Part shown: piece after piece, positions 1-64,000 of the stretch | Position numbering within the stretch: position 1 is the stretch's first letter | Layout of the letters: the number at the start of each line of letters is the position of its first letter | Source: Leidyana gryllorum EB-2025a | Lineage: Eukaryota; Protista; Apicomplexa | Reading direction: 5' to 3' | Length of the DNA stretch: 64,000 nt | Assembly (NCBI GenBank): GCA_048772705.1 | Contig: JBLWGC010000230.1 | Location: 806,001 to 870,000, forward strand | Made by a program: the position numbers and the translations under genes | Notes under the pieces: generated by a model | What the model was told of the DNA's origin: nothing | Database searches by the model: none | Seen by the model: the letters and a program-made list of their open reading frames with translations, nothing else

Positions 1-60
1 AGTACGTCACTCAAGGCGCCGCACGCGTTTGCACACACTTAAATCTACTTGAATGTTAGA

Positions 61-2602
61 TCATCTTGCCGGCACTGCACTACGCGCAGGCTTGACATTT
101 CGCTTCCGATGCAGCCGGACCGCCGGAAGGCAGCGTTTCAAAAAGCTATCATCTTCGGGCTTCTTTCGGACACAGCTTTCGCAGCTGGGAAGTTTGTGGT
201 CGGATGAAAGGTCGTGCGAACTATCGTCCTCTGATGAAGCACATGGCTTGGATCCTGCAGAAGTCAGTTCCAAGGGAAGAAAAATCGCCCACCTGCTGGT
301 TATCACCAATAAGGCGAGGGTTGAAAGTGAATCTTACTTCCGGGTACTGGCGACACGTGATGTGATGGGCCGTGCAGGCTCGCCAGATGGGTGTGATGCG
401 TATCGGTCCTCAAGAGCTTATTCACTTGAGGGGGCGGTGTGGTACCCGGCCCTGGGTTGTTGCCATCCAGGACGTAGTGGAAGGATGGAGCAACGGGGCG
501 GCTGCTCTGTCGGTGATGGTGAGCGCTGATGCCGTCATAGTTATTTGAGGGTTGTCCTCGAATAGCTGATTCGAACATAGTGTCATCACGGTGCGAGCCG
601 ACAAGAGCATGGAGCCCTGTGGGGTTGCTGAGGTCCTCCCGATGCTCTTCGTAAGTATAGGCTTGATGTGGTGACCGTGTGATCTTCTGAGAGGGCGTTT
701 TGTTGGTTCTTGTATTTGAAATGGCCAGACAGTCCCCATCCGTTGTCATGGCGCCGCCCTTCTGAAAGAGGGATGCAAAGGGGAATCTCCGATTAGATGA
801 CACGTTGTTGGGAGGGGACACATTAGCAGCAGCGGCCTACGTTCTTTTCACAAAGAAGGGGTAGAAGGACATACCGCAGGTTGCTGTTGTTTTATGGGTT
901 TGGTATTTTGGTTGGGAAGAGCGGCAGCTGCTGCAGCTGCTGCGGGGTAGCCCAGCTTGCGCAGCCTTCTGGCCACCTCGGCTCGGCTCGAAATGACAGC
1001 TACCCAGTCGAGGGTGTAATCTGCCTAGCGTGGAAGTGTCATCATAACCAGGGCTTCCCAGGTCAACAGACTAACCGCAATGTGTTCATGGAGGCGCACG
1101 GAGGACAGTAGGCGTCGTAGATGGTCATAGTCCGGGCTGTCAGTGAATCTGAGCGCATGGCAGTAGCGGAGATATGCGGCAAACTCTCCTGCGATAGATC
1201 AAGCGGCTTCTACTTGTTGCTGATCGGCGGGGACTCACTGGGTTGATTCTGACACAAAACTTCGACAGGCGTGCTCAGCTTCTTCTCCATGATCAGCTTG
1301 TACTTCTCCTGCTTTTTGGAAGCTTTTAGACCTTGCCACGGCAGGATGCCTCCTCGTGCAAAATAGAGCATGACGTAGCCTGCTGCTTCTAGGTCGTCTC
1401 TCCGGCTTTGCTCTGACGATAGTATGCGCAATAATGTAGCGTCCTCACCGATTCCGAGATGAGCGTTGATCGAGGCATACCGAGCAGTGCCGGTTAGGGA
1501 CTTGTCTTCTCGGTACGGGATGTGTTCACCCGTGCGGGGATCGCAGTATCTTTTCGCCAGGCCATAGTCGATCATGAAGACCTGCAGTCTGTCGCGTGTT
1601 GTACAAGTAGGCCGACTTCCTCACCGTCCGAGCCTTATCTCCGCGTCCAATCAGGAAATTCTCCGGCTTGATATCGCGATGAATGAACAAGGACGAATGC
1701 AAGTACTCTATGCGTCGGATCTGTCAGGTAGGACCACGTGGAAGTCAGCTTGACGTGCAGGCGAACACGAATGAGCAGTCTTTATTGTCACATACACCCC
1801 GGCCATGTGTTCACGTTTGTGTGTGTGCGTGTGTGTGTGGTGTGAAGTGGTGTTTGCGGCAGCGAGACGGGAGTAGGGTTTGACGGAGGTGTAGACTGGT
1901 GATAACGCTGACCATCTCTTCCACGACATAGAGAATAGTATTTAAGCTGAACTTGCGATTGCACAGACTGAACAGATCCTCCAGAGTTGGTCCAAGTAGT
2001 TCGGTGACCATGACGTTGTAATTCTCGGTGGTCGCTTCGTCATATGCCTTGTCTTGGGAGACGGAGGAGGTGGGTGGCTGTGCCGCGGCTGTCGAGTCCC
2101 CATGATGTTGCGAGGGGGCGGCTTTGTTGTAGCGGGAAGCGTAATTCTGTTGGTCGCCCAACACATTGGAGCTGCGTGAGTACATGGAGGAGTTAGTTGT
2201 TGACGTGACGGCAATCTCCACAACTCCCGAGTAAAACAACTGCGCCACGCCCTCTGTGATGGAGTTTCTGCTTAAGAACGTTGATTTGCTCACCTGCGCC
2301 CTGGAGACGCCGAAGGAGTTTGGCTTCATACAAGAGTTGGGGGTGCTTGGTTCGGCACTTTTCCTGTAAAGTGGTCGTAGCAGCACGTGCAGCAACGACT
2401 TGACTTACGAACTTGACAGCGGCCTCCCGTCCACTCTCTATGTGTGTGCCTGAAGACGCAGTCGATACAGGCGTCGCCTACCTCGGCACGTACCGTGATA
2501 GATCTCTCCGAAACTACCGCTTCCGATACGACGCCCGATACTCCAGACCCCCGCGATACTGAAGCCAGGCGGGAAGCGAGTAGAAGTGGTGGAGCTCGAC
2601 AT
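61..2602 (-). CDS. CK1: Casein kinase 1 family Ser/Thr kinase (multi-exon) with a long low-complexity C-tail
   Basis: Spliced translation gives [117 protein letters not shown] and [11 protein letters not shown] at 2602; the 3' end is uncertain. Confidence 0.93.
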
Positions 2603-2705
2603 ATACGACACGATATGAAGCTAAGCCAACATGCAGTGTGTGCTCTTGTTTTTCAGTCCGGCCTTGAAATCTCAACTGCACGCTCCCCATGTCTAAATTA
2701 TTAAT

Positions 2706-4573
2706 ATGGCCACGGCCCACGAGCTTGGCATCTCTGAACAGGAGTTCCAGGATGCCATAAACCTCGAGCGCCTATATGCCCTCGTTTCCGATAGCGGAAA
2801 TCGATGTACCCGCTGTGGCCGCAAGGTGATTTCTTCATCGCTTAAACATCGCCCCCCAGGGAATAACCCATGTCGACAGAGAGAGCATCGACTTGTTGTG
2901 TGCTAACTGTGCGCGCGATCGCTCATCCGCGCGACGCATCGGGGAATGCCGCTTCCGTCGCAATGAGTTGGACAAGTTCGAAAAGAAACACGGCCGATCT
3001 AATCGTAGAAGGTATATATCGGTCTCACCCGACCCTTCACACTCGCAATACTGTCTCACAGAAGCGCCGAATCGCCTAAAGCTGTTCGAGCGAGTAATAA
3101 CGACAATCGACGATCACGTAGAAGAAATCGTCGGAGGTCTGAAACAGAATCAGAGTCCTCCGTTACCGAGGACCTCGCCAGTAAGTCTACAGTATCAAGC
3201 GGCTCGGATTCCTCCTCGTATCACAAGGGCAAAAGCCGCTCCAAAAAGTAAGCAATCCCCCTCTTACCTCAGATCTGCCCTTCCTATCGCCCCCGCCCCC
3301 TACCATCCACACACTCGACTGTGTGCGATGCTTCTCAATGCTTAGCCCCTTTCTTTGGTCCCCCCGCACTGCTGTCTCGCACACATACGCCTTTCGTCGC
3401 TTAGGCACTCGTCGAGTCGGAGGAAAAAGGACAAGCGGACGAGAGAGAAGCCGAAAAAGGCTGATCAGGGGTGGTTGGATGAAGAAACTGACTTTGCTCA
3501 GTCCTCGGTACCCGCCACGCCAGTGGCTGGGATGATGGGACTCATGGAAGACATTCAGCGGAAACAGCAACAGCAGCCCTGGGGCGGCGGTTTCGCCGCG
3601 GGCTCGCCCCAGGCCGTGATGGCAGGCGGCGGCGGTTGGGCGGGCGGTCCGTCGCAAACGCCGAGCGCCGAGTCGCTCCACAACCCGTTCGGGGGCGGTG
3701 GTATGGCAGCCTCGTCCCACTTTGCTGCTCCGCAGCAGAGACCCCAGTTTCCGTCTGGCATGCTCGGGTTTCAGCCCGCTGGCGCCGGAAACCCTTTTGG
3801 AGGTCGCTCACAAATGGGTCAGCAAGGCCAACTTCCGCCATCCTTTGCAAACTCGCTGGCGATGAATCGGCCACGGGCTAATTTCCCCCAGAGGCCCATG
3901 TCAGCTCCCGCCCAACAGAGAGGATTCCAGCCCTCTCAGTTTGGCGCCTTTGGACAGCGGATGCAGGGCACCTCCTATCCGCGCCCACAAATGCAACAGT
4001 TCCCCGGCTCCGGCATGCAGCCTCACCCATCGATGCTTCAGCAACAACAGCAACAATTCCCGCGATCTCCCAACTATCCGCCCCAGATGGCTCCCAATCG
4101 TCCAAGCGGCTTTGCCTACGGCGGACAGCAGCAGCACTACTCCTCCCCGATGCCAATGTCGATGATGGGCCCGCAAGCAGCTGCTGCCAGTTTTGGGAGG
4201 GTGCGAGGGGGTATGCGACCCGCCCCGGCGTTCGGGAGTCCCCCCGGAATGCAACAGCCACAACAGCATTTCAGACCGGCGGCTACGCAACAAAATCGGT
4301 GAGTCATCTATCTCTGTGTGTGGGAGAGATCGATCGCTCGCCCGACTGTACATTGACTGACGTTTCTGCAGATGGCAGTTTCAACAGCAGCAGCAACAGC
4401 AGCAGCCACCCATGAGACTACCGCCTGGACAACAACAACAACAACAACAACAGCAATACGAGTCTGGTGGTGGGTTCGACGGCAACCCGAATGTGCAATC
4501 AGCTCAGAGCGTAAGGTGTACAGGGACGGGTTGGATACATATTATGGATATGTGGCAGGATTGGTGGTCTTAA
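2706..4573 (+). CDS. C4 zinc-finger (degenerate ArfGAP-like) protein with a Q/G/P-rich, NPF/FG-containing tail
   Basis: Exons join as SGNRCTRCGRK|SIDLLCANCARDR. The downstream low-complexity region has two NPF motifs, FG dipeptides and polyQ. Stop TAA at 4571-4573. Confidence 0.55.
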
Positions 4574-4585
4574 AAATTTCGTTTC

Positions 4586-7500
4586 ATGGGAGCCAAGCGG
4601 AAGGGACCGATAGATGACAACGGGCCGGCAAGGAAAGAGCTAAAGGTCACACCCAAGGACACCAGGCCAGAGAAGAATCCTTCTACGTGGTTCGAGATTT
4701 ATGTTGACGTTCAAGACCCATCCATCGCTTTGATCAGTGATGGTGACCTTTTTTACAGAGCCTTTTGGGCCTTAGAAAAAACCCTCAAGCGATCGAGTAC
4801 AGGACGCCATGCCCATCTCAAGAAGGAGGACTCCACCTGCAACTCGTGCAAGGCGTTACTCGACCCCTCATTCTGGGACTTTCTTTTGGAAGCCTTTGCT
4901 ATAATTCCCGTTCAGGCGGTCGTCAGTGTATTGTCAGCCTTTGGAGTCGAGATCACCACATTGATCGCCGGCCGCACAAACGGGTGTGTGGAACCACTGG
5001 ATGAATCACCCACGGCCCCCTTACGCAGTAAACTGCGAAGCCTCTTAGTCACTCGCTTGGCAGAGGCCGTCCAGGATGAGACATATGCGTTGCCTCATAC
5101 GCACCGCGTGAAGATCATTGATCTACTCACACACGAGGTGTTCGTCGACGAGTTTGCCCGCTCGGTACCCATTCTGGTCACACTCACCGAGAGCTGCTCC
5201 GTCAGTGTGGAAGCACAAAAACGCATTCTCGCGTTCCTCGGCGGTGTTGGCGCAGCGACGGCGAAAGGTGCTGAATCCCTCGTCGTCGCCGGGGCAGAAG
5301 AGCTGTTGGATCTCGCCGGCGCGGTCGTAGAGTCCCGAACCCCCGCTGGCCGATGGGTCCACTGTGCCCAAGACGCCCTCCCAGAGGAGTTCCTACAAGT
5401 TGTCACCGAGTGTATCGTGTTGTCCGCGGGGAATCTAAAGGCGTTCCGTTTTATGTTGTCCTGTTGTTTGGCCCGAGCTGTGAGTTTGCTGACGGCGGCG
5501 TTGAAGCCTGGCCAGCCGGCCTCCAGAGTGTGCGAGAACGCCCTCTCCTTACTCCCGTGGCTCGACGAGACGCGGATGAAAAGGAAATTGGGAAAGCTCA
5601 ATCGCCTTTTGTTGGAATCGACCATTTGGCACCGTCTGAGCATTGCGGGAGCCCTCCGGATAACCGATAGAAAGGAGTTGGAGGACCGTTTCCGCAAATT
5701 CCTCAAGTCGTGTGATCACGAGATACTCAAATCCAAACTCGTCTCCTCCTCTTCTCCTCAAAAGGGGACCGCCGAGCGCGTTGACCTTTTGTTGAACTCT
5801 TTGACATTGGCACTCGATCAAATCCCGTCCGACTTTGACGCCTTAATGTTGCGGTTCGCTCCCCTCTGTCTCACCTACTCGACGACAGAGGACGTACGAG
5901 ACCGTTTGACTCGATTCTGGACGGTGTGTATGCTGGCGGCTCTGAAACTTAACGACGTCAAAGCCTTCTGGCAGAACGTCAATACTCTTCTGCGATCGCT
6001 GGACGGATCTGTGATCGATGAGAAAGATCGCTTTGTCTGTGATGACTCTAATCTCCTGAGTTCGATCCAAGATTTGGGCCGTAACACTATCGTTGGTGAA
6101 CTCGACATTGTGGCTGCGGAGCTGTCGAAACTTTTGAGAACGATCGTCTCATTACCTAAGAGTTTGCGTCACGGACTCTTACGGTTTGTGGGACATTATA
6201 TTCAAGGCGCCTATGTCGATGCCCATCGTCCGGTCCCCACCGCACTTCAAGACGATTGGCGGTCGTGTCTCAAATCCATTGCTGAGGACTTTACTCCACT
6301 CAAAGTGGTCACCACTGTTCCCGGGCAATCAAACACTCTGCTGTCGCTCCGAGTGACACAAGCGTGCGATCTCGGCGAGTTGGCGGCTCTGATTGCAGAG
6401 TACGCAGTCAAAGTTCGTATCAGTCGTGAAGGATTGGCCATGTCCACTGTGACCATTACCCCAAAACCATCTGAGCTTCTGCGTCCCCATATGCACCCGG
6501 ACGATGTTGGCTTGTTGGAGACTTGGATAACGATCATTGCTCGAGACAAAGTGTCAACTTATGCCGAGTTGCGCGCTCTCACAGCTCTCTGTGCGGTCCT
6601 CGAGAGACCCATAGACAGTCTGATTTCCCCCAACATTGACGACGCCATAATCGCTGACTCCACCTGGCCAGACGGTGTTGTGGAAGTGTGGGCCCGGCTC
6701 ACTTCCCTCAAACAATTGACGCGTTGCATTGTCAAAACGGCTGCCAACACTCCCAATAAAGTCCCCAATCTGTTCAATCAAATCCTAATGGCCTTCGGGT
6801 TCGTCGAAGCTCGAGTTGTCAGACTCGTGGAGGCTCTGCTGAAAACGTGCACTCGACTTCTGACAATGAGTAAAGATTTGGCGGCTGTAAAAGTGGCGTC
6901 AGTTATTGTGCGGTCAGTGCAATCCGCACCGTTCCTCCACACTGTGATCGGCGCCCAGGAGCTCGCCGAGGCCGTCATCACGGTGTTGGACGAGAACGCG
7001 ACTGAGACACAACCCCAAGACATGGAGGACATTATCGATGGACTCGCGAGTGTTGCCGAATTGCCGAACCTCAAAGCTGAGGTGATCAATGAGGACACTT
7101 TCTCCCGTCTGATATCCAATCTCGTCGTGATGTGTCCCGAGACCCAACTGAAACCGTTGTGGAACGTTCTGCGATTACTGTTCCAAATCGGCGAATGGAC
7201 CCCCAAAATGCGAAACGGCCTCCGCGATAAAATGTTAGAAGACTTTGCTGTACTGTGTGATCACGACGACAGTGGCGATAACTGGGCTGAGAACCGCTTG
7301 CGACTACTCGAACTCTCCTCGAAATCGATCCTCCGAGTTGACGCAGACGACGATGAGGCGCCTGCGGCGGAACCAACAACAGCGGCTGTCCCAACGTCGA
7401 CCGCGACGGCGGAGGAAGCTGAGGATGATGAGGGAGCGCCAGAGATGGGCGATGGAGAAGAGAGCGTGATGGATATTGGTGGAGGTGCAGCAGCAGAACC

Positions 7501-8374
7501 AATTACTCAGACCGGCAGCAAGGAGGAACGGGCGCGGGCTTTGGCTGCTGCTACGGCAGAGGTGGAGAAGTGTTTCACATCTGTCGGAAAGATTGAGGAG
7601 GAGAGTTTGGAAACGTTGTCAGGACGCGTTGTGGCTTTGAAGAATCTGTGGAACGCTCGGCGGGCTGTGTTTTTCACCAAGCTGACCTCGAGTAGCGGGA
7701 CGTGCGAAGTGATCAGTTTGGTTGGGTATATAATGAGAGCAGTGGGCGCGAAAGCAATGTCGCTATTGAAGGGTGGCAACGCTCATCAGGGCGGCAGATT
7801 GTTTGGACTCGGCATTCTGGTGAATGATGTTCTGGTGTTGAGCCGGTTAGTGTTGAGGGGATGGCAGGAGCGCTTGAAACAGCGTCAAGTGGCTCGGGCG
7901 ATCGGGCACTGGAAGGCTGTTGGTGATGTGATGGTGGAATACTGCGAGGAGGTGGCACGGATGTTAGAGGTCAGTTGTGGTGTCATCACAGCGTGGTACA
8001 AAGAGCGGAGGCTGCAACGGCGCACGCGTTGTCCGTTAGCGCTGTGCACTACAATGTTGAAGGTGGCCGCCTCGTTGATGGACGTTCCCTGGGAGGTGCC
8101 TCAGTGCGGTCCGCAGTATGCGAAGAATGTGGTTGCGGCGCATTGTGGGACTATAAATCAAAGTGTTGTTCTGGTAGCACATGCATTTGTTGCGACCGAG
8201 ACCGGTCGCGAAAGGGTGGCTTTGGCTCAGCAACTGCTGGTGTGGACTAACAAACTGAGGGACCTTGAACGAGGAGACCACGCGATAGCAAAGCTGATAC
8301 GCGGTAGTTTACGCAAGTGGAGCAGTATACGAGACATAAGTTGGCCAGCACAAGATGAGGAGGAGGGTAAGTGA
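4586..8374 (+). CDS. Large intronless hypothetical protein (1262 aa), Leu-rich alpha-helical, with a basic N-terminus and an acidic loop
   Basis: Single 3.8 kb ORF with protein-like composition; N-terminal MGAKRK may be an NLS; no recognisable family motif. Confidence 0.8.
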   Translation: MGAKRKGPIDDNGPARKELKVTPKDTRPEKNPSTWFEIYVDVQDPSIALISDGDLFYRAFWALEKTLKRSSTGRHAHLKKEDSTCNSCKALLDPSFWDFLLEAFAIIPVQAVVSVLSAFGVEITTLIAGRTNGCVEPLDESPTAPLRSKLRSLLVTRLAEAVQDETYALPHTHRVKIIDLLTHEVFVDEFARSVPILVTLTESCSVSVEAQKRILAFLGGVGAATAKGAESLVVAGAEELLDLAGAVVESRTPAGRWVHCAQDALPEEFLQVVTECIVLSAGNLKAFRFMLSCCLARAVSLLTAALKPGQPASRVCENALSLLPWLDETRMKRKLGKLNRLLLESTIWHRLSIAGALRITDRKELEDRFRKFLKSCDHEILKSKLVSSSSPQKGTAERVDLLLNSLTLALDQIPSDFDALMLRFAPLCLTYSTTEDVRDRLTRFWTVCMLAALKLNDVKAFWQNVNTLLRSLDGSVIDEKDRFVCDDSNLLSSIQDLGRNTIVGELDIVAAELSKLLRTIVSLPKSLRHGLLRFVGHYIQGAYVDAHRPVPTALQDDWRSCLKSIAEDFTPLKVVTTVPGQSNTLLSLRVTQACDLGELAALIAEYAVKVRISREGLAMSTVTITPKPSELLRPHMHPDDVGLLETWITIIARDKVSTYAELRALTALCAVLERPIDSLISPNIDDAIIADSTWPDGVVEVWARLTSLKQLTRCIVKTAANTPNKVPNLFNQILMAFGFVEARVVRLVEALLKTCTRLLTMSKDLAAVKVASVIVRSVQSAPFLHTVIGAQELAEAVITVLDENATETQPQDMEDIIDGLASVAELPNLKAEVINEDTFSRLISNLVVMCPETQLKPLWNVLRLLFQIGEWTPKMRNGLRDKMLEDFAVLCDHDDSGDNWAENRLRLLELSSKSILRVDADDDEAPAAEPTTAAVPTSTATAEEAEDDEGAPEMGDGEESVMDIGGGAAAEPITQTGSKEERARALAAATAEVEKCFTSVGKIEEESLETLSGRVVALKNLWNARRAVFFTKLTSSSGTCEVISLVGYIMRAVGAKAMSLLKGGNAHQGGRLFGLGILVNDVLVLSRLVLRGWQERLKQRQVARAIGHWKAVGDVMVEYCEEVARMLEVSCGVITAWYKERRLQRRTRCPLALCTTMLKVAASLMDVPWEVPQCGPQYAKNVVAAHCGTINQSVVLVAHAFVATETGRERVALAQQLLVWTNKLRDLERGDHAIAKLIRGSLRKWSSIRDISWPAQDEEEGK

Positions 8375-8493
8375 CCATTATTTAGTTGTCTTGAGATCAA
8401 TACTGCTTCTGTCGCAGCTGAATTGCAGGAACACGCTCTAGCAGTGATCCACAACGCTTGTAAAGTCAGAACAAATTAAGAGAACCCCATTCT

Positions 8494-9409
8494 TCAGGGG
8501 GCCGGCAACCAGCTGGGGAGCTGAGGGAACGAAGGGGGCACCAGATTCTGCTTCTGCGGAGATTGAAGAAGAGTTGAGACACCAAACCAACACTACTCAC
8601 CTTCCTGTATTTGTCCGCGTCCTCTATTGACTCAAAGTGGTCAACTAACTTTCCCGATTCCCAAATTCCTGCGCGCTCGGCATTGGGAGGAAACAGCCCT
8701 GCCACCCTTACCGTATGAAACATCACCGTCGGGAAAGGTGTAATAAACGAAGCCGTGACGGCAGTTGTTCTTCCACCATCCGCGATAATGACCCCCACTC
8801 GGGAACACGTGCTCGCCATAACCGTCCTTTTTGCCCTGTGTGTGCGAAACAGAAAGTGTGTGGAACACATCACGCGCCTTACATCCTTCCACTCTCCAGT
8901 GTATCGCTGTCCATCAGGCCACGTCTGGATGCCAAAACCGTTCTGAGAGCCGTCCTTCCACTGGCCCGTGTAAACCTCGCCGTTAGCCCAGGTGTATCGG
9001 CCCCATCCCTCAAACTTGCTCTCTTTGAACTCGCCATCGTACGTTTCGCCGTCAGCGGTACGGAATCGTCCGCGACCGTCCTTCTTGTCGTCACTGCCCG
9101 ATCACCGATCCACAAAACGACCGCCCCATCAAACAAACTCACGTGTAGTTGCCCTCAAAGTAGGCGCCATCGGCGTAAGAGACCTTCGCTTTCCCGTGTT
9201 TCTTCCCATCTTTCATATTTCCATCAAACCTGATGAGAGATAGATTGATTAGCAGCAATGAAATACAACTCAAGACCCCACTTGGTGCCATCCGGACGCT
9301 CGTATCGAGCGGGACCGTTGCGTGGTTTCCGCTGCGGGCTGCCTGCATTTGAGACTTTAGCGCCTCCTTTGGCTGGCGTGCTGCTGGTGGTGCTCTCCAC
9401 AAGAGTCAT
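8494..9409 (-). CDS. MORN-repeat protein (paralogue C)
   Basis: FDGNMKDGKKHGKAKVSYADGAYFEG, GKKDGYGEHVFPSGGHYRGWWKNNCRHG; last exon KQNLVPPSFPQLPSWLPAP*. Confidence 0.85.
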
Positions 9410-9495
9410 ACTATCGGTCGAAAAGAATTCTTTCTATCTCAAAGGTGACAACCACCCTCACTGTACCCTAGCGACGCACACAATGACGAAAACGG

Positions 9496-10522
9496 CTACT
9501 TCTTTGCAGTCTGTGAGTTCTTGCCCTTGCAGGCCTTGCGGTGAGCCTTCTCCAGCCAGTCCGGTATGGTGGGCTCTATCAGTTGGGGCACTGGTTTCTG
9601 CAGCAGCAGCAAAGTTGAACCGCGACCCAATACAACACTCACCCGCATACTGCCCTCAGCTGCCTCGACCGTGTCGAACTCCTTCGTGCACGTAGAGTTC
9701 CGCCAAAGCCCTAAAGTCGTCAACACCGAATTGTGTCCTCCTGATCGATCAACCTACCAATCCTTTGCCTTCCAGAGGCAAATGTGTAGACACCGAATTC
9801 ACATCTCTCGTCCCGAACCCACATGCCCTCAAACCGATCCCCATTCGGGTAACTCAATATGCCAAACCCCTGGCGTTTACCCTGCAGACTTTGTGTGTAC
9901 ACAAGCGAGAGATCCGGACCTCTCCAACCAGCAGTCAGCTCGCCACGAACCCACCCGCCGCGAGAACTCATTGATTACACACCTTGTACCAACCGCCGCG
10001 ATAGATCTGTCCACTCATCCACACCATAACACCGTAACCGTGATGCTTGCTCTTAGACCATTGACCCAAGTAAAAACTCCCATCCTCCCAAGTGAAATGA
10101 CCCCAGCCTGCGCAATACAACCAACAATCTTCGACACTCAACAAGCCCCTCACCTTCAAAAGAAGAACCTTGAAAGTCACCTTCGTACACTGCTCCAATG
10201 GCGAGTGACAGCTTGCCTCTTCCGTGACGCTCATCGGCTCTAATCAGAACCATACGCCCACACCATCACTCACTCCCCACTCACTTGTACAAGCCCTCAA
10301 ATACGTTGCCGTTGGGATACTTCATTGTACCGAAGCCGTTCTTCTTGTAGTCTTCGACATATCCTGAGTACCTGCCCAGCTACCAACTCCAGCGTCCCAA
10401 CTTCATGTCACTTACACAGCCCCGTTCTTCCGTGTGAAGGTTACATAGCCCTTCTTGGGGTGCAGAACTGTGCGAGGCAGCTTCTTCTCATCAGACTCTT
10501 TCCGGCCCTTCGTCGTCGACAT
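9496..10522 (-). CDS. MORN-repeat protein (paralogue B)
   Basis: GWGHFTWEDGSFYLGQWSKSKHHGYG, GKRQGFGILSYPNGDRFEGMW; ATG at 10522 (MSTTKGRK). Confidence 0.85.
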
Positions 10523-10657
10523 TGACACCAATGTGATAAAGTAGGAAACAGCCTCTCAATACAATTGCTTTTACCACCACTGTCTATCCGTCATATAGGG
10601 GAAGGGTGTTCTTTAGGACTACCGCTTTGATTCTACGCAATACGATCGATCTACATT

Positions 10658-12087
10658 TCAATCTGCCCCCGAGCCAGGACGGGCCAACTGCTTGCTTCCT
10701 CCACCATTACCGCCAGATTTTGCGTTGCCCTCTGCATTCTTCAACTGCTCTTTCTCCTGCTCCGTCAGCGGCTCAGCACTCAGCCACTCTGGGAACTCGG
10801 GAGGCGTAAACCCTTCCGGGGTATCGGTTTCCTGCTCAACAAGTCATGCCGCGCCCACCATCACCAAACTCTTTCTTACCCTCTTAAATGCTTCCGCTTC
10901 TTCCTCGGAGGTGAACCACTTAATACGGCTGCCATCACGCCAGACACCCTTCCGCTCTTCACCACTTGGATGATGAAAGATGCCAAAACCATTCTGCTTG
11001 CCGTCCTTCCACTGTCCTTTGTAGGCCCGCCCATTGTTCCAGTAGAATTCGCCATAGCCTTCTTTCTTGTCCTGCAATCCACAAAGAAGGTGATCGGGGG
11101 TGTCTAGGGATCCCCCACTCACGTGATCATATTGTCCTTTGTAAGTTCTTCCGTCGGGCCAATGAAAGACACCATAACCATGCATCCGGTTGGCTACCCA
11201 TTGTCCACTGTAAACTCGCGCATCCATCCAACAGTAACGACCCCAGCCTGCACTCGGATCGAAGGCCGCCCGCCTTCACTCAACCTACCGTGAATCTCAT
11301 TATTGTGAAGCTCGCCATCATACGAAGAACCGTCCGGCCACCAGAACTTGCCACGGCCCTCCTTGTTACCATCTCTATGGCGTGATCACCAGCGTGATCT
11401 CAACGAATCACTTACACGTAAGTACCCTCAAATCGCGAGCCGTCAGCCCATGACTCCTTGGCCTCGCCATGTTGTACATCATCTTTCCAATGACCTTCAT
11501 ACTGCGATCCGTCCTTGTGCTTCAGGATTCCGAACCCGTTGGCTTTGTCGTTCTCCCAATTGCCCTCATACCGATCACCATCAGCATGTTGGAACACACC
11601 GTACCCTGCAGAAATTCCTCACATCCCACACACAATACTCACCACACGCGCTGCCATCCTTCCACTCGCCGTCGAAGTAGGCACCATCGCCCCAGACTTG
11701 CTTGCCCTTGCCGTGCTTCTTCCTCCCCTATCAGTACACCATCACAAAGCGGTGTGAGGGTGGAAAACTAACCTTCCACTGACCGGTGTATGTCACGCCG
11801 TTCTCCAATGTAACTGTAGGATGATCGACGATCGGAGCATCTGGGTCGTCAGCTACTCCTTTGAGCTGATTTTCTTGTGGATTGGCAGACATCAGATACC
11901 CAGCTCTGACTTCCTTAATCTGGGCAGTGGTAGCGGCATTGCCCTGCGGAGAGCGTGTAGACCATCATGTGATGTGCTGCTGTACCTTCTTTCGTTGCGG
12001 CATTTGCATGTAATCATCAGCAGAATCGGTGTTGTACGACTTAGCCCGGGTGTGGACATCCCCAGATTTGCTGGTATTGCAGCCCAT
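10658..12087 (-). CDS. MORN-repeat protein (paralogue A) with an N-terminal myristoylation/palmitoylation motif
   Basis: Starts MGCNTSKSG; repeats include YEGNWENDKANGFG, YSGQWVANRMHGYG and YKGQWKDGKQNGFG; stop TGA at 10658-10660. Confidence 0.88.
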
Positions 12088-12280
12088 ACTGAATTGCGGC
12101 TCAAAACCCTTGCTGTCCGCTGTTCTCTCAGTACCCAAAAATCTGATCCTTCCGGCCCTGTCGGTGTCTCAAACTAATGCAATGAATGGTCTCCTCTAGC
12201 GTTCGAGCATCTAAATTGAGTCCCGCAGAGTCCGTCTCCACGTGTGCACACGATTTCCGAGTGGCGCCGAACATGAGGTG

Positions 12281-15200
12281 ATGAAGCTGAATACTATTAT
12301 CGCTGCACTCTACTGGCTTGGATGGCTGTGGGAGGACCGAACATGGTTTTGCTCGGCCGAACCGTAAGTTTCCGGGTGCCCAATTTTGTATGCACTAGAT
12401 TAGAGTGAGATGGGGAACACAGCAAACTACGAAGAAAGGCAACAAAAGAACGAAGACACCACAAACCTCTCTCAAAACGTAAGTCCCCACTGAGACTCTC
12501 CCAGATTCCCGCAATAGGCAGAAGAAGGCGGAGAATGCACGAACTGCACAGTGAGTTTTGCTAGTCAGGCTTTTATCACAGATCGACTGCAGAACGAAGA
12601 AATCCAACACCCCCGTACCCGCGAAAGAAGTCAACAAGAAGTGAGACAGACTGCAGCATCGGACGTGACTTCTGTTCGTAGATCCAATGCCCCCGCATCA
12701 ATGCCAGACGAAAACTCCGTCATTCAGGCAGCCTCACATAAAAAGTGAGTTATTGTGAGAGTAGTCTTTCTTAGTCGTCCAACTCAGATCTGGAACTACT
12801 AAGGCCCAGAAGGTGAAGAAAGACAAAGAACCTGCGCAGTGAGTCAAAGATCTACCAAAACGATCACACCTGATTTAGGAAGACCGCAGTCCATCTTCAA
12901 GTTCCGCCTGCGAAGTGAGTCATTCAATAGCTTCTGTGTGTGAAGCGATCGGCACTAGGGGGTCAGTCAGTGGCACAGCCGCGGTGGCTACTCCGGTTGC
13001 ATCGGCAAAAGGTAACTCTTTATTTAGCCATCTCAATTCCATCCAACTTCAGGCTCAGTTGGAACTACGCAACTAACTGCAGCTGAAGTTGCAGCACCCA
13101 AAGGGGGGATCGGAGGGGCCAATAGGGTCTCCGCTCAGAATGAAGCCGCAATAGGGCGTCATGGTCAGGCGTCAAGTTCACTTCATGCTGGCAAAGCCGC
13201 CAAAGGTAGCACTGCAGGGAGTTCCCTTACAGTCTTGGAACCAGTCTCAGCTAGTGGAAATCAGCAAGGTGGGACGCAATAGTCAAGTACAACCAAAATG
13301 CAGCTGCCGCAACAGGCTTGGTTTCTACCAATCACGGAACTTCCCATGCCACTGGATCGCACAGTGGCAGCACAGTTGGGCATGGCGGGCTCGCGAAATC
13401 CTCTGCAAGTAAGTCACATGAACTGCTGAGCCTCACAGGATGTAGGTGGTGCTGGGACCGTGACGGCCCACGGTGCCGGCCATCATACACCGGGCAGCGT
13501 GAACGGGTCCACGTCCCACACGCAAATGGCGCCTCAAGCTACAGGAGGCGTGGCCGGCTCCACTTCGTCAGCACTGACGGGTCAATCGAGTCAGGGCGTG
13601 GTGGGCGGTACCTCGAACCTTCATACGAACGGGGGCGCGTCAACAGGACAAGCCGGAGGTGTATCTCTACAAGCCCAGCAGCTTTCCCAGGCCAATGGTG
13701 GCGTTGGTGGGATAGCAGCAGGGCAGCAAAGTGGTACACTGTCTGGAGGGACGGTCGCAGGTACGCGCATATATGTGAATGAGAAGAAGGTACTGTCGAT
13801 CATGCAGGGGTGACTGGACTTGAGGATCAATTGCATGGGGCGAGCGGAAAATATCTTGGAGTCGAAACGGAATTGGACTTAGGCAGGACCGGGGCCGCAG
13901 GCTCTCTTGACGGTGCCGCGGCCCATCATGGAGTCTCATCCGGCGCAGCCGGAGGTGGAACCGCTGGGGTTGGAAGCAGCCTTCTAACCGCATCTGGAGC
14001 CGCCGGCGGATCAGCCACTGGAGCGGCCTCAGACTTCACTAGCCCATCTGGGATCGCGGGCGGGTCGACTGGAGGAGTCAATTCGCAATTTGGCGGCACG
14101 CCCGGAACAGCTGGCGGGTCGACTGGAGGAGTGAATTCGCAATTTGGCGGCACGCCCGGAACAGCTGGTGGATCGACTGGAGGAGTGAATTCGCAATTTG
14201 GCGGCACGCCCGGAACAGCTGGTGGATCGACTGGAGGAGTGAATTCGCAATTTGGCGGCACGCCCGGAACAGCTGGTGGATCGACTGGAGGAGTGAATTC
14301 GCAATTTGGCGGCACGCCCGGAACAGCTGGTGGATCGACTGGAGGAGCTTCGTCCGACTTTGCTGTGGCATCTGGGCCGTCGGGAGGCTCTGTAGGCGGT
14401 GTCAACAATGCTTTCTCCGCGTCACCTGGTATGGCTGGTGGTAGCACCGGAACATACCATGTCGCCAACGAGGCTGGCAAACAGGCAGCGGGCAGTGTTG
14501 GAGGATACGAAGTGGTAAATCAAGCAACTTCTCAAGCCCACGGGTCGGTTGGGGGTTACGAGATCACAGGTGAGTCTTATCATCCGGCCGGCAGCTCAAG
14601 CGAGTTTCATAGATCCGAATCTTATGCCATATGACTACGAGGGTGAAATTGAACTCCCCCCCGAAGAGTTCCCGGAGGAGTTTCAGGCCCGCCCCCCTGC
14701 GCGTAAGTCGAACCCACCCTGAATGAGCCATGATCTCTGTTGTGTCATTGCAGAGGCGGTAGAAGTACCTCACAACGGCCGGCCTCCACCTCAAGACTTC
14801 ATCGAAGAGTTTCCAGCTGAGCCACTGCAAGGTGGTCATGGAGGCGTCACGGGCGACTTCACTGGTTCGGAAGAGCCAGTACGTGGTGGTAATGGCGGTG
14901 TTACCAGTGACTTCCTCACGCCAGAGAATGCTGGTGGAGGAACAGGATATGCTCAGGGAGAACATACCACATCAGATAACCCCGTCAGGGGTAACGTTAT
15001 GGGTGTGGAGCTGACCCGACCGGAGTCGGAGCGACTCTATGAAACGCCAGGCGACTTTGAGCTCGACGAGTTCCTTCCACCGCCAGAAGAAACGCCTCGC
15101 ATAGTTGAGGAGCCACATTATGCTGAAGAGCATGAGTAGGTACCATTTTTGACCAACATTCACGTCCATACGCAGGGAGCCCGAGCACAACCATGAGGTG

Positions 15201-15925
15201 TTTGACGTGGATCTTTACCGTCGGGTACCAGTGGAGTCTGAATCTCCCCCGGAGTTTCACGAACCAGAGGTGCCCGCCCTACCAGAGCTTGAAGAGCCAT
15301 CACCTGTTCCTCCACTTCCGGAACTTCCCGAAGCACCGCGCCCCTTAGAAGAGGAATATCCAGAAGAGGAGGAAGAAGAAGAAGAGGAGGAGCCTGAGGA
15401 GGAAGAACCAATGAAGGAAGTGCCCGATATTGCGGTGCCTGTCGAAGAAGAAGAAGAGGAAGAACCGCCTGAGGACGAGGACGAATTCGAAGAATTCCCT
15501 CCAGCGAAGGTCCATGAGCCAAAAGAGCCCCATTATGCGATACAAGAGCCGTAAGTCGGAACCAAATTAACGCAAAGCATGTCCGTTGTTGCAGACCGCG
15601 AGAACCCGCTCATATTCCAATGCTGCCAGCAGAGAAGAACGTTCCACCAGAGCCTTGCCCTCCGGAAACACCAGCTCCGGCTGCCCCAGTTCAGGTGATC
15701 CCCCCGGCGCCCCCTCAGCCGATAATAATCCATTCTGGTTGCGCTAACTGTGGCGGGGGAGGCTCATTGATTCCAGTGCCATGGCCAATGCCCATGACGC
15801 AACATTTGCGTCATAGACACAGGTGTATCTGCCAGACGATGCATTGTCATGAGTGTCACGATGCCTACGGAATCGGGGAAGCCGGACTTGGGCCGATGGA
15901 GGAGGCTGAGTTGGAGGTTGAGTGA
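12281..15925 (+). CDS. Putative secreted/surface protein: signal peptide, Gly/Ser/Thr-rich repeats, Glu/Pro-rich region, Cys/His-rich C-terminus
   Basis: First exon MKLNTIIAALYWLGWLWEDRTWFCSAEP|gtaag; many short GT-AG exons; ORFs 13810-14634, 14723-15139, 15198-15554 and 15620-15925 are co-linear. Confidence 0.65.
14059..14347 (+). repeat. Coding tandem repeat, 54 bp x ~5.3 (GGSTGGVNSQFGGTPGTA)
   Basis: Near-identical copies of gg(c/t)gg(g/a)tcgactggaggagt(c/g)aattcgcaatttggcggcacgcccggaacagct, with no spacers. Confidence 0.97.
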
Positions 15926-15933
15926 TTTTTTCG

Positions 15934-16549
15934 ATGTCCATGGTCACTGTACAGTTGTGGAACAAGATTTGTCGTGAGATGGGCGAGCTGGGGCAGGCCA
16001 GCCTAGCGCTATTGAAGGAGGGTATTGCCAGCCGGGAACGCTGTTTGGCGGCATATATGGCTTGCGGTGGCGGGGTAGTGGGGAGCAAGTGCGAGGTGGA
16101 AAGGTTGGCAAGTCGCGAGCTGTGTCTGAAGTGTGGAGGGGACGCCATCCGGCCACATTTGCGGGCTGCTCAGCAGTTGTTAGACCGTTTAAAGAGTGTC
16201 CAAGCGGAGAGTTGGGTTAGAATGTTTGTGGGAATGGAGGAAGCACAATTGAGTTGGCGGATCAGTGAAGCTCAGACGATGTTGGAGGTGATGTTGGAGG
16301 CGGTGCGTGAGTGTGTGGAAGGTGAGGAATATCTGTGGCGTCTGCGTGATGGGTACTGGAGTGGCGGTGAAGGATTGCTGAGCGAGATGGCCTGTCGAAT
16401 GGAGGATCTGGGCGAGAGTCAGGTGTGTTTGCTATATCTATGTTTGTTGCCCGAATTGAGGGTTTTGTTTTGTTCTTCAGAGAGAGTATATATGCAGAGT
16501 GAACAACAAGCTACTAGGTTTGAGTCCTCAGGAGATGTGTTGCAGCTGA
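15934..16549 (+). CDS. Hypothetical helical protein
   Basis: ORF 15922-16575 with first ATG at 15934; a probable intron at ~16423-16480 gives a stop at 16549. Confidence 0.5.
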
Positions 16550-17718
16550 TCAGCACTACGAGTGTGTGTGTCTAGAGGGGGTGGAGACCGGGTGAAGTTG
16601 TAGGGGGCTTCCAATACGGCGCGTCGAGCGAGGCGATCGGTCAATCTGTGCAGTACCGAGCAGTAGGTGGGAGCGAACCAGACGGCCAGATTGGCGTGAT
16701 AGAGTTGCTCATAGAGTTGATAGTAATTCTAAGAGGGTGATGAGGCGGAGGATGAGGAGGGGCTTTTGGTTACCTCTAGATGGGCCACTATCAAGAAGCC
16801 GTTCCTTTTGTACATGGTGATGGCGGTCTCGTTGTAGCTGGCAACGTGTAGCATGAGGAACTGCGTGTGATGATTGAGCGGGAAGTGAGATTTGAGGGGG
16901 ACATTTACCTTTCTGCCTCGTTTCATGACCTCCTCTTTGGTGACATTGAGTAGTGCGGTTGCGAGTCCTTTACCTCTTACTTCCTCTGCGACCCCGAGTG
17001 TGAGTATATAGGCAGCTACGTCTCTAAGTGAGTCGAAGAGTTGTTCAGGCCAGTAGTCCAGCATGGAAGCGATGACGTGGTCGTAGTGGTCAACTATGTC
17101 ATTCATGGTGGGGCTCTCGACGTCGAGTGCATAGGCGTCAGCGTTGAGAAGAGACCAAAGTCTCCGGAGAGTTTCGTATTTCAGAACAGCGCAGAGGTCC
17201 TACTACAAAACATGCATTTGGAGGCAATGTATGTGTCCGCTCACGGTGGTCTGAAGATTGCTGGTGAAGCTGACAATACTCAAGCCAACAATAGGGTCTG
17301 CGGGGAGGGGTGGTTCCGGTCTGGGGGTTAACCAGAAGTTCCAGGAGCCAAACCACGAAGCATTCTGAGCCCCATTATTTTGGAGTAGTGACTCGGGTGG
17401 GTTGTTGGCGGTTGCAGGCGGCGGCTGCTTATAGACACAAGCCATACTGAAGTATTCTGTCCCGACAGCGGCATTGAAGAACTGTTCGTCATAGTTGACG
17501 GGAAACCACTCTTTGTGGAGGGCTTTTATAGTTTCCGAATCTTCCGAGTTCAGAAGGCGAAAGTAGAAATCGCTGGAGGGATCTACAGTGTTGTTGGACG
17601 TGAGGACGAGTCGGGAGGTGTTCAGTAAATGGGGTTGCTTTATAAGTCGCCTCCAGGGTGCCAGGAGGGGGGGCGGCTCTCGACCCTTGGGAATGGCAGA
17701 AGATGTATTCTGCAACAT
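16528..17718 (-). CDS. NAA60: GNAT N-acetyltransferase, NAA60/NAT15-like
   Basis: IKALHKEWFPVNYDEQFF, AYILTLGVAEEVRGKGLATALL (acetyl-CoA binding RxxGxA), LHVASYNETAITMYKRNGF, NYYQ. Confidence 0.8.
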
Positions 17719-17803
17719 CGTTTTGTATCAATAAGAACGTGAGACGTCCCAAAAAATTTACGAACTCCGCTTGTTGTGAGTCGCCCCCAGCCTCGCCGCG
17801 AAC

Positions 17804-18275
17804 ATGTCTGATTATACGCTGCGAGTGCGCAAATTTATGCCCAATGTGCTCCTTCAGCGCAAACAGTTCCATATCGAGGTAAGCGCACCTATACTATCCA
17901 TTTCCCTCATATCTTTTCGCTACACAGATAATTCATCCCGGTCAAGGCACTGTGCCCAAGCAAACCATCCGTGAGCAATTGGCCAAGATTTACAAAATCA
18001 ACGATGTGAACCGCGTTGTTGTCGGTGGATTCGCTGTCGCCTTCGGTGGCGGCCGCTCTACTGGCTTTGGCCGCATCTACGATTCTGTGAACGCCGCCAA
18101 GAAGTTCGAGCGCAACTACAGACTCGCCCGTCTTGGTATCTGCGGCACCAAAACCGAGGAGGCCCAGGCTGCTGGCAAGCCCCTGGTCACTCGCAGAGCC
18201 AAGAAAGACATCAAGACCCGCAGAGCTAAGGTCCGCGGCACTGCCAAGACCAAGGTCTCTGGTGGCAAGAAGTAG
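17804..18275 (+). CDS. RPS24: 40S ribosomal protein S24 (eS24)
   Basis: MSDYTLRVRKFMPNVLLQRKQFHIE|IIHPGQGTVPK..FGGGRSTGFGRIYDS..KVRGTAKTK; one intron at ~17879-17927. Confidence 0.97.
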
Positions 18276-18562
18276 ACACCACACACCATACTCGTGGACG
18301 TTTTTGCGTGCCGCTTGGGGGGCCCGATTAACAACGAAACCATTCACACTAAGTTCGGAATCTTCTCTTCTTGTGATTTGGTCAATCACCAACTCAACTC
18401 AACTCACACAGTGCCATTATGCCATAACACACGCACACACACACACGCGTGCGCGGCAAGGAGACACACACATAATCATCTATGTGTGTGTGTTTGAGCA
18501 CATACCCCGTTGCTTTCGTGCTAGCACAATCAAACCACTTCTGGGAGTACCAAAAAAACGTT

Positions 18563-21426
18563 TCAATGTGAAGCTCGATAGCCGCGGGGGGAGAGTGAGC
18601 CGGAGCCGTACACCCCGCGGGCCAGTGCTCCGAGATCAGTCACTGTGTAAGTGGTACCATCTGGTATTACTATGGGGTCAGTATCTGTTTCACACAAACC
18701 TTGTGCGCAATTATTCCGATCCCGCCCGCACACCTCTACCTCTTCTTTGTCTCGCAGCATCGATCGGCAGAATCGAATCTTGTTTAGTTCATTGCTGACC
18801 AGCATGTTCGATCCCGTCATGCTTAATGGAAGGATCGGCAAGTCGTCTGCAGTGTACCGGCCTGGAGGCACTTGATCACAATGGATCCGCCCCAGATAGT
18901 GCTTTCCGATAATGGCTGGTCGTCGTGGCCGTGGCATACTTGCTGGTCCTCCGCGGGTCATCCTCATGATGATGTGTTTAGTTTCCTTTGACGGTGCCAA
19001 CACCCCATGGCACCAATCACAATTCAAATGTAATATGCCTAATTGGAAGACCGATGGGCACTGGCTGCATTTTTTCCCTCACCTCCATATTCGTAGAGAG
19101 CACGGAGCAGTTCATAGACCGCACGACCACGAGGGTCGGCCGCATTGTCGATGTCGAATACGATCTGGTGCTGTCGACCTGGATCGGCGCGGGAGAAGCA
19201 GGATCGTGGCCATTCGGCCACAGCACCAAACGGATATGCGCCATAGAACATACTATGAAGGGGGGAGTTATTGGAAGGCACAGCTGGGCGAAGAGAGTGT
19301 CTCACCGCGCGAACGACTCGTCATATGAGACCCGAAGATTTGCACCGTGCGCAGCAGTGAAGAGAATTCCAAGATCTTGGCCCCCGACGGTAAATCCGCG
19401 TTCCACATCGAAAATCCAGGTGCCCTTTTGTCTCCCATTCCGATCGGCAATGTCCGCCATGAACAGATTATTGCCAAGAAATAGCCCCGCACCAGATACG
19501 CCTAATCGAAAATGCTCATCAGACTCCTCTGGAATTTGACTGTAACCGTTGACGAACATTTTCTCCGTCACTTCGTCGCTCGCACACCCATCTGCCTTGA
19601 ACTGCAGTTGCACGCACTTGTGACCACAGACACACACACACAAACTGCCAATGACTCACCACCACAGTAGTCAACCGGTGTGGAAGGATAACGGTCATAT
19701 CATTGAACTCTGAAGGTACGGCTGAGGATCGGCACCAGTCAATCGTTTCCCACGCTCCCTTGACCAACGCAGCAACTGGTACCTAAGAGAGAGTGCGAGA
19801 ATCGGTCTCTGACGACGGCTGGCCACCAACCTCTCCAGCGATCCACGCGTCTCCGCAGCAGCGACTGGCCACTTTCCGCAGCTCGAGGGCGCCCAGAGCC
19901 GACAGGTCAGCGTTCGGGGCGAGGGACGCATGGCGATCAAGCGGTTGCGATATTCCGCGCCAGTAGGCTACGAGGTCCCACAGCCACCCGGCAAATCCAC
20001 GGTTTATAGTTTCATTTATGAATGGGTTTGCTTCAGGCGAGTTAGTAAACGATAGCGTCACGGGGGATGTTGGTGACGACCGTTTGTTGGCGTAGCATCC
20101 CAATTGGTAAAGCCACGAGGCCTCAATCATGTCCGGAACGGGTGCCCAAGTGAGACCAACAGCGGCCAAGTAGGCCGCGTAGGCCTGCCACCAATCATAG
20201 CCGTGGATGCTCACCCCCTTACCTCAGCCAGGTGGTCTGGTCGGGATCCCAGCAACCGCCAGGCCGCTTCCCAAGGACATCCCAAGCGTGTGGCCGGAGG
20301 ATTATTGTGTTCAGTCGCACATGCTACAGATGACGTGGCGGTCGTACTGTGCCCCGTACTTTCTGCAGTACTTCGAGGCGAGGGTGGAGCAGACGAAATA
20401 GGTATCACTAAATGGAAACTTCGTGTGTCGCGTTGTTCCACCAGACGGGTGAAGAGCATTGCCGACTCAAGCCCTTCAATTGTAGCGAATAACCACCGGA
20501 GTTCATTAAGTCGGGTGGGCGCCACATCGTTGATCTGCTCACCATCCGGTCAATTATTGTATACAATCATTCAATTGCTCAATAGTCACCGACCAATAAA
20601 TTTATCTTCTTCGGGTCCTCCTGAGACCCATAGGTCGCTGGTATCAGTTTACAGGCTGGAACACGGGGCCACTCCGTTCCTGCAGTCTCTGAGGCCGCTT
20701 TCGTCGTCCTCGCAGTTTCCATCTCCACTAGAAACTCGTTTCTAAGGCGAGGCCGCACTGTCAGCGGAGCCTCGGATCGCTGCTGAGCCTCCAACTCAAT
20801 GGCTCGACTCAGCATTACCTGCAGCCCGCATCACTCCGACCCTCCACGCGAGATTGATCAATCAATCAATCAATCCATCTCATCAAAAACATGTACAATC
20901 AGCCCACGCCCAACAAGGAATACAGAGGCCACTTCCAATCACCGAAAGATATAACGTTGGACTCAAAATACATCAAGATTGCCGCCCTGCTTGCCTCCGA
21001 GACGCCGTCCACACACACATATGTACACACAAAGCGCATGCACGATGACTGCTCATTCCACACAGCACAGACAGCACCAGAAGTGAGCAAATGCAATAGT
21101 ACCTCAGACAGGCTGAAAGGAGTGGCAGTAGGATCAATGACGGGGTAAGAATTCGATGAAGCAGAATCCTGTGTAATACGAGCAGGAGGACTCGGTTTTC
21201 TGACGAGTTTGAAGTGACGACACGAGAATGTCGTTGTCATGATGCTCGGAGAGTCGGTTTGATAAACCGATCTCCCGCCGTTGGGCATAACCGTCCACTG
21301 GAAGGCTGCCAATGTAGAGAATGCGAAAGATTGACTGAGCATGTAAAGTCGCCCATTTTCATATGGTCGCTCGTCGCTGGGGGAGCTGACCAACACTGCT
21401 TCTTGATGAAGTGGCAACGCAGCCAT
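18563..21426 (-). CDS. Multi-exon hypothetical protein (possibly two genes)
   Basis: Chain of minus-strand ORFs (20899-21432, 20579-20815, 20211-20525, 19783-20214, 19302-19643, 19039-19305, 18563-19027) separated by GT-AG introns; no family recognised. Confidence 0.55.
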
Positions 21427-21526
21427 ATTCACCCGGGATTAATGCAGACTGCGAACAAATAATGAGGAGGTGGCTCCTCTCACCGGTACCGAAAAAAATC
21501 GCTAGGCACTCGTGTTTTTTGACGCT

Positions 21527-21888
21527 ATGCCACCTCTCAACTTTGTTGTCAAACCGATCCCACTAACGAAAGAAAACAACAAAGTCGAAGCGAAGGGACC
21601 CTCAGACGATACCTTGCCATGGCTCAAAGGTACGCTACCGCCCCGTGCTGCTGTTCACAACCTGCTGGGACCACAGACCGAAATATCAGACGCGAGCTCG
21701 CTAGTCTCCCACCACAATCAGGACACAGAGTGACTCGTCAGAAACGTCTCATCCTCAAAGGCCCATCGTCAGCTGACAGGACTACCACAGACACAGATAA
21801 ACCATCGAGTCAGAAACAACAGCTAATCAAAGTCAAACGTGTGCAAGATGCCAAAATGATCGCTCGCAAACGCGGCAAGAAAGCCTAA
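21527..21888 (+). CDS. Small basic hypothetical protein
   Basis: MPPLNFVVKPIP..PWLK|intron|DRNIRRELASLP..KMIARKRGKKA*. Confidence 0.5.
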
Positions 21889-21985
21889 GTCACCCCGGAC
21901 CCCACTGAGACAGAGGCGCAATACATCACAATCTACTCACCTATAAATAAATTTTATCAGCTCCTCCTACACAAAAGTCGCCAAC

Positions 21986-22708
21986 ATGACGGAACAGCTC
22001 ACTGAGGAACAGATCGCTGAGTTCAAGGAGGCCTTCACTCTTTTTGATACTGATGCCGACGGAAGTGAGTAACCAGGTGGCTCTTCATGCTGCTACACTC
22101 TCTTCTTCTTCCTCCCAGACATCAGTACCAAGGAGCTGGGTACCGTCATGCGGTCACTGGGACAAAACCCAACTGAGGCAGAGCTGCAAGAGATGATCAA
22201 TGAGGTGGATAGCAATGGGTCTGGGACCATCGACTTTCCCGAGTTCCTCATGCTGATGGCCCGGAAAATGAAAGATACAGATACCGAAGAAGAGCTGATT
22301 GAAGCTTTCAGCGTCTTCGATCGTGAAGGAAACGGTAAGGCACCACCTCCACGTTCTGCGTAAAATCAGTGGCTACTTGTTCTACATTATGGCCCTCGGA
22401 ATGTCTCGGTGTGATGGAAAGAAAGCTCGCGTGTGCACGCGCGTGTGCGTACACGATGGATTAGTTGATTGATTTATCGTGGGTGTGGATGAAATGGTCG
22501 AATGTTCGGATGTAAAGGTGTGATTGGCCTCACAATGACTGGTTGTGTTTCAGGTGTAATCGCAGCGCAAGAGCTGCGTCATGTCATGACCAACTTGGGG
22601 GAAAAGCTAACCGATGAGGAGGTTGATGAAATGATTCGGGAGGCAGACATTGATGGAAACGGACAAATCTGCTACTCGGAGTTCGTCAAGATGATGATGG
22701 CCAAGTGA
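21986..22708 (+). CDS. CAM: Calmodulin (somewhat divergent), 3 exons
   Basis: [102 protein letters not shown]. Confidence 0.96.
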
Positions 22709-22929
22709 TAAATAAGCGTACCTGTGTTTTTGGGCAGGCCTGAGTCTGGACAGTGTTGGAGGCGAACTGCCAGTCTTTTAGACCGTTTTTGTTCATCATT
22801 CGACCTTCCACTTTGAAATCACACAGACGCACCTATACATAATCGTTCTCCGTGCGCAAAGTATTCATAGATGCCCGCGGGTCGCCTCGTTATCGACGAG
22901 AAGCCGACTAGGGCTCGAAGTCACAGCCC

Positions 22930-25177
22930 ATGCGAATTGGATTGTCGCGAGGGCAGCAACAGTGCCAGCAATCGACTCCAGGACCCCTCCTCGAACCTGG
23001 ATGGATCCGTACAGTATCATCAAGTGAGCTCTTTCCCGAATTTGAGTCTGGGTGAGTCCGATCGGAGACTGGCGAGAGATTCGTCTGTGTATAGCTAGGC
23101 AACAAGGATCGGTTATGGACTGCACACATGGTTATAGAGCAATTCTGAATTCTCTGGTTTCACGATATCAAAGTGGCGGCGAAGCGGTAGCCTTAACTGG
23201 TGCGCTGTCGCAGTGCTCACATTTGTGGGCTGAGGCTCTGGTTGACGCCACATCCCAGAGTGCAGGAGGTGGAGTAAACGCACTGCAGAACATTCACGAC
23301 ATTGCTGAGGCGGTGCCGGATGAACAGTTGCGTGATCTTAATAGAACCTTACTGGAATGCGCCCTTCTACAGGGCATTGCGGCGAACATGCTGCATACCT
23401 TGCTGACGGCGCCCAATACGGCGACCTGGAAATTGAACCCCGACCCACCTTCCACCACTTCTGCTGCTGAACCAGTAACAGTGGGCTCACTGCTTTCTCA
23501 ACTACAACCGTACGTCATCTGTTGATCTTACACTAATCTGTCCCTCCGAGTCGATCTTTCACCTCATATCTATTCTGCAGACCGACCAGCAGAAGTGGAG
23601 ATCTAAGGCTAGAGAACAACACAACAGGAGAGGTTTCGTCGTCCTCTTCTGCTGCTGCGGCCACTGCAGCGACCGGTGCCACAGGTACCCATACGGCACC
23701 TTCTACTAGTAACGTCGGACTGGAAGGGTTGCACATCCCTCAATTGGATTTGGACGCGCTGCTCGGCCCCCCGGCCACGGAGGAGAAGTATGAGGTCTGG
23801 CGACGTGCCGCCCGTCGGGCGGTGCAAAGGAAAGGAGCACCTTCTATGGGCAATCGCATCCGCTCCGTCTCAGATTTTGATCGCTCAACGCTTCGAGAAC
23901 CTATTTCCGAAGCAATTGACTTGAGGCCAGCCTGGATGCGTAGCGCGGCGCTTTCGTCAGTCTTGTCAAAAAATCTGGCAGCTGTGCTAACGGTCGACCC
24001 ATTCGCCTATGTTGAATGGAACATAGTGGGGTTCCAACGCGTGAGCCTATCCGCTTGTGCTTGTTCGATCTTCCCGTCCAGGTGGTCGCCGAGAAGCTCC
24101 ATGATCGCATCGTATCGCCCGAGATTCGATTCCGACCCTTCGCCCGTATTGATAGCACCCTTCAGCCACATTCATTAAGATTGATGGTGACCATCAATCG
24201 TCCGTCGACCGGGTCTGATTCTCCGCGATTAGGCATAGAATTCACTGTAAGTAGGACTGAGCATGGCAATGACTACTTTTGTGTGGCGTGTGTCTCCGTG
24301 TGTGCTTTCGTGTTTGACCGTGGTTTCCTCAACTCCTTCAGGTGGCCGAACCTATTGAAGTTTCATATCGTATAGTATCTTCTACCCACGTTTCTGAACC
24401 TCGCTGGCATGCCTTCAATGAGAAGCCATGGGCAGGGCTCAATCCGAGCGAAACGCAGCCTTTGCCAAAGCCAGCCCCAATTATGCTCACTGTTGGCGTG
24501 CTGATTGAGTCCATACGCCGGCCTCGGCTGAACTCTGTCAACAGTAATTTCAGTCGGAAGAATCCGTCAAGTAACAATGTGTAAGTGACGGCTCGGTTGA
24601 GTCAACTACGCAAGCTCAAAGTGCTGCTGTCTACGTCTGTGTGAATGCCAACACACGATCCTCTGCCGTTCCGTCTATGTCGCTTTGATGGTAGCTCTGC
24701 GCAACTCAAATGGTGCTCTTCAGACGACGGAAAGGAGGTAGCGGTGTTGATTTCGCTCATAGTGTCGGCGGGAGGAGAGGAACCGGCAGTGATGCTGCGT
24801 CCTCCCGTACGCCGACTCGTGTGCGGTCTCAATCGGATTGGCCGACAACGGGGACTGCGTCTGCAAGCGGGCGTGGAGCGGGGGAGGAGTCGGGTGGCGG
24901 AACGAGTGAGACTCCTCGCGTGTTGCCGTCGGCTTGTCTGCCCTCGCTCAGTAATTTGGCAGCTCCCTACGGTGGTGAACAATCAGTTAAAGATCTGTTG
25001 AGCGGGTGGGCGCGAGCGGTGCCTGCAGAGGCTGCGGAGAGGCTGAAGTATTCTCACATTCCGCTTCCTATGCAGAAGAGCTTGTCGCGAATGCAGTTGG
25101 ATCAGAATTCACTGATCTGTGAGGACCCGCAAAGACGGCAACTCATTTCCAGAATCTGGACGTCTGATAGCCCTTAG
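22930..25177 (+). CDS. Multi-exon hypothetical protein
   Basis: Co-linear ORFs 23052-23525, 23729-24178, 24016-24375, 24342-24584 and 24710-25177 with GT-AG junctions; start uncertain. Confidence 0.5.
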
Positions 25178-25232
25178 ATTTTTGGCTCCTTCCAGCTTTC
25201 TCGAACTTTCTTTGTTCACTTGGTTTTGCATC

Positions 25233-25699
25233 ATGACTGCACATGTCATGAAGGAAGTCTTTAGTCTTTTCGATAAGGATGCCGATGGCTTCATTGCCGG
25301 AATGGACCTGCCGATGGTCATAAGAGCGACCGGAGTGAACCCCTCTGATGCGGAGTTGAACAAGCTTCTGGCCGGAAAGGAGCACGAAGCGTTCGACTAT
25401 GCCCATTTTGCGGCGATATGTGGCCCTCTGCTCGAAGGGCGCGATATTCGAGCTGAAATGCAAAAGTCCTTCAAGCCCTTTGACCGTGATGGTTCGGGAG
25501 AGCTCTCCAGTGGTGAGTGTGTGATGGTCGGTCGGTCGGTCGGTCATATTCAGCGTGTTTAGGCGAACTCAAACATGTGATGAGGAATCTCAAGACTCAT
25601 TTGTCAGACGAGCAAATTGACCGTCTCATAGATTGTGCGGACCCCAATCGCACTGGCAAGATTGCTTACAATAGTCTAATTGACATGTTGCTGTCTTGA
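25233..25699 (+). CDS. Calmodulin-like / myosin light chain-like EF-hand protein
   Basis: KEVFSLFDKDADGFI..IRATGVNPSDAEL..FKPFDRDGSGELSS|GELKHVMRNL..ADPNRTGKIAY. Confidence 0.9.
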
Positions 25700-25795
25700 G
25701 AATACTACTTGGCTCCAAATGTTGCCCTGCTTGCCCTTAACTCAACTCCCTGCCTAAAGAACTCATTTCTCCGCACCTTCCTGCTTTTTTGTCTT

Positions 25796-27206
25796 ATGGG
25801 CACGCCGCGCGTCTTAAGTAGGCTCAAAAGCCGGCTGACCCGTAAACCAATTGAACACCCCACCTCCCGGTCATTGCCACCATCGACTCCACCTCCACCA
25901 CTTGAGACTCCTTTCGTCACTTCGGACTCTGAAAAGCAATTGTAAGTCCAGGGGCACCACGCATTCCAACACACTCCATCACAGATGTCCACCGTATGAA
26001 GACTTTGGCGCTGATGCATCTGCCTTGTTCAATCTGGACATTATAGAAGGCTGCCGCCTTGTCCTCACCTCACACTTTGGACGGGACTCGACCAAACCGG
26101 AGAACCCGGTTGGTCCTCTGGGCGAAAGCATCTTGTCTTACACCCTGAACCTTGGCACCTACCCCAAAGTTGGCAGCCAGGCGGACATCCTGCGAGCTCT
26201 GCTTCATCCGAATGCCAATGATGGGACAGATGGCTCCTCTAAGGGTGGCTCTACGTGGTCCACTCTCTTCCGTTGGGGGAGCTCCGGCGGCAAAGCCTCG
26301 CTTCTCGCTCGATATGCTTCGCGGACTGGCTTCGTTGACGGGAGAGCTGTGTGGAAGATGTGTGACTCCGTCACCATAAGGGGAAGTATGGTGTCACCCA
26401 CCTTTTTCACACATATGGGAGGGTTGCTGCGTTCTGCCTACCGGCCATGGGCTTTGAAACAGGCGATCAAAGAACTCGATTTCTCAAATGACATGGGATC
26501 TTTGGTTCTCGAACGTCACACCGAGGAGTCTAATCTCACTGCGCAAGTATCTTACCAAGATACACCGGTGTACAAGTTTGCGTATGCAAACTATCTCACT
26601 CGTCGACTCAATCTGGGAGGTGATCTGACGATTCTGGTATGTCGTCATGCCTTAACTGTTGATTGACTGTGTGCTCTCTCAGGGATCGAGTGGTGCGGTT
26701 TTGACCTCCTACGGGTTTCGGTGGTTGCAGGGGCAGAGTGCGGTAGCTGCGGCCGTTAGCTCGGGGCCTAACTTTGCTAAATCAATGGCCGAAGGACTCA
26801 AGGAGCGCGTTTATGGCTTGCGAGCATCTTATGTAAACAAGGTCAGACACGCTCTTATATGCTGCACGTGCTCGTATATTTCGCTTTCCGTTGCAGCTGA
26901 CTGATCGAATAGCGGTCAGTGGCGAAGTAGAAGCGCCTTTGTCGGATTTGAAGCGGACTGTTGGACGTCTGGTAAGGCGTTTGATACTGCTAATCAGCAG
27001 TACACACGTGTGTTTGGTAGGGGTATGAAGTGCAGTTTACACAAGCGAGGGTGATGGGGTGCTTGGATACCGATCTTAAACTACAAACCACTGTTGAAGA
27101 TATTGCAGGTTTGCAGTTGTCTGGTGAAATGGATTTCTCGCACGATAACTACAAGTTTGGGTTTGGATTCGAGTTGGTGCCCCAGAGGCGCTCTACCGAG
27201 AACTGA
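25796..27206 (+). CDS. TOM40: Mitochondrial outer-membrane import channel TOM40 (eukaryotic porin family)
   Basis: PPYEDFGADASALFNLDIIEGCRL, YANYLTRRLNLGGDL, GYEVQFTQARVMGCLDT; C-terminal beta-signal GEMDFSHDNYKFGFGFEL. Confidence 0.85.
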
Positions 27207-27256
27207 TTGATAGACAATGTACTCGTAAAAATTTGCAGCGAGGCGCTGGGCGCCAG

Positions 27257-30200
27257 ATGTCAGCCTACAAACTCCCATTCATAAAGAGCCTTGCCACAAA
27301 GTTCATCGAAGCTGGTACACGATGTGTTGCTGTAATCCATGCGCCTAATTCGGCGCCAGCATCATCAGCGCGGATTCAGGGGGCTGTTAATCAGACTGCT
27401 ACTACAGGGTCGAACAACGAAGAAGCTGGCCACTATGGACAGCCACCTCAACTTCGAACGGAGTACATTCGTTTTCGGTCGCCTGGTGGTCCACTGCTCC
27501 TGAATCATATACTCATAGTGCCGTCCGGGGCCACGATGTTGAACGGGACGATTGTTGGACAGACGAATCCGCTTCCTTCGCGATGCCGACTGGAGGCTTG
27601 GGCTTCGAATGCATTGACTGCAATGGTGGCACCTGACGATACAAACGCGCAGTTACGAGATGCTCTGATAGCTGCTGGCGAATTCCATCCTTTGCGTGAG
27701 TTGAATATTCGCGGCGATCAACTGACCTTGTGTTTGTCTCGTCAGAATTATCCGAGGGGAGTATTCCCGATTCTGTGGTCCTCGTACCGTGTTTGCAGAC
27801 ATTGGAGAAGGAGGCAGAGGCGATGGGTCAGCGTTTGACCGAGTTTCCCACACTGTTGTTGGCCGACTCTATAGTGATTCGAGGAGTGTTTGAGAAACTG
27901 ACGATTTGCGTCTTCGGAACCGAGATTCCGGAAGGGCCCAAGTACGCCATCGCAGCCGACAGGTGAGCCAAATGGATGGTTAAACAAATATCGACACCCC
28001 TATTCTGAATAACAGATTATGGGCTGCGCATCTAAGCGACGCCAAAGCTAAGCTGTTGTCTGGTGAACGGGAGCAGATGGCTCCATCGTTGCTGGGAATG
28101 GAGTACGCGCCCGAGGCCGACCCGCTACCAGAAGTCAATCCAGACAAATACATACGCGAATTCCTACAAGTTCCTGCCACCTCACCGACCCCTCCCACCG
28201 ACAAGAATACGGCAGGAGGCCGATTAGAAGACACTGGCTCGAGCGGGCAGCAGTCACAACTCCCATCCAATAGTTTCGACCCTATCGGCGAAGTACTCGT
28301 TGGGTTCAATGCCCTCAAGTCGGAAGGTTTCTCTGTATTGACGGTGGCTTTGGGCAAAGCCTTCGAAGTTGAGAACGTGGATTGGGGGAGTCCGGCCTTT
28401 GATCGTTACAGAGACGATATGGTGGAATTTGGAAAATGGGCTGTGCTCCCCGCTTATGTGGAGTACTCCAAAAGTGCCCAGACCTCCTCATCGAAATCGT
28501 CGTCCACGACCGAAACAAATAAAGTCAAATCAGTGGGAGTAGAGAAGACTTCTGCAACTCGTGTGGTTCGTCTATTCGACTTTGAAGCTGCTCAGAGCAA
28601 CGAAGCCACGTCCTCGTCTGCCAATAACAAAGATACGTCTAACGCAGCTCCTGCTGCCCCCAGTCAACGCAGAGCGGATGCTGCTGATTTCCCTCGCCAC
28701 GAAGCCCTCAGTACCTACTGGTCTGTGCCCCTGCAGAACCATGTGGCACTCTTGGATCTGATAACACGTTGGTGTGTGACTGATGAGCGAGCTCAATTTC
28801 TAGCTGCCGAGGGTGGCCTGGCTTTGTTGATGACGGTGGCTCTCAGAACGGAAGTTATCAACTTCAGACAATTAAAGGTGAGCGCGCCACACGCTGTGCG
28901 GCATATTGTCGTGTGTGTTGCGACACCGCACGCTCATCGGCGCTCGCAGTAGTCCACGCGCCCGGCTTTGATCTAATCAGTCGTTGTTGCAGATATCGAT
29001 ATTCACCCTACTGCACCGTATGGTTAGTCTAAGTCCTACAACGACCTTGTCGGAGAGCGTTAGAGAAGGACTTCACGAAGTGGCCGTGTCCGTGAGCAAT
29101 AGGGCGTCCCCTCCCGGTCCGGGAGAAGGTCGTCCATGGAGTGAGGAATTCCAAGAAGCTTTGAATGCAATACTGCGTGCTGCGCTGTTGACGTCAGCTG
29201 TGAACGAACTGTCGGAGATTGTTACCTCGAACCAAACCCGTGCCGAGTTACCTCCAGTTGATCAGCTGTTGAAGATCCGTCAAGGCATCACAATACTGGA
29301 AGCACTGATTGAGAAGCAACGACAAGGGGCAGAGGAGTGTTTGGATACAGCGCTGGGTACACGTTTGGAGCGAGGAAGGTTGGGCGGCAGAGGCTTATGC
29401 AGCCCGTTCCAAGTGTCACCACTTCTAGCCAGCCTTTTCAGAGCCAGCGACCTCCCTAATGACTTGTGTGCTTTAGTGGCCTCTCACCACCACGAAGAAG
29501 ACAGTTCATCACCCCCACTCGACCAGTCAGAACACAAGGAGCTTTGGTCAAATATAGCTTTGGAAGTCATTCAATTTATCCGGCTGCTGATCTTTGATGT
29601 GATCGGAGGTGCCGATTTCGTTTCTCAACGATCCATCTACGATCTTCTTCGGGCATATCGATGGGCCACTCCGGCTTCTTCACTGATCGACACGGACGAG
29701 CTCTTGATCTTCTTCTGTCTCCGGCATCACAATCTGCAAGGTCTGGCACTGGAAAAACACGAGGACTATTGGCGTACTCTCCGTTTGCTTTCAAGCCTTC
29801 CACAAGCTGCTCGGGCCTTTTCTGCGCACATAGCCACCGATCCCCAATGGACCGAAGCTCTCTTGGACAACATCGCCAAATTGGCTGACTCTAATCTTGG
29901 TCAAAGCGAGCGTCTTGTGACTCCGACGGCGTGTCTCGCGCTCGTATGCTCGTTATTGGAGTCCACCTCCACATCTGTGCATACCATACTGTGGCACACT
30001 CTGAGCCGCTTGAGCCCTCAGATTTTGAAGGCTCTACAGCTGACTGGAGAGCTTCAGTCACGAGCGGGAGTCAAGTGTTCAGAAGTGCCTGGACTCACCA
30101 AGAACTTGAGAGGATTTGGACAATATGTCCAGATGGTGGCGTCCGATCACAGTATACACGCCTTACTGAGCGTTCTTCACGAGTGAGTTAACGATCATTT

Positions 30201-33200
30201 CCCCCTCCGCAGCTCATCAGTCATTTGCTTCAGAATGCTCTCCCAACGGCAGTTGTTGCTGAACACCAACGTGCCGCCCGCGATTCTGAAAGCCGCGGGA
30301 TTGATTGACTCGTTGGAGACTGGTCGTCGCGCTAACGACATGGCGGTGGTAATGGGAGGATTTGAGCCCTCTAATGGAGTGGTTCTGCCAGAAGTCTTTC
30401 GGAACGTCACTCGGGCAGAAGAAGTGGGGAAGATTCGGGGAACCCTACTGATTGAGGAAGAGGAGGACCGCGTTCCCACAAGTGTTGTCCTGGTTTGCTT
30501 ATGGCGAGGTCTGCAGTTCTGTTTGAACCTCATCAAAGCTGCCCGGTACAATGCTGGACGCGTGTTGGTGCCGATTGGGGCTGCTGACGAGGGAGCAGAC
30601 GACCCTTTGGGTCTGACTCTGAACTACCTGAATGAGCAATGTAACTCGATGATGGTGGAGGTAGCTGTGAAGGGTATGATGTTGGTAACCCGCGAAATCG
30701 TCAGCAGCGATTGGGAGCTCGTTGAGGAGGTGGAGAACATTGTTTCCGGTGCCAATAGAGAAGGCAAACTGACCCATCCGCTGTGTCTCCAGGCCGCTCG
30801 TTGTTGTGTGCGAGTATTGAGTGAGTTGTTGTTTGCGGACGGTGGGTCTTCGTCTTCTTCTCCGTCGCACCACAAGCTGACGGCAGAGGCTCTTCCGTTG
30901 TCGTCGGGGTATCCTGGGCCTAAGGCAACGGCGGGAGGATTGAATCCGAATGCTTCGAGTGCGAATGCGACTATCCCCGGGCCGAATGGCACTGCGGCGG
31001 CGTCTGCAGGGAGTATGGGCGCCACACGTCACTTCGGCCACATCAGTCCCCACCGAACTGTGGTCAATGTGAGGCTTTTCAGAACTTTGATGGCAACACT
31101 CCATCGATTAAGTATAGCAATGAACATGGCGAAGACCGTTAAAGAGAACGAGAAGGTTCAGGAGTTGTATAGAGAGGTTATGGGCTTGATACAATTGTGG
31201 CACACCCGGGGTGATGAGCTAACAAAGCGGTGGATGTTGAAGGAAGTTCTGAACAATGCGCGCGGCATAGCGCCTCTTCAGTTGGTTGGGCTGCATGTTC
31301 TCGAAGCTTTGGGGCTCCGAGCGTTTGGAATGCTCAAACAAAGCATCAGCGGTCTCAACTTTAGTGTGGTGCGGGCGTCTCACCCGCCCCCCTTGTTGCC
31401 GCTCCATCTGTCATCTTATAACTTGGCAGCATTGGAAGCGACTCTCGACACTGCATTCTTTTCGACCACTGTCACATTGTCAGCGCCGAGCGAAGTGACA
31501 GAACTGAGCAGTGTGTTTCCGAGTCTGTTGAAGGTCAATGGCGTCAGTCCCGGTGCTCCCGAGAACCGAGCTTACATTTGCTGTCACATACCGAGTGCCA
31601 ACTTTGCCGCCACAGACAATAGGCACATCTGTCTCACGGCCAATCTACGGGAACCTTTTTCGGTGGCAGTCTTCCCCACTATAGACAACGGGTCTGTCAG
31701 CATGGAGCCCAAGGGGGACGAGCCCGCTTGGGACGCTGTTTTCGACAAACTCACCAAGAAGGTCCGAGATCACGTCAATATACATCAATGGGTGAGTGAG
31801 AGTTGGCAGCGTGACGACATTGTCTCATTTCCCTTTCGCAGAAACTGATCCAAGCCACGACACTGGAATTCGATGTTTTGGTGGACTTTCTCCATAGACT
31901 CGTCATTGGCATCACTGACAGTCGCAGCCCTCTCTACAGTGCTTCGATGGCGGTGTTGGTTCCGGCTTTGGTGGACGCTGAACTGCCCTTCCTCCAGTTG
32001 GTGGCAGAGAGGTTCACAATGTTGGCAGAAAGAGCTCTCGAGAAGGCACTTCAGACTGAAGAAGCTTCTTCAGCCACCGTCGCCGAAGCCACAAACGATC
32101 TTTTGGCCGTATTGGGACGCCTCAATAAGACTGCTTACTTCCTTTCCTTAACTCCGAGGCTCCTTGGCCCCTTATTCGCCTCCCAACCGGACGCTGTGTG
32201 GTGTGGCACCATCCTCAAGGCCTTAGCCCGAGGTCTCCAGCACATCGATCGGCGAGCCACCGATGGCTCACTCACCAGTGTGGAACATCTGCGCTTACCC
32301 GACTGCCGTGACGGTCTCTTCGCCACACTCAAATGTTTGACGCTTCTCTATCGATCGTTGCTACAAGCGATCCAGGATCAACGACAGATGGCCAACGCCT
32401 TTACCCTTCTGAGCGTTACGCGGAACATTCTCATCGGTATACTGCGCTTCACACACGTTCTTTGCTGCACGTGCGAAGTCAGCGATCTCTCAGAAGAGGC
32501 GCTCAGAGCGTTCAACGAAGTGTTACAACTCATCCAAGAGTGTCTCAAGTGTCCCTTTGTCAAACAGCTGATGGCTCTTGACATGACAGAAGAGGTCATC
32601 GACTGCGTGTCGCAAGCCATCTTTGCGGACGTGATGCCGTCAGAGTCCTCCAAACCAATAGTTGCCACTTTCAGTTCCGTCGGATCGATCGAAAGACTGA
32701 TCAAAACGATCATTGCGTTCGGGAAACAAACCGATCTCTCCCAAGACAAGCGACAATTGGCCTACGGGCTTCTGGAACTCGTTGTCGGAACACTGAGAGA
32801 ACTTGCCAACCACAGCCGAGAGCTCCCAGCCATATTCATCTCCAATCTGCTGCTGGGCTTCGATACGATCCACACCAAATCCAAATCGGCCCAGGCAGCA
32901 ATGACGGGAGCCGATCTACTGGCCGATGGAGGCTCCAACACCTTGGAGGGCGGGGGATCACGAGGGCTCGGAGAAGACATTCTGGCATTCGAGAGCGAAC
33001 TCAAACCTCTTATTTCCAATTACGCTGACCCGGAGACCCGGTCGACACTTTTATCCACTCTGGAAGATGTCCTCAGTGTTCTCGCCAGCAAAGTGCGCTC
33101 GATCGGTGCACAAGAGTTGGAGCACGCGCAAACGGTAAGCAGCGGCCGGTAATTTAGTCTCCCAAATGTCACCTCTCCTCCAGAATGTTCCCACATACCT

Positions 33201-34412
33201 CCTTTGGGTACCACCGAATGGACACTCACGTCCTCTGGAAGTCTATGGGGGATTGACTCGGGAGAAACTAGTCGAGCTGTTCACGGTCAACCGGAACGTC
33301 GCCCTCCCGAGTGTAACACTCCACGTTCCCGTCCTCAACGAAGAAGACAAAGAGAACGCGTGGCTCGAGAATCCGGTTGCCATCCGGCGACTCAACCAGG
33401 TGAGAGAGAAACTTCAGTGTCTGAGCTCCGTGTGACGCCTCATTGTTCCCTGTCTCTCGTCAGCCTCCCATCAAAGTGCCCACTCTGCTCGGCCAAGAAA
33501 GTCTGCCTCTTCGGATAGAGATGGAGAACTACGAGGACGCCGAAGCAGTTGCAGCGGGAGAAACTCGTCAAAAGCGGAGTGTTTCGGCCAAAGCCGCACG
33601 CTACGCCATGAATGATCCCAACGCCCAGCAACAGGAAGAAGCACAGACCCCGTCGGTCGCAGGCTCCGCTGTGTCGAACGCTCCCCAATTCCATCCCATT
33701 CCTCAGCTTCCGCCTTCGGTGGTCGACAGAGGACCGCCAGCAGCACCTGGAGCCAACATCATGGATGATTGGGGCGCCTTCACCTCACAGGCTGCGGTTC
33801 TGACCCGCCCGCCACCACAAATGATGCCCCAACATGGAATGCCGCCCAATCAGGGGATGCCAGGGATGCCACCTCAGAACATGCCCCCCCCTCAGATGCA
33901 TCAACAGCCACCACCAATGGGACAGGGACCACCTCCAGGAATGTTGCCACCTCCCTCCATGGGAGGCAACCATCATCCGCCCCAAGGACCCAGACCCGGC
34001 ATGTACGGAATGGCTCCAGAGATGAACAACCAACCCGGAATGGTTGATATGAGGGGACAGCCTCCATCCGGCATGGCTGGTCCGCCTGGAATCGCTGGTC
34101 CACCTGGAATGACCGGGCCGCCGGGTATGGGGGGCCCTGGTGGGGCTGGTCCTACTCAAGATCAGTTTGGACAACTGATGGCTATCCCCGAGTTCCGCGA
34201 GTTCCTCCACGCTGGAGAACGCGTTGGCCTGAATGTGCTCGAATGCTTCCGAGTAAGCAATCCCCTGTCTGTTCGGTCGTACACACAGCTCTCTCTTTTT
34301 TCAGAACCCTGCTTTGCTCCACGATCCTGACAGGAAACAGAAGTTCATTGGACTTCTCACCAGCCACCCGGCCATTTCTGGACTCTTCCAGTCCCTTGGT
34401 TTCAATATTTGA
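27257..34412 (+). CDS. VIR: Virilizer/VIRMA homologue (m6A writer scaffold subunit)
   Basis: N-terminal VIR_N-like motifs EYIRFRSP..LLLNHILIVPSG..VGQTNP..RLEAWASN..ADSIVIRGVFEKLTICVFG; a long helical (ARM-like) body of about 2000 aa; a Pro/Gly/Met-rich tail; a final helical segment FRNPALLHDPDRKQKFIGLLTSHPAISGLFQSLG resembling the plant VIR C-terminus. Confidence 0.78.
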
Positions 34413-34419
34413 AAAGAGA

Positions 34420-35732
34420 ATGAATCCTAGCGATAGTCTGCGCCGATTCGTCGCTCAAGCTGTGTGCCAGCTTCTTATGTGTACCGATTATTGTGACAAC
34501 AGATCACCCATAACTCAAACATCATTTCGACCCACTTGGAAACGATTTGAAGACCTTACACGAGGTCAGCTCAGAAGTTGTGTGCTCGTGTGTGTGTACT
34601 GTGCAGGTTGACTCAGTGTTTCTGCTCTGTGACCAACTGCTGCAGTTGGCTGATCAGAATGAGACTGTGCCGTTGCGGGGACTATACTACCGAGTTGCCA
34701 ACTTATTCAAAGTAAGACACACACGTGTGGGCGAAGATGGCTCGGAAACAATGTGTATAGGGTCAAGCCCAGTGCAATGCAATGCTGTCCAGTAAGTTAT
34801 TCATACGGAAGAGGTGATGAAGATCGATTATCCGAGCAGAAATCTTGTCAGCGGCGGGGTGTAGGTCTCGTGAGCAACTTGGGGTGATGGCAGCTGCCCG
34901 CGGCTTAGTGTGTGGAGCGATAGTGTTGGAGAACAGGAACTCCGGGTCTGCCTTAGAAAGTCAGGAGGTGCTGATTGATCATCATCTGGCGACGGTAGCC
35001 CGAATTTCGTTGTCAGCGTGTGCCAAGCCTGTGATACTGGTCGTAGAGAAAGTGACTATCTTCCGTGTGCTCCGCAGCGCTTTGCATCAGGCGAATCTGC
35101 TGAACAGTATTGTCGTAGTCTCAGGTAGCGGTCAGCCGGATTTGGCCACACGGCAATTCCTCCATCGACTGCACACCACTTATAGTGAGGCCATCTTTGC
35201 CTACTTGGGGGACTGGGATCCCCACGGACTCATGATTTACCTCACCTACCGGGACGGACCAATGAGACAGGGCCATGTCCTGGGTGCGGACGAAATAGGT
35301 GAGCGACTGGACTATATGCGTGCGAGCAATGTACCCATTCACGCAGGGTTGTCTCGGCTTGAATGGTTGGGACTGCAGTACGTGGATTTGGTGGAGGCGG
35401 AGACAATCGCCTGGCTGCAATTGACAGAAAGAGACCTTCAGCTGCTCCAAACCATCAGTCGGCGATGTGATAGCCTCGGGCAGAGCAAGCAGCAGCAGAC
35501 ACAAGAGGACGACGAAGGATATGAATTCACTTTCCAACACTCGCGCAAGCGAGTTTACGCCTTGGAGGAGTGGACAGCGCCAGACTGGGCTGGGAATGTG
35601 ACTAAAGAGTGCAACATGATGACGGAGACGCGGCGAAAATGTGAGTTGGAAGCTGTGAGCACTGAGTGGTTGGTCGAAAAGGTGAGGTCCATGATGCCAG
35701 CGGTGAGGAAGGTGCGAAAGTTTTTGGCATAA
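34420..35732 (+). CDS. SPO11: Meiotic recombination protein SPO11 / topoisomerase VI subunit A family
   Basis: Spliced: KRFEDLTRVFLLCDQLLQLADQNETVPLRGLYY (catalytic Tyr), FKGQAQCNAMLSKI..REQLGVMAAARGLV, TOPRIM ILVVEK, GQPDLATRQFL, GDWDPHG (DxD), LEWLGL, KCELEAV. Confidence 0.93.
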
Positions 35733-35733
35733 A

Positions 35734-38503
35734 ATGCTGAATGGGCCGCCTGGAGGAGGAGGGAATGGAGCTTCGTCTTGCCGAGTGACACACTTTCAAC
35801 TCAAGCGTGAACGAGTTGTGGAGGTGTCCCGATTGATTGCCTCTCTCTTTAGTCATGGTCGAAGTGCTAATGACGAAACACCTCCGGGAGAAGGTCTGAA
35901 GGAGCTGGTGGGCGAGTTGGTGGAGATAAACGCGCTGGGGGGCAAGAACGAGGACGGGAAAGTCCCATGGAGCGTGAAAGACCGGGCGTATCGAAGCTGT
36001 TCGAATGATAGGAGAGTACAAGAAGCTTTGTTAGCCTTCTTCATTTTGCGGTCCATTGAACTTGAGCTTCAACAGACTGCCATAGAGGGGCCGCCGCCTC
36101 AGAAGAAACGTCGTGTGGAGCGAAATCCTTTGTTCCGATTGCCGTGCTCTGAAGCAGCATTAGGATCTTATTTCCATCGGTTCTGCCTTGAACTATTCTC
36201 AGTCAAGGTTTTGCCGGGGGTCTCAATCGTCGACTTAATAGACAGGGCACTGCCAACTACCGATCAGCAAAGACTGAACAGATTTCAATTGCCTCCCAGC
36301 TTTGTTCACGAGTTTCAGGCTCGTATCAATGTTGGTCTTATACTCACTCAGTGGGAGCGGAAGCGTCTGGTCATCCTGCATCGCCCAACACAACACACTG
36401 GCGACGAACATCTTGGCATTGTCCTCACCTCTGTCTCAAGACCTGGACTGACACAGCTTCTAACGCAAGCCCTAAGTGAAGTCGCCGGTGCTGTTCAACG
36501 TCCCATCGCCAGTCCAGCTGTCTCCATCTTCCATACCACCGATGCGAGACCAACCGCTCCGGTGGCGCCGGGTGCTTCAACTGTACCCCAACCCACGGGG
36601 CCTGTTCCACCTCCCCCACCCCCTCCGCCGGACGGAATGGCGATGGGGGCGCCCGGAGCGACAGGTGATCTGGCGACAGCCACCGCGAACGCAACAAACT
36701 CCGCCATGATTCGTAAATGTCTCGAAGCCGCTACTGTAGCTGAGGTAAGCTCTACAAGGTGTGACTGTAAGCGTGAGGGAGACGCCCACACACGTGTGTG
36801 CCGCAGCGATTCGTGCACCGCACCGCAGAGCTCGGTGTTTCCCTCAACTTGTGTGTATCTGCTTCGTAATAGGGAGAGTGGATGTACATTTTGACCCGTC
36901 GCAGACCCTACAGGGCAAGATAGCTATGACCGCGCTACAAGATACTCGAGACGACAAAGTTGAGAGCGACCTCGGTGATGACTCACCGGGTGAAAGTATG
37001 AGTCTGAAGACAATATTAGTATCGCCAACGGTGGGGGACTTATTAACACGCACACAGTTGATACCTTCACGGATTGACCATCGATTCGGTCTGTTACGGT
37101 ATTGTTCCTTTCCTAATCGTGATGCGTGTACGGCTTCGAGAAGATGTCGGAACGTTCACTATCGTAAACTGATTCAGGGGCACACAGGTGAGAAAAGTTG
37201 TTGATGAGAAGTTCAGACGGATTTGTGGCAGATCTCTCATTGGGTGACTGTTCCTACCTGGACACATGTCGCCATATATTCAGCTGCAAGTTTGTGCATT
37301 ATGCTGTGGATTTGACTCCCGAAGAGCGTAGTGTGGTGGTCAATAATCCATTGTTCCGTCACCGGGCTGTGTTGTTGAATCAGTTTGACGTATTGGAACG
37401 ATCAAGAGACAGGTACGGTTGATTGATTTGTGTGATAGATTCCAGGTGGTGTATGAGAGTGTTATCTGCCTCTCTTTCTCTTTCTTTGTCTCTCTCCCTG
37501 TCGACGTGCTATGAGTGGTTTCTGTTTTCAGTTTACGCCTTTTGTCGTTACCGACGTCTGACGACGAGTCTGCGCCCGTTGAGGAGCAAGTTGAGTCTTG
37601 GTTCGAGGAAGGGGTGATACGAACGCTGGATAAAAATCCGGTGCCTCCTCAGTGGATTCGTTGTGATATGCGGTGGGTTTGTTGTTGCTTTGTCTTAAGA
37701 ACACTCGTTTCGGGGAGCAGATCTTTGGATTTGGGGATCTTCAAGGGAGTGGTATCGGTGGTGATGGCCGATCCGCCTTGGGATATTCGGATGGACTTGC
37801 CGTATGGAACGATGACAGACAATGAGATGCGTAATTTGAGGGTGGATTTGATCCAAGACGAGGGTCTGCTATTTCTGTGGGTGACTGGTAGAGCGATGGA
37901 GATAGCTCGAGACTGCATGGCGGCGTGGGGTTATCGAAGAGTAGATGAGTTGGTGTGGGTGAAAACCAATCACCTTCATCGAATTATCCGGACAGGAAGA
38001 ACAGGTCATTGGCTGAATCATTCCAAGGTAGGACTGATTCTGAAGAAACTGTGTGTCACAGCTCTTTTTAGGAACACTGTTTGATTGGCATCAAGGGTAA
38101 TCCGAACATCAACAGGAACGTTGATTGCGATGTGATTGTGAGCGAAGTCCGTGAAACCAGTCGGAAGCCCGATGAGATATACCGCCTCATCGAGCGAATG
38201 TGTCCAGATGGTCTGAAACTGGAACTATTTGGCCGTCAGCATAATCTGCGCCAAAACTGGATCACACTCGGCAACCAATTGGACGGAGTTAGTCTCCAAA
38301 CCCCTCAGCTCATCAAGGCCTTCAAGCAACACAAGAAGGGAATGCGTCAAGTGCGAGCAGAGGAAGCCCAGAGACTTGCAGCAGCGGAAGCAAAGAAGGG
38401 CAATGCAACATCTCAGCAGCTCTTACATCCAGCAAGCGCCGTCGGCATGCCTTCCTACTCCAGCACACCAGCCCTCACACCCATAGCGGAATTGGGAGCT
38501 TAG
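35734..38503 (+). CDS. METTL3: mRNA N6-adenosine methyltransferase catalytic subunit (MT-A70 / METTL3 / IME4)
   Basis: Two CCCH fingers (YCSFPNRDAC..CRNVHY; GDCSYLDTCRH..CKFVHY), PPQWIRCDMR, VVMADPPWDI (DPPW), [55 protein letters not shown]. Confidence 0.97.
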
Positions 38504-38643
38504 CATTGTGATGTAAAATAAGACAGATTGGGTCTTCCTCTCCCTTTCTCTCTCTTTCTGTCTGTGTGTCTTGATCCATCAATCAATCAATCAACAAAAG
38601 CATCAACTACTTAATCAATCTCCTGATCTATTATTGACTTTCT

Positions 38644-39429
38644 TCATTCACGAGAATTCGCCGTGTTGATCTTGAACTCGCTGCTGAACTGAGGGTTCAT
38701 AGCGGTATTCCAGTACTCCATGGCGTCGTCAGCCCCCTGTAGACGAGTCTCGTTGTTGTATAACTCGCCCTTTGGCAGCCAGATGCCCTCTTCCTTCACA
38801 CCTCCGCCGATAAAGGAAGATGCCATTCTCTTAATCCAGTTCTTCATGGTCGCGCCGCGCCCCTCCTCGCCTCTTTTAGCCCAGTAACGCTTCTCAACCT
38901 GCTCCCGCACTTGCTGAGGTGGAACAACGAAACCGCGAACGAAAACGCTCCGTCCGATGTTCTTCACATCCTGAGCCTCGTGACCACGGAACGTGCGCGG
39001 ACCCTGAGGAATTGGCATTATCGGATTGCCCACGTACAGGATCTGCTGCTGACAGGGGTTCTCCGGGAACGAGGCGTAGTACTCCTCTGTGCGGACATAA
39101 ATATGTTCACAACACCCCCAATATCATCATCATCACTCACCAGACTTGTAGTTCTGAGGGGCTGCGATGAAACCCGCATCAAACTCGAGCTTGGAGTACC
39201 ATCCGTCGTCGTAGTGGTGTAAGTTCCCCTTCGGCCGGGTGTGCCCGATGTCGTTTAAAAAAGGAATGAGTCTGGGATCACTGAACGTCTTCTTGGTGTT
39301 GTCGTTAAGCTTCTCCATCACTTCCTCTTGGTGCGTCGATTGATGACGAATACCCTTGAAGTCTCCTGTGGGAGAGTAATAGACCATCTTGTCGTTGTTG
39401 GGATCGGGAATCATCTTGCGAGGCTGCAT
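38644..39429 (-). CDS. Hypothetical protein, 2 exons
   Basis: ORFs 39133-39429 and 38644-39033 are joined by a GT-AG intron at ~39090-39141. Confidence 0.65.
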
Positions 39430-39516
39430 TTTATATCACTGTAATTTGTAACTTTGAACCAAACTGCAAGTTAAGTGTGTAACTTCACTCCTGCTTCGTG
39501 CATGACTCACCCCATG

Positions 39517-40029
39517 TCACACATTTTCACTTCTCCCAGTCAACACATACGTAATCGACCCATAGTAACGGCATGCACTCCAGTAGATCCCGCAGCCGAT
39601 CGCTGCTCCCGCCACATCCCACAAACAGTCCAGTGCTGAACCTGTTCGTGATGGGACGAACACTTGATGCACTTCATCGGTCACTGCATACAGAGACGCT
39701 CCGACAAAGCCGTACCAAAGACTGTGATACCCAACTATAGATCGATTCACACGTGTGTGCTGTGTGCTGGGCAGCATACTCTTACTTTTTGCGACCGCTC
39801 GGCAGACACTACGATCCACCGCAAGACAAATGAGGATCGCCAAAATACCAAACTCGGTCATATGGCCACATTTGCGTATCGCATAGTGCAGGAACGGTGC
39901 TTTACGTCCGATGCCCCCAATGTGTCCGGTATGCCTGGAGGCCAATATATCCGTGGATCCGATGAATATTAATATCATCCACACCACGGCTGCGCATGAC
40001 CAGCGGTTGAGGATTGATTGTCTCATCAT
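39517..40029 (-). CDS. VanZ-family membrane protein (intronless)
   Basis: IRKCGHMTEFGILAIL and YAVTDEVHQVFVPSRTGSALDCLWDVAG match the VanZ signatures RKxAHxxEY and YAxxDExHQxFVPGR..D...D..G. Confidence 0.88.
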   Translation of the reverse strand: MMRQSILNRWSCAAVVWMILIFIGSTDILASRHTGHIGGIGRKAPFLHYAIRKCGHMTEFGILAILICLAVDRSVCRAVAKSKSMLPSTQHTRVNRSIVGYHSLWYGFVGASLYAVTDEVHQVFVPSRTGSALDCLWDVAGAAIGCGIYWSACRYYGSITYVLTGRSENV

Positions 40030-40111
40030 AGCATATCAGGCGATGCTGGAAAAATATTGGACTTGATGGTTTTCGAGTGGCAACTCCAGCTGAGGCATTC
40101 TAACTAACTGA

Positions 40112-40769
40112 TCACATCGAAACGTAGGTTTTGAGGATTTTGATATCATGGCGAGGCCTGAAATGTCCATTATAATTCAATTCGAGCCATGCGACGCATA
40201 CCTTTCGTTTCGGCTTGTTTGAGCCATCCCGATCTTGGCCACAACGTCCATACCAGACTTGACACGGCCAAATATGGTATGTTTACCATCCAAGTCGAGG
40301 GTCGGGGCCAAAGTTATGAAGAATTGAGATCCATTCGTGTTGGGTTTCCCAGTGTTGGCCATACTCAGTATACCAGCCCCCACATGCTTTAGGCCAGGAT
40401 GGATCTCATCCTCCATGAACTTCCCATATATGGACTGACCGCCGGTCCCGGTGCCAGTGGGGTCTCCGCCTTGAATCACGAAGCCCTGAGAATTGAGATG
40501 GAATTGAGGGGGAGGGGGTGTCATTACGTACCGGGACGACTCTGTGAAAGATGGAGTTCTCATAGTACTTCCGGCGCACCAGCTCGTAGAAGTTTCTGCA
40601 GGTCTATAGAGAGAGAGAAGTTAGTTTAGCCTTTGTCACTGCTGCTCACCTTTGGGGCGTGGGCCCAATATAATTCGAGGACAATGGTGCCAATGGTGGT
40701 CTGCAGGGCTACATCCCCTTGCTCATCAGGGTTGATGACGATACCAGCTTCAGACTGGACCAGTGACAT
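40112..40769 (-). CDS. PPIL1: Cyclophilin-type peptidyl-prolyl isomerase, PPIL1-like
   Basis: [86 protein letters not shown]. Confidence 0.93.
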
Positions 40770-40805
40770 TGAGTTTTTTTTGAGGGTCAAGGTCACCCAG
40801 GTCGC

Positions 40806-43526
40806 ATGTCAGTCACTCCTCGACGCGCATTGGCGGAGATCAAGACCGCTGCTGATAAGAAGAGTAGGTGTTGAGGCCCGATCTCCAATTGCTTGCAGCT
40901 CGACGAACACGGATCCGTAACTTGACGGAAGTCAAGGCGAATCATCTCGTAGCCAAACAAGATGAACTGGAGGCCGCAGGGGCCACACTTCCGAAGGAAG
41001 TCCTCGACATAGCGGCTGTGGACGCTCCACCTCCACCAGCAACAGAGCGGCCCAGACGTCGTCGACAGGGATTGTCACAAGCCCATCCGTCGACAGCTGC
41101 TCAGTCGCAGCCGGTAGACGGCCCGCCAACTCGCACGCGCACTACAAAGAGCTCCGCGAAAGCCTCAGCCGCGAAAGCCAAAGCCACATCACAAAAAGGT
41201 ACCAAGCGAGCGGGAAGTAAGGTACCCAAACCGGTCAGCGCATCTCAACCGTAAGTTACGCAACTCTCTGTACGGCCATTGAGCTGCCGCTCCTCCGACA
41301 GATCCATTCCTGAGGAAGAATTTCTCAGCTGCGTCGATCCGGATTCGAAGCCGGCCAGCTGCACTGGATCTGTGCCCCAATCTCCTGTGAACAAAGTCGA
41401 AGTCATTCCCGCCCAAGGCGAAGATCTCTCCGCTCCTGATGGCCTCTTCGCGACATCTCGAGTCCCAGGCGCGTCTCCCCTTCCTCCAACGTCGAAAGGG
41501 CCGCTGACAACGGCGCTTCTCGAGGGTATCATCACAGAGCAGTCCACCATGGAGCACGAAGAGATCCCTCTGCCATCTCAAGACAGTGCACCCCCCTTCC
41601 TGTGGCCCGGATTTGGAGACCCCCCACCTCCCACCCCGCCGCCGGTGGAGTCTCGGGTCATTGAGACTTTGGTACAGCCCATATCGCCAATAGCCCAGAA
41701 GTCCAGGTCTCCCTGTTTCGGTTATGTGTCCCCCAGTGGTCCTCTAACGTCTGATTCGTCGCCTGCCGATGCGCGAGGTACAATAGCGGAGCCCTGTTCG
41801 TCGGGACCGGAAGAGTGTCTGCCACCGCCTCCGGCGGACTCTCCGGTCCCTCCACAGCCCCAGCAGCAGCCGCAGCCGCCTCAGCAGCCGCAGCCGAGCA
41901 ACGCTTCTCGACCAACGACAGCTACGAATGTCCGTTTGGTCTTTGAAAGCCGAGCTGCTGTGCCCATCGAGAGCTACAAACCACCGGAGATCTTCCGTTC
42001 GAGTGCACCGAAACCGCCAACGCGGCGCGACTCTGAGACGTTGCCTCCCTATATACCCCCAGCGTATCTGATGTCTCTCGAACCCATGTCTCCATCGCGA
42101 TATCCGATGAAGTGTTGTGACTTCGAAGAGCCGGGGAATGGAGACAGCTCCCCAGGGGATGTAATCGACTTGCTGGCGTCTCCGGAGCCGGAGCGGGAGT
42201 ATGAGGAAGAAAGCTCGGAGGGCGACTCACCCATTCGGTTGGTGCCGATGGACGAACAGGCGCGTGTGCGTCAGCGCGCAGCGGAAGCCGCAGCTTCTCG
42301 GACTGCTGCAGCGGGGTCCACTCCGACTCGGTACAATCCATTCGTGACAGATTTTACGTCGTGTTTACGGACACCAACTCGCGGGGGCGGACAACAGACA
42401 CCGGTGAAGACAGTTCCGGCTCTGACTCCTTCGAAACAGCCCGTGTGTTTCGGGGCTGTGACGCCTCCGCGGCGGACGAATGAAGACGGATTGGACGCGA
42501 ATGACGAGAACGAATCATTTTCAGCGAGACGAGATGTCCGGGATGTGACTGGGACCACCAAAACTATCACACCGACAGCAAAGACTGTACCTCCCCCCCC
42601 GAGTGCGACACCGACCCGAAGACGTCAAATGGTGAAGCCGACGTGCAAAGATCTGTTCCCTGACCCGCCAGAGACAGAGTTGCGACCTCGCGAACGGCAA
42701 CGAAAGGCAGAGTATTACTATAATCTGTTCAATCGTGAAGTCTTTGACGATAAGTTGCCCCACTATTTACCGTTGGTGTGGAACGCTCGGCTCCGAAAAA
42801 CCGCAGGGCAGGCAGTATTCGCGCGGTCCGGCAATACCAATAAGGAATCACGAAGTCATGATCCCGATGATGACGAGGAGGAACTTATCACAATGGTTCA
42901 GAATCTCACACTGAATGCTGACGGCAAAAGTGGACAGAGTTCTATGGTTCCCAAACGAATAGAATTGGCCCCGAAGATACTCGTGACCGAAGAAAGACTG
43001 GCCGCTACCCTTCTGCACGAATGTTGTCATATTGCACAGAGAACTTTAGAGGTAGCGATCGATCCTCCGCACGGTCCAATATTCAAGAGATGGGCCGCCA
43101 AAGCTTCGAGACGGTTCCCTCAATACAAAGTTTCCACTCGGCACGACTATGAAATCCATCAGCCTCATCAATGGAAATGTCTCAAATGCGGACTCGTATA
43201 CAAACGTTTCAGTAGATCTATCAACGTTGATAAACATCGGTGTGGTACTCAAAACTGTGGCGGATGCCTCGTTTATCTCGGCGAATTTCTCACCAGTGGT
43301 ATCCTTAAACCGCCTAATATGCGCCAACTCACTCCTTATAATGACTTTGTTCGCGTAAGTCGAACCGGCTACTGGGCCACACACACACACAAACATAATC
43401 TCTCTTTAGGCTATGTATGACAAAGCGGTAGCTACAGCTGAGGACCCTCGAGACGTAATGACTATCATTGGCCGCTGGTGGAGGGAACGGCAGCGAGAAG
43501 AAGAGGACGGCGAGAGTGTTTTATGA
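40806..43526 (+). CDS. GCNA: GCNA/ACRC-like SprT metalloprotease (disordered region + SprT + Zn ribbon + HMG box)
   Basis: Long disordered N-terminus; YYNLFNREVFDDKLP..WNARLRKTAG..IELAPKI..TLLHECCH (HExxH)..PHGPIFKRWA..HDYEI..WKCLKCG..CGTQNCGG; then an HMG-like LTPYNDFVR..VMTIIGRWW. Confidence 0.87.
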
Positions 43527-43579
43527 TGGATGGTGAAGGAGAAGAAGAAAGCAACAGGTCATAACTCGGTGTGAGTCGA

Positions 43580-44217
43580 CCTTAACCGGCTGGGCACATG
43601 AATGTCCATCTGCCAAGTGGCACCTGTGCGGTCCTTATCTATCCTGTGGTAAAAGAAGAGCCATATTTCACACCAAGAATGATTTCTCAAGTCCACTCAC
43701 ATTACGGCCTTTGCGCTAATCTTGTTTAACTGGGGAGCTCTTTGACCTTTGAGATCGAACCACCAACCTTCACAGGCGCGTCAGCAAGTTTCTCGATCAA
43801 AATTCCTATCTCACCTTGTCCTTCGTGCATCATAGTTAGGTCCGTGTATAAGAACGCATGTATTAGTGCGTTGTCTACTATCTCGTATGAGAACTGATTG
43901 GCGATGGTATCCTCCGATAAGTGAGGAAAAATGACCTGAAGGAAACAAGAGAACGTTCGAACGAATCTGTGCGTCGTCTGACTCACAGTGTATGTACTTC
44001 CGTCTGCTCTGTGGGTGATCTTTTCATCACACTCCGTCACACCAAACTCAAAGCTGGGCAGTGGGGGAAAACGTTGTAGCCCTTCGGACCACTCTGTCAA
44101 ATCTACCGGACCCGCTAGCAACTTCTCTCTAGATCTTTGACGGGCTGTTAACTCTTGAAAGCGCAATCCATCCACCACCGTGATGCAGAATAGAGGCATC
44201 AAAGCCCAGAATCTCAT
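43580..44217 (-). CDS. Small putative secreted hypothetical protein
   Basis: MRFWALMPLFCITVVDG resembles a signal peptide; introns at ~43936-43987 and beyond; 3' end uncertain. Confidence 0.45.
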
Positions 44218-44362
44218 GGATAATCTACGGCTTCGCCGAAGCTTATGGTAGTGATTGATCAATGATGACAGGCAGATAAAAGATAGGATCGAGATGAAGA
44301 GGTATACTAAGAAGCCGTCAACCCACATGTCCCAAAGCGTGTCCCAAAGAATACACACTACC

Positions 44363-46218
44363 TCAAGTTGGGAGGCCATTTCTTGTACGATGGAAGCAAC
44401 GCTCGAGTTCCAGCCCCTCTTGTACGTGATAGAACACTACGGCCGTCTTTGAAGACCCGTTTTCCCACGTCTCTATGTAAATGTCAGAAGTGCTGTTGCT
44501 TAGGTAGTTCCCGTCCTCAGAGGACGTCGTCGGATCAACCTTATGTTGGTCTTCTAATACCGCCAGGGGGTAGTTGAGGGGCCACCAATTAGTCGCCCAA
44601 GCCGGCACCGTTGAGCGCACCTCGGGTGGACGCTGATGCAAGGGCCCAAGCGCAACCCTGCACACACAATTCCACACATCCACCCATCGACACGAAACTC
44701 ACTTTCGTTGATGTATAGCCACGAATATGAAACCCATAGCTCCAGCGATATACAACGCGGCGAATGTGGGAAGAACGACGACACCCCAGTAGCTAACGGG
44801 TACCAGAATGAAGATGAGTAAATCAATAACTAGTGCGAGTGAGACGGTCACGGCCACAGTGATCCCCACGACCTGCATAGTCTCTGGGGACACAGAAATT
44901 GGCTCGTCTTCATCCCCTCTCGCAGCTTGCAACATGCGCCCCAAGACTAGCAAGAGTCGGTCTTGAAGTCGTTGTTGGGCTTCGCTGGCCCGACTGCCGG
45001 CGACTGTCCAACCTAAGGTGCCTTCTTCCGACTCGATCTGGGCGACTCCTGGTGCATCAGCCCGATAGGGAATGAGCACTTAAGACTGGGTACCACCATC
45101 TTACCGGTTCTACATACAGTGCACACTAAGGGATCTGTTACATTGGTGGCCAGCAAACGAGCGCGTAGGCCCGTGAGTCGCTGCATTCTACGCAGCTTAG
45201 ACCTGCATTAGCGTCCAGCCGGCTCGCGTGCGCGCGCGGGTGCCTTACCAACATCGTTCATGGATAACCGCTGAGCATTGAGTGCAGCACGGCCGCAGCG
45301 GTCTGCGACTGGTAGCGCTGCCTAAGCAAATAAAGCAGGAACCTGGGTCGGTGGCATTCAAAGGTACTGTGTAATCATCTGTCATGCAGTATTTTATAGG
45401 TCTGACTCTAAACAGAACCACGCATGGTAGGGCTTCCTACAGTGATTTCTGAGTATCTATGTCCGGCCAGAAGCTTCTCAACTCGCAATAGCATCTGGCA
45501 ATCCCTTCGATCACTCTCAGACCTGCTCACAGCTGTTGCTCGATGACCAAATGGACTCACAGGAAGACCACTGATATGGTTTTGCCTCCAACACTTTTGC
45601 AGCCCACGTGGATCACCAAGCTTTTGTCGGCTTTAGGTCTGAGGAAGACGGTGCGGATGGCCAAATGGCTCCCCTCAGGTGATGAGACTTACAGCCGGTC
45701 CGGTTGAACAGCTCGGAAGGCCTCAAAATCGGGACTATCCAAGCCATGTTTCAGTTCCTCAATGTCGGTGAGGTGATATGCAATATCAAATAACTTCGCA
45801 CTGATCAACTCGATATACTGTTGTCGAGATAGAGTTGTAACGAAACAGTATCTTAGCATTGCCCACGAGGCTACTCACCTCGGGTTTAGCACCAACGAAT
45901 AATTGTCGGCGCACAAGTTTGCCAGTGGGGGTGACCTGGAGCCGATTTGATGAGTGTCAGACGAGTGCAGCGGGCTCTTCTCACTCTGATCACCGTGACG
46001 CCGTTTCTAAACTTACGGCGGGCGCGGCGGAGCCACAATTGCACGGTTTCTTCAGTGACGTCTGTGGGAGTCGCAGTCGGGGCGGCATCCGTCTGTAATG
46101 GTGATGACGTTGCGCCCTTCTCATTGATCACCTCGGAGGTGTTCTGACGGTCGGGTGATGTCTTGCCTGAAGTAGTCGGGGACGTAGCCACCGAAACTAC
46201 CTTTTTGTTCGGAGTCAT
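44363..46218 (-). CDS. Membrane protein with an N-terminal PH-like segment and two transmembrane helices
   Basis: YHLTDIEELKHGLDSPDFEAF resembles a PLC-type PH motif; hydrophobic segments VVGITVAVTVSLALVIDLLIFILVPV and WGVVVLPTFAALYIAGAMGFIFVAI. Confidence 0.5.
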
Positions 46219-46239
46219 GAGTCCAAAAAGTTGGGCGAG

Positions 46240-49200
46240 ATGGACCGTCGAGCGTCCAAGTTGATGCGTATCGCATCACTAATGCTCGATGACGACCCAC
46301 TCCCAGCCACTGAACAACTACAGAACAACAATGAAGTGTCCTTCGCACTCCTAGGGGGGGATCCAGGGGCACGCTCTCACACCATGCAACCCGAGGAATT
46401 TGAGGAGGACGACGATGAGGAGGAGGACGATGATCTTCAGCAGACGTGAGTCTGTCAACGTGTGGTAGGAACGCCTGTTTATACATCGGTCCAGTCCGGG
46501 GTCTGCGGCCCTCGAAGTCTTTTCCAGTCACGGCTGGATAGGCATCCAAGTAGCTAAGTTCTTCGCTTACTCCCCGACAACTGGGTATATGTTGATCCTT
46601 ATGCTTGCCGTCTTCATGTGGATCACTTTCGAGGTACGCCACTCTTCCGTATTCTATCTGATGTGTGTGGTGATTGCCAATCGGCCACCGCTCGTGTTTG
46701 TGTGTCCCCGGACGTGCGGCGTGTGCTGCGGGAAACCGATGCTCAATCAATAAGTGCTATAGCCTCGCGGTGATGCTGGGGATGTTGTGTTTAACGATGG
46801 TCATGTCCATCTGTTCCGAATCACAGAAACTCTGTTGCTCAGAATCTCACCACGGGAACACGCAGTTGTGCGGTGGCCTTAAGTGTCATCTTTGCATTGA
46901 ATCTGGCTTTCATTATCCTCATCATGTTATGCCGGCTGGGTTGGACTATGGTGCTCCGATATATGTATTCTGAGAACCGAGTGATCCCAGCTCTGAACGA
47001 TCTACTTGATCCCGACTTAGCGTGAGCTTTCAGACACGCAGTCTTGTCTACCCGACCACTGTACGATACAGGATCTTCATCTGGACAGTTGTGATGCACA
47101 TGTTTTGGCAAGGGGAGTTTGTACAGATATTTGATCGTACTGGAATAAAGTCTGGGTATCATCGAATACTGTTCCTGCCAGTCTCCTGGCCGTATCAGTA
47201 CATCCCGGATGGCTCAGCTAACCTTATTCAATTGACAATAGTAGTACTAGTATTCTGGTCTATACGAGTGAGCAACGCAGTTATGCAACTGAATGATCGG
47301 TCGTAGAATCTCGTGGTTGAGGTGATCATGTTTCGCATCCTCCTGGGATTCCTGACCAATTTTCGGAGCTCTGTTCTGCGATATTTGAGGAGCTACGCTC
47401 TCTTGCGACACCTGAATGCCAAATTGTATGTTGCCACTCTGCCATCGGACATTTAATATCCTGATGCCAGTCTGAGAGCTGTCGGCGACTCGGGAAAGAC
47501 CACTGTCACCATTCCACCGGTCCAGCGCTCGCCCAGTATTCCCTTTGGTCGCCCAGCTGGCGGAGGTTTGGCCCGCCAGAAGACCCGTCAATTTGCTGCG
47601 CAGATCTACGCTCGCAAAACACAGGATGCTGCACTGCCCAACAATGTTGGGTATGCACCGGCCACAGTTTCCCGCAGCGGCAAGTCTATGGGGCGCGATC
47701 GCTGGTCCCGACGAAAGCAGCAGGCTTACGAGAGCCAAGTAACTGGGCGGATACTGCCGTCAGTTCTGCAAAATCGAAATATAGCAGCCGTTGAACAGTC
47801 TGATCTGGCCAATCTCCTCAGTATCACCTGGATACGTACGAATCCAATGGTTCTTTTTGTCCGCGGCGGGGAGCGTTGTGAGCTCAAGAGCAGACGCGTC
47901 ACCAAATACGCCGCCAAAGACCTCTTCAAGGAGCTTTCGAGATACAAGGAGGCCCTCGAACAAGCCGCTCACGATCTCGATCACTCTGAGAATCTCGCGC
48001 GGCAAGCGATGGAAGCCTTGCGGGGTGACGACAGTCCGCCTTTGATTGGGAGCTCCCCTCGTCTGACACCAAGTCCGCTCCGACCGCTCCCGGTGGGTGC
48101 CAAGTCCATTCGCATAGAGCTGCCGTGAGTAGAGAGCCATATGACCGTTAGCTCCTCCTCACTTACAGGCGCACCATCACTGGGAAACCTATGCGACAAC
48201 CTTCTTACAAAGACTTGGGCGACCGCATCGCAGCCGAGTTGGGCACAAAGAACGAAGACGACCGCTTCGACGATACAGATGAAAAGGTCAGCGTAAGCTC
48301 GTCGTCATCGGAAGAAGAGATTGAGGAGAAGGTACCCCCACTACCCACGAGTGAGCCTCCCGAGATCTCCATCTCCGTCGTTATCATGCCACCTTTCAGC
48401 TACAAAAGCGGCAATCGCTGCGCAGCCAGCCGGCCGTGTGCGGCAAGCGGCAGCAGCGTCGTCCACGGAACAGATGGTCTACTCCGACCCGATTCTCGAT
48501 GCCTCACTCCCGATGTTCACCCGCGCCCGAGGACCTCGGAGAGAGACGTTGCCAGCTCAGTTTGGAAGTGGGATGAGACCCATGACTGCGGCGGAACTGG
48601 CGGGAGGGTATCGGGCCCTGGAATCGGTGCCCAGCCGAACTTCAGATCCCCAAGGTGGACCTGGAGAAGGTGGCGACTCAGAGTCGGACTCATTGGAAGC
48701 TTTCGCTGAAACGGAAGCGCCTGTGATGAAACTGGGCACTGAAGGGAGTGCCCCTGACCCAGCTGCTGCTCCAGCTGAGCCTGCCGGCCCGTCCCCCACG
48801 TCCTTGGCGGCGAAACCGCCTACACTAGGTTCAAAGTCCGGCTCTGTATATTTGAAGCAATTGGCAGCGGAGGAAATCAAGGCCGTGAAACAAGCACAGA
48901 AGCCGCTGAAAAAGGAGGCTCTGACACGTGCGTTCCTCCGAGAGCTGCTTGATGAGAACCAGACCCAAGAGCTGATGGATTTAGTGGAAAGCGGTGGTCG
49001 AGATGTCATCACGTCGCAATCATTCGTCAAAGCTGTATTGACAGTGCACCAGATCCGTACACAAATGAATGCAGCTCTTGATGCACAGCGCGAAATTGAA
49101 CGTGTCTTTCATCGCGTCGCATCTTTCTGCCTGACCTTCATCATGGTTCTGGCGTTCTTATTTATCCTGGGTATCAGCGCCAACACCATTATCGTATCCG

Positions 49201-50105
49201 GCGCCGCTGCGCTCTCGGCTTGTGGTGTGGTTCTGAGTAAGTCGGAGTCGAAAGCGAGCATTTGTTGACTGCACTCAGGCTTCGTATACACTGATTTCAT
49301 CATCTCCATAATCCTTATCGTGTTCTTGAATCCCTACAGTATCGGTGACAGTGTCGAGATCGAGGGCGAATTCATGGTTGTGAAGCGCATCACAACGTAT
49401 TTCACAGAGTTTGAGTCCGGTTACGGCAAGATTGTGAGTGGAACACACGTGTGTGGTCCTTGTGACATACGATTTCTTTGGTGCAGTATTACTACTCGCA
49501 CCGAACTTTGTCGGAAAAAGCTCTGGTGAATCAATCTCGATCCCGCAACGCCACCTTTAGTGTCATTATCCGTGTGGGAGACCAAATGACCGTTGGTCAG
49601 TACAAAGCCTTCAAGAAGGTAATTAATGCCTACATGGAGGCTAGACCGATGGAGTTCAAGGGTAACCTATTTATTCACTGGCTGGGATTCCAACCTTTCC
49701 ACTATATTGAGGTGGGCAATCTTGGCATTAAGGCGGTGCCCCCAATTCCACGTTCAGCTTCATCTTATGGCCACCCACTGTGATAATTGGCAAAGCCCCG
49801 CTGTTTGGGACAGTAAGTCCTACTGGATGGCGTTCATTCTGCGTCAATGCCAATTGATGGGGCTGACCTACACGGACAAGCGCAACCGTGTGGAAGTGGC
49901 CGAGTTTCCTTCACCCAACATGCCCAGTGGGGGGACAGGCGATAACAATAATGAAACTCGCTTAATCCAGACTGCACCCCCCGCCGCCAAACCCGGTGGC
50001 AAGAGTGTACAATTCCAACCCCCAACCGGTACTGTTAGAATAGATTTGACAACGCCCGAGGGCAATAGAGCAGCAGTTGACACAATTCGGTCACGTAGTA
50101 GATAG
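46240..50105 (+). CDS. MscS-like (MSL) mechanosensitive ion channel
   Basis: Multiple TM exons; FCLTFIMVLAFLFILGI..IVFLNPYSIGDSVEIEGEFMVVKRITTYFTEF..ALVNQSRS matches the MscS PFxxGD..I..N..RS signature. Confidence 0.88.
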
Positions 50106-50140
50106 TTCGTCGAAAAAACACCTTCCCAAAAGGAGGGCAG

Positions 50141-53100
50141 ATGCTGAGAGGCGGCATGCCCGTCGCAGGCAGGCCTTATCAGGCCCATTCGCCGCACGTT
50201 TATGCAGCGACTGCCCCCGTAAGTCCGCGCTGTCAAATGTGGTACAATTCACCAGCCGCCCGCGCAGTCGGAAACAGAAGCTGCTGGACCCCCAATCTCC
50301 ACACTTTCCACTTGTCCGGATAACCGAGTGGACTCTCATGCCGTACCACGGCCAAGAAGCTATGGCGAACGGATCTCAGAACCCGCCGGCCCACGGATAA
50401 CGCCCGATTACATGGGAGCACCCCCGCCGTCAACCCAGTATTGCACATATGTCGAAGAATATGATTCGATGCCGCGATATATACGATCAGCCTTCTATGC
50501 TGTCGCTCAATCTCGCACCACGTATCAAACCTCTAACGTTCCGTTCGGTGAGGTCACACTCCTATTGCTGGGTGACATTAGATGACGACTTTTACTCAGC
50601 GCTGTTCGTCACGCCATTTGCACGTCTCAACATGTATGAATGCCCTCCTCCTCGGGTAAGGTGGTTGCCCGAGACGTATACGCGCACACACACGTGTTGT
50701 ACACACAGATTGATTTGTCACCGTATTCACCCTACTTCAAACATTTGCGAGCCCCGGTGTGGAATTGGACGGATTTGGCTAGAAGTCGACCATCGGTATT
50801 GCGATGCGAAGAGTGCGGCTCATATGCCAATCCGTACTTTGTGATGGCGGACTCGATCGCCACTTGCAACATGTGCCTAAGGCCCACCCAGGTGAGTACA
50901 TTTCTCGCACTCCTACCGCTTAAGGGGTTGGACGCTACAGATGTTGGGTCATTTGTAGGTTCCTGAGTTCTACCAAAGTGCGGTGATGGAGCATCAACGC
51001 CAAGTTCGGTGCGAGGCTGAGTTCATGGCTCAATTGAGAGCACCATACTTCCTGAAGGAAGGGCTGAGTCTTTTGGGCGGCTGGGCCCGACCAGAGTTGC
51101 TGAAAGGCACGGTAGACTATGTAACTCACACCCATGTCATGCCCACCCGAGGAGTCTCGAACTTTTACATGGGTGCTGGGTACCGCGCGTCGGCGAAAGC
51201 TGGGGAGCCAGCATCCTCACCAGTTGATCCAGACGAGCAGGTGGATTTTCTGCAGCCGGACAGAGTGATTGAGCCTCGGGCATGGCCGGCGATAGTGTTT
51301 GTAGTAGACACCACGATCGCATCAATCCAGTCGGACTTCCACAACGCTGTGGTTTCGAGCATCAAACACTGTGTCAAGAGTTGGCCCTCCACGACATTGG
51401 ATATCGCCATTGTGACTTACGGTCACGAAGACATCCAAGTGTGGCCTGTGCGTGAGGGCGTGACCTTGGAATCGAGCGATGTGATCCAAGGTGTAAGTTA
51501 TTGCTCGGTCTTCACATGCCTGTAATTGCCATCAGGTCAATATATTAACCGATCTGAAGAATACGTTCCTCCCAGCGTCTGGACGTCGATTGTTCTTGAG
51601 AACGACTAGCGGTTGTCCCACCAATATCTGTGTGGATGCCTATGTTGACCGGATCTCCCAATTAGCGCAAGAGTTGGAGAAGCGAAAGGACATCACATCG
51701 CCCTCCATCGTTGAGAACCCTGCGTTGGCCGCTCTGACGGTGGCTTTGGACATGATTGACTCTCGAACTCTCACCCGCACGGCAGTCAACCCCTACCGCG
51801 GAGGAACCGTTGTACTCTGCACCACGTCACGTCCGACAACGGGCTTGGGCGCTAGCGAGCTGGGAAAGGCAGTCCCGGCCGCTTCTCCGAAGGCTCGCAC
51901 TCCCCACAAGGGCCCGTCGGTCAACATCTATCATCCAGCCACCGATGTGGTAAGCTAAGACTGTCGTGATTGGTTTTACGGCACCGTAGTTCCCACTGTA
52001 TGAGGCAATCTCACGGCGCTGCGTGACCAACGGAGTGGCTATCAATGTTTTCGGAGCCAATGTTCAGAGAAATATGCCCACTTGTACCACACGGACCACC
52101 TTGGAGAATGGTGGCTATATACACCTGACGCGAAGTACGGGTGGCAGACTTTGTCACTACCCCAAGTTCTCGCTGGCTCTGGAGTACGAACATTTATATT
52201 TCGATTTACAACGGCTCTTCGATAATGCCGGGAGCTTCGGCATGGATATATCAGCCAAACTGAGAGTCTCCAAGGGACTGAAGGTGAAAAGTATACTGTG
52301 TCCGTGGTCCTCTTTGAGCTCCAACACCGGAGGGTTTGGTAAGGACGTCGCAGGGTTCACAGTTCCAAGATTGGATGGCGACACTGCAATCGTCTTCGAA
52401 CTCGATTACCGGGATGCGTAAGTCCTGCCTGTGTATCCCTCAATGTTACCCACGCCCCCACCGTTGTGCAGGAACGTCGAGGAGCGGTACGTACATGTTC
52501 AGTTGGCTGTGGCTTTCACCAATTGGAACGGCGAGAGAATGCTGAGGGTCCTCAACAAGAGGCTCAGCACTACTCAGAGCCTGGCTCAACTGTACAGGCA
52601 CTCCGACCTCGAGCCCGTATTCGCTTACTTTGCCCGAAGGGCTTTCTTGGCAGCCCTGGCCAATGACCCCAAATGGAAGAGTCTGGAGAGTATCACAGGG
52701 GCGCTCAAAGAGCTCTTCTTCGCATACCGGATCAACGTGAGACTTCGTCATCGTACGAGTGGGTATGTCGTAACTTTCCCCAGCAGTGTTCTATCTACGT
52801 GTCCACTAGCCAGCTGATCCTCCCGGAGGCACAAAAGATGTTGCCTGTGCTTGTCAACGCCCTGGTGAAGAACACAGCGCTGCGAGGGAATGCACATCCG
52901 GACACAACGGCGGCTGCTCTAGTAAACCTTCTGGGCGCAAATCCACCCCGACTGCTACTCACCATCTACCCGCGGGTCTATGTAATCCACAGAAGTCACA
53001 CCAACCTCGAAAAGGAGAACTTAAGCACAGTAAGCGGACCGTTAGGTATGGATGGTCACATATGTACCTGTGTGTGTCTCCCTTCAGATTGGATATCCTA

Positions 53101-53676
53101 CCGGGTTCGACGATTTGGTAGACATTCCGCGGTCGATACCCGCGTCGGGTGAATATATGACAAACGATGGAGTGTATCTTATGGATTGCGGGTCGTACTT
53201 CTACCTCTATGTTTCCGAGTACGTGAAGCCGGAGGTGATGGCGGAGATACTAGGGGATGTGAACGCATTCTGGGCGGAAACGCGATCGAGGCCAGCTCTG
53301 CTCCCTCCTCCCCCGGTCGAAGGCTATGGTAGTGAGTTTGAAAGACTACGGGTTGGTGTATGTGTGGTGTCGCCCGTTTGCAGGTCGAATCCACGCAATA
53401 GTGAACGAAATGCGGAGAGAGCGCCATGAGCTGTCGTTCACACCCTGTCGTGTGGTAATGCATCAGTAAGTGGCCATAGTGACGAGTGTGTGGTGGAGCA
53501 CAAAGTGTGTTCAGGTCGGTGGACGAGACGGAGTTTTACTGGAATTTGGTGGAAGACCGAGTTGGGCCATACGACGCATATGCGACCTATCTGTGTGCGG
53601 TAAGGGGCGTAATAGAGGGGCATAAAGCGTTTTTCAGATCCACCGGATGGTGACTGCAATGATGGAGGATGCTTGA
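50141..53676 (+). CDS. SEC24: COPII coat subunit SEC24
   Basis: PRYIRS, Zn finger RCEECGSYANPY..CNMC, RPELLKGTVDY, trunk IVFVVDTT, TGGRLCHYPKF, LRVSKGL, GERMLRV, QLILPEAQKMLP, gelsolin-like GVYLMDCG. Confidence 0.92.
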
Positions 53677-53749
53677 TGGATGTCCCACAGAGAAATGACA
53701 AACAATCGTGCACCTCCACTCAGATCACACGCACCTTGGGTGTTGAGGA

Positions 53750-54350
<601 letters not shown>

Positions 54351-54395
54351 TTGATTATCGATAGCTAAATAGATAGATGGCATGGAAATCTGTTA

Positions 54396-56016
54396 TCACG
54401 AGAGATCCATGGTTCGATATATCCGCTTAACATAGCTAGCCAGCTCGGTATTTGACCCGTCCCGCTGTTCACGGCAGTATCTACTACTCCTGTGAGAGCA
54501 AGAAGTGTGTGTGTATGGTCTTCTTGCTCGTGTTGACCATCTTGACTCACCAATATGCGGCATCTCGATTGATCACTGGCCCCTGCGCGAGGTTTTCTAC
54601 TGTCAGGACAGGCAGCATCTCTTTGGCGCCACTCGTGCCATTAAATTCACCCACGCTCAGAGAACCCAATCGCATCGTTCTTTCTCTTGGATATCCCAGT
54701 GGTGCCTGTATCCAGAGACAAGAGAGAATTAATTACTTTGTGTTTTATCTTCCAAGACAGTGGTATCACCTGCACGAATCGACATTTCAATAAAGCCTCA
54801 TCTAATTGAGAACTGTCGCAACCCTGTCCATCAAGAAGCTCCTTGAGCGAAGCGTTCCAGCCGAAATGAGTGTGTCCAAAGACGTGTAGGTCTGGACAGA
54901 GCTGTAGGACTCGAGATCCCAGCCACTGCAGTAGGGAGGAGAGTTGGGGGTCGAACTTGAGCGGCCCGAATGGAACCATGGCCGATTGTTGCTCACCTCA
55001 CTGCCGATAGCTTTGGCTAAGGGCGGATAGAAGAGAAATCTTTTCTCTGGGTTCAGGAAGGGGAAGGGAAGGAAGTGGGAGAAGCTGAGGATGTGGTCGA
55101 ATTCTTCCAGTCTATTAGGCGGACACCGTTGCCAGAATTCCTGGACCAATTTACATTCGTTTCGAATTGTGAGGGATATATTCCCTTTGGTACGCGTAGT
55201 GGCAGCCATCGAGGGGACGATCCCTTCGTCGACGTCGTTCAGCCTATCCAGCGCCCGAGCAATGTAGGCGCTTTCCCAGGTCGACCTCACACTACCGCCG
55301 CCGCCGCTGGCGGTTGGTTCCGCCACCGCCGGAACCGACGACGAGGGCACATTGAAAGCTGCACAGAGACTGTCATACGTGACCTGAAGCTGAGCAGCAG
55401 CCGATCGCTCCTTTGCAGTGCGATCGGCTTCCATAAATTCAGCGATCGGCCACCGGCACTTCCGGCGGTCCGATATAACTTGGTCTAAAGGGGGGAGGGG
55501 TTTGCCTCCAGTTTCGGTGAGAGGGATCTCAGCCTCGCGGTCAAAAGACTCATGGTGGAATCCCAGCAGGGGGACTAACAGAAGTTTGAAGACTGACCCA
55601 TTGTTGTTCCGTGCAGCCCGCGAAAATCCGTCCTCACTCTCACTCTCGCTGCTTTCCGCGGCGGCGAGCTCGGAGTGTTCTTCGATGGTCAGACTCGTGG
55701 GTTGGATGAGCACTCCCAAAGTCTCCGAGAGAACTGTTCGCACTTCCTGACACCGCGTGTAGGAAGTGCCCAGCTGCGAGCTGGAACGCCATACATCGTG
55801 ATTCCCCGGAACAAAGGCAACGAGATCAAATAGCTCCGTCAGATACCGGAAAGTTGAGATCACAACTTCCTCCTTGTCAGACACATCCCCGGCTACAATG
55901 AGGATACTGAATACGTGTCGTCCCCGGATGTGCGCTAATGCCTCCTCGAGCCATTTCAGGTTAGCAGCGTAGTCTGTGTGTATATCGGAGATGGTGTACA
56001 CCCCCAAAACTGCCAT
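54396..56016 (-). CDS. Calcineurin-like metallophosphoesterase
   Basis: Motifs ISDIH, VAGDV, PGNHD, FSHFLP and FGHTH occur in the canonical order; APLGYPRER follows. Confidence 0.92.
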
Positions 56017-56018
56017 TT

Positions 56019-56890
56019 ATGAAGATGTCACAACAAGAAGAATTAGACGCGTCGCATCTCGACAATGGCGCCCTGCAGTGCAGCAATAAGCTCGATGTCC
56101 TCCAGGCCTCAGTGGAGGCCCTAAGTCACCAAGTAGAAACCCTAACTGACTTGGTCCAGCAAATGCTGGTGCGGTACGTCCCTTCACCACCAAAACAGAC
56201 CTCGAGCTCAGACAACGGCATCTCGAGACCGAAATACGGAGAGAACGAGCCTCACACCACCAGCTGCCTCTGGTTACTGCAGTCCCTCATCCGAGCAGCT
56301 CTGTGTCCCCATCGGTCACGGCCCCTGGGGCCTTCAACCCTTCCCAGCCATGTCGGTCCCCCGGATTCGTCCCAGGATCGCCTACTCCTCCCGTTGTCCC
56401 GACCGCCCCTCCTCGCCCTCGCGCTGAGAGCGCTGTTGGAATGCTGGTGAACGCCCACCACGCACTCCCAGAAAGGACGTTTACGACATTAAACGCTGTG
56501 GTGAACATGGCCTATGAAGCAGTAACAGGCAGTTCCCTGCTCGGCCCAGTTCCCCTCGACCTGCCACCCCCACGCATACCTCCATCGCAACCGATGGCAC
56601 CCTCCTCCGCTCGGGCATCCATCATGGCCGTCCATGGCTCCGCGGCCGGAGGCGATGAAGATGACTCCGCGTCCGGCTCTGAATCAGTCACACTTGTACA
56701 TGCTGCCGAGGAGATTCCAGCTGCTCCCCCGCTCCCAGCGGTCCAACCACCCCCCAAAACCACACCGCCTCCTCCTCCACCTGCACCCACCATTGTGTTC
56801 AAACCCAAATCAGGAGGGAGAGACGTGTCGGAGGTGTTTGCCGCCAAGCAGAGCAACCTTCTTTCTCAGCTGGAGAGATATAGAAAATGA
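56019..56890 (+). CDS. Hypothetical protein with a short coiled coil and Pro-rich region
   Basis: ORFs 56019-56450 and 56303-56890; KLDVLQASVEALSHQVETLTDLVQQM shows a heptad pattern; polyPro. Confidence 0.55.
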
Positions 56891-56957
56891 GAACTAACTG
56901 AGTTCAGAGTGCCCAATAGATAGCCCGTCCACATCTCTGCTTCGTCAAATTTGGCAC

Positions 56958-58628
56958 ATGACGGATGTTGACGCCCTCACTCTCCTCACATTCAATGCTG
57001 GTCTCTTGCAGTACAAGTTCTTTGGCCTGAGAGTTTTCCGTAACCCTCCGTTCACATGGCGTCGCCTGCGCCACCTTCCCAGTAGGCCACAACCTCTCGC
57101 TCCTCCCACTTCACTCACCCTCAATCCAGCTGCGCTGAGAGCCGCCAATGCAGACATCGTGGCCCTACAAGAGGTGTTCGAGGAGTCACAAGTCGATTAT
57201 CTTGTTGAGTCGCTGCGACTTATTTATCCCTTCGCAGCGCGACGAATGTCAGGGGGGCTCCTGGCCCTGCACAATGGACTCCTCATTCTCAGCAAGTTTC
57301 CGGTGATCAGTACACGTTTCGAGCGGTTCGAGTCGGTGAGTGAGTGAGTGAGTGAGTGAGTGACAGACAAGAGGAATATCTGCTGAGACGGCACACACTG
57401 GTCGTGTCGCCGGGCTCAGGCGGCCATTGAGGCGGCCGGGCTGCCGAAATCCTGGTGTTTCATACCTCACCTCTGTCGGCCGCCCAAACAGAACACGCGC
57501 GCGTGTGTGCACACATCATCGGTTTGCCTTGCAGATCACTTGGTCTGAGAGCCTGTTGGGATCCAAAGGGATCTTAGAGGCGGTAATACAGGTTCCGGGT
57601 GTAGGTCTTGGTGAGTGAGGGCGGTAGCGGACGGACGGATGATGGCTTATTCTCTAGTCTGTGTTTTGAATGTGCACATGGCAAGTGGAACAGTGGATCC
57701 GGAGAGTAAGACTCTGGACGCTGTGCGAGCTGAGGAAACGGAAGAAGTATTGTCAATGGCCAACGCGGCAGCGGAACGTGGGGAAATTCCTATCGTGGTT
57801 GGTGACTTTAACGCTTCTCCGGAAGTGTGTCCTGCAAGTTACCGCACGATGTTGAAGGCTGAGTGGGAGGACGCATTCGCAACAGGTTCGGGTTTGGACT
57901 CTGAAGACATTGATAGGATTGGTGTGGAGGAAAGAGACCATGTGGCAATAGTGATTGGCGAGACGGGTCAGGCGACAGCGGACGAGTATGGGGACACATC
58001 AGCGTCTTTGGCTGGGCCGGCCTCAGTGGAGGCATATGTGACGCCGGGGACGGCAATGTTAGCGGACAATGTGGAAGTGGAGGGCGAGGGTACACGGCGT
58101 CGATCATCGAAATTGGATACAGCACTGATCGGGTTATCGACGGCTGCGGAATATTTGGGTCCCTCTCGGATATTAGGTGTCGGTGGTAAATCGGCTTACG
58201 CTGACCAGGACTCCAATTCAGATGAGTGGCCGTTGATGGCCAACGAATCTAAGGAGTGGACGTGGGATCCGCGTAACTCTTTGAATCTACTGGGGCCTCA
58301 TTCAGGGTGTCACGGGCTGCGATGCGATCATGTTTTTCTGCCTCCCGATCGTCAACGGCGGGGACTACGGGATTTCGTCACGTATCGATCGCGTATTTTG
58401 TTTGACAAACCACGGGTGCTGGTACAAGCAGGTTGGCTCCAAGCATTCCTAAGTCCAATGTTTGGGGCTCCCAAGGGTCCGCTGTTGATCACTCTCAGCG
58501 ACCACTACGCAGTAAAGGTTGAACTTCGCCGAAGCCCCTCGCCAGAGGAGGACCCCGTGGCGGCCCCCCTTTTGGAGTCCGAAACTCCTCCCCGTCAAAC
58601 GGGCAGCCATTCCCTTCTCGTCCCCTAA
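56958..58628 (+). CDS. Endonuclease/exonuclease/phosphatase (EEP) family enzyme, neutral sphingomyelinase-like
   Basis: LTFNAGL, ADIVALQEVF, NGLLILSKFP, KGIL, NVHM, VGDFN, RCDHVF, SDHYAV. Confidence 0.87.
57336..57363 (+). repeat. (GTGA)n microsatellite at an intron 5' end
   Basis: gtgagtgagtgagtgagtgagtgagtga directly reiterates the GTGAG donor. Confidence 0.9.
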
Positions 58629-58717
58629 TAGACAGGCAGACAGACTAGCGGGGAGTTTAGCTATGTTCCTCAAACTATATATACACACATTCACTACTAC
58701 TACTACTAGTATCACTA

Positions 58718-60907
58718 CTACTTCTTGCCGTCATCTTGTACCACCCCAAAAACGCGCACTCTGTAAATACACAACGAACCAACCTCGGGGTTCCCAGAGA
58801 ACAGAAACCGCACTCTACGACACAGTGTGTGTGGGAGTTGGAGTGTGTGTGTGTGGGAGTTGGAGAGTGTGTGTGGGAGTTAAAGTGTGTGGGAGTTGGA
58901 GAGTGTGTGTGTGGGAGTTGGGGTCGGCCAGGGGTTGGAAGGAATTGATTGTCGTACCGTTGATATTTGGTATTCTCGTCCTCAGCAACAAACGGAGTAC
59001 GAACAGTGTGTTGAGTGACAAAATCGATCTCGAATCGGCTGAGATATTCATTCGGCGGATAAGCTGTTGCGCTCATTGGAACTGGGGGTGCGATGTGGAT
59101 TGAATTGCGTGTGAGAGAATAGGGGTCTCTCACGAGTTCGTTGTGGTGGAGTGACCCGGGATCCATAAACGGTTGCGGCAGTCGGGGCGCACTCTGGGAA
59201 TTGGTCAAGGTTGCGTCGCACATGCTCAACTTCAAACGCCTTGACAATGATCTGTGCCGGCGGCGGTTAGTATGTGTGGACGTGTGGCAACGTCTGCCAC
59301 TCACCGGATAGGGCAAGTGGAGAGTGACATTGGCTTCACTCCCCGAAACAGTGTAGCAATCGCCTGGGCCTCTGATGGGAGTCTCATCCAGCATTATCTC
59401 TGCTTCCTTGACATCATTCTCTGCGACAGAGGCGTATCGGCCGGAGGGCACGAGTTTGGCCACAGTTCGAGACAGAGCGATTCTGAGGTCCAATTATGAG
59501 CTGTGGCGGAGCCGATGGTCCCTTACAGATTCTTATCATTCGCTCCGGCGGCGCGAGACGTGAATATTTTGACGATGCCCGCCCGTAAGCTCGTGAGAGC
59601 AAAGTTGACGCCGACGTCTTCTTCAGGCTCCTCTGGTGCAGGTTCGGGAACGGGGGCGGCCACAACGATCTCTTTGACAATCTCTTTGACAATGGGTGGC
59701 GGTGTCTTTGGTATCCTACGAGCGGCAGTCTCTCTGTCATTGATCAGTTTCGGAGGATTTGCACTCACATCTCCTGAGCTTGGCGCAGAGACGCGAGCTC
59801 CTTTTTCATCAGTTCTTCCTGCCGGAGAGCCTCGTGCAGCTTATCTTCCACTTCTTCAGACTGTTTGCGTAATCCCTGCATCTCTTCCATCATCTCGTGG
59901 ATCTCTGGAGGAGGAGGAGGCGGGCATGGGTGACAAGCAGAGCGGACTCACTCTGCTGCAGCAGCGCGGTGGTCGTGTCGCGGGCTTTGAGTTCGGCCTC
60001 ATACTCGGCTGAGCGCTGATCTTCGAGCGGTTTGCTCCGTTCAATGCTCTGCAGACGGTCGCTGTAGTCCTGAAGAGCCTTGAAGTGGCCGTGAGCAAAG
60101 AGCGTTCGCTCACCTTGAAGCGCGCCAAGTTGGCTTCCATTCGGTCTGTGGCGCAGAAGTATGGCACCGTCTCCGTCTGAAGTGCTCACCTTGAAGTCGG
60201 TGATAGTGATCTTTGAGCGCACTGACGCTCTCGGCTTCTTTGCGCTGTTTGCTCTCCAGTTCCCCTTTGATGTCTTGAACGAGAGAGGGCAGGTAGCTTT
60301 GGATTAGAGAGGATAACTCGTCCGGGTCGGGTAGCTGTTTCTCTACAATGGGTTCGCGGAAGCCGCCGGCGGGGCCACCGACACCCGCAGCCGGTCCCGG
60401 TTCGTAGTGCATAGAGTTCGGTGCCGAGAAGTGCTGTTGTTGTGTGTGTAAGGGCGAGACGCCGTCGAGACTTAGAGGAGAGGGGTCGGTTATCGAGTTG
60501 GCAGGAGAGGGGCGAGTTGTGCGGATGGAGTGATACCAAATTGCTGCGGCGACCAATAGAGCGGCGCCGACTTTGTACCACGGGAAGGACGATTGGGTGT
60601 TCTTATAGGCCGGTCGATACCCGGCGGCGATGGAGTGTCCGGTTACAGAGGTTTCAGCAGTCGAAGGGCGTCGCTCAAAGTCCGGGCGGCCAATGGTGCT
60701 ACCGCTGCCACGTCTCAACATGTGGAGGCCATCACCCGCAAAGGGGGGGGCGTGTCGGCCAGTGTGGTCGATCATTGTGACCTCAAAGGGGTTGTTGCCA
60801 CGACATGACGGTGATGAAGTGTTGTTGATGGCCTCTGTGGGAGGGCCTCCAGCCGGATCGGTGGTGCCGCCTTGGGCTGCATGAAGGAGAGCTCTTCGAC
60901 TGCTCAT
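58718..60907 (-). CDS. SUN-domain inner nuclear membrane protein (TM + coiled coil + C-terminal SUN)
   Basis: TM WYKVGAALLVAAAIWYHSI; coiled coil; VNFAL..GPGDCYTVSGSEANVTLHLPYP|IIVKAFEVEHV..CAP..|VRFLFSGNPEVGSLCIYRVRVFG. Confidence 0.85.
58824..58921. repeat. Intronic minisatellite of (gt)n-gggagtt(gg/aa)a units
   Basis: About 5 imperfect copies of gtgtgtgtgggagttgga inside the last SUN-gene intron. Confidence 0.8.
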
Positions 60908-60925
60908 AGCGTTTTTTTGAGTTAA

Positions 60926-63895
60926 ATGCCTGATGGCTTGAAGATGCCGCTGCTGTCTGGTACTTCCAAGTTTGCAGGCTCACCTGCCATCAAGCGCCCG
61001 TGGCTTCGCAGACGGAGATCTCACGACGGTTCCCGGTCGAACTTGGCGGAAGACAGACGGGCGCTGCTCCAAAGCACTTTCTCCGAAGTCTCGCCGCCCC
61101 CTCCGCGGCACCCGTTCACCCCGCTGGCGGGTCCCTGCGGGTCCGCTCGGCACATCACCTTCGAGCAAGCGGGGGCCGCTGACCAGAACAAACACTATGC
61201 GAGACAACGGCTGTCGCAACTGCTAATGGATATGGACTGCGAGATGAAACAGTATCCACAGCCACCGATTAGCCCCGTGTCACCCCAAGCAGATCGACCG
61301 GCCGCCGAAAGTGCGTCCACCAAGGCGAAGCTCAGTTCACACGTCGTTGCCGACGCCATTGTGTTGTCCAGGTGAGTCCCAAACCACTGCCGGTGTCTAC
61401 TCTAATGCTAAGACTGTCTGGAGGACCTCTGCTTTCCCGTGAGGATCACTTCACCAAGACCCGTCACAAATCCGCTGGCGCCACTTCTCCACACCATCAC
61501 AACGAACCCACAGATCAAGCCTGCCATTGGAACGAAGAAGCCGAAGTACTCGCGTGTTCCTCAGCTGGCTCCCTCACGTAAGCAGCTCCCGTCGCCTCCA
61601 CAAAAACACTCACATCACAGCCCTGTTGATCGTGAAATCTTCGTAAGGAAGGGACTCAAATCGGAAACGCCGTGCCTCACAGGATCGCGCATCCCTCCTC
61701 TCCGCTGAGGATGTGCGCTCACGTCACCACATTGTCGACATTGACAACCCGCCTTCTGAAGACCAATCAGCCAGCCAACCGCGTACTGTTGAAGTAAGCC
61801 ACCGACCAATACCTCAATAAGCGCAGCTCAACCATCTCCCACACTCCAATTCAAGGTCCAACGTATCCGAAGATCTTCAGAACGCCTCCCCCGGGGACGA
61901 AGACGACCCATACCACTCCGGCGGCCGCCACTCCTCCATCGGCGGCAACGAACGCATCGTACCCGCTCCCACACTACGACGAAAGGCCCTCATCGTCCTC
62001 AGCATTGCCAATGGTGAGTCTCACAGAGACACTTTAATCTGACGATTAATGATCCCAACTAATAATATGCCACCCGACAAACAATCCTTTCCACATCAAA
62101 CAGGTTCCTGTCAACGTCTCGAGTTTGGAACATCCGAGTTGCTTAAGATTGTACATTTGAATCGCCCTGTCATGGGCACCCATGGACCCGACGAACATCT
62201 CAGTGGAACCCTCAAGTAAGACACGGCCCCCAACTGGAAAGTGAAGCGCTCCGCGACCTCCAAATCCGCCTCGCGACCTCAAAATGCGCCTCGCGACCTC
62301 AAAATGCGCCCCGCTGTCGCACCCCTCAGTCTCGCCCACGCTTCCCTCGCCGCCCCGACCGACTGCTCCAACATTACGACTAAATCCTCACAACTGATCC
62401 CCTGCAGACTGCGAGATCTTCGTCAAATTTGCTCCAGTGGAGTCGGTGCTCAGCGTCCCTCCATAGAGCCCCGAAGGAGTTGTATTCTGGTCAACATGCC
62501 TTACGTCAAGGCGCTAATCCTTCGAAATCGGGTAATCGTATTCTCCAAGAGACAATCGATACGAACACAATGCCCACATCACAGATATTCCTCCTTGCGC
62601 GAGTTGGAGTTCCTGATGCCGACACACGCGCTCCTCAGTGGATCCATCGCTCCGAAGGCAGAGTTCGAGCCGGTACTAACAACACAAGTTGCAGCAATCT
62701 TCATCACCACGTCATTGGGGCAGCCACACAAGATGATTTTCGTAAGTCAATCAAAGCTCAACGCGTGGCAAACATATTCTCACCACAAACAGTTTCAGAG
62801 GTTGAGGGTGTGGCCAGTGTATCCTTAGTACAGAAATTGGTCCGGGTGTCCGAAGTGCAGAAGGCCGCACCCTTCGAGTTCCTTGCCCTCGAATCCATTT
62901 TATTCGAAGTCGTCTCCCGCCTATCTGACGCACTCGACCCCATGCAGGTTTTGGCCGGTGAGTTACGAGTGCCCTCTCCGCTTCATCCCCATCAACTCTT
63001 TCAATCTACACAGACCGCGTCCAAAACCAGCAGACTTATGTCCTATCCTCGACAGCCAAACTGCACGAGATTAGGGATACTAAGCGTCTGCTCCAGGAAG
63101 TCGAAGCCGCAGCGAAAGGTGTGGCTAAGTCACTGGAGGAAATCCTCGAAAATGAGGAGGATGTACGGCGTCTGGAGATTTCCCGATTTTGGGAGGTAGG
63201 CTTGCTGTCACAGAAACCTCTGCAATGCTCTTGTCCTGTCCCCCCCTTAGCGCCCTGAAGAGTGGGACGAGCCCGCGGATTCCCCAGGTGCTGAAGATGC
63301 CGAGATCTTGCTGGAGAGTTATCAGCAAGATGTAAGTCACCTCTCACCAGTCCTTTAACATCGGATGTGGCCATAGATCGAGTCCTTACTGCTCAAGATC
63401 GATGGAATGGATGAGACTTTGGACACACTGCTTCAAATTATGCAACTTCAATTGGCTACCACCCGAAACAACCTTCTCAAGTTTGAAATTGGTGAGCTAC
63501 ACACCTATAAATCAGCGTGCGCGGAGTGTGTGTCACCCGGTGTCTCCCGACGGGATGCATTGCTGCAACACACTATTTCGTGACATCCCACACATATCCG
63601 CACGTGTTTCAGGGTTGCAAGTGATCAGTGTGGTGGTTGGAATGGTTGCTGCTGTGGCTGGAATATTTGGCATGAACATTCCGTAAGTTTCATGATGATG
63701 AGTGTCGCTCCAGTGGCGCCGAATGCGCTAGTAGACCCCTTGTGGCCGAAAGTCTGCCTGTCGCGAATCCCGTCTTATAGGAATGGATACGAAAAGGACC
63801 ACACTTTCTTCTGGACCATGTCTCGAGCTATGGGGTGGATAATTACAGTTGTCAGTGCCTCGGTGTTCGTCTTTATCCTGAGGCTCAAGCTCTAG
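60926..63895 (+). CDS. MRS2: MRS2/CorA-family Mg2+ transporter with a long disordered N-terminal extension
   Basis: Exons splice continuously from 60926/60944 to LIVLSIANG|SCQRLEF..LRDLRQI..SIEPRRSCILVNM, PFEFLALESIL, AEILLESY, TRNNLLKFEI, AGIFGMN (GMN motif) and a final TM helix. Confidence 0.9.
62251..62310 (+). repeat. Intronic ~20 bp x3 tandem repeat
   Basis: ccgcgacctccaaatccgc/ctcgcgacctcaaaatgcgc/ctcgcgacctcaaaatgcgc within the intron at ~62216-62329. Confidence 0.8.
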
Positions 63896-64000
63896 TGTGA
63901 GCGGCAGAGTCAATTCTATCCCTTGCCTTTTTCGTCGACGAGATCCTAGCTTTTTTCCTGCACCTCCAGTCAGAGATGTCTTCCAACTTGTGGGTTGAAC

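Follow-up and report, generated by a model that had tools for sequence, protein, structure and literature searches.

A probable VIRMA gene, SPO11 and METTL3 form a tightly packed, conserved trio in gregarines

Introduction

The m6A writer of apicomplexans is essential in asexual stages and is not meiosis-specific. Its described subunits include METTL3, METTL14, WTAP and VIRMA (TGGT1_226660) in Toxoplasma and PF3D7_0729500 and PF3D7_1366300 in P. falciparum. The same subunit set is found in the gregarine Leidyana gryllorum, again with a probable VIRMA that diverges too far for a simple Pfam scan to detect and with a CPSF4-YTH reader, but whereas the Plasmodium genes are not neighbours, the gregarine genes adjoin. 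We take the gene ID of a P. falciparum gene to give its chromosome. Read from their IDs, METTL3, VIRMA and two SPO11 genes of P. falciparum lie on four chromosomes (PMC12905994, PMC8354455, PMC9261774). In budding yeast, the methyltransferase complex MTC (Ime4, Mum2, Vir1, Kar4 and Slz1; PMC10393049) ties METTL3 and VIRMA orthologues to meiosis, although that link is functional, not positional.

Two further systems resemble the locus described here. CPSF4-YTH-dependent 3'-end formation, in Toxoplasma and plants, guards loci where a repressed, stage-specific gene follows a constitutive one (PMC8313237), a layout that may recur here. Read-through in Toxoplasma is a knock-down defect, however, and not a demonstrated regulated switch, and our literature search found no case of m6A 3'-end control involving SPO11 or the writer's own genes. 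In Cryptosporidium, about 10% of genes are polycistronic (review PMC12246861). Like the gregarine trio, the C. parvum polycistrons consist of co-oriented genes with tiny gaps in the compact genome of a related lineage; they differ in joining functionally unrelated genes and in being supported by long reads, whereas the trio is known from its genes and from one shallow RNA run that argues against an obligatory operon. In microsporidia and nucleomorphs, UTRs and promoters extend into the coding sequence of adjacent genes, and gene order changes unusually little. The gregarine genome, compact (15.5 Mb) yet intron-rich, differs from these, and its overlaps are predicted ones.

Results

Three co-oriented genes are separated by 7 and 1 nt

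We analysed a window of 64,000 nt from L. gryllorum (contig JBLWGC010000230.1). On its forward strand, a VIRMA-like gene (27257..34412), SPO11 (34420..35732) and METTL3 (35734..38503) follow one another in the same orientation. A 7-nt spacer (34413..34419, + strand) runs from the VIRMA-like stop to the SPO11 start, and a single base parts the SPO11 stop from the METTL3 start (35730..35736, + strand), so exon models bear out the coordinates and spacing that an earlier note on this DNA had given for three co-oriented genes. The two A's of the SPO11 stop also serve as the A-rich start context of METTL3. In two other gregarines that keep the trio order, the counterpart spacers are 13 and 1 nt (L006) and 34 and 6 nt (L009, a distant gregarine). 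The 6-nt spacer in L009 rules out fixed stop-start translational coupling between SPO11 and METTL3.

SPO11 (+ strand) has five exons (34420-34564, 34617-34711, 34761-34791, 34840-35298 and 35347-35732) and encodes an intact protein of 371 aa, from the ATG at 34420 to a TAA ending at 35732. Profile matches to TP6A_N (E 0.002, exon 2) and Toprim (E 1e-20) make its identity firm, as claimed, and the family's features are all present: a TP6A_N winged helix with the predicted catalytic Tyr motif at 34679, the Toprim Glu at 35037 and the DxD at 35208. The GKGYPD motif carries two substitutions in this genome and is variable in L006 and L009. Only one copy of the gene was recovered in the genome, and it evolves fast, with 49-74% identity to L006, depending on the exon.

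METTL3 (+ strand), whose claimed identity is equally secure, has six exons (35734-36744, 36905-37187, 37232-37412, 37532-37672, 37721-38027 and 38072-38503) and encodes 784 aa between the ATG at 35734 and a TAG ending at 38503. Two CCCH-type zinc-finger motifs precede an MT-A70 domain (profile matches at E 5e-29 and 4e-18) with DPPW at 37770, and the last three introns are spliced in RNA contigs of a close relative. A separate METTL14 paralogue is encoded on contig C213, flanked by eIF2A-like and RPL35A-like genes. WTAP lies about 650 kb from the trio, and the genes for CPSF4-YTH (CCCH fingers plus YTH, a plant-like m6A reader; C208), a RAD51/DMC1-like protein (C2) and a HORMA protein (C104) are also elsewhere; none of these pathway members is clustered with the trio.

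The large upstream gene is probably a divergent VIRMA

The first gene of the trio (+ strand, ATG at 27257, TGA ending at 34412) has nine exons and encodes 2,227 aa; one of its introns (33400-33463) is spliced in RNA contigs of a close relative. The protein begins with a jelly-roll domain encoded by exons 1 and 2, continues as a long helical repeat body and ends in conserved motifs around a Pro/Gly/Met-rich tract. This order of beta-sandwich and helical solenoid, and the length, agree with VIRMA (about 1,800-2,200 aa). The N-terminal, VIR_N-like domain (27257..27962, + strand) is interrupted by a 38-nt intron (27761-27798). A profile built from four homologues matches each of its two exons (E 1e-19 and 6e-12), and the exon 2 segment corresponds to the part of the homologues that touches VIR_N positions 99-126. 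Two homologues match VIR_N weakly at the same profile positions (E 0.06-0.3; best 13 bits, E 0.064, against a curated Pfam cut-off of 27.7 bits). A full-length homologue of 1,906 aa occurs in Gregarina sp. Poly1; a full-length search with it recovered only itself and reached no locus of G. niphandrodes, Porospora or Cryptosporidium.

Structural comparison fits VIRMA among other helical-repeat proteins. A model of the N-terminal domain matches jelly-roll folds at Z 5-6, and the helical body (model mean pLDDT 47) aligns to human VIRMA 7vf2_A at Z 11.0 over 431 residues (rmsd 7.8, rank 3 of 48,161 chains) and to 7yg4_A at Z 10.7-11.6 (rmsd 4.6-4.8), both tying, in a low-confidence model, with generic HEAT repeats. 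Human VIRMA gave the longest alignment among the 48,161 chains, in the corresponding part of the protein. From the homologues' VIR_N matches, the jelly-roll N-terminus and the helical body, we conclude that the gene is probably a divergent VIRMA.

Were it instead some other jelly-roll plus HEAT-repeat protein, the pattern of two writer subunits would vanish. We consider this unlikely. In its favour, HMMER with Pfam VIR_N found no match on exons 1 or 2 of the window taken singly or in a six-frame scan, a PDB sequence search and the ESM Atlas were both empty, and the VIRMA Z-score was equal to or below those of SF3B1 and TOG repeats, in models of low confidence. The coincident profile positions in two homologues, the longest alignment falling on VIRMA in the right part of the protein, and the size and domain order all argue against it, and Toxoplasma VIRMA likewise escapes ordinary domain scans (PMC8354455). 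The earlier description of a VIR_N-bearing protein of about 2,000 aa needs one correction: HMMER did not find VIR_N on the gene's own exons, and its identity comes from homologues and fold.

Variable spacers and RNA contigs argue against an obligatory operon

The trio could be a true polycistron, with one precursor spanning two or three genes and with re-initiation or leaky scanning allowing translation of SPO11 or METTL3. The 7- and 1-nt spacers, the identical 1-nt junction in L006 and the C. parvum precedent (PMC12246861) fit this idea. The L009 spacers of 34 and 6 nt do not. Moreover, in rough gene models, from a gene finder trained partly on the trio genes, 14/45 other neighbour gaps measured 50 nt or less, and these tight gaps included head-to-head starts 18-36 nt apart (one checked by eye). 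With head-to-head pairs equally close, a short gap is no evidence of co-transcription; and because such gaps are general in this genome, as the earlier note had cautioned for the window, the short spacing of the trio, at the short end of the usual range, carries no signal.

RNA run X1, from a close relative, yielded spliced VIRMA and METTL3 contigs at a depth of 3-8 and none on SPO11, and its contigs, the only form of data from this single shallow run, cross neither trio junction. The gap between them also takes in 390 nt that necessarily belong to the VIRMA transcript, and the expected identity of SPO11 in this relative is 75-88%, against a threshold of 80%. The X1 data, from one shallow run of a relative, oppose an obligatory operon, with SPO11 RNA absent although both flanks are present, and we regard a polycistron as highly improbable.

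Gene order is conserved together with unrelated neighbours

Synteny in relatives partly upholds the linkage: the trio order is kept in L006 and L009, but unrelated neighbours are kept too (three upstream genes in L009, downstream genes in L006), and in Plasmodium the genes are unlinked. Comparison of the window with L009 shows both trio junctions preserved and four other ordered junctions changed, in two events. Elsewhere, SPO11 adjoins METTL3 in none of 80 other eukaryotic METTL3 loci, of which 26 extend over 8 kb or more. In a partial check of C. parvum, one SPO11 lies between an RmlC-like protein and an amino acid transporter gene and the other between two uncharacterised proteins. Scanning prokaryote and viral collections for METTL3 gave no match, no gregarine turned up in a metagenome scan (best identity 76%), and a literature search for SPO11-METTL3 adjacency found no description.

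The earlier note had judged the arrangement unlikely to be chance. For the m6A writer complex taken singly, two subunits would fall within two gene places of each other with a chance of only 0.3-0.7%; over all complexes, however, a genome should contain a few such subunit pairs by chance. The note's proposal of a co-regulated or co-transcribed meiosis module is not supported, given that unrelated neighbours are conserved, spacers vary, other writer and meiotic genes are dispersed, Plasmodium lacks the linkage, and X1 has VIRMA and METTL3 RNA without SPO11. Nor does the meiosis-specific yeast writer lend it support, the apicomplexan one being essential in asexual stages.

We favour, with some confidence, a chance neighbourhood that arose in a gregarine ancestor and was locked in by overlapping promoters and UTRs, with no shared regulation. 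Three separately transcribed genes would have met by chance and persisted as part of a larger microsyntenic block. VIRMA and METTL3 would be housekeeping writer subunits expressed in feeding stages, with SPO11 presumably turned on only around meiosis. Because the genome is so compact, overlaps would be necessary: the VIRMA 3' UTR would overrun the SPO11 start, and the VIRMA 3' end would house the SPO11 promoter; the last SPO11 exon would contain METTL3's promoter and 5' UTR, and METTL3 exon 1 the 3' UTR of SPO11. Since breaking either junction would harm a gene, the order would be frozen without common regulation. The observations beneath this reading are the layout, its conservation, the dispersal of the other subunits, tight spacing elsewhere and VIRMA and METTL3 RNA in a relative. 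Counting against it are the 0.3-0.7% prior, the trio junctions intact to L009 while four others changed, a GCNA-like germline gene two genes downstream, and an island of synonymous conservation at the SPO11-METTL3 junction zone. The 390-nt VIRMA gap and the faster divergence of SPO11 weaken what X1 contributes.

Selection might instead have linked VIRMA and METTL3, through a chromatin domain or co-expression, with SPO11 as a passenger. The low prior for this complex, the order maintained in three genomes and, weakly, the similar X1 contig depth of the two subunits are in keeping with this. We nonetheless think it doubtful: the genes for METTL14 and WTAP, the direct partners of METTL3 and VIRMA, lie elsewhere, VIRMA and METTL3 are themselves unlinked in Plasmodium, and co-oriented genes with an intervening gene have no common promoter. 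Even as a frozen accident, the locus gives the first look that we found at a gregarine m6A writer set (VIRMA candidate, METTL3, METTL14, WTAP and CPSF4-YTH) and a clean case of a presumably meiotic gene without room for its own promoter or UTRs between two housekeeping genes.

A synonymous-conservation island lies in METTL3 exon 1

About 370 nt of METTL3 exon 1 (35995..36370, +260 to +635 from the ATG) show near-zero synonymous change and form a candidate overlapping cis-element. Between the window and L006, 100/110 codons are identical in the island, compared with 504/1154 (44%) elsewhere (Fisher p 2e-23); the best of 5,000 shuffles reached 77. Run X1 also shows few differences here, in one unbroken contig that spans the island. 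In L009 the island is not kept although the gene order persists. Codon bias and strong cryptic splice sites were rejected as explanations. There was no Rfam match, no second reading frame and no stable RNA structure (z above -1.5 in all windows, no compensatory pairs), and the genome contains neither another copy nor an inverted partner of the island.

Such conservation shows that the zone of the SPO11-METTL3 junction also carries a non-coding signal of some kind. The island is new, and the frozen-neighbourhood model alone does not account for it. It is most likely an overlapping signal, for the SPO11 3' end or for METTL3 self-regulation; the SPO11 3' UTR must, we infer, run through this region. 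Yeast IME4 has an element at about +225 to +675. Control of IME4 by the antisense RME2 (PMC3857879), a regulatory layer over a METTL3-type coding region, offers a precedent for the island, where sequence conservation is what has been seen.

One way to use such a signal would be m6A-gated read-through, in which CPSF4-YTH, reading m6A marks, would set the end of VIRMA transcripts within SPO11 and that of SPO11 transcripts within METTL3 exon 1. As a cleavage site, the island could shorten the METTL3 message at high m6A, giving writer feedback and stage control of SPO11. The reader that this idea requires, a protein with CCCH fingers plus YTH, is encoded in the genome, and when METTL3 or CPSF4 is lost in Toxoplasma, transcripts read through into adjacent stage-specific genes that are otherwise repressed (PMC8313237, PMC8354455). 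Counted from the SPO11 stop, the island occupies nt 260-635 downstream, and 6/15 of the DRACH motifs of METTL3 exon 1 fall within it. That density is about what its length predicts, however; the mechanism is genome-wide and needs no particular neighbours, the X1 contig is unbroken across the island, and L009 lacks the island despite the same gene order. We hold the circuit to be unlikely. Also unlikely is a selected gregarine circuit, in which m6A-dependent 3' ends at the island and at the VIRMA end inside SPO11 would let the writer sense its own activity and gate SPO11 mRNA at meiotic entry. If the island were an m6A-dependent cleavage or feedback element, METTL3 would be a self-regulating gene, and m6A 3'-end control would be linked directly to meiotic entry in Apicomplexa.

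Gene layout and identity of the trio

The trio arrangement is real. A big gene (27257-34412, + strand; 2,227 aa, eight GT-AG introns, TGA stop), SPO11 (34420-35732, +; five exons, 371 aa) and METTL3 (35734-38503, +; six exons, 784 aa) are separated by spacers of 7 and 1 nt. The earlier note had described three co-oriented genes with these gaps, and exon-phase arithmetic, which gives the big gene one open frame, and the gene models bear this out. Its naming of SPO11 and METTL3 also holds, given the catalytic Tyr motif, Toprim Glu and DxD of the former and the two finger motifs and DPPW of the latter. Database searches of spliced gene models were run exon by exon; joined coding sequence was used in scripts only, where it served to check frames and train a rough gene finder. 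We found a single SPO11 copy in the genome (source assembly 15.5 Mb, GC 53%), whereas Plasmodium and Cryptosporidium have two. Its Toprim motif (35124-35141) has two substitutions relative to the usual GKGYPD and takes other forms in L006 and L009, contigs of other gregarines. As far as our paper search reaches, it agrees with the earlier note's knowing of no such cluster: no earlier description was found.

The big gene is probably VIRMA, although not "VIR_N-bearing" as first described, since neither its exons nor a six-frame scan gave a VIR_N match. Using its first exon as query, we recovered six eukaryotic relatives, including a 1,906-aa homologue from Gregarina sp. Poly1 that aligns at the window gene's start, middle and end. 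From this homologue the window is inferred to be gregarine apicomplexan DNA. Two homologues match VIR_N weakly (E 0.06 and 0.25-0.3), both at profile positions 99-126, and a profile built from homologues matches both N-terminal window exons. The N-terminal domain is modeled as a jelly-roll of the F5/8-APC10 type and the middle region, at low confidence, as a helical solenoid. Against this low-confidence model human VIRMA ranks third of 48,161 chains (Z 11.0) and a second VIRMA entry sixth, both tied with generic HEAT repeats; the human VIRMA alignment is by far the longest (431 residues, spanning VIRMA 880-1488). Toxoplasma VIRMA is without an annotated domain and was recognized by HHpred only (PMC8354455). 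That the gene is not VIRMA, a question separate from how the arrangement arose, is improbable, the tie with HEAT repeats notwithstanding.

Conservation of gene order

In L006 (ERR10900114) the trio order is kept with spacers of 13 and 1 nt, the downstream genes are also the same, and identities to the window are 77% for VIRMA, about 55% for SPO11 and above 90% for METTL3. Degenerate, telomere-like TAGGGTT-type repeats, absent from the window, directly follow the METTL3 stop there (L006 6175-6270). L009 (SRR31860986) also keeps the order, with spacers of 34 and 6 nt, VIRMA about 35-60% identical by segment, and an intact SPO11 with more introns than the window's. It shares three upstream genes with the window, with one swap, and its downstream gene differs. 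The swapped pair comprises EF-hand and TOM40/porin-like genes (window 25248-27206, L009 2161-3814); because the EF-hand gene adjoins VIRMA in L009 and in L010, a gregarine contig that stops before SPO11, the window order looks derived. The trio is thus old within the gregarine clade, yet at the distances reached the background level of microsynteny is high too.

Among 80 METTL3 loci of other eukaryotes, none had SPO11 nearby, L006 and L009 serving as positive controls; a VIRMA query over these loci was too insensitive to count. In P. falciparum, METTL3, VIRMA and the two SPO11 genes lie on chromosomes 7, 13, 12 and 10, as read from gene IDs. Conserved linkage, a test proposed in the earlier note, extends to L006 and L009, where unrelated neighbors are kept too, and not, by these IDs, to P. 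falciparum. Apicomplexan lineages have generally lost synteny with one another (PMC3176833), and such scatter agrees with this. In the same species, VIRMA (PF3D7_1366300) and TopoVIB (PF3D7_1365600), which partners SPO11, are seven IDs apart, probably by chance.

Chance of the adjacency

With 6,000-8,700 genes, the probability that a pair among four or five writer subunits lies within two places of each other is 0.3-0.7%, so for this complex the adjacency is, as had been claimed, unlikely by chance. Genome-wide it is not: 2-13 such cases are expected across thousands of co-complex pairs, with pair counts assumed. The m6A writer and the meiotic toolkit are both unclustered in this genome. METTL14, on contig C213, has eIF2A-like and RPL35A-like genes as its neighbors. 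WTAP, about 650 kb from the trio, is flanked by an ARF-like gene and mitochondrial HSP70; C2 carries RAD51/DMC1-like genes and C104 a HORMA gene. Selected linkage of VIRMA and METTL3, the two writer subunits, is thus an unlikely origin. CPSF4-YTH (CCCH fingers plus YTH; L095 1486-2649, - strand, on G000:C208) is present in this gregarine, whereas C. parvum lacks it according to a review (PMC9778586). A GCNA-like gene (40806-43420, +) lies two genes beyond METTL3; it has a long disordered N-terminus, SprT with HExxH (E 5e-16), a zinc ribbon and the first part of an HMG-like box. In L009 it was not found in the 2 kb next to METTL3.

Gene spacing

Tight spacing is general, as the earlier note cautioned: 14 of 45 other neighbor gaps are ≤50 nt (rough gene models, window plus 22 kb of C213). 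Head-to-head starts lie 18-36 nt apart at 40769/40806 (checked by eye) and, from rough gene models, at 46218/46240, 60907/60926 and C213 near 43110-43132, so both promoters must fall within the neighbor's coding sequence. Given how common short gaps are, promoters and UTRs within neighboring coding sequence seem the rule here. We consider the trio probably a chance neighborhood frozen by overlapping transcription units: it would have arisen by chance and then been locked because those units overlap. The 1-nt SPO11/METTL3 junction suits an A-rich start context and varies between species. The palindrome CACGTG, possibly a promoter or splicing motif, recurs in introns of neighboring genes (window 26865, 27005, 34722, 36791; L006 4394, 5048).

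Expression

Contigs of X1, the single RNA run found, skip four predicted introns, and we therefore take it as RNA of a close gregarine relative despite its listing as DNA. Pieces of VIRMA and of METTL3 are present in it at a depth of 3-8, and no contig falls on 33985-35755 (SPO11 and the VIRMA end). This gap is suggestive only, because SPO11 identity expected in that organism (about 75-88%) lies close to the 80% threshold and the VIRMA end falls into the gap as well. Of the co-expression proposed earlier, RNA of the two flanking genes was seen and that of SPO11 was not, at shallow coverage. The pattern suggests a stage-limited SPO11 between two housekeeping neighbors and does not fit an obligatory three-gene message; a true polycistron, for all the 7- and 1-nt gaps, is very unlikely. 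A deeper X1 contig matches the conserved METTL3 core only; its probable source is the host or some other organism.

An m6A-gated circuit, with m6A-dependent 3'-end processing controlling read-through into SPO11, is rather unlikely. The meiotic interpretation leans on yeast, whose meiosis requires the complex (PMC10393049); in Toxoplasma the writer complex is essential in asexual stages (PMC8354455).

A conserved island in METTL3 exon 1

Between window and L006, synonymous sites in the genes compared are near saturation (44% identical codons), whereas in METTL3 exon 1 at about 35995-36370, 100 of 110 codons are identical (Fisher p 2e-23; exceeding all 5,000 shuffles; four control genes only). 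X1 differs at four listed positions in 35995-36330, against 26 in the whole 601-nt contig, eight of which fall outside the listing, probably at contig ends. L009 does not retain the island. Searches for an Rfam match, folding signal, second frame, second copy or codon bias found none, ruling out a known RNA family, a second reading frame and a codon-bias effect. The near-identity could also stem from introgression or a mutation cold spot. The island sits where the SPO11 3' UTR must run, and is likeliest an overlapping cis-element, acting in 3'-end formation of SPO11 or in self-regulation of METTL3.
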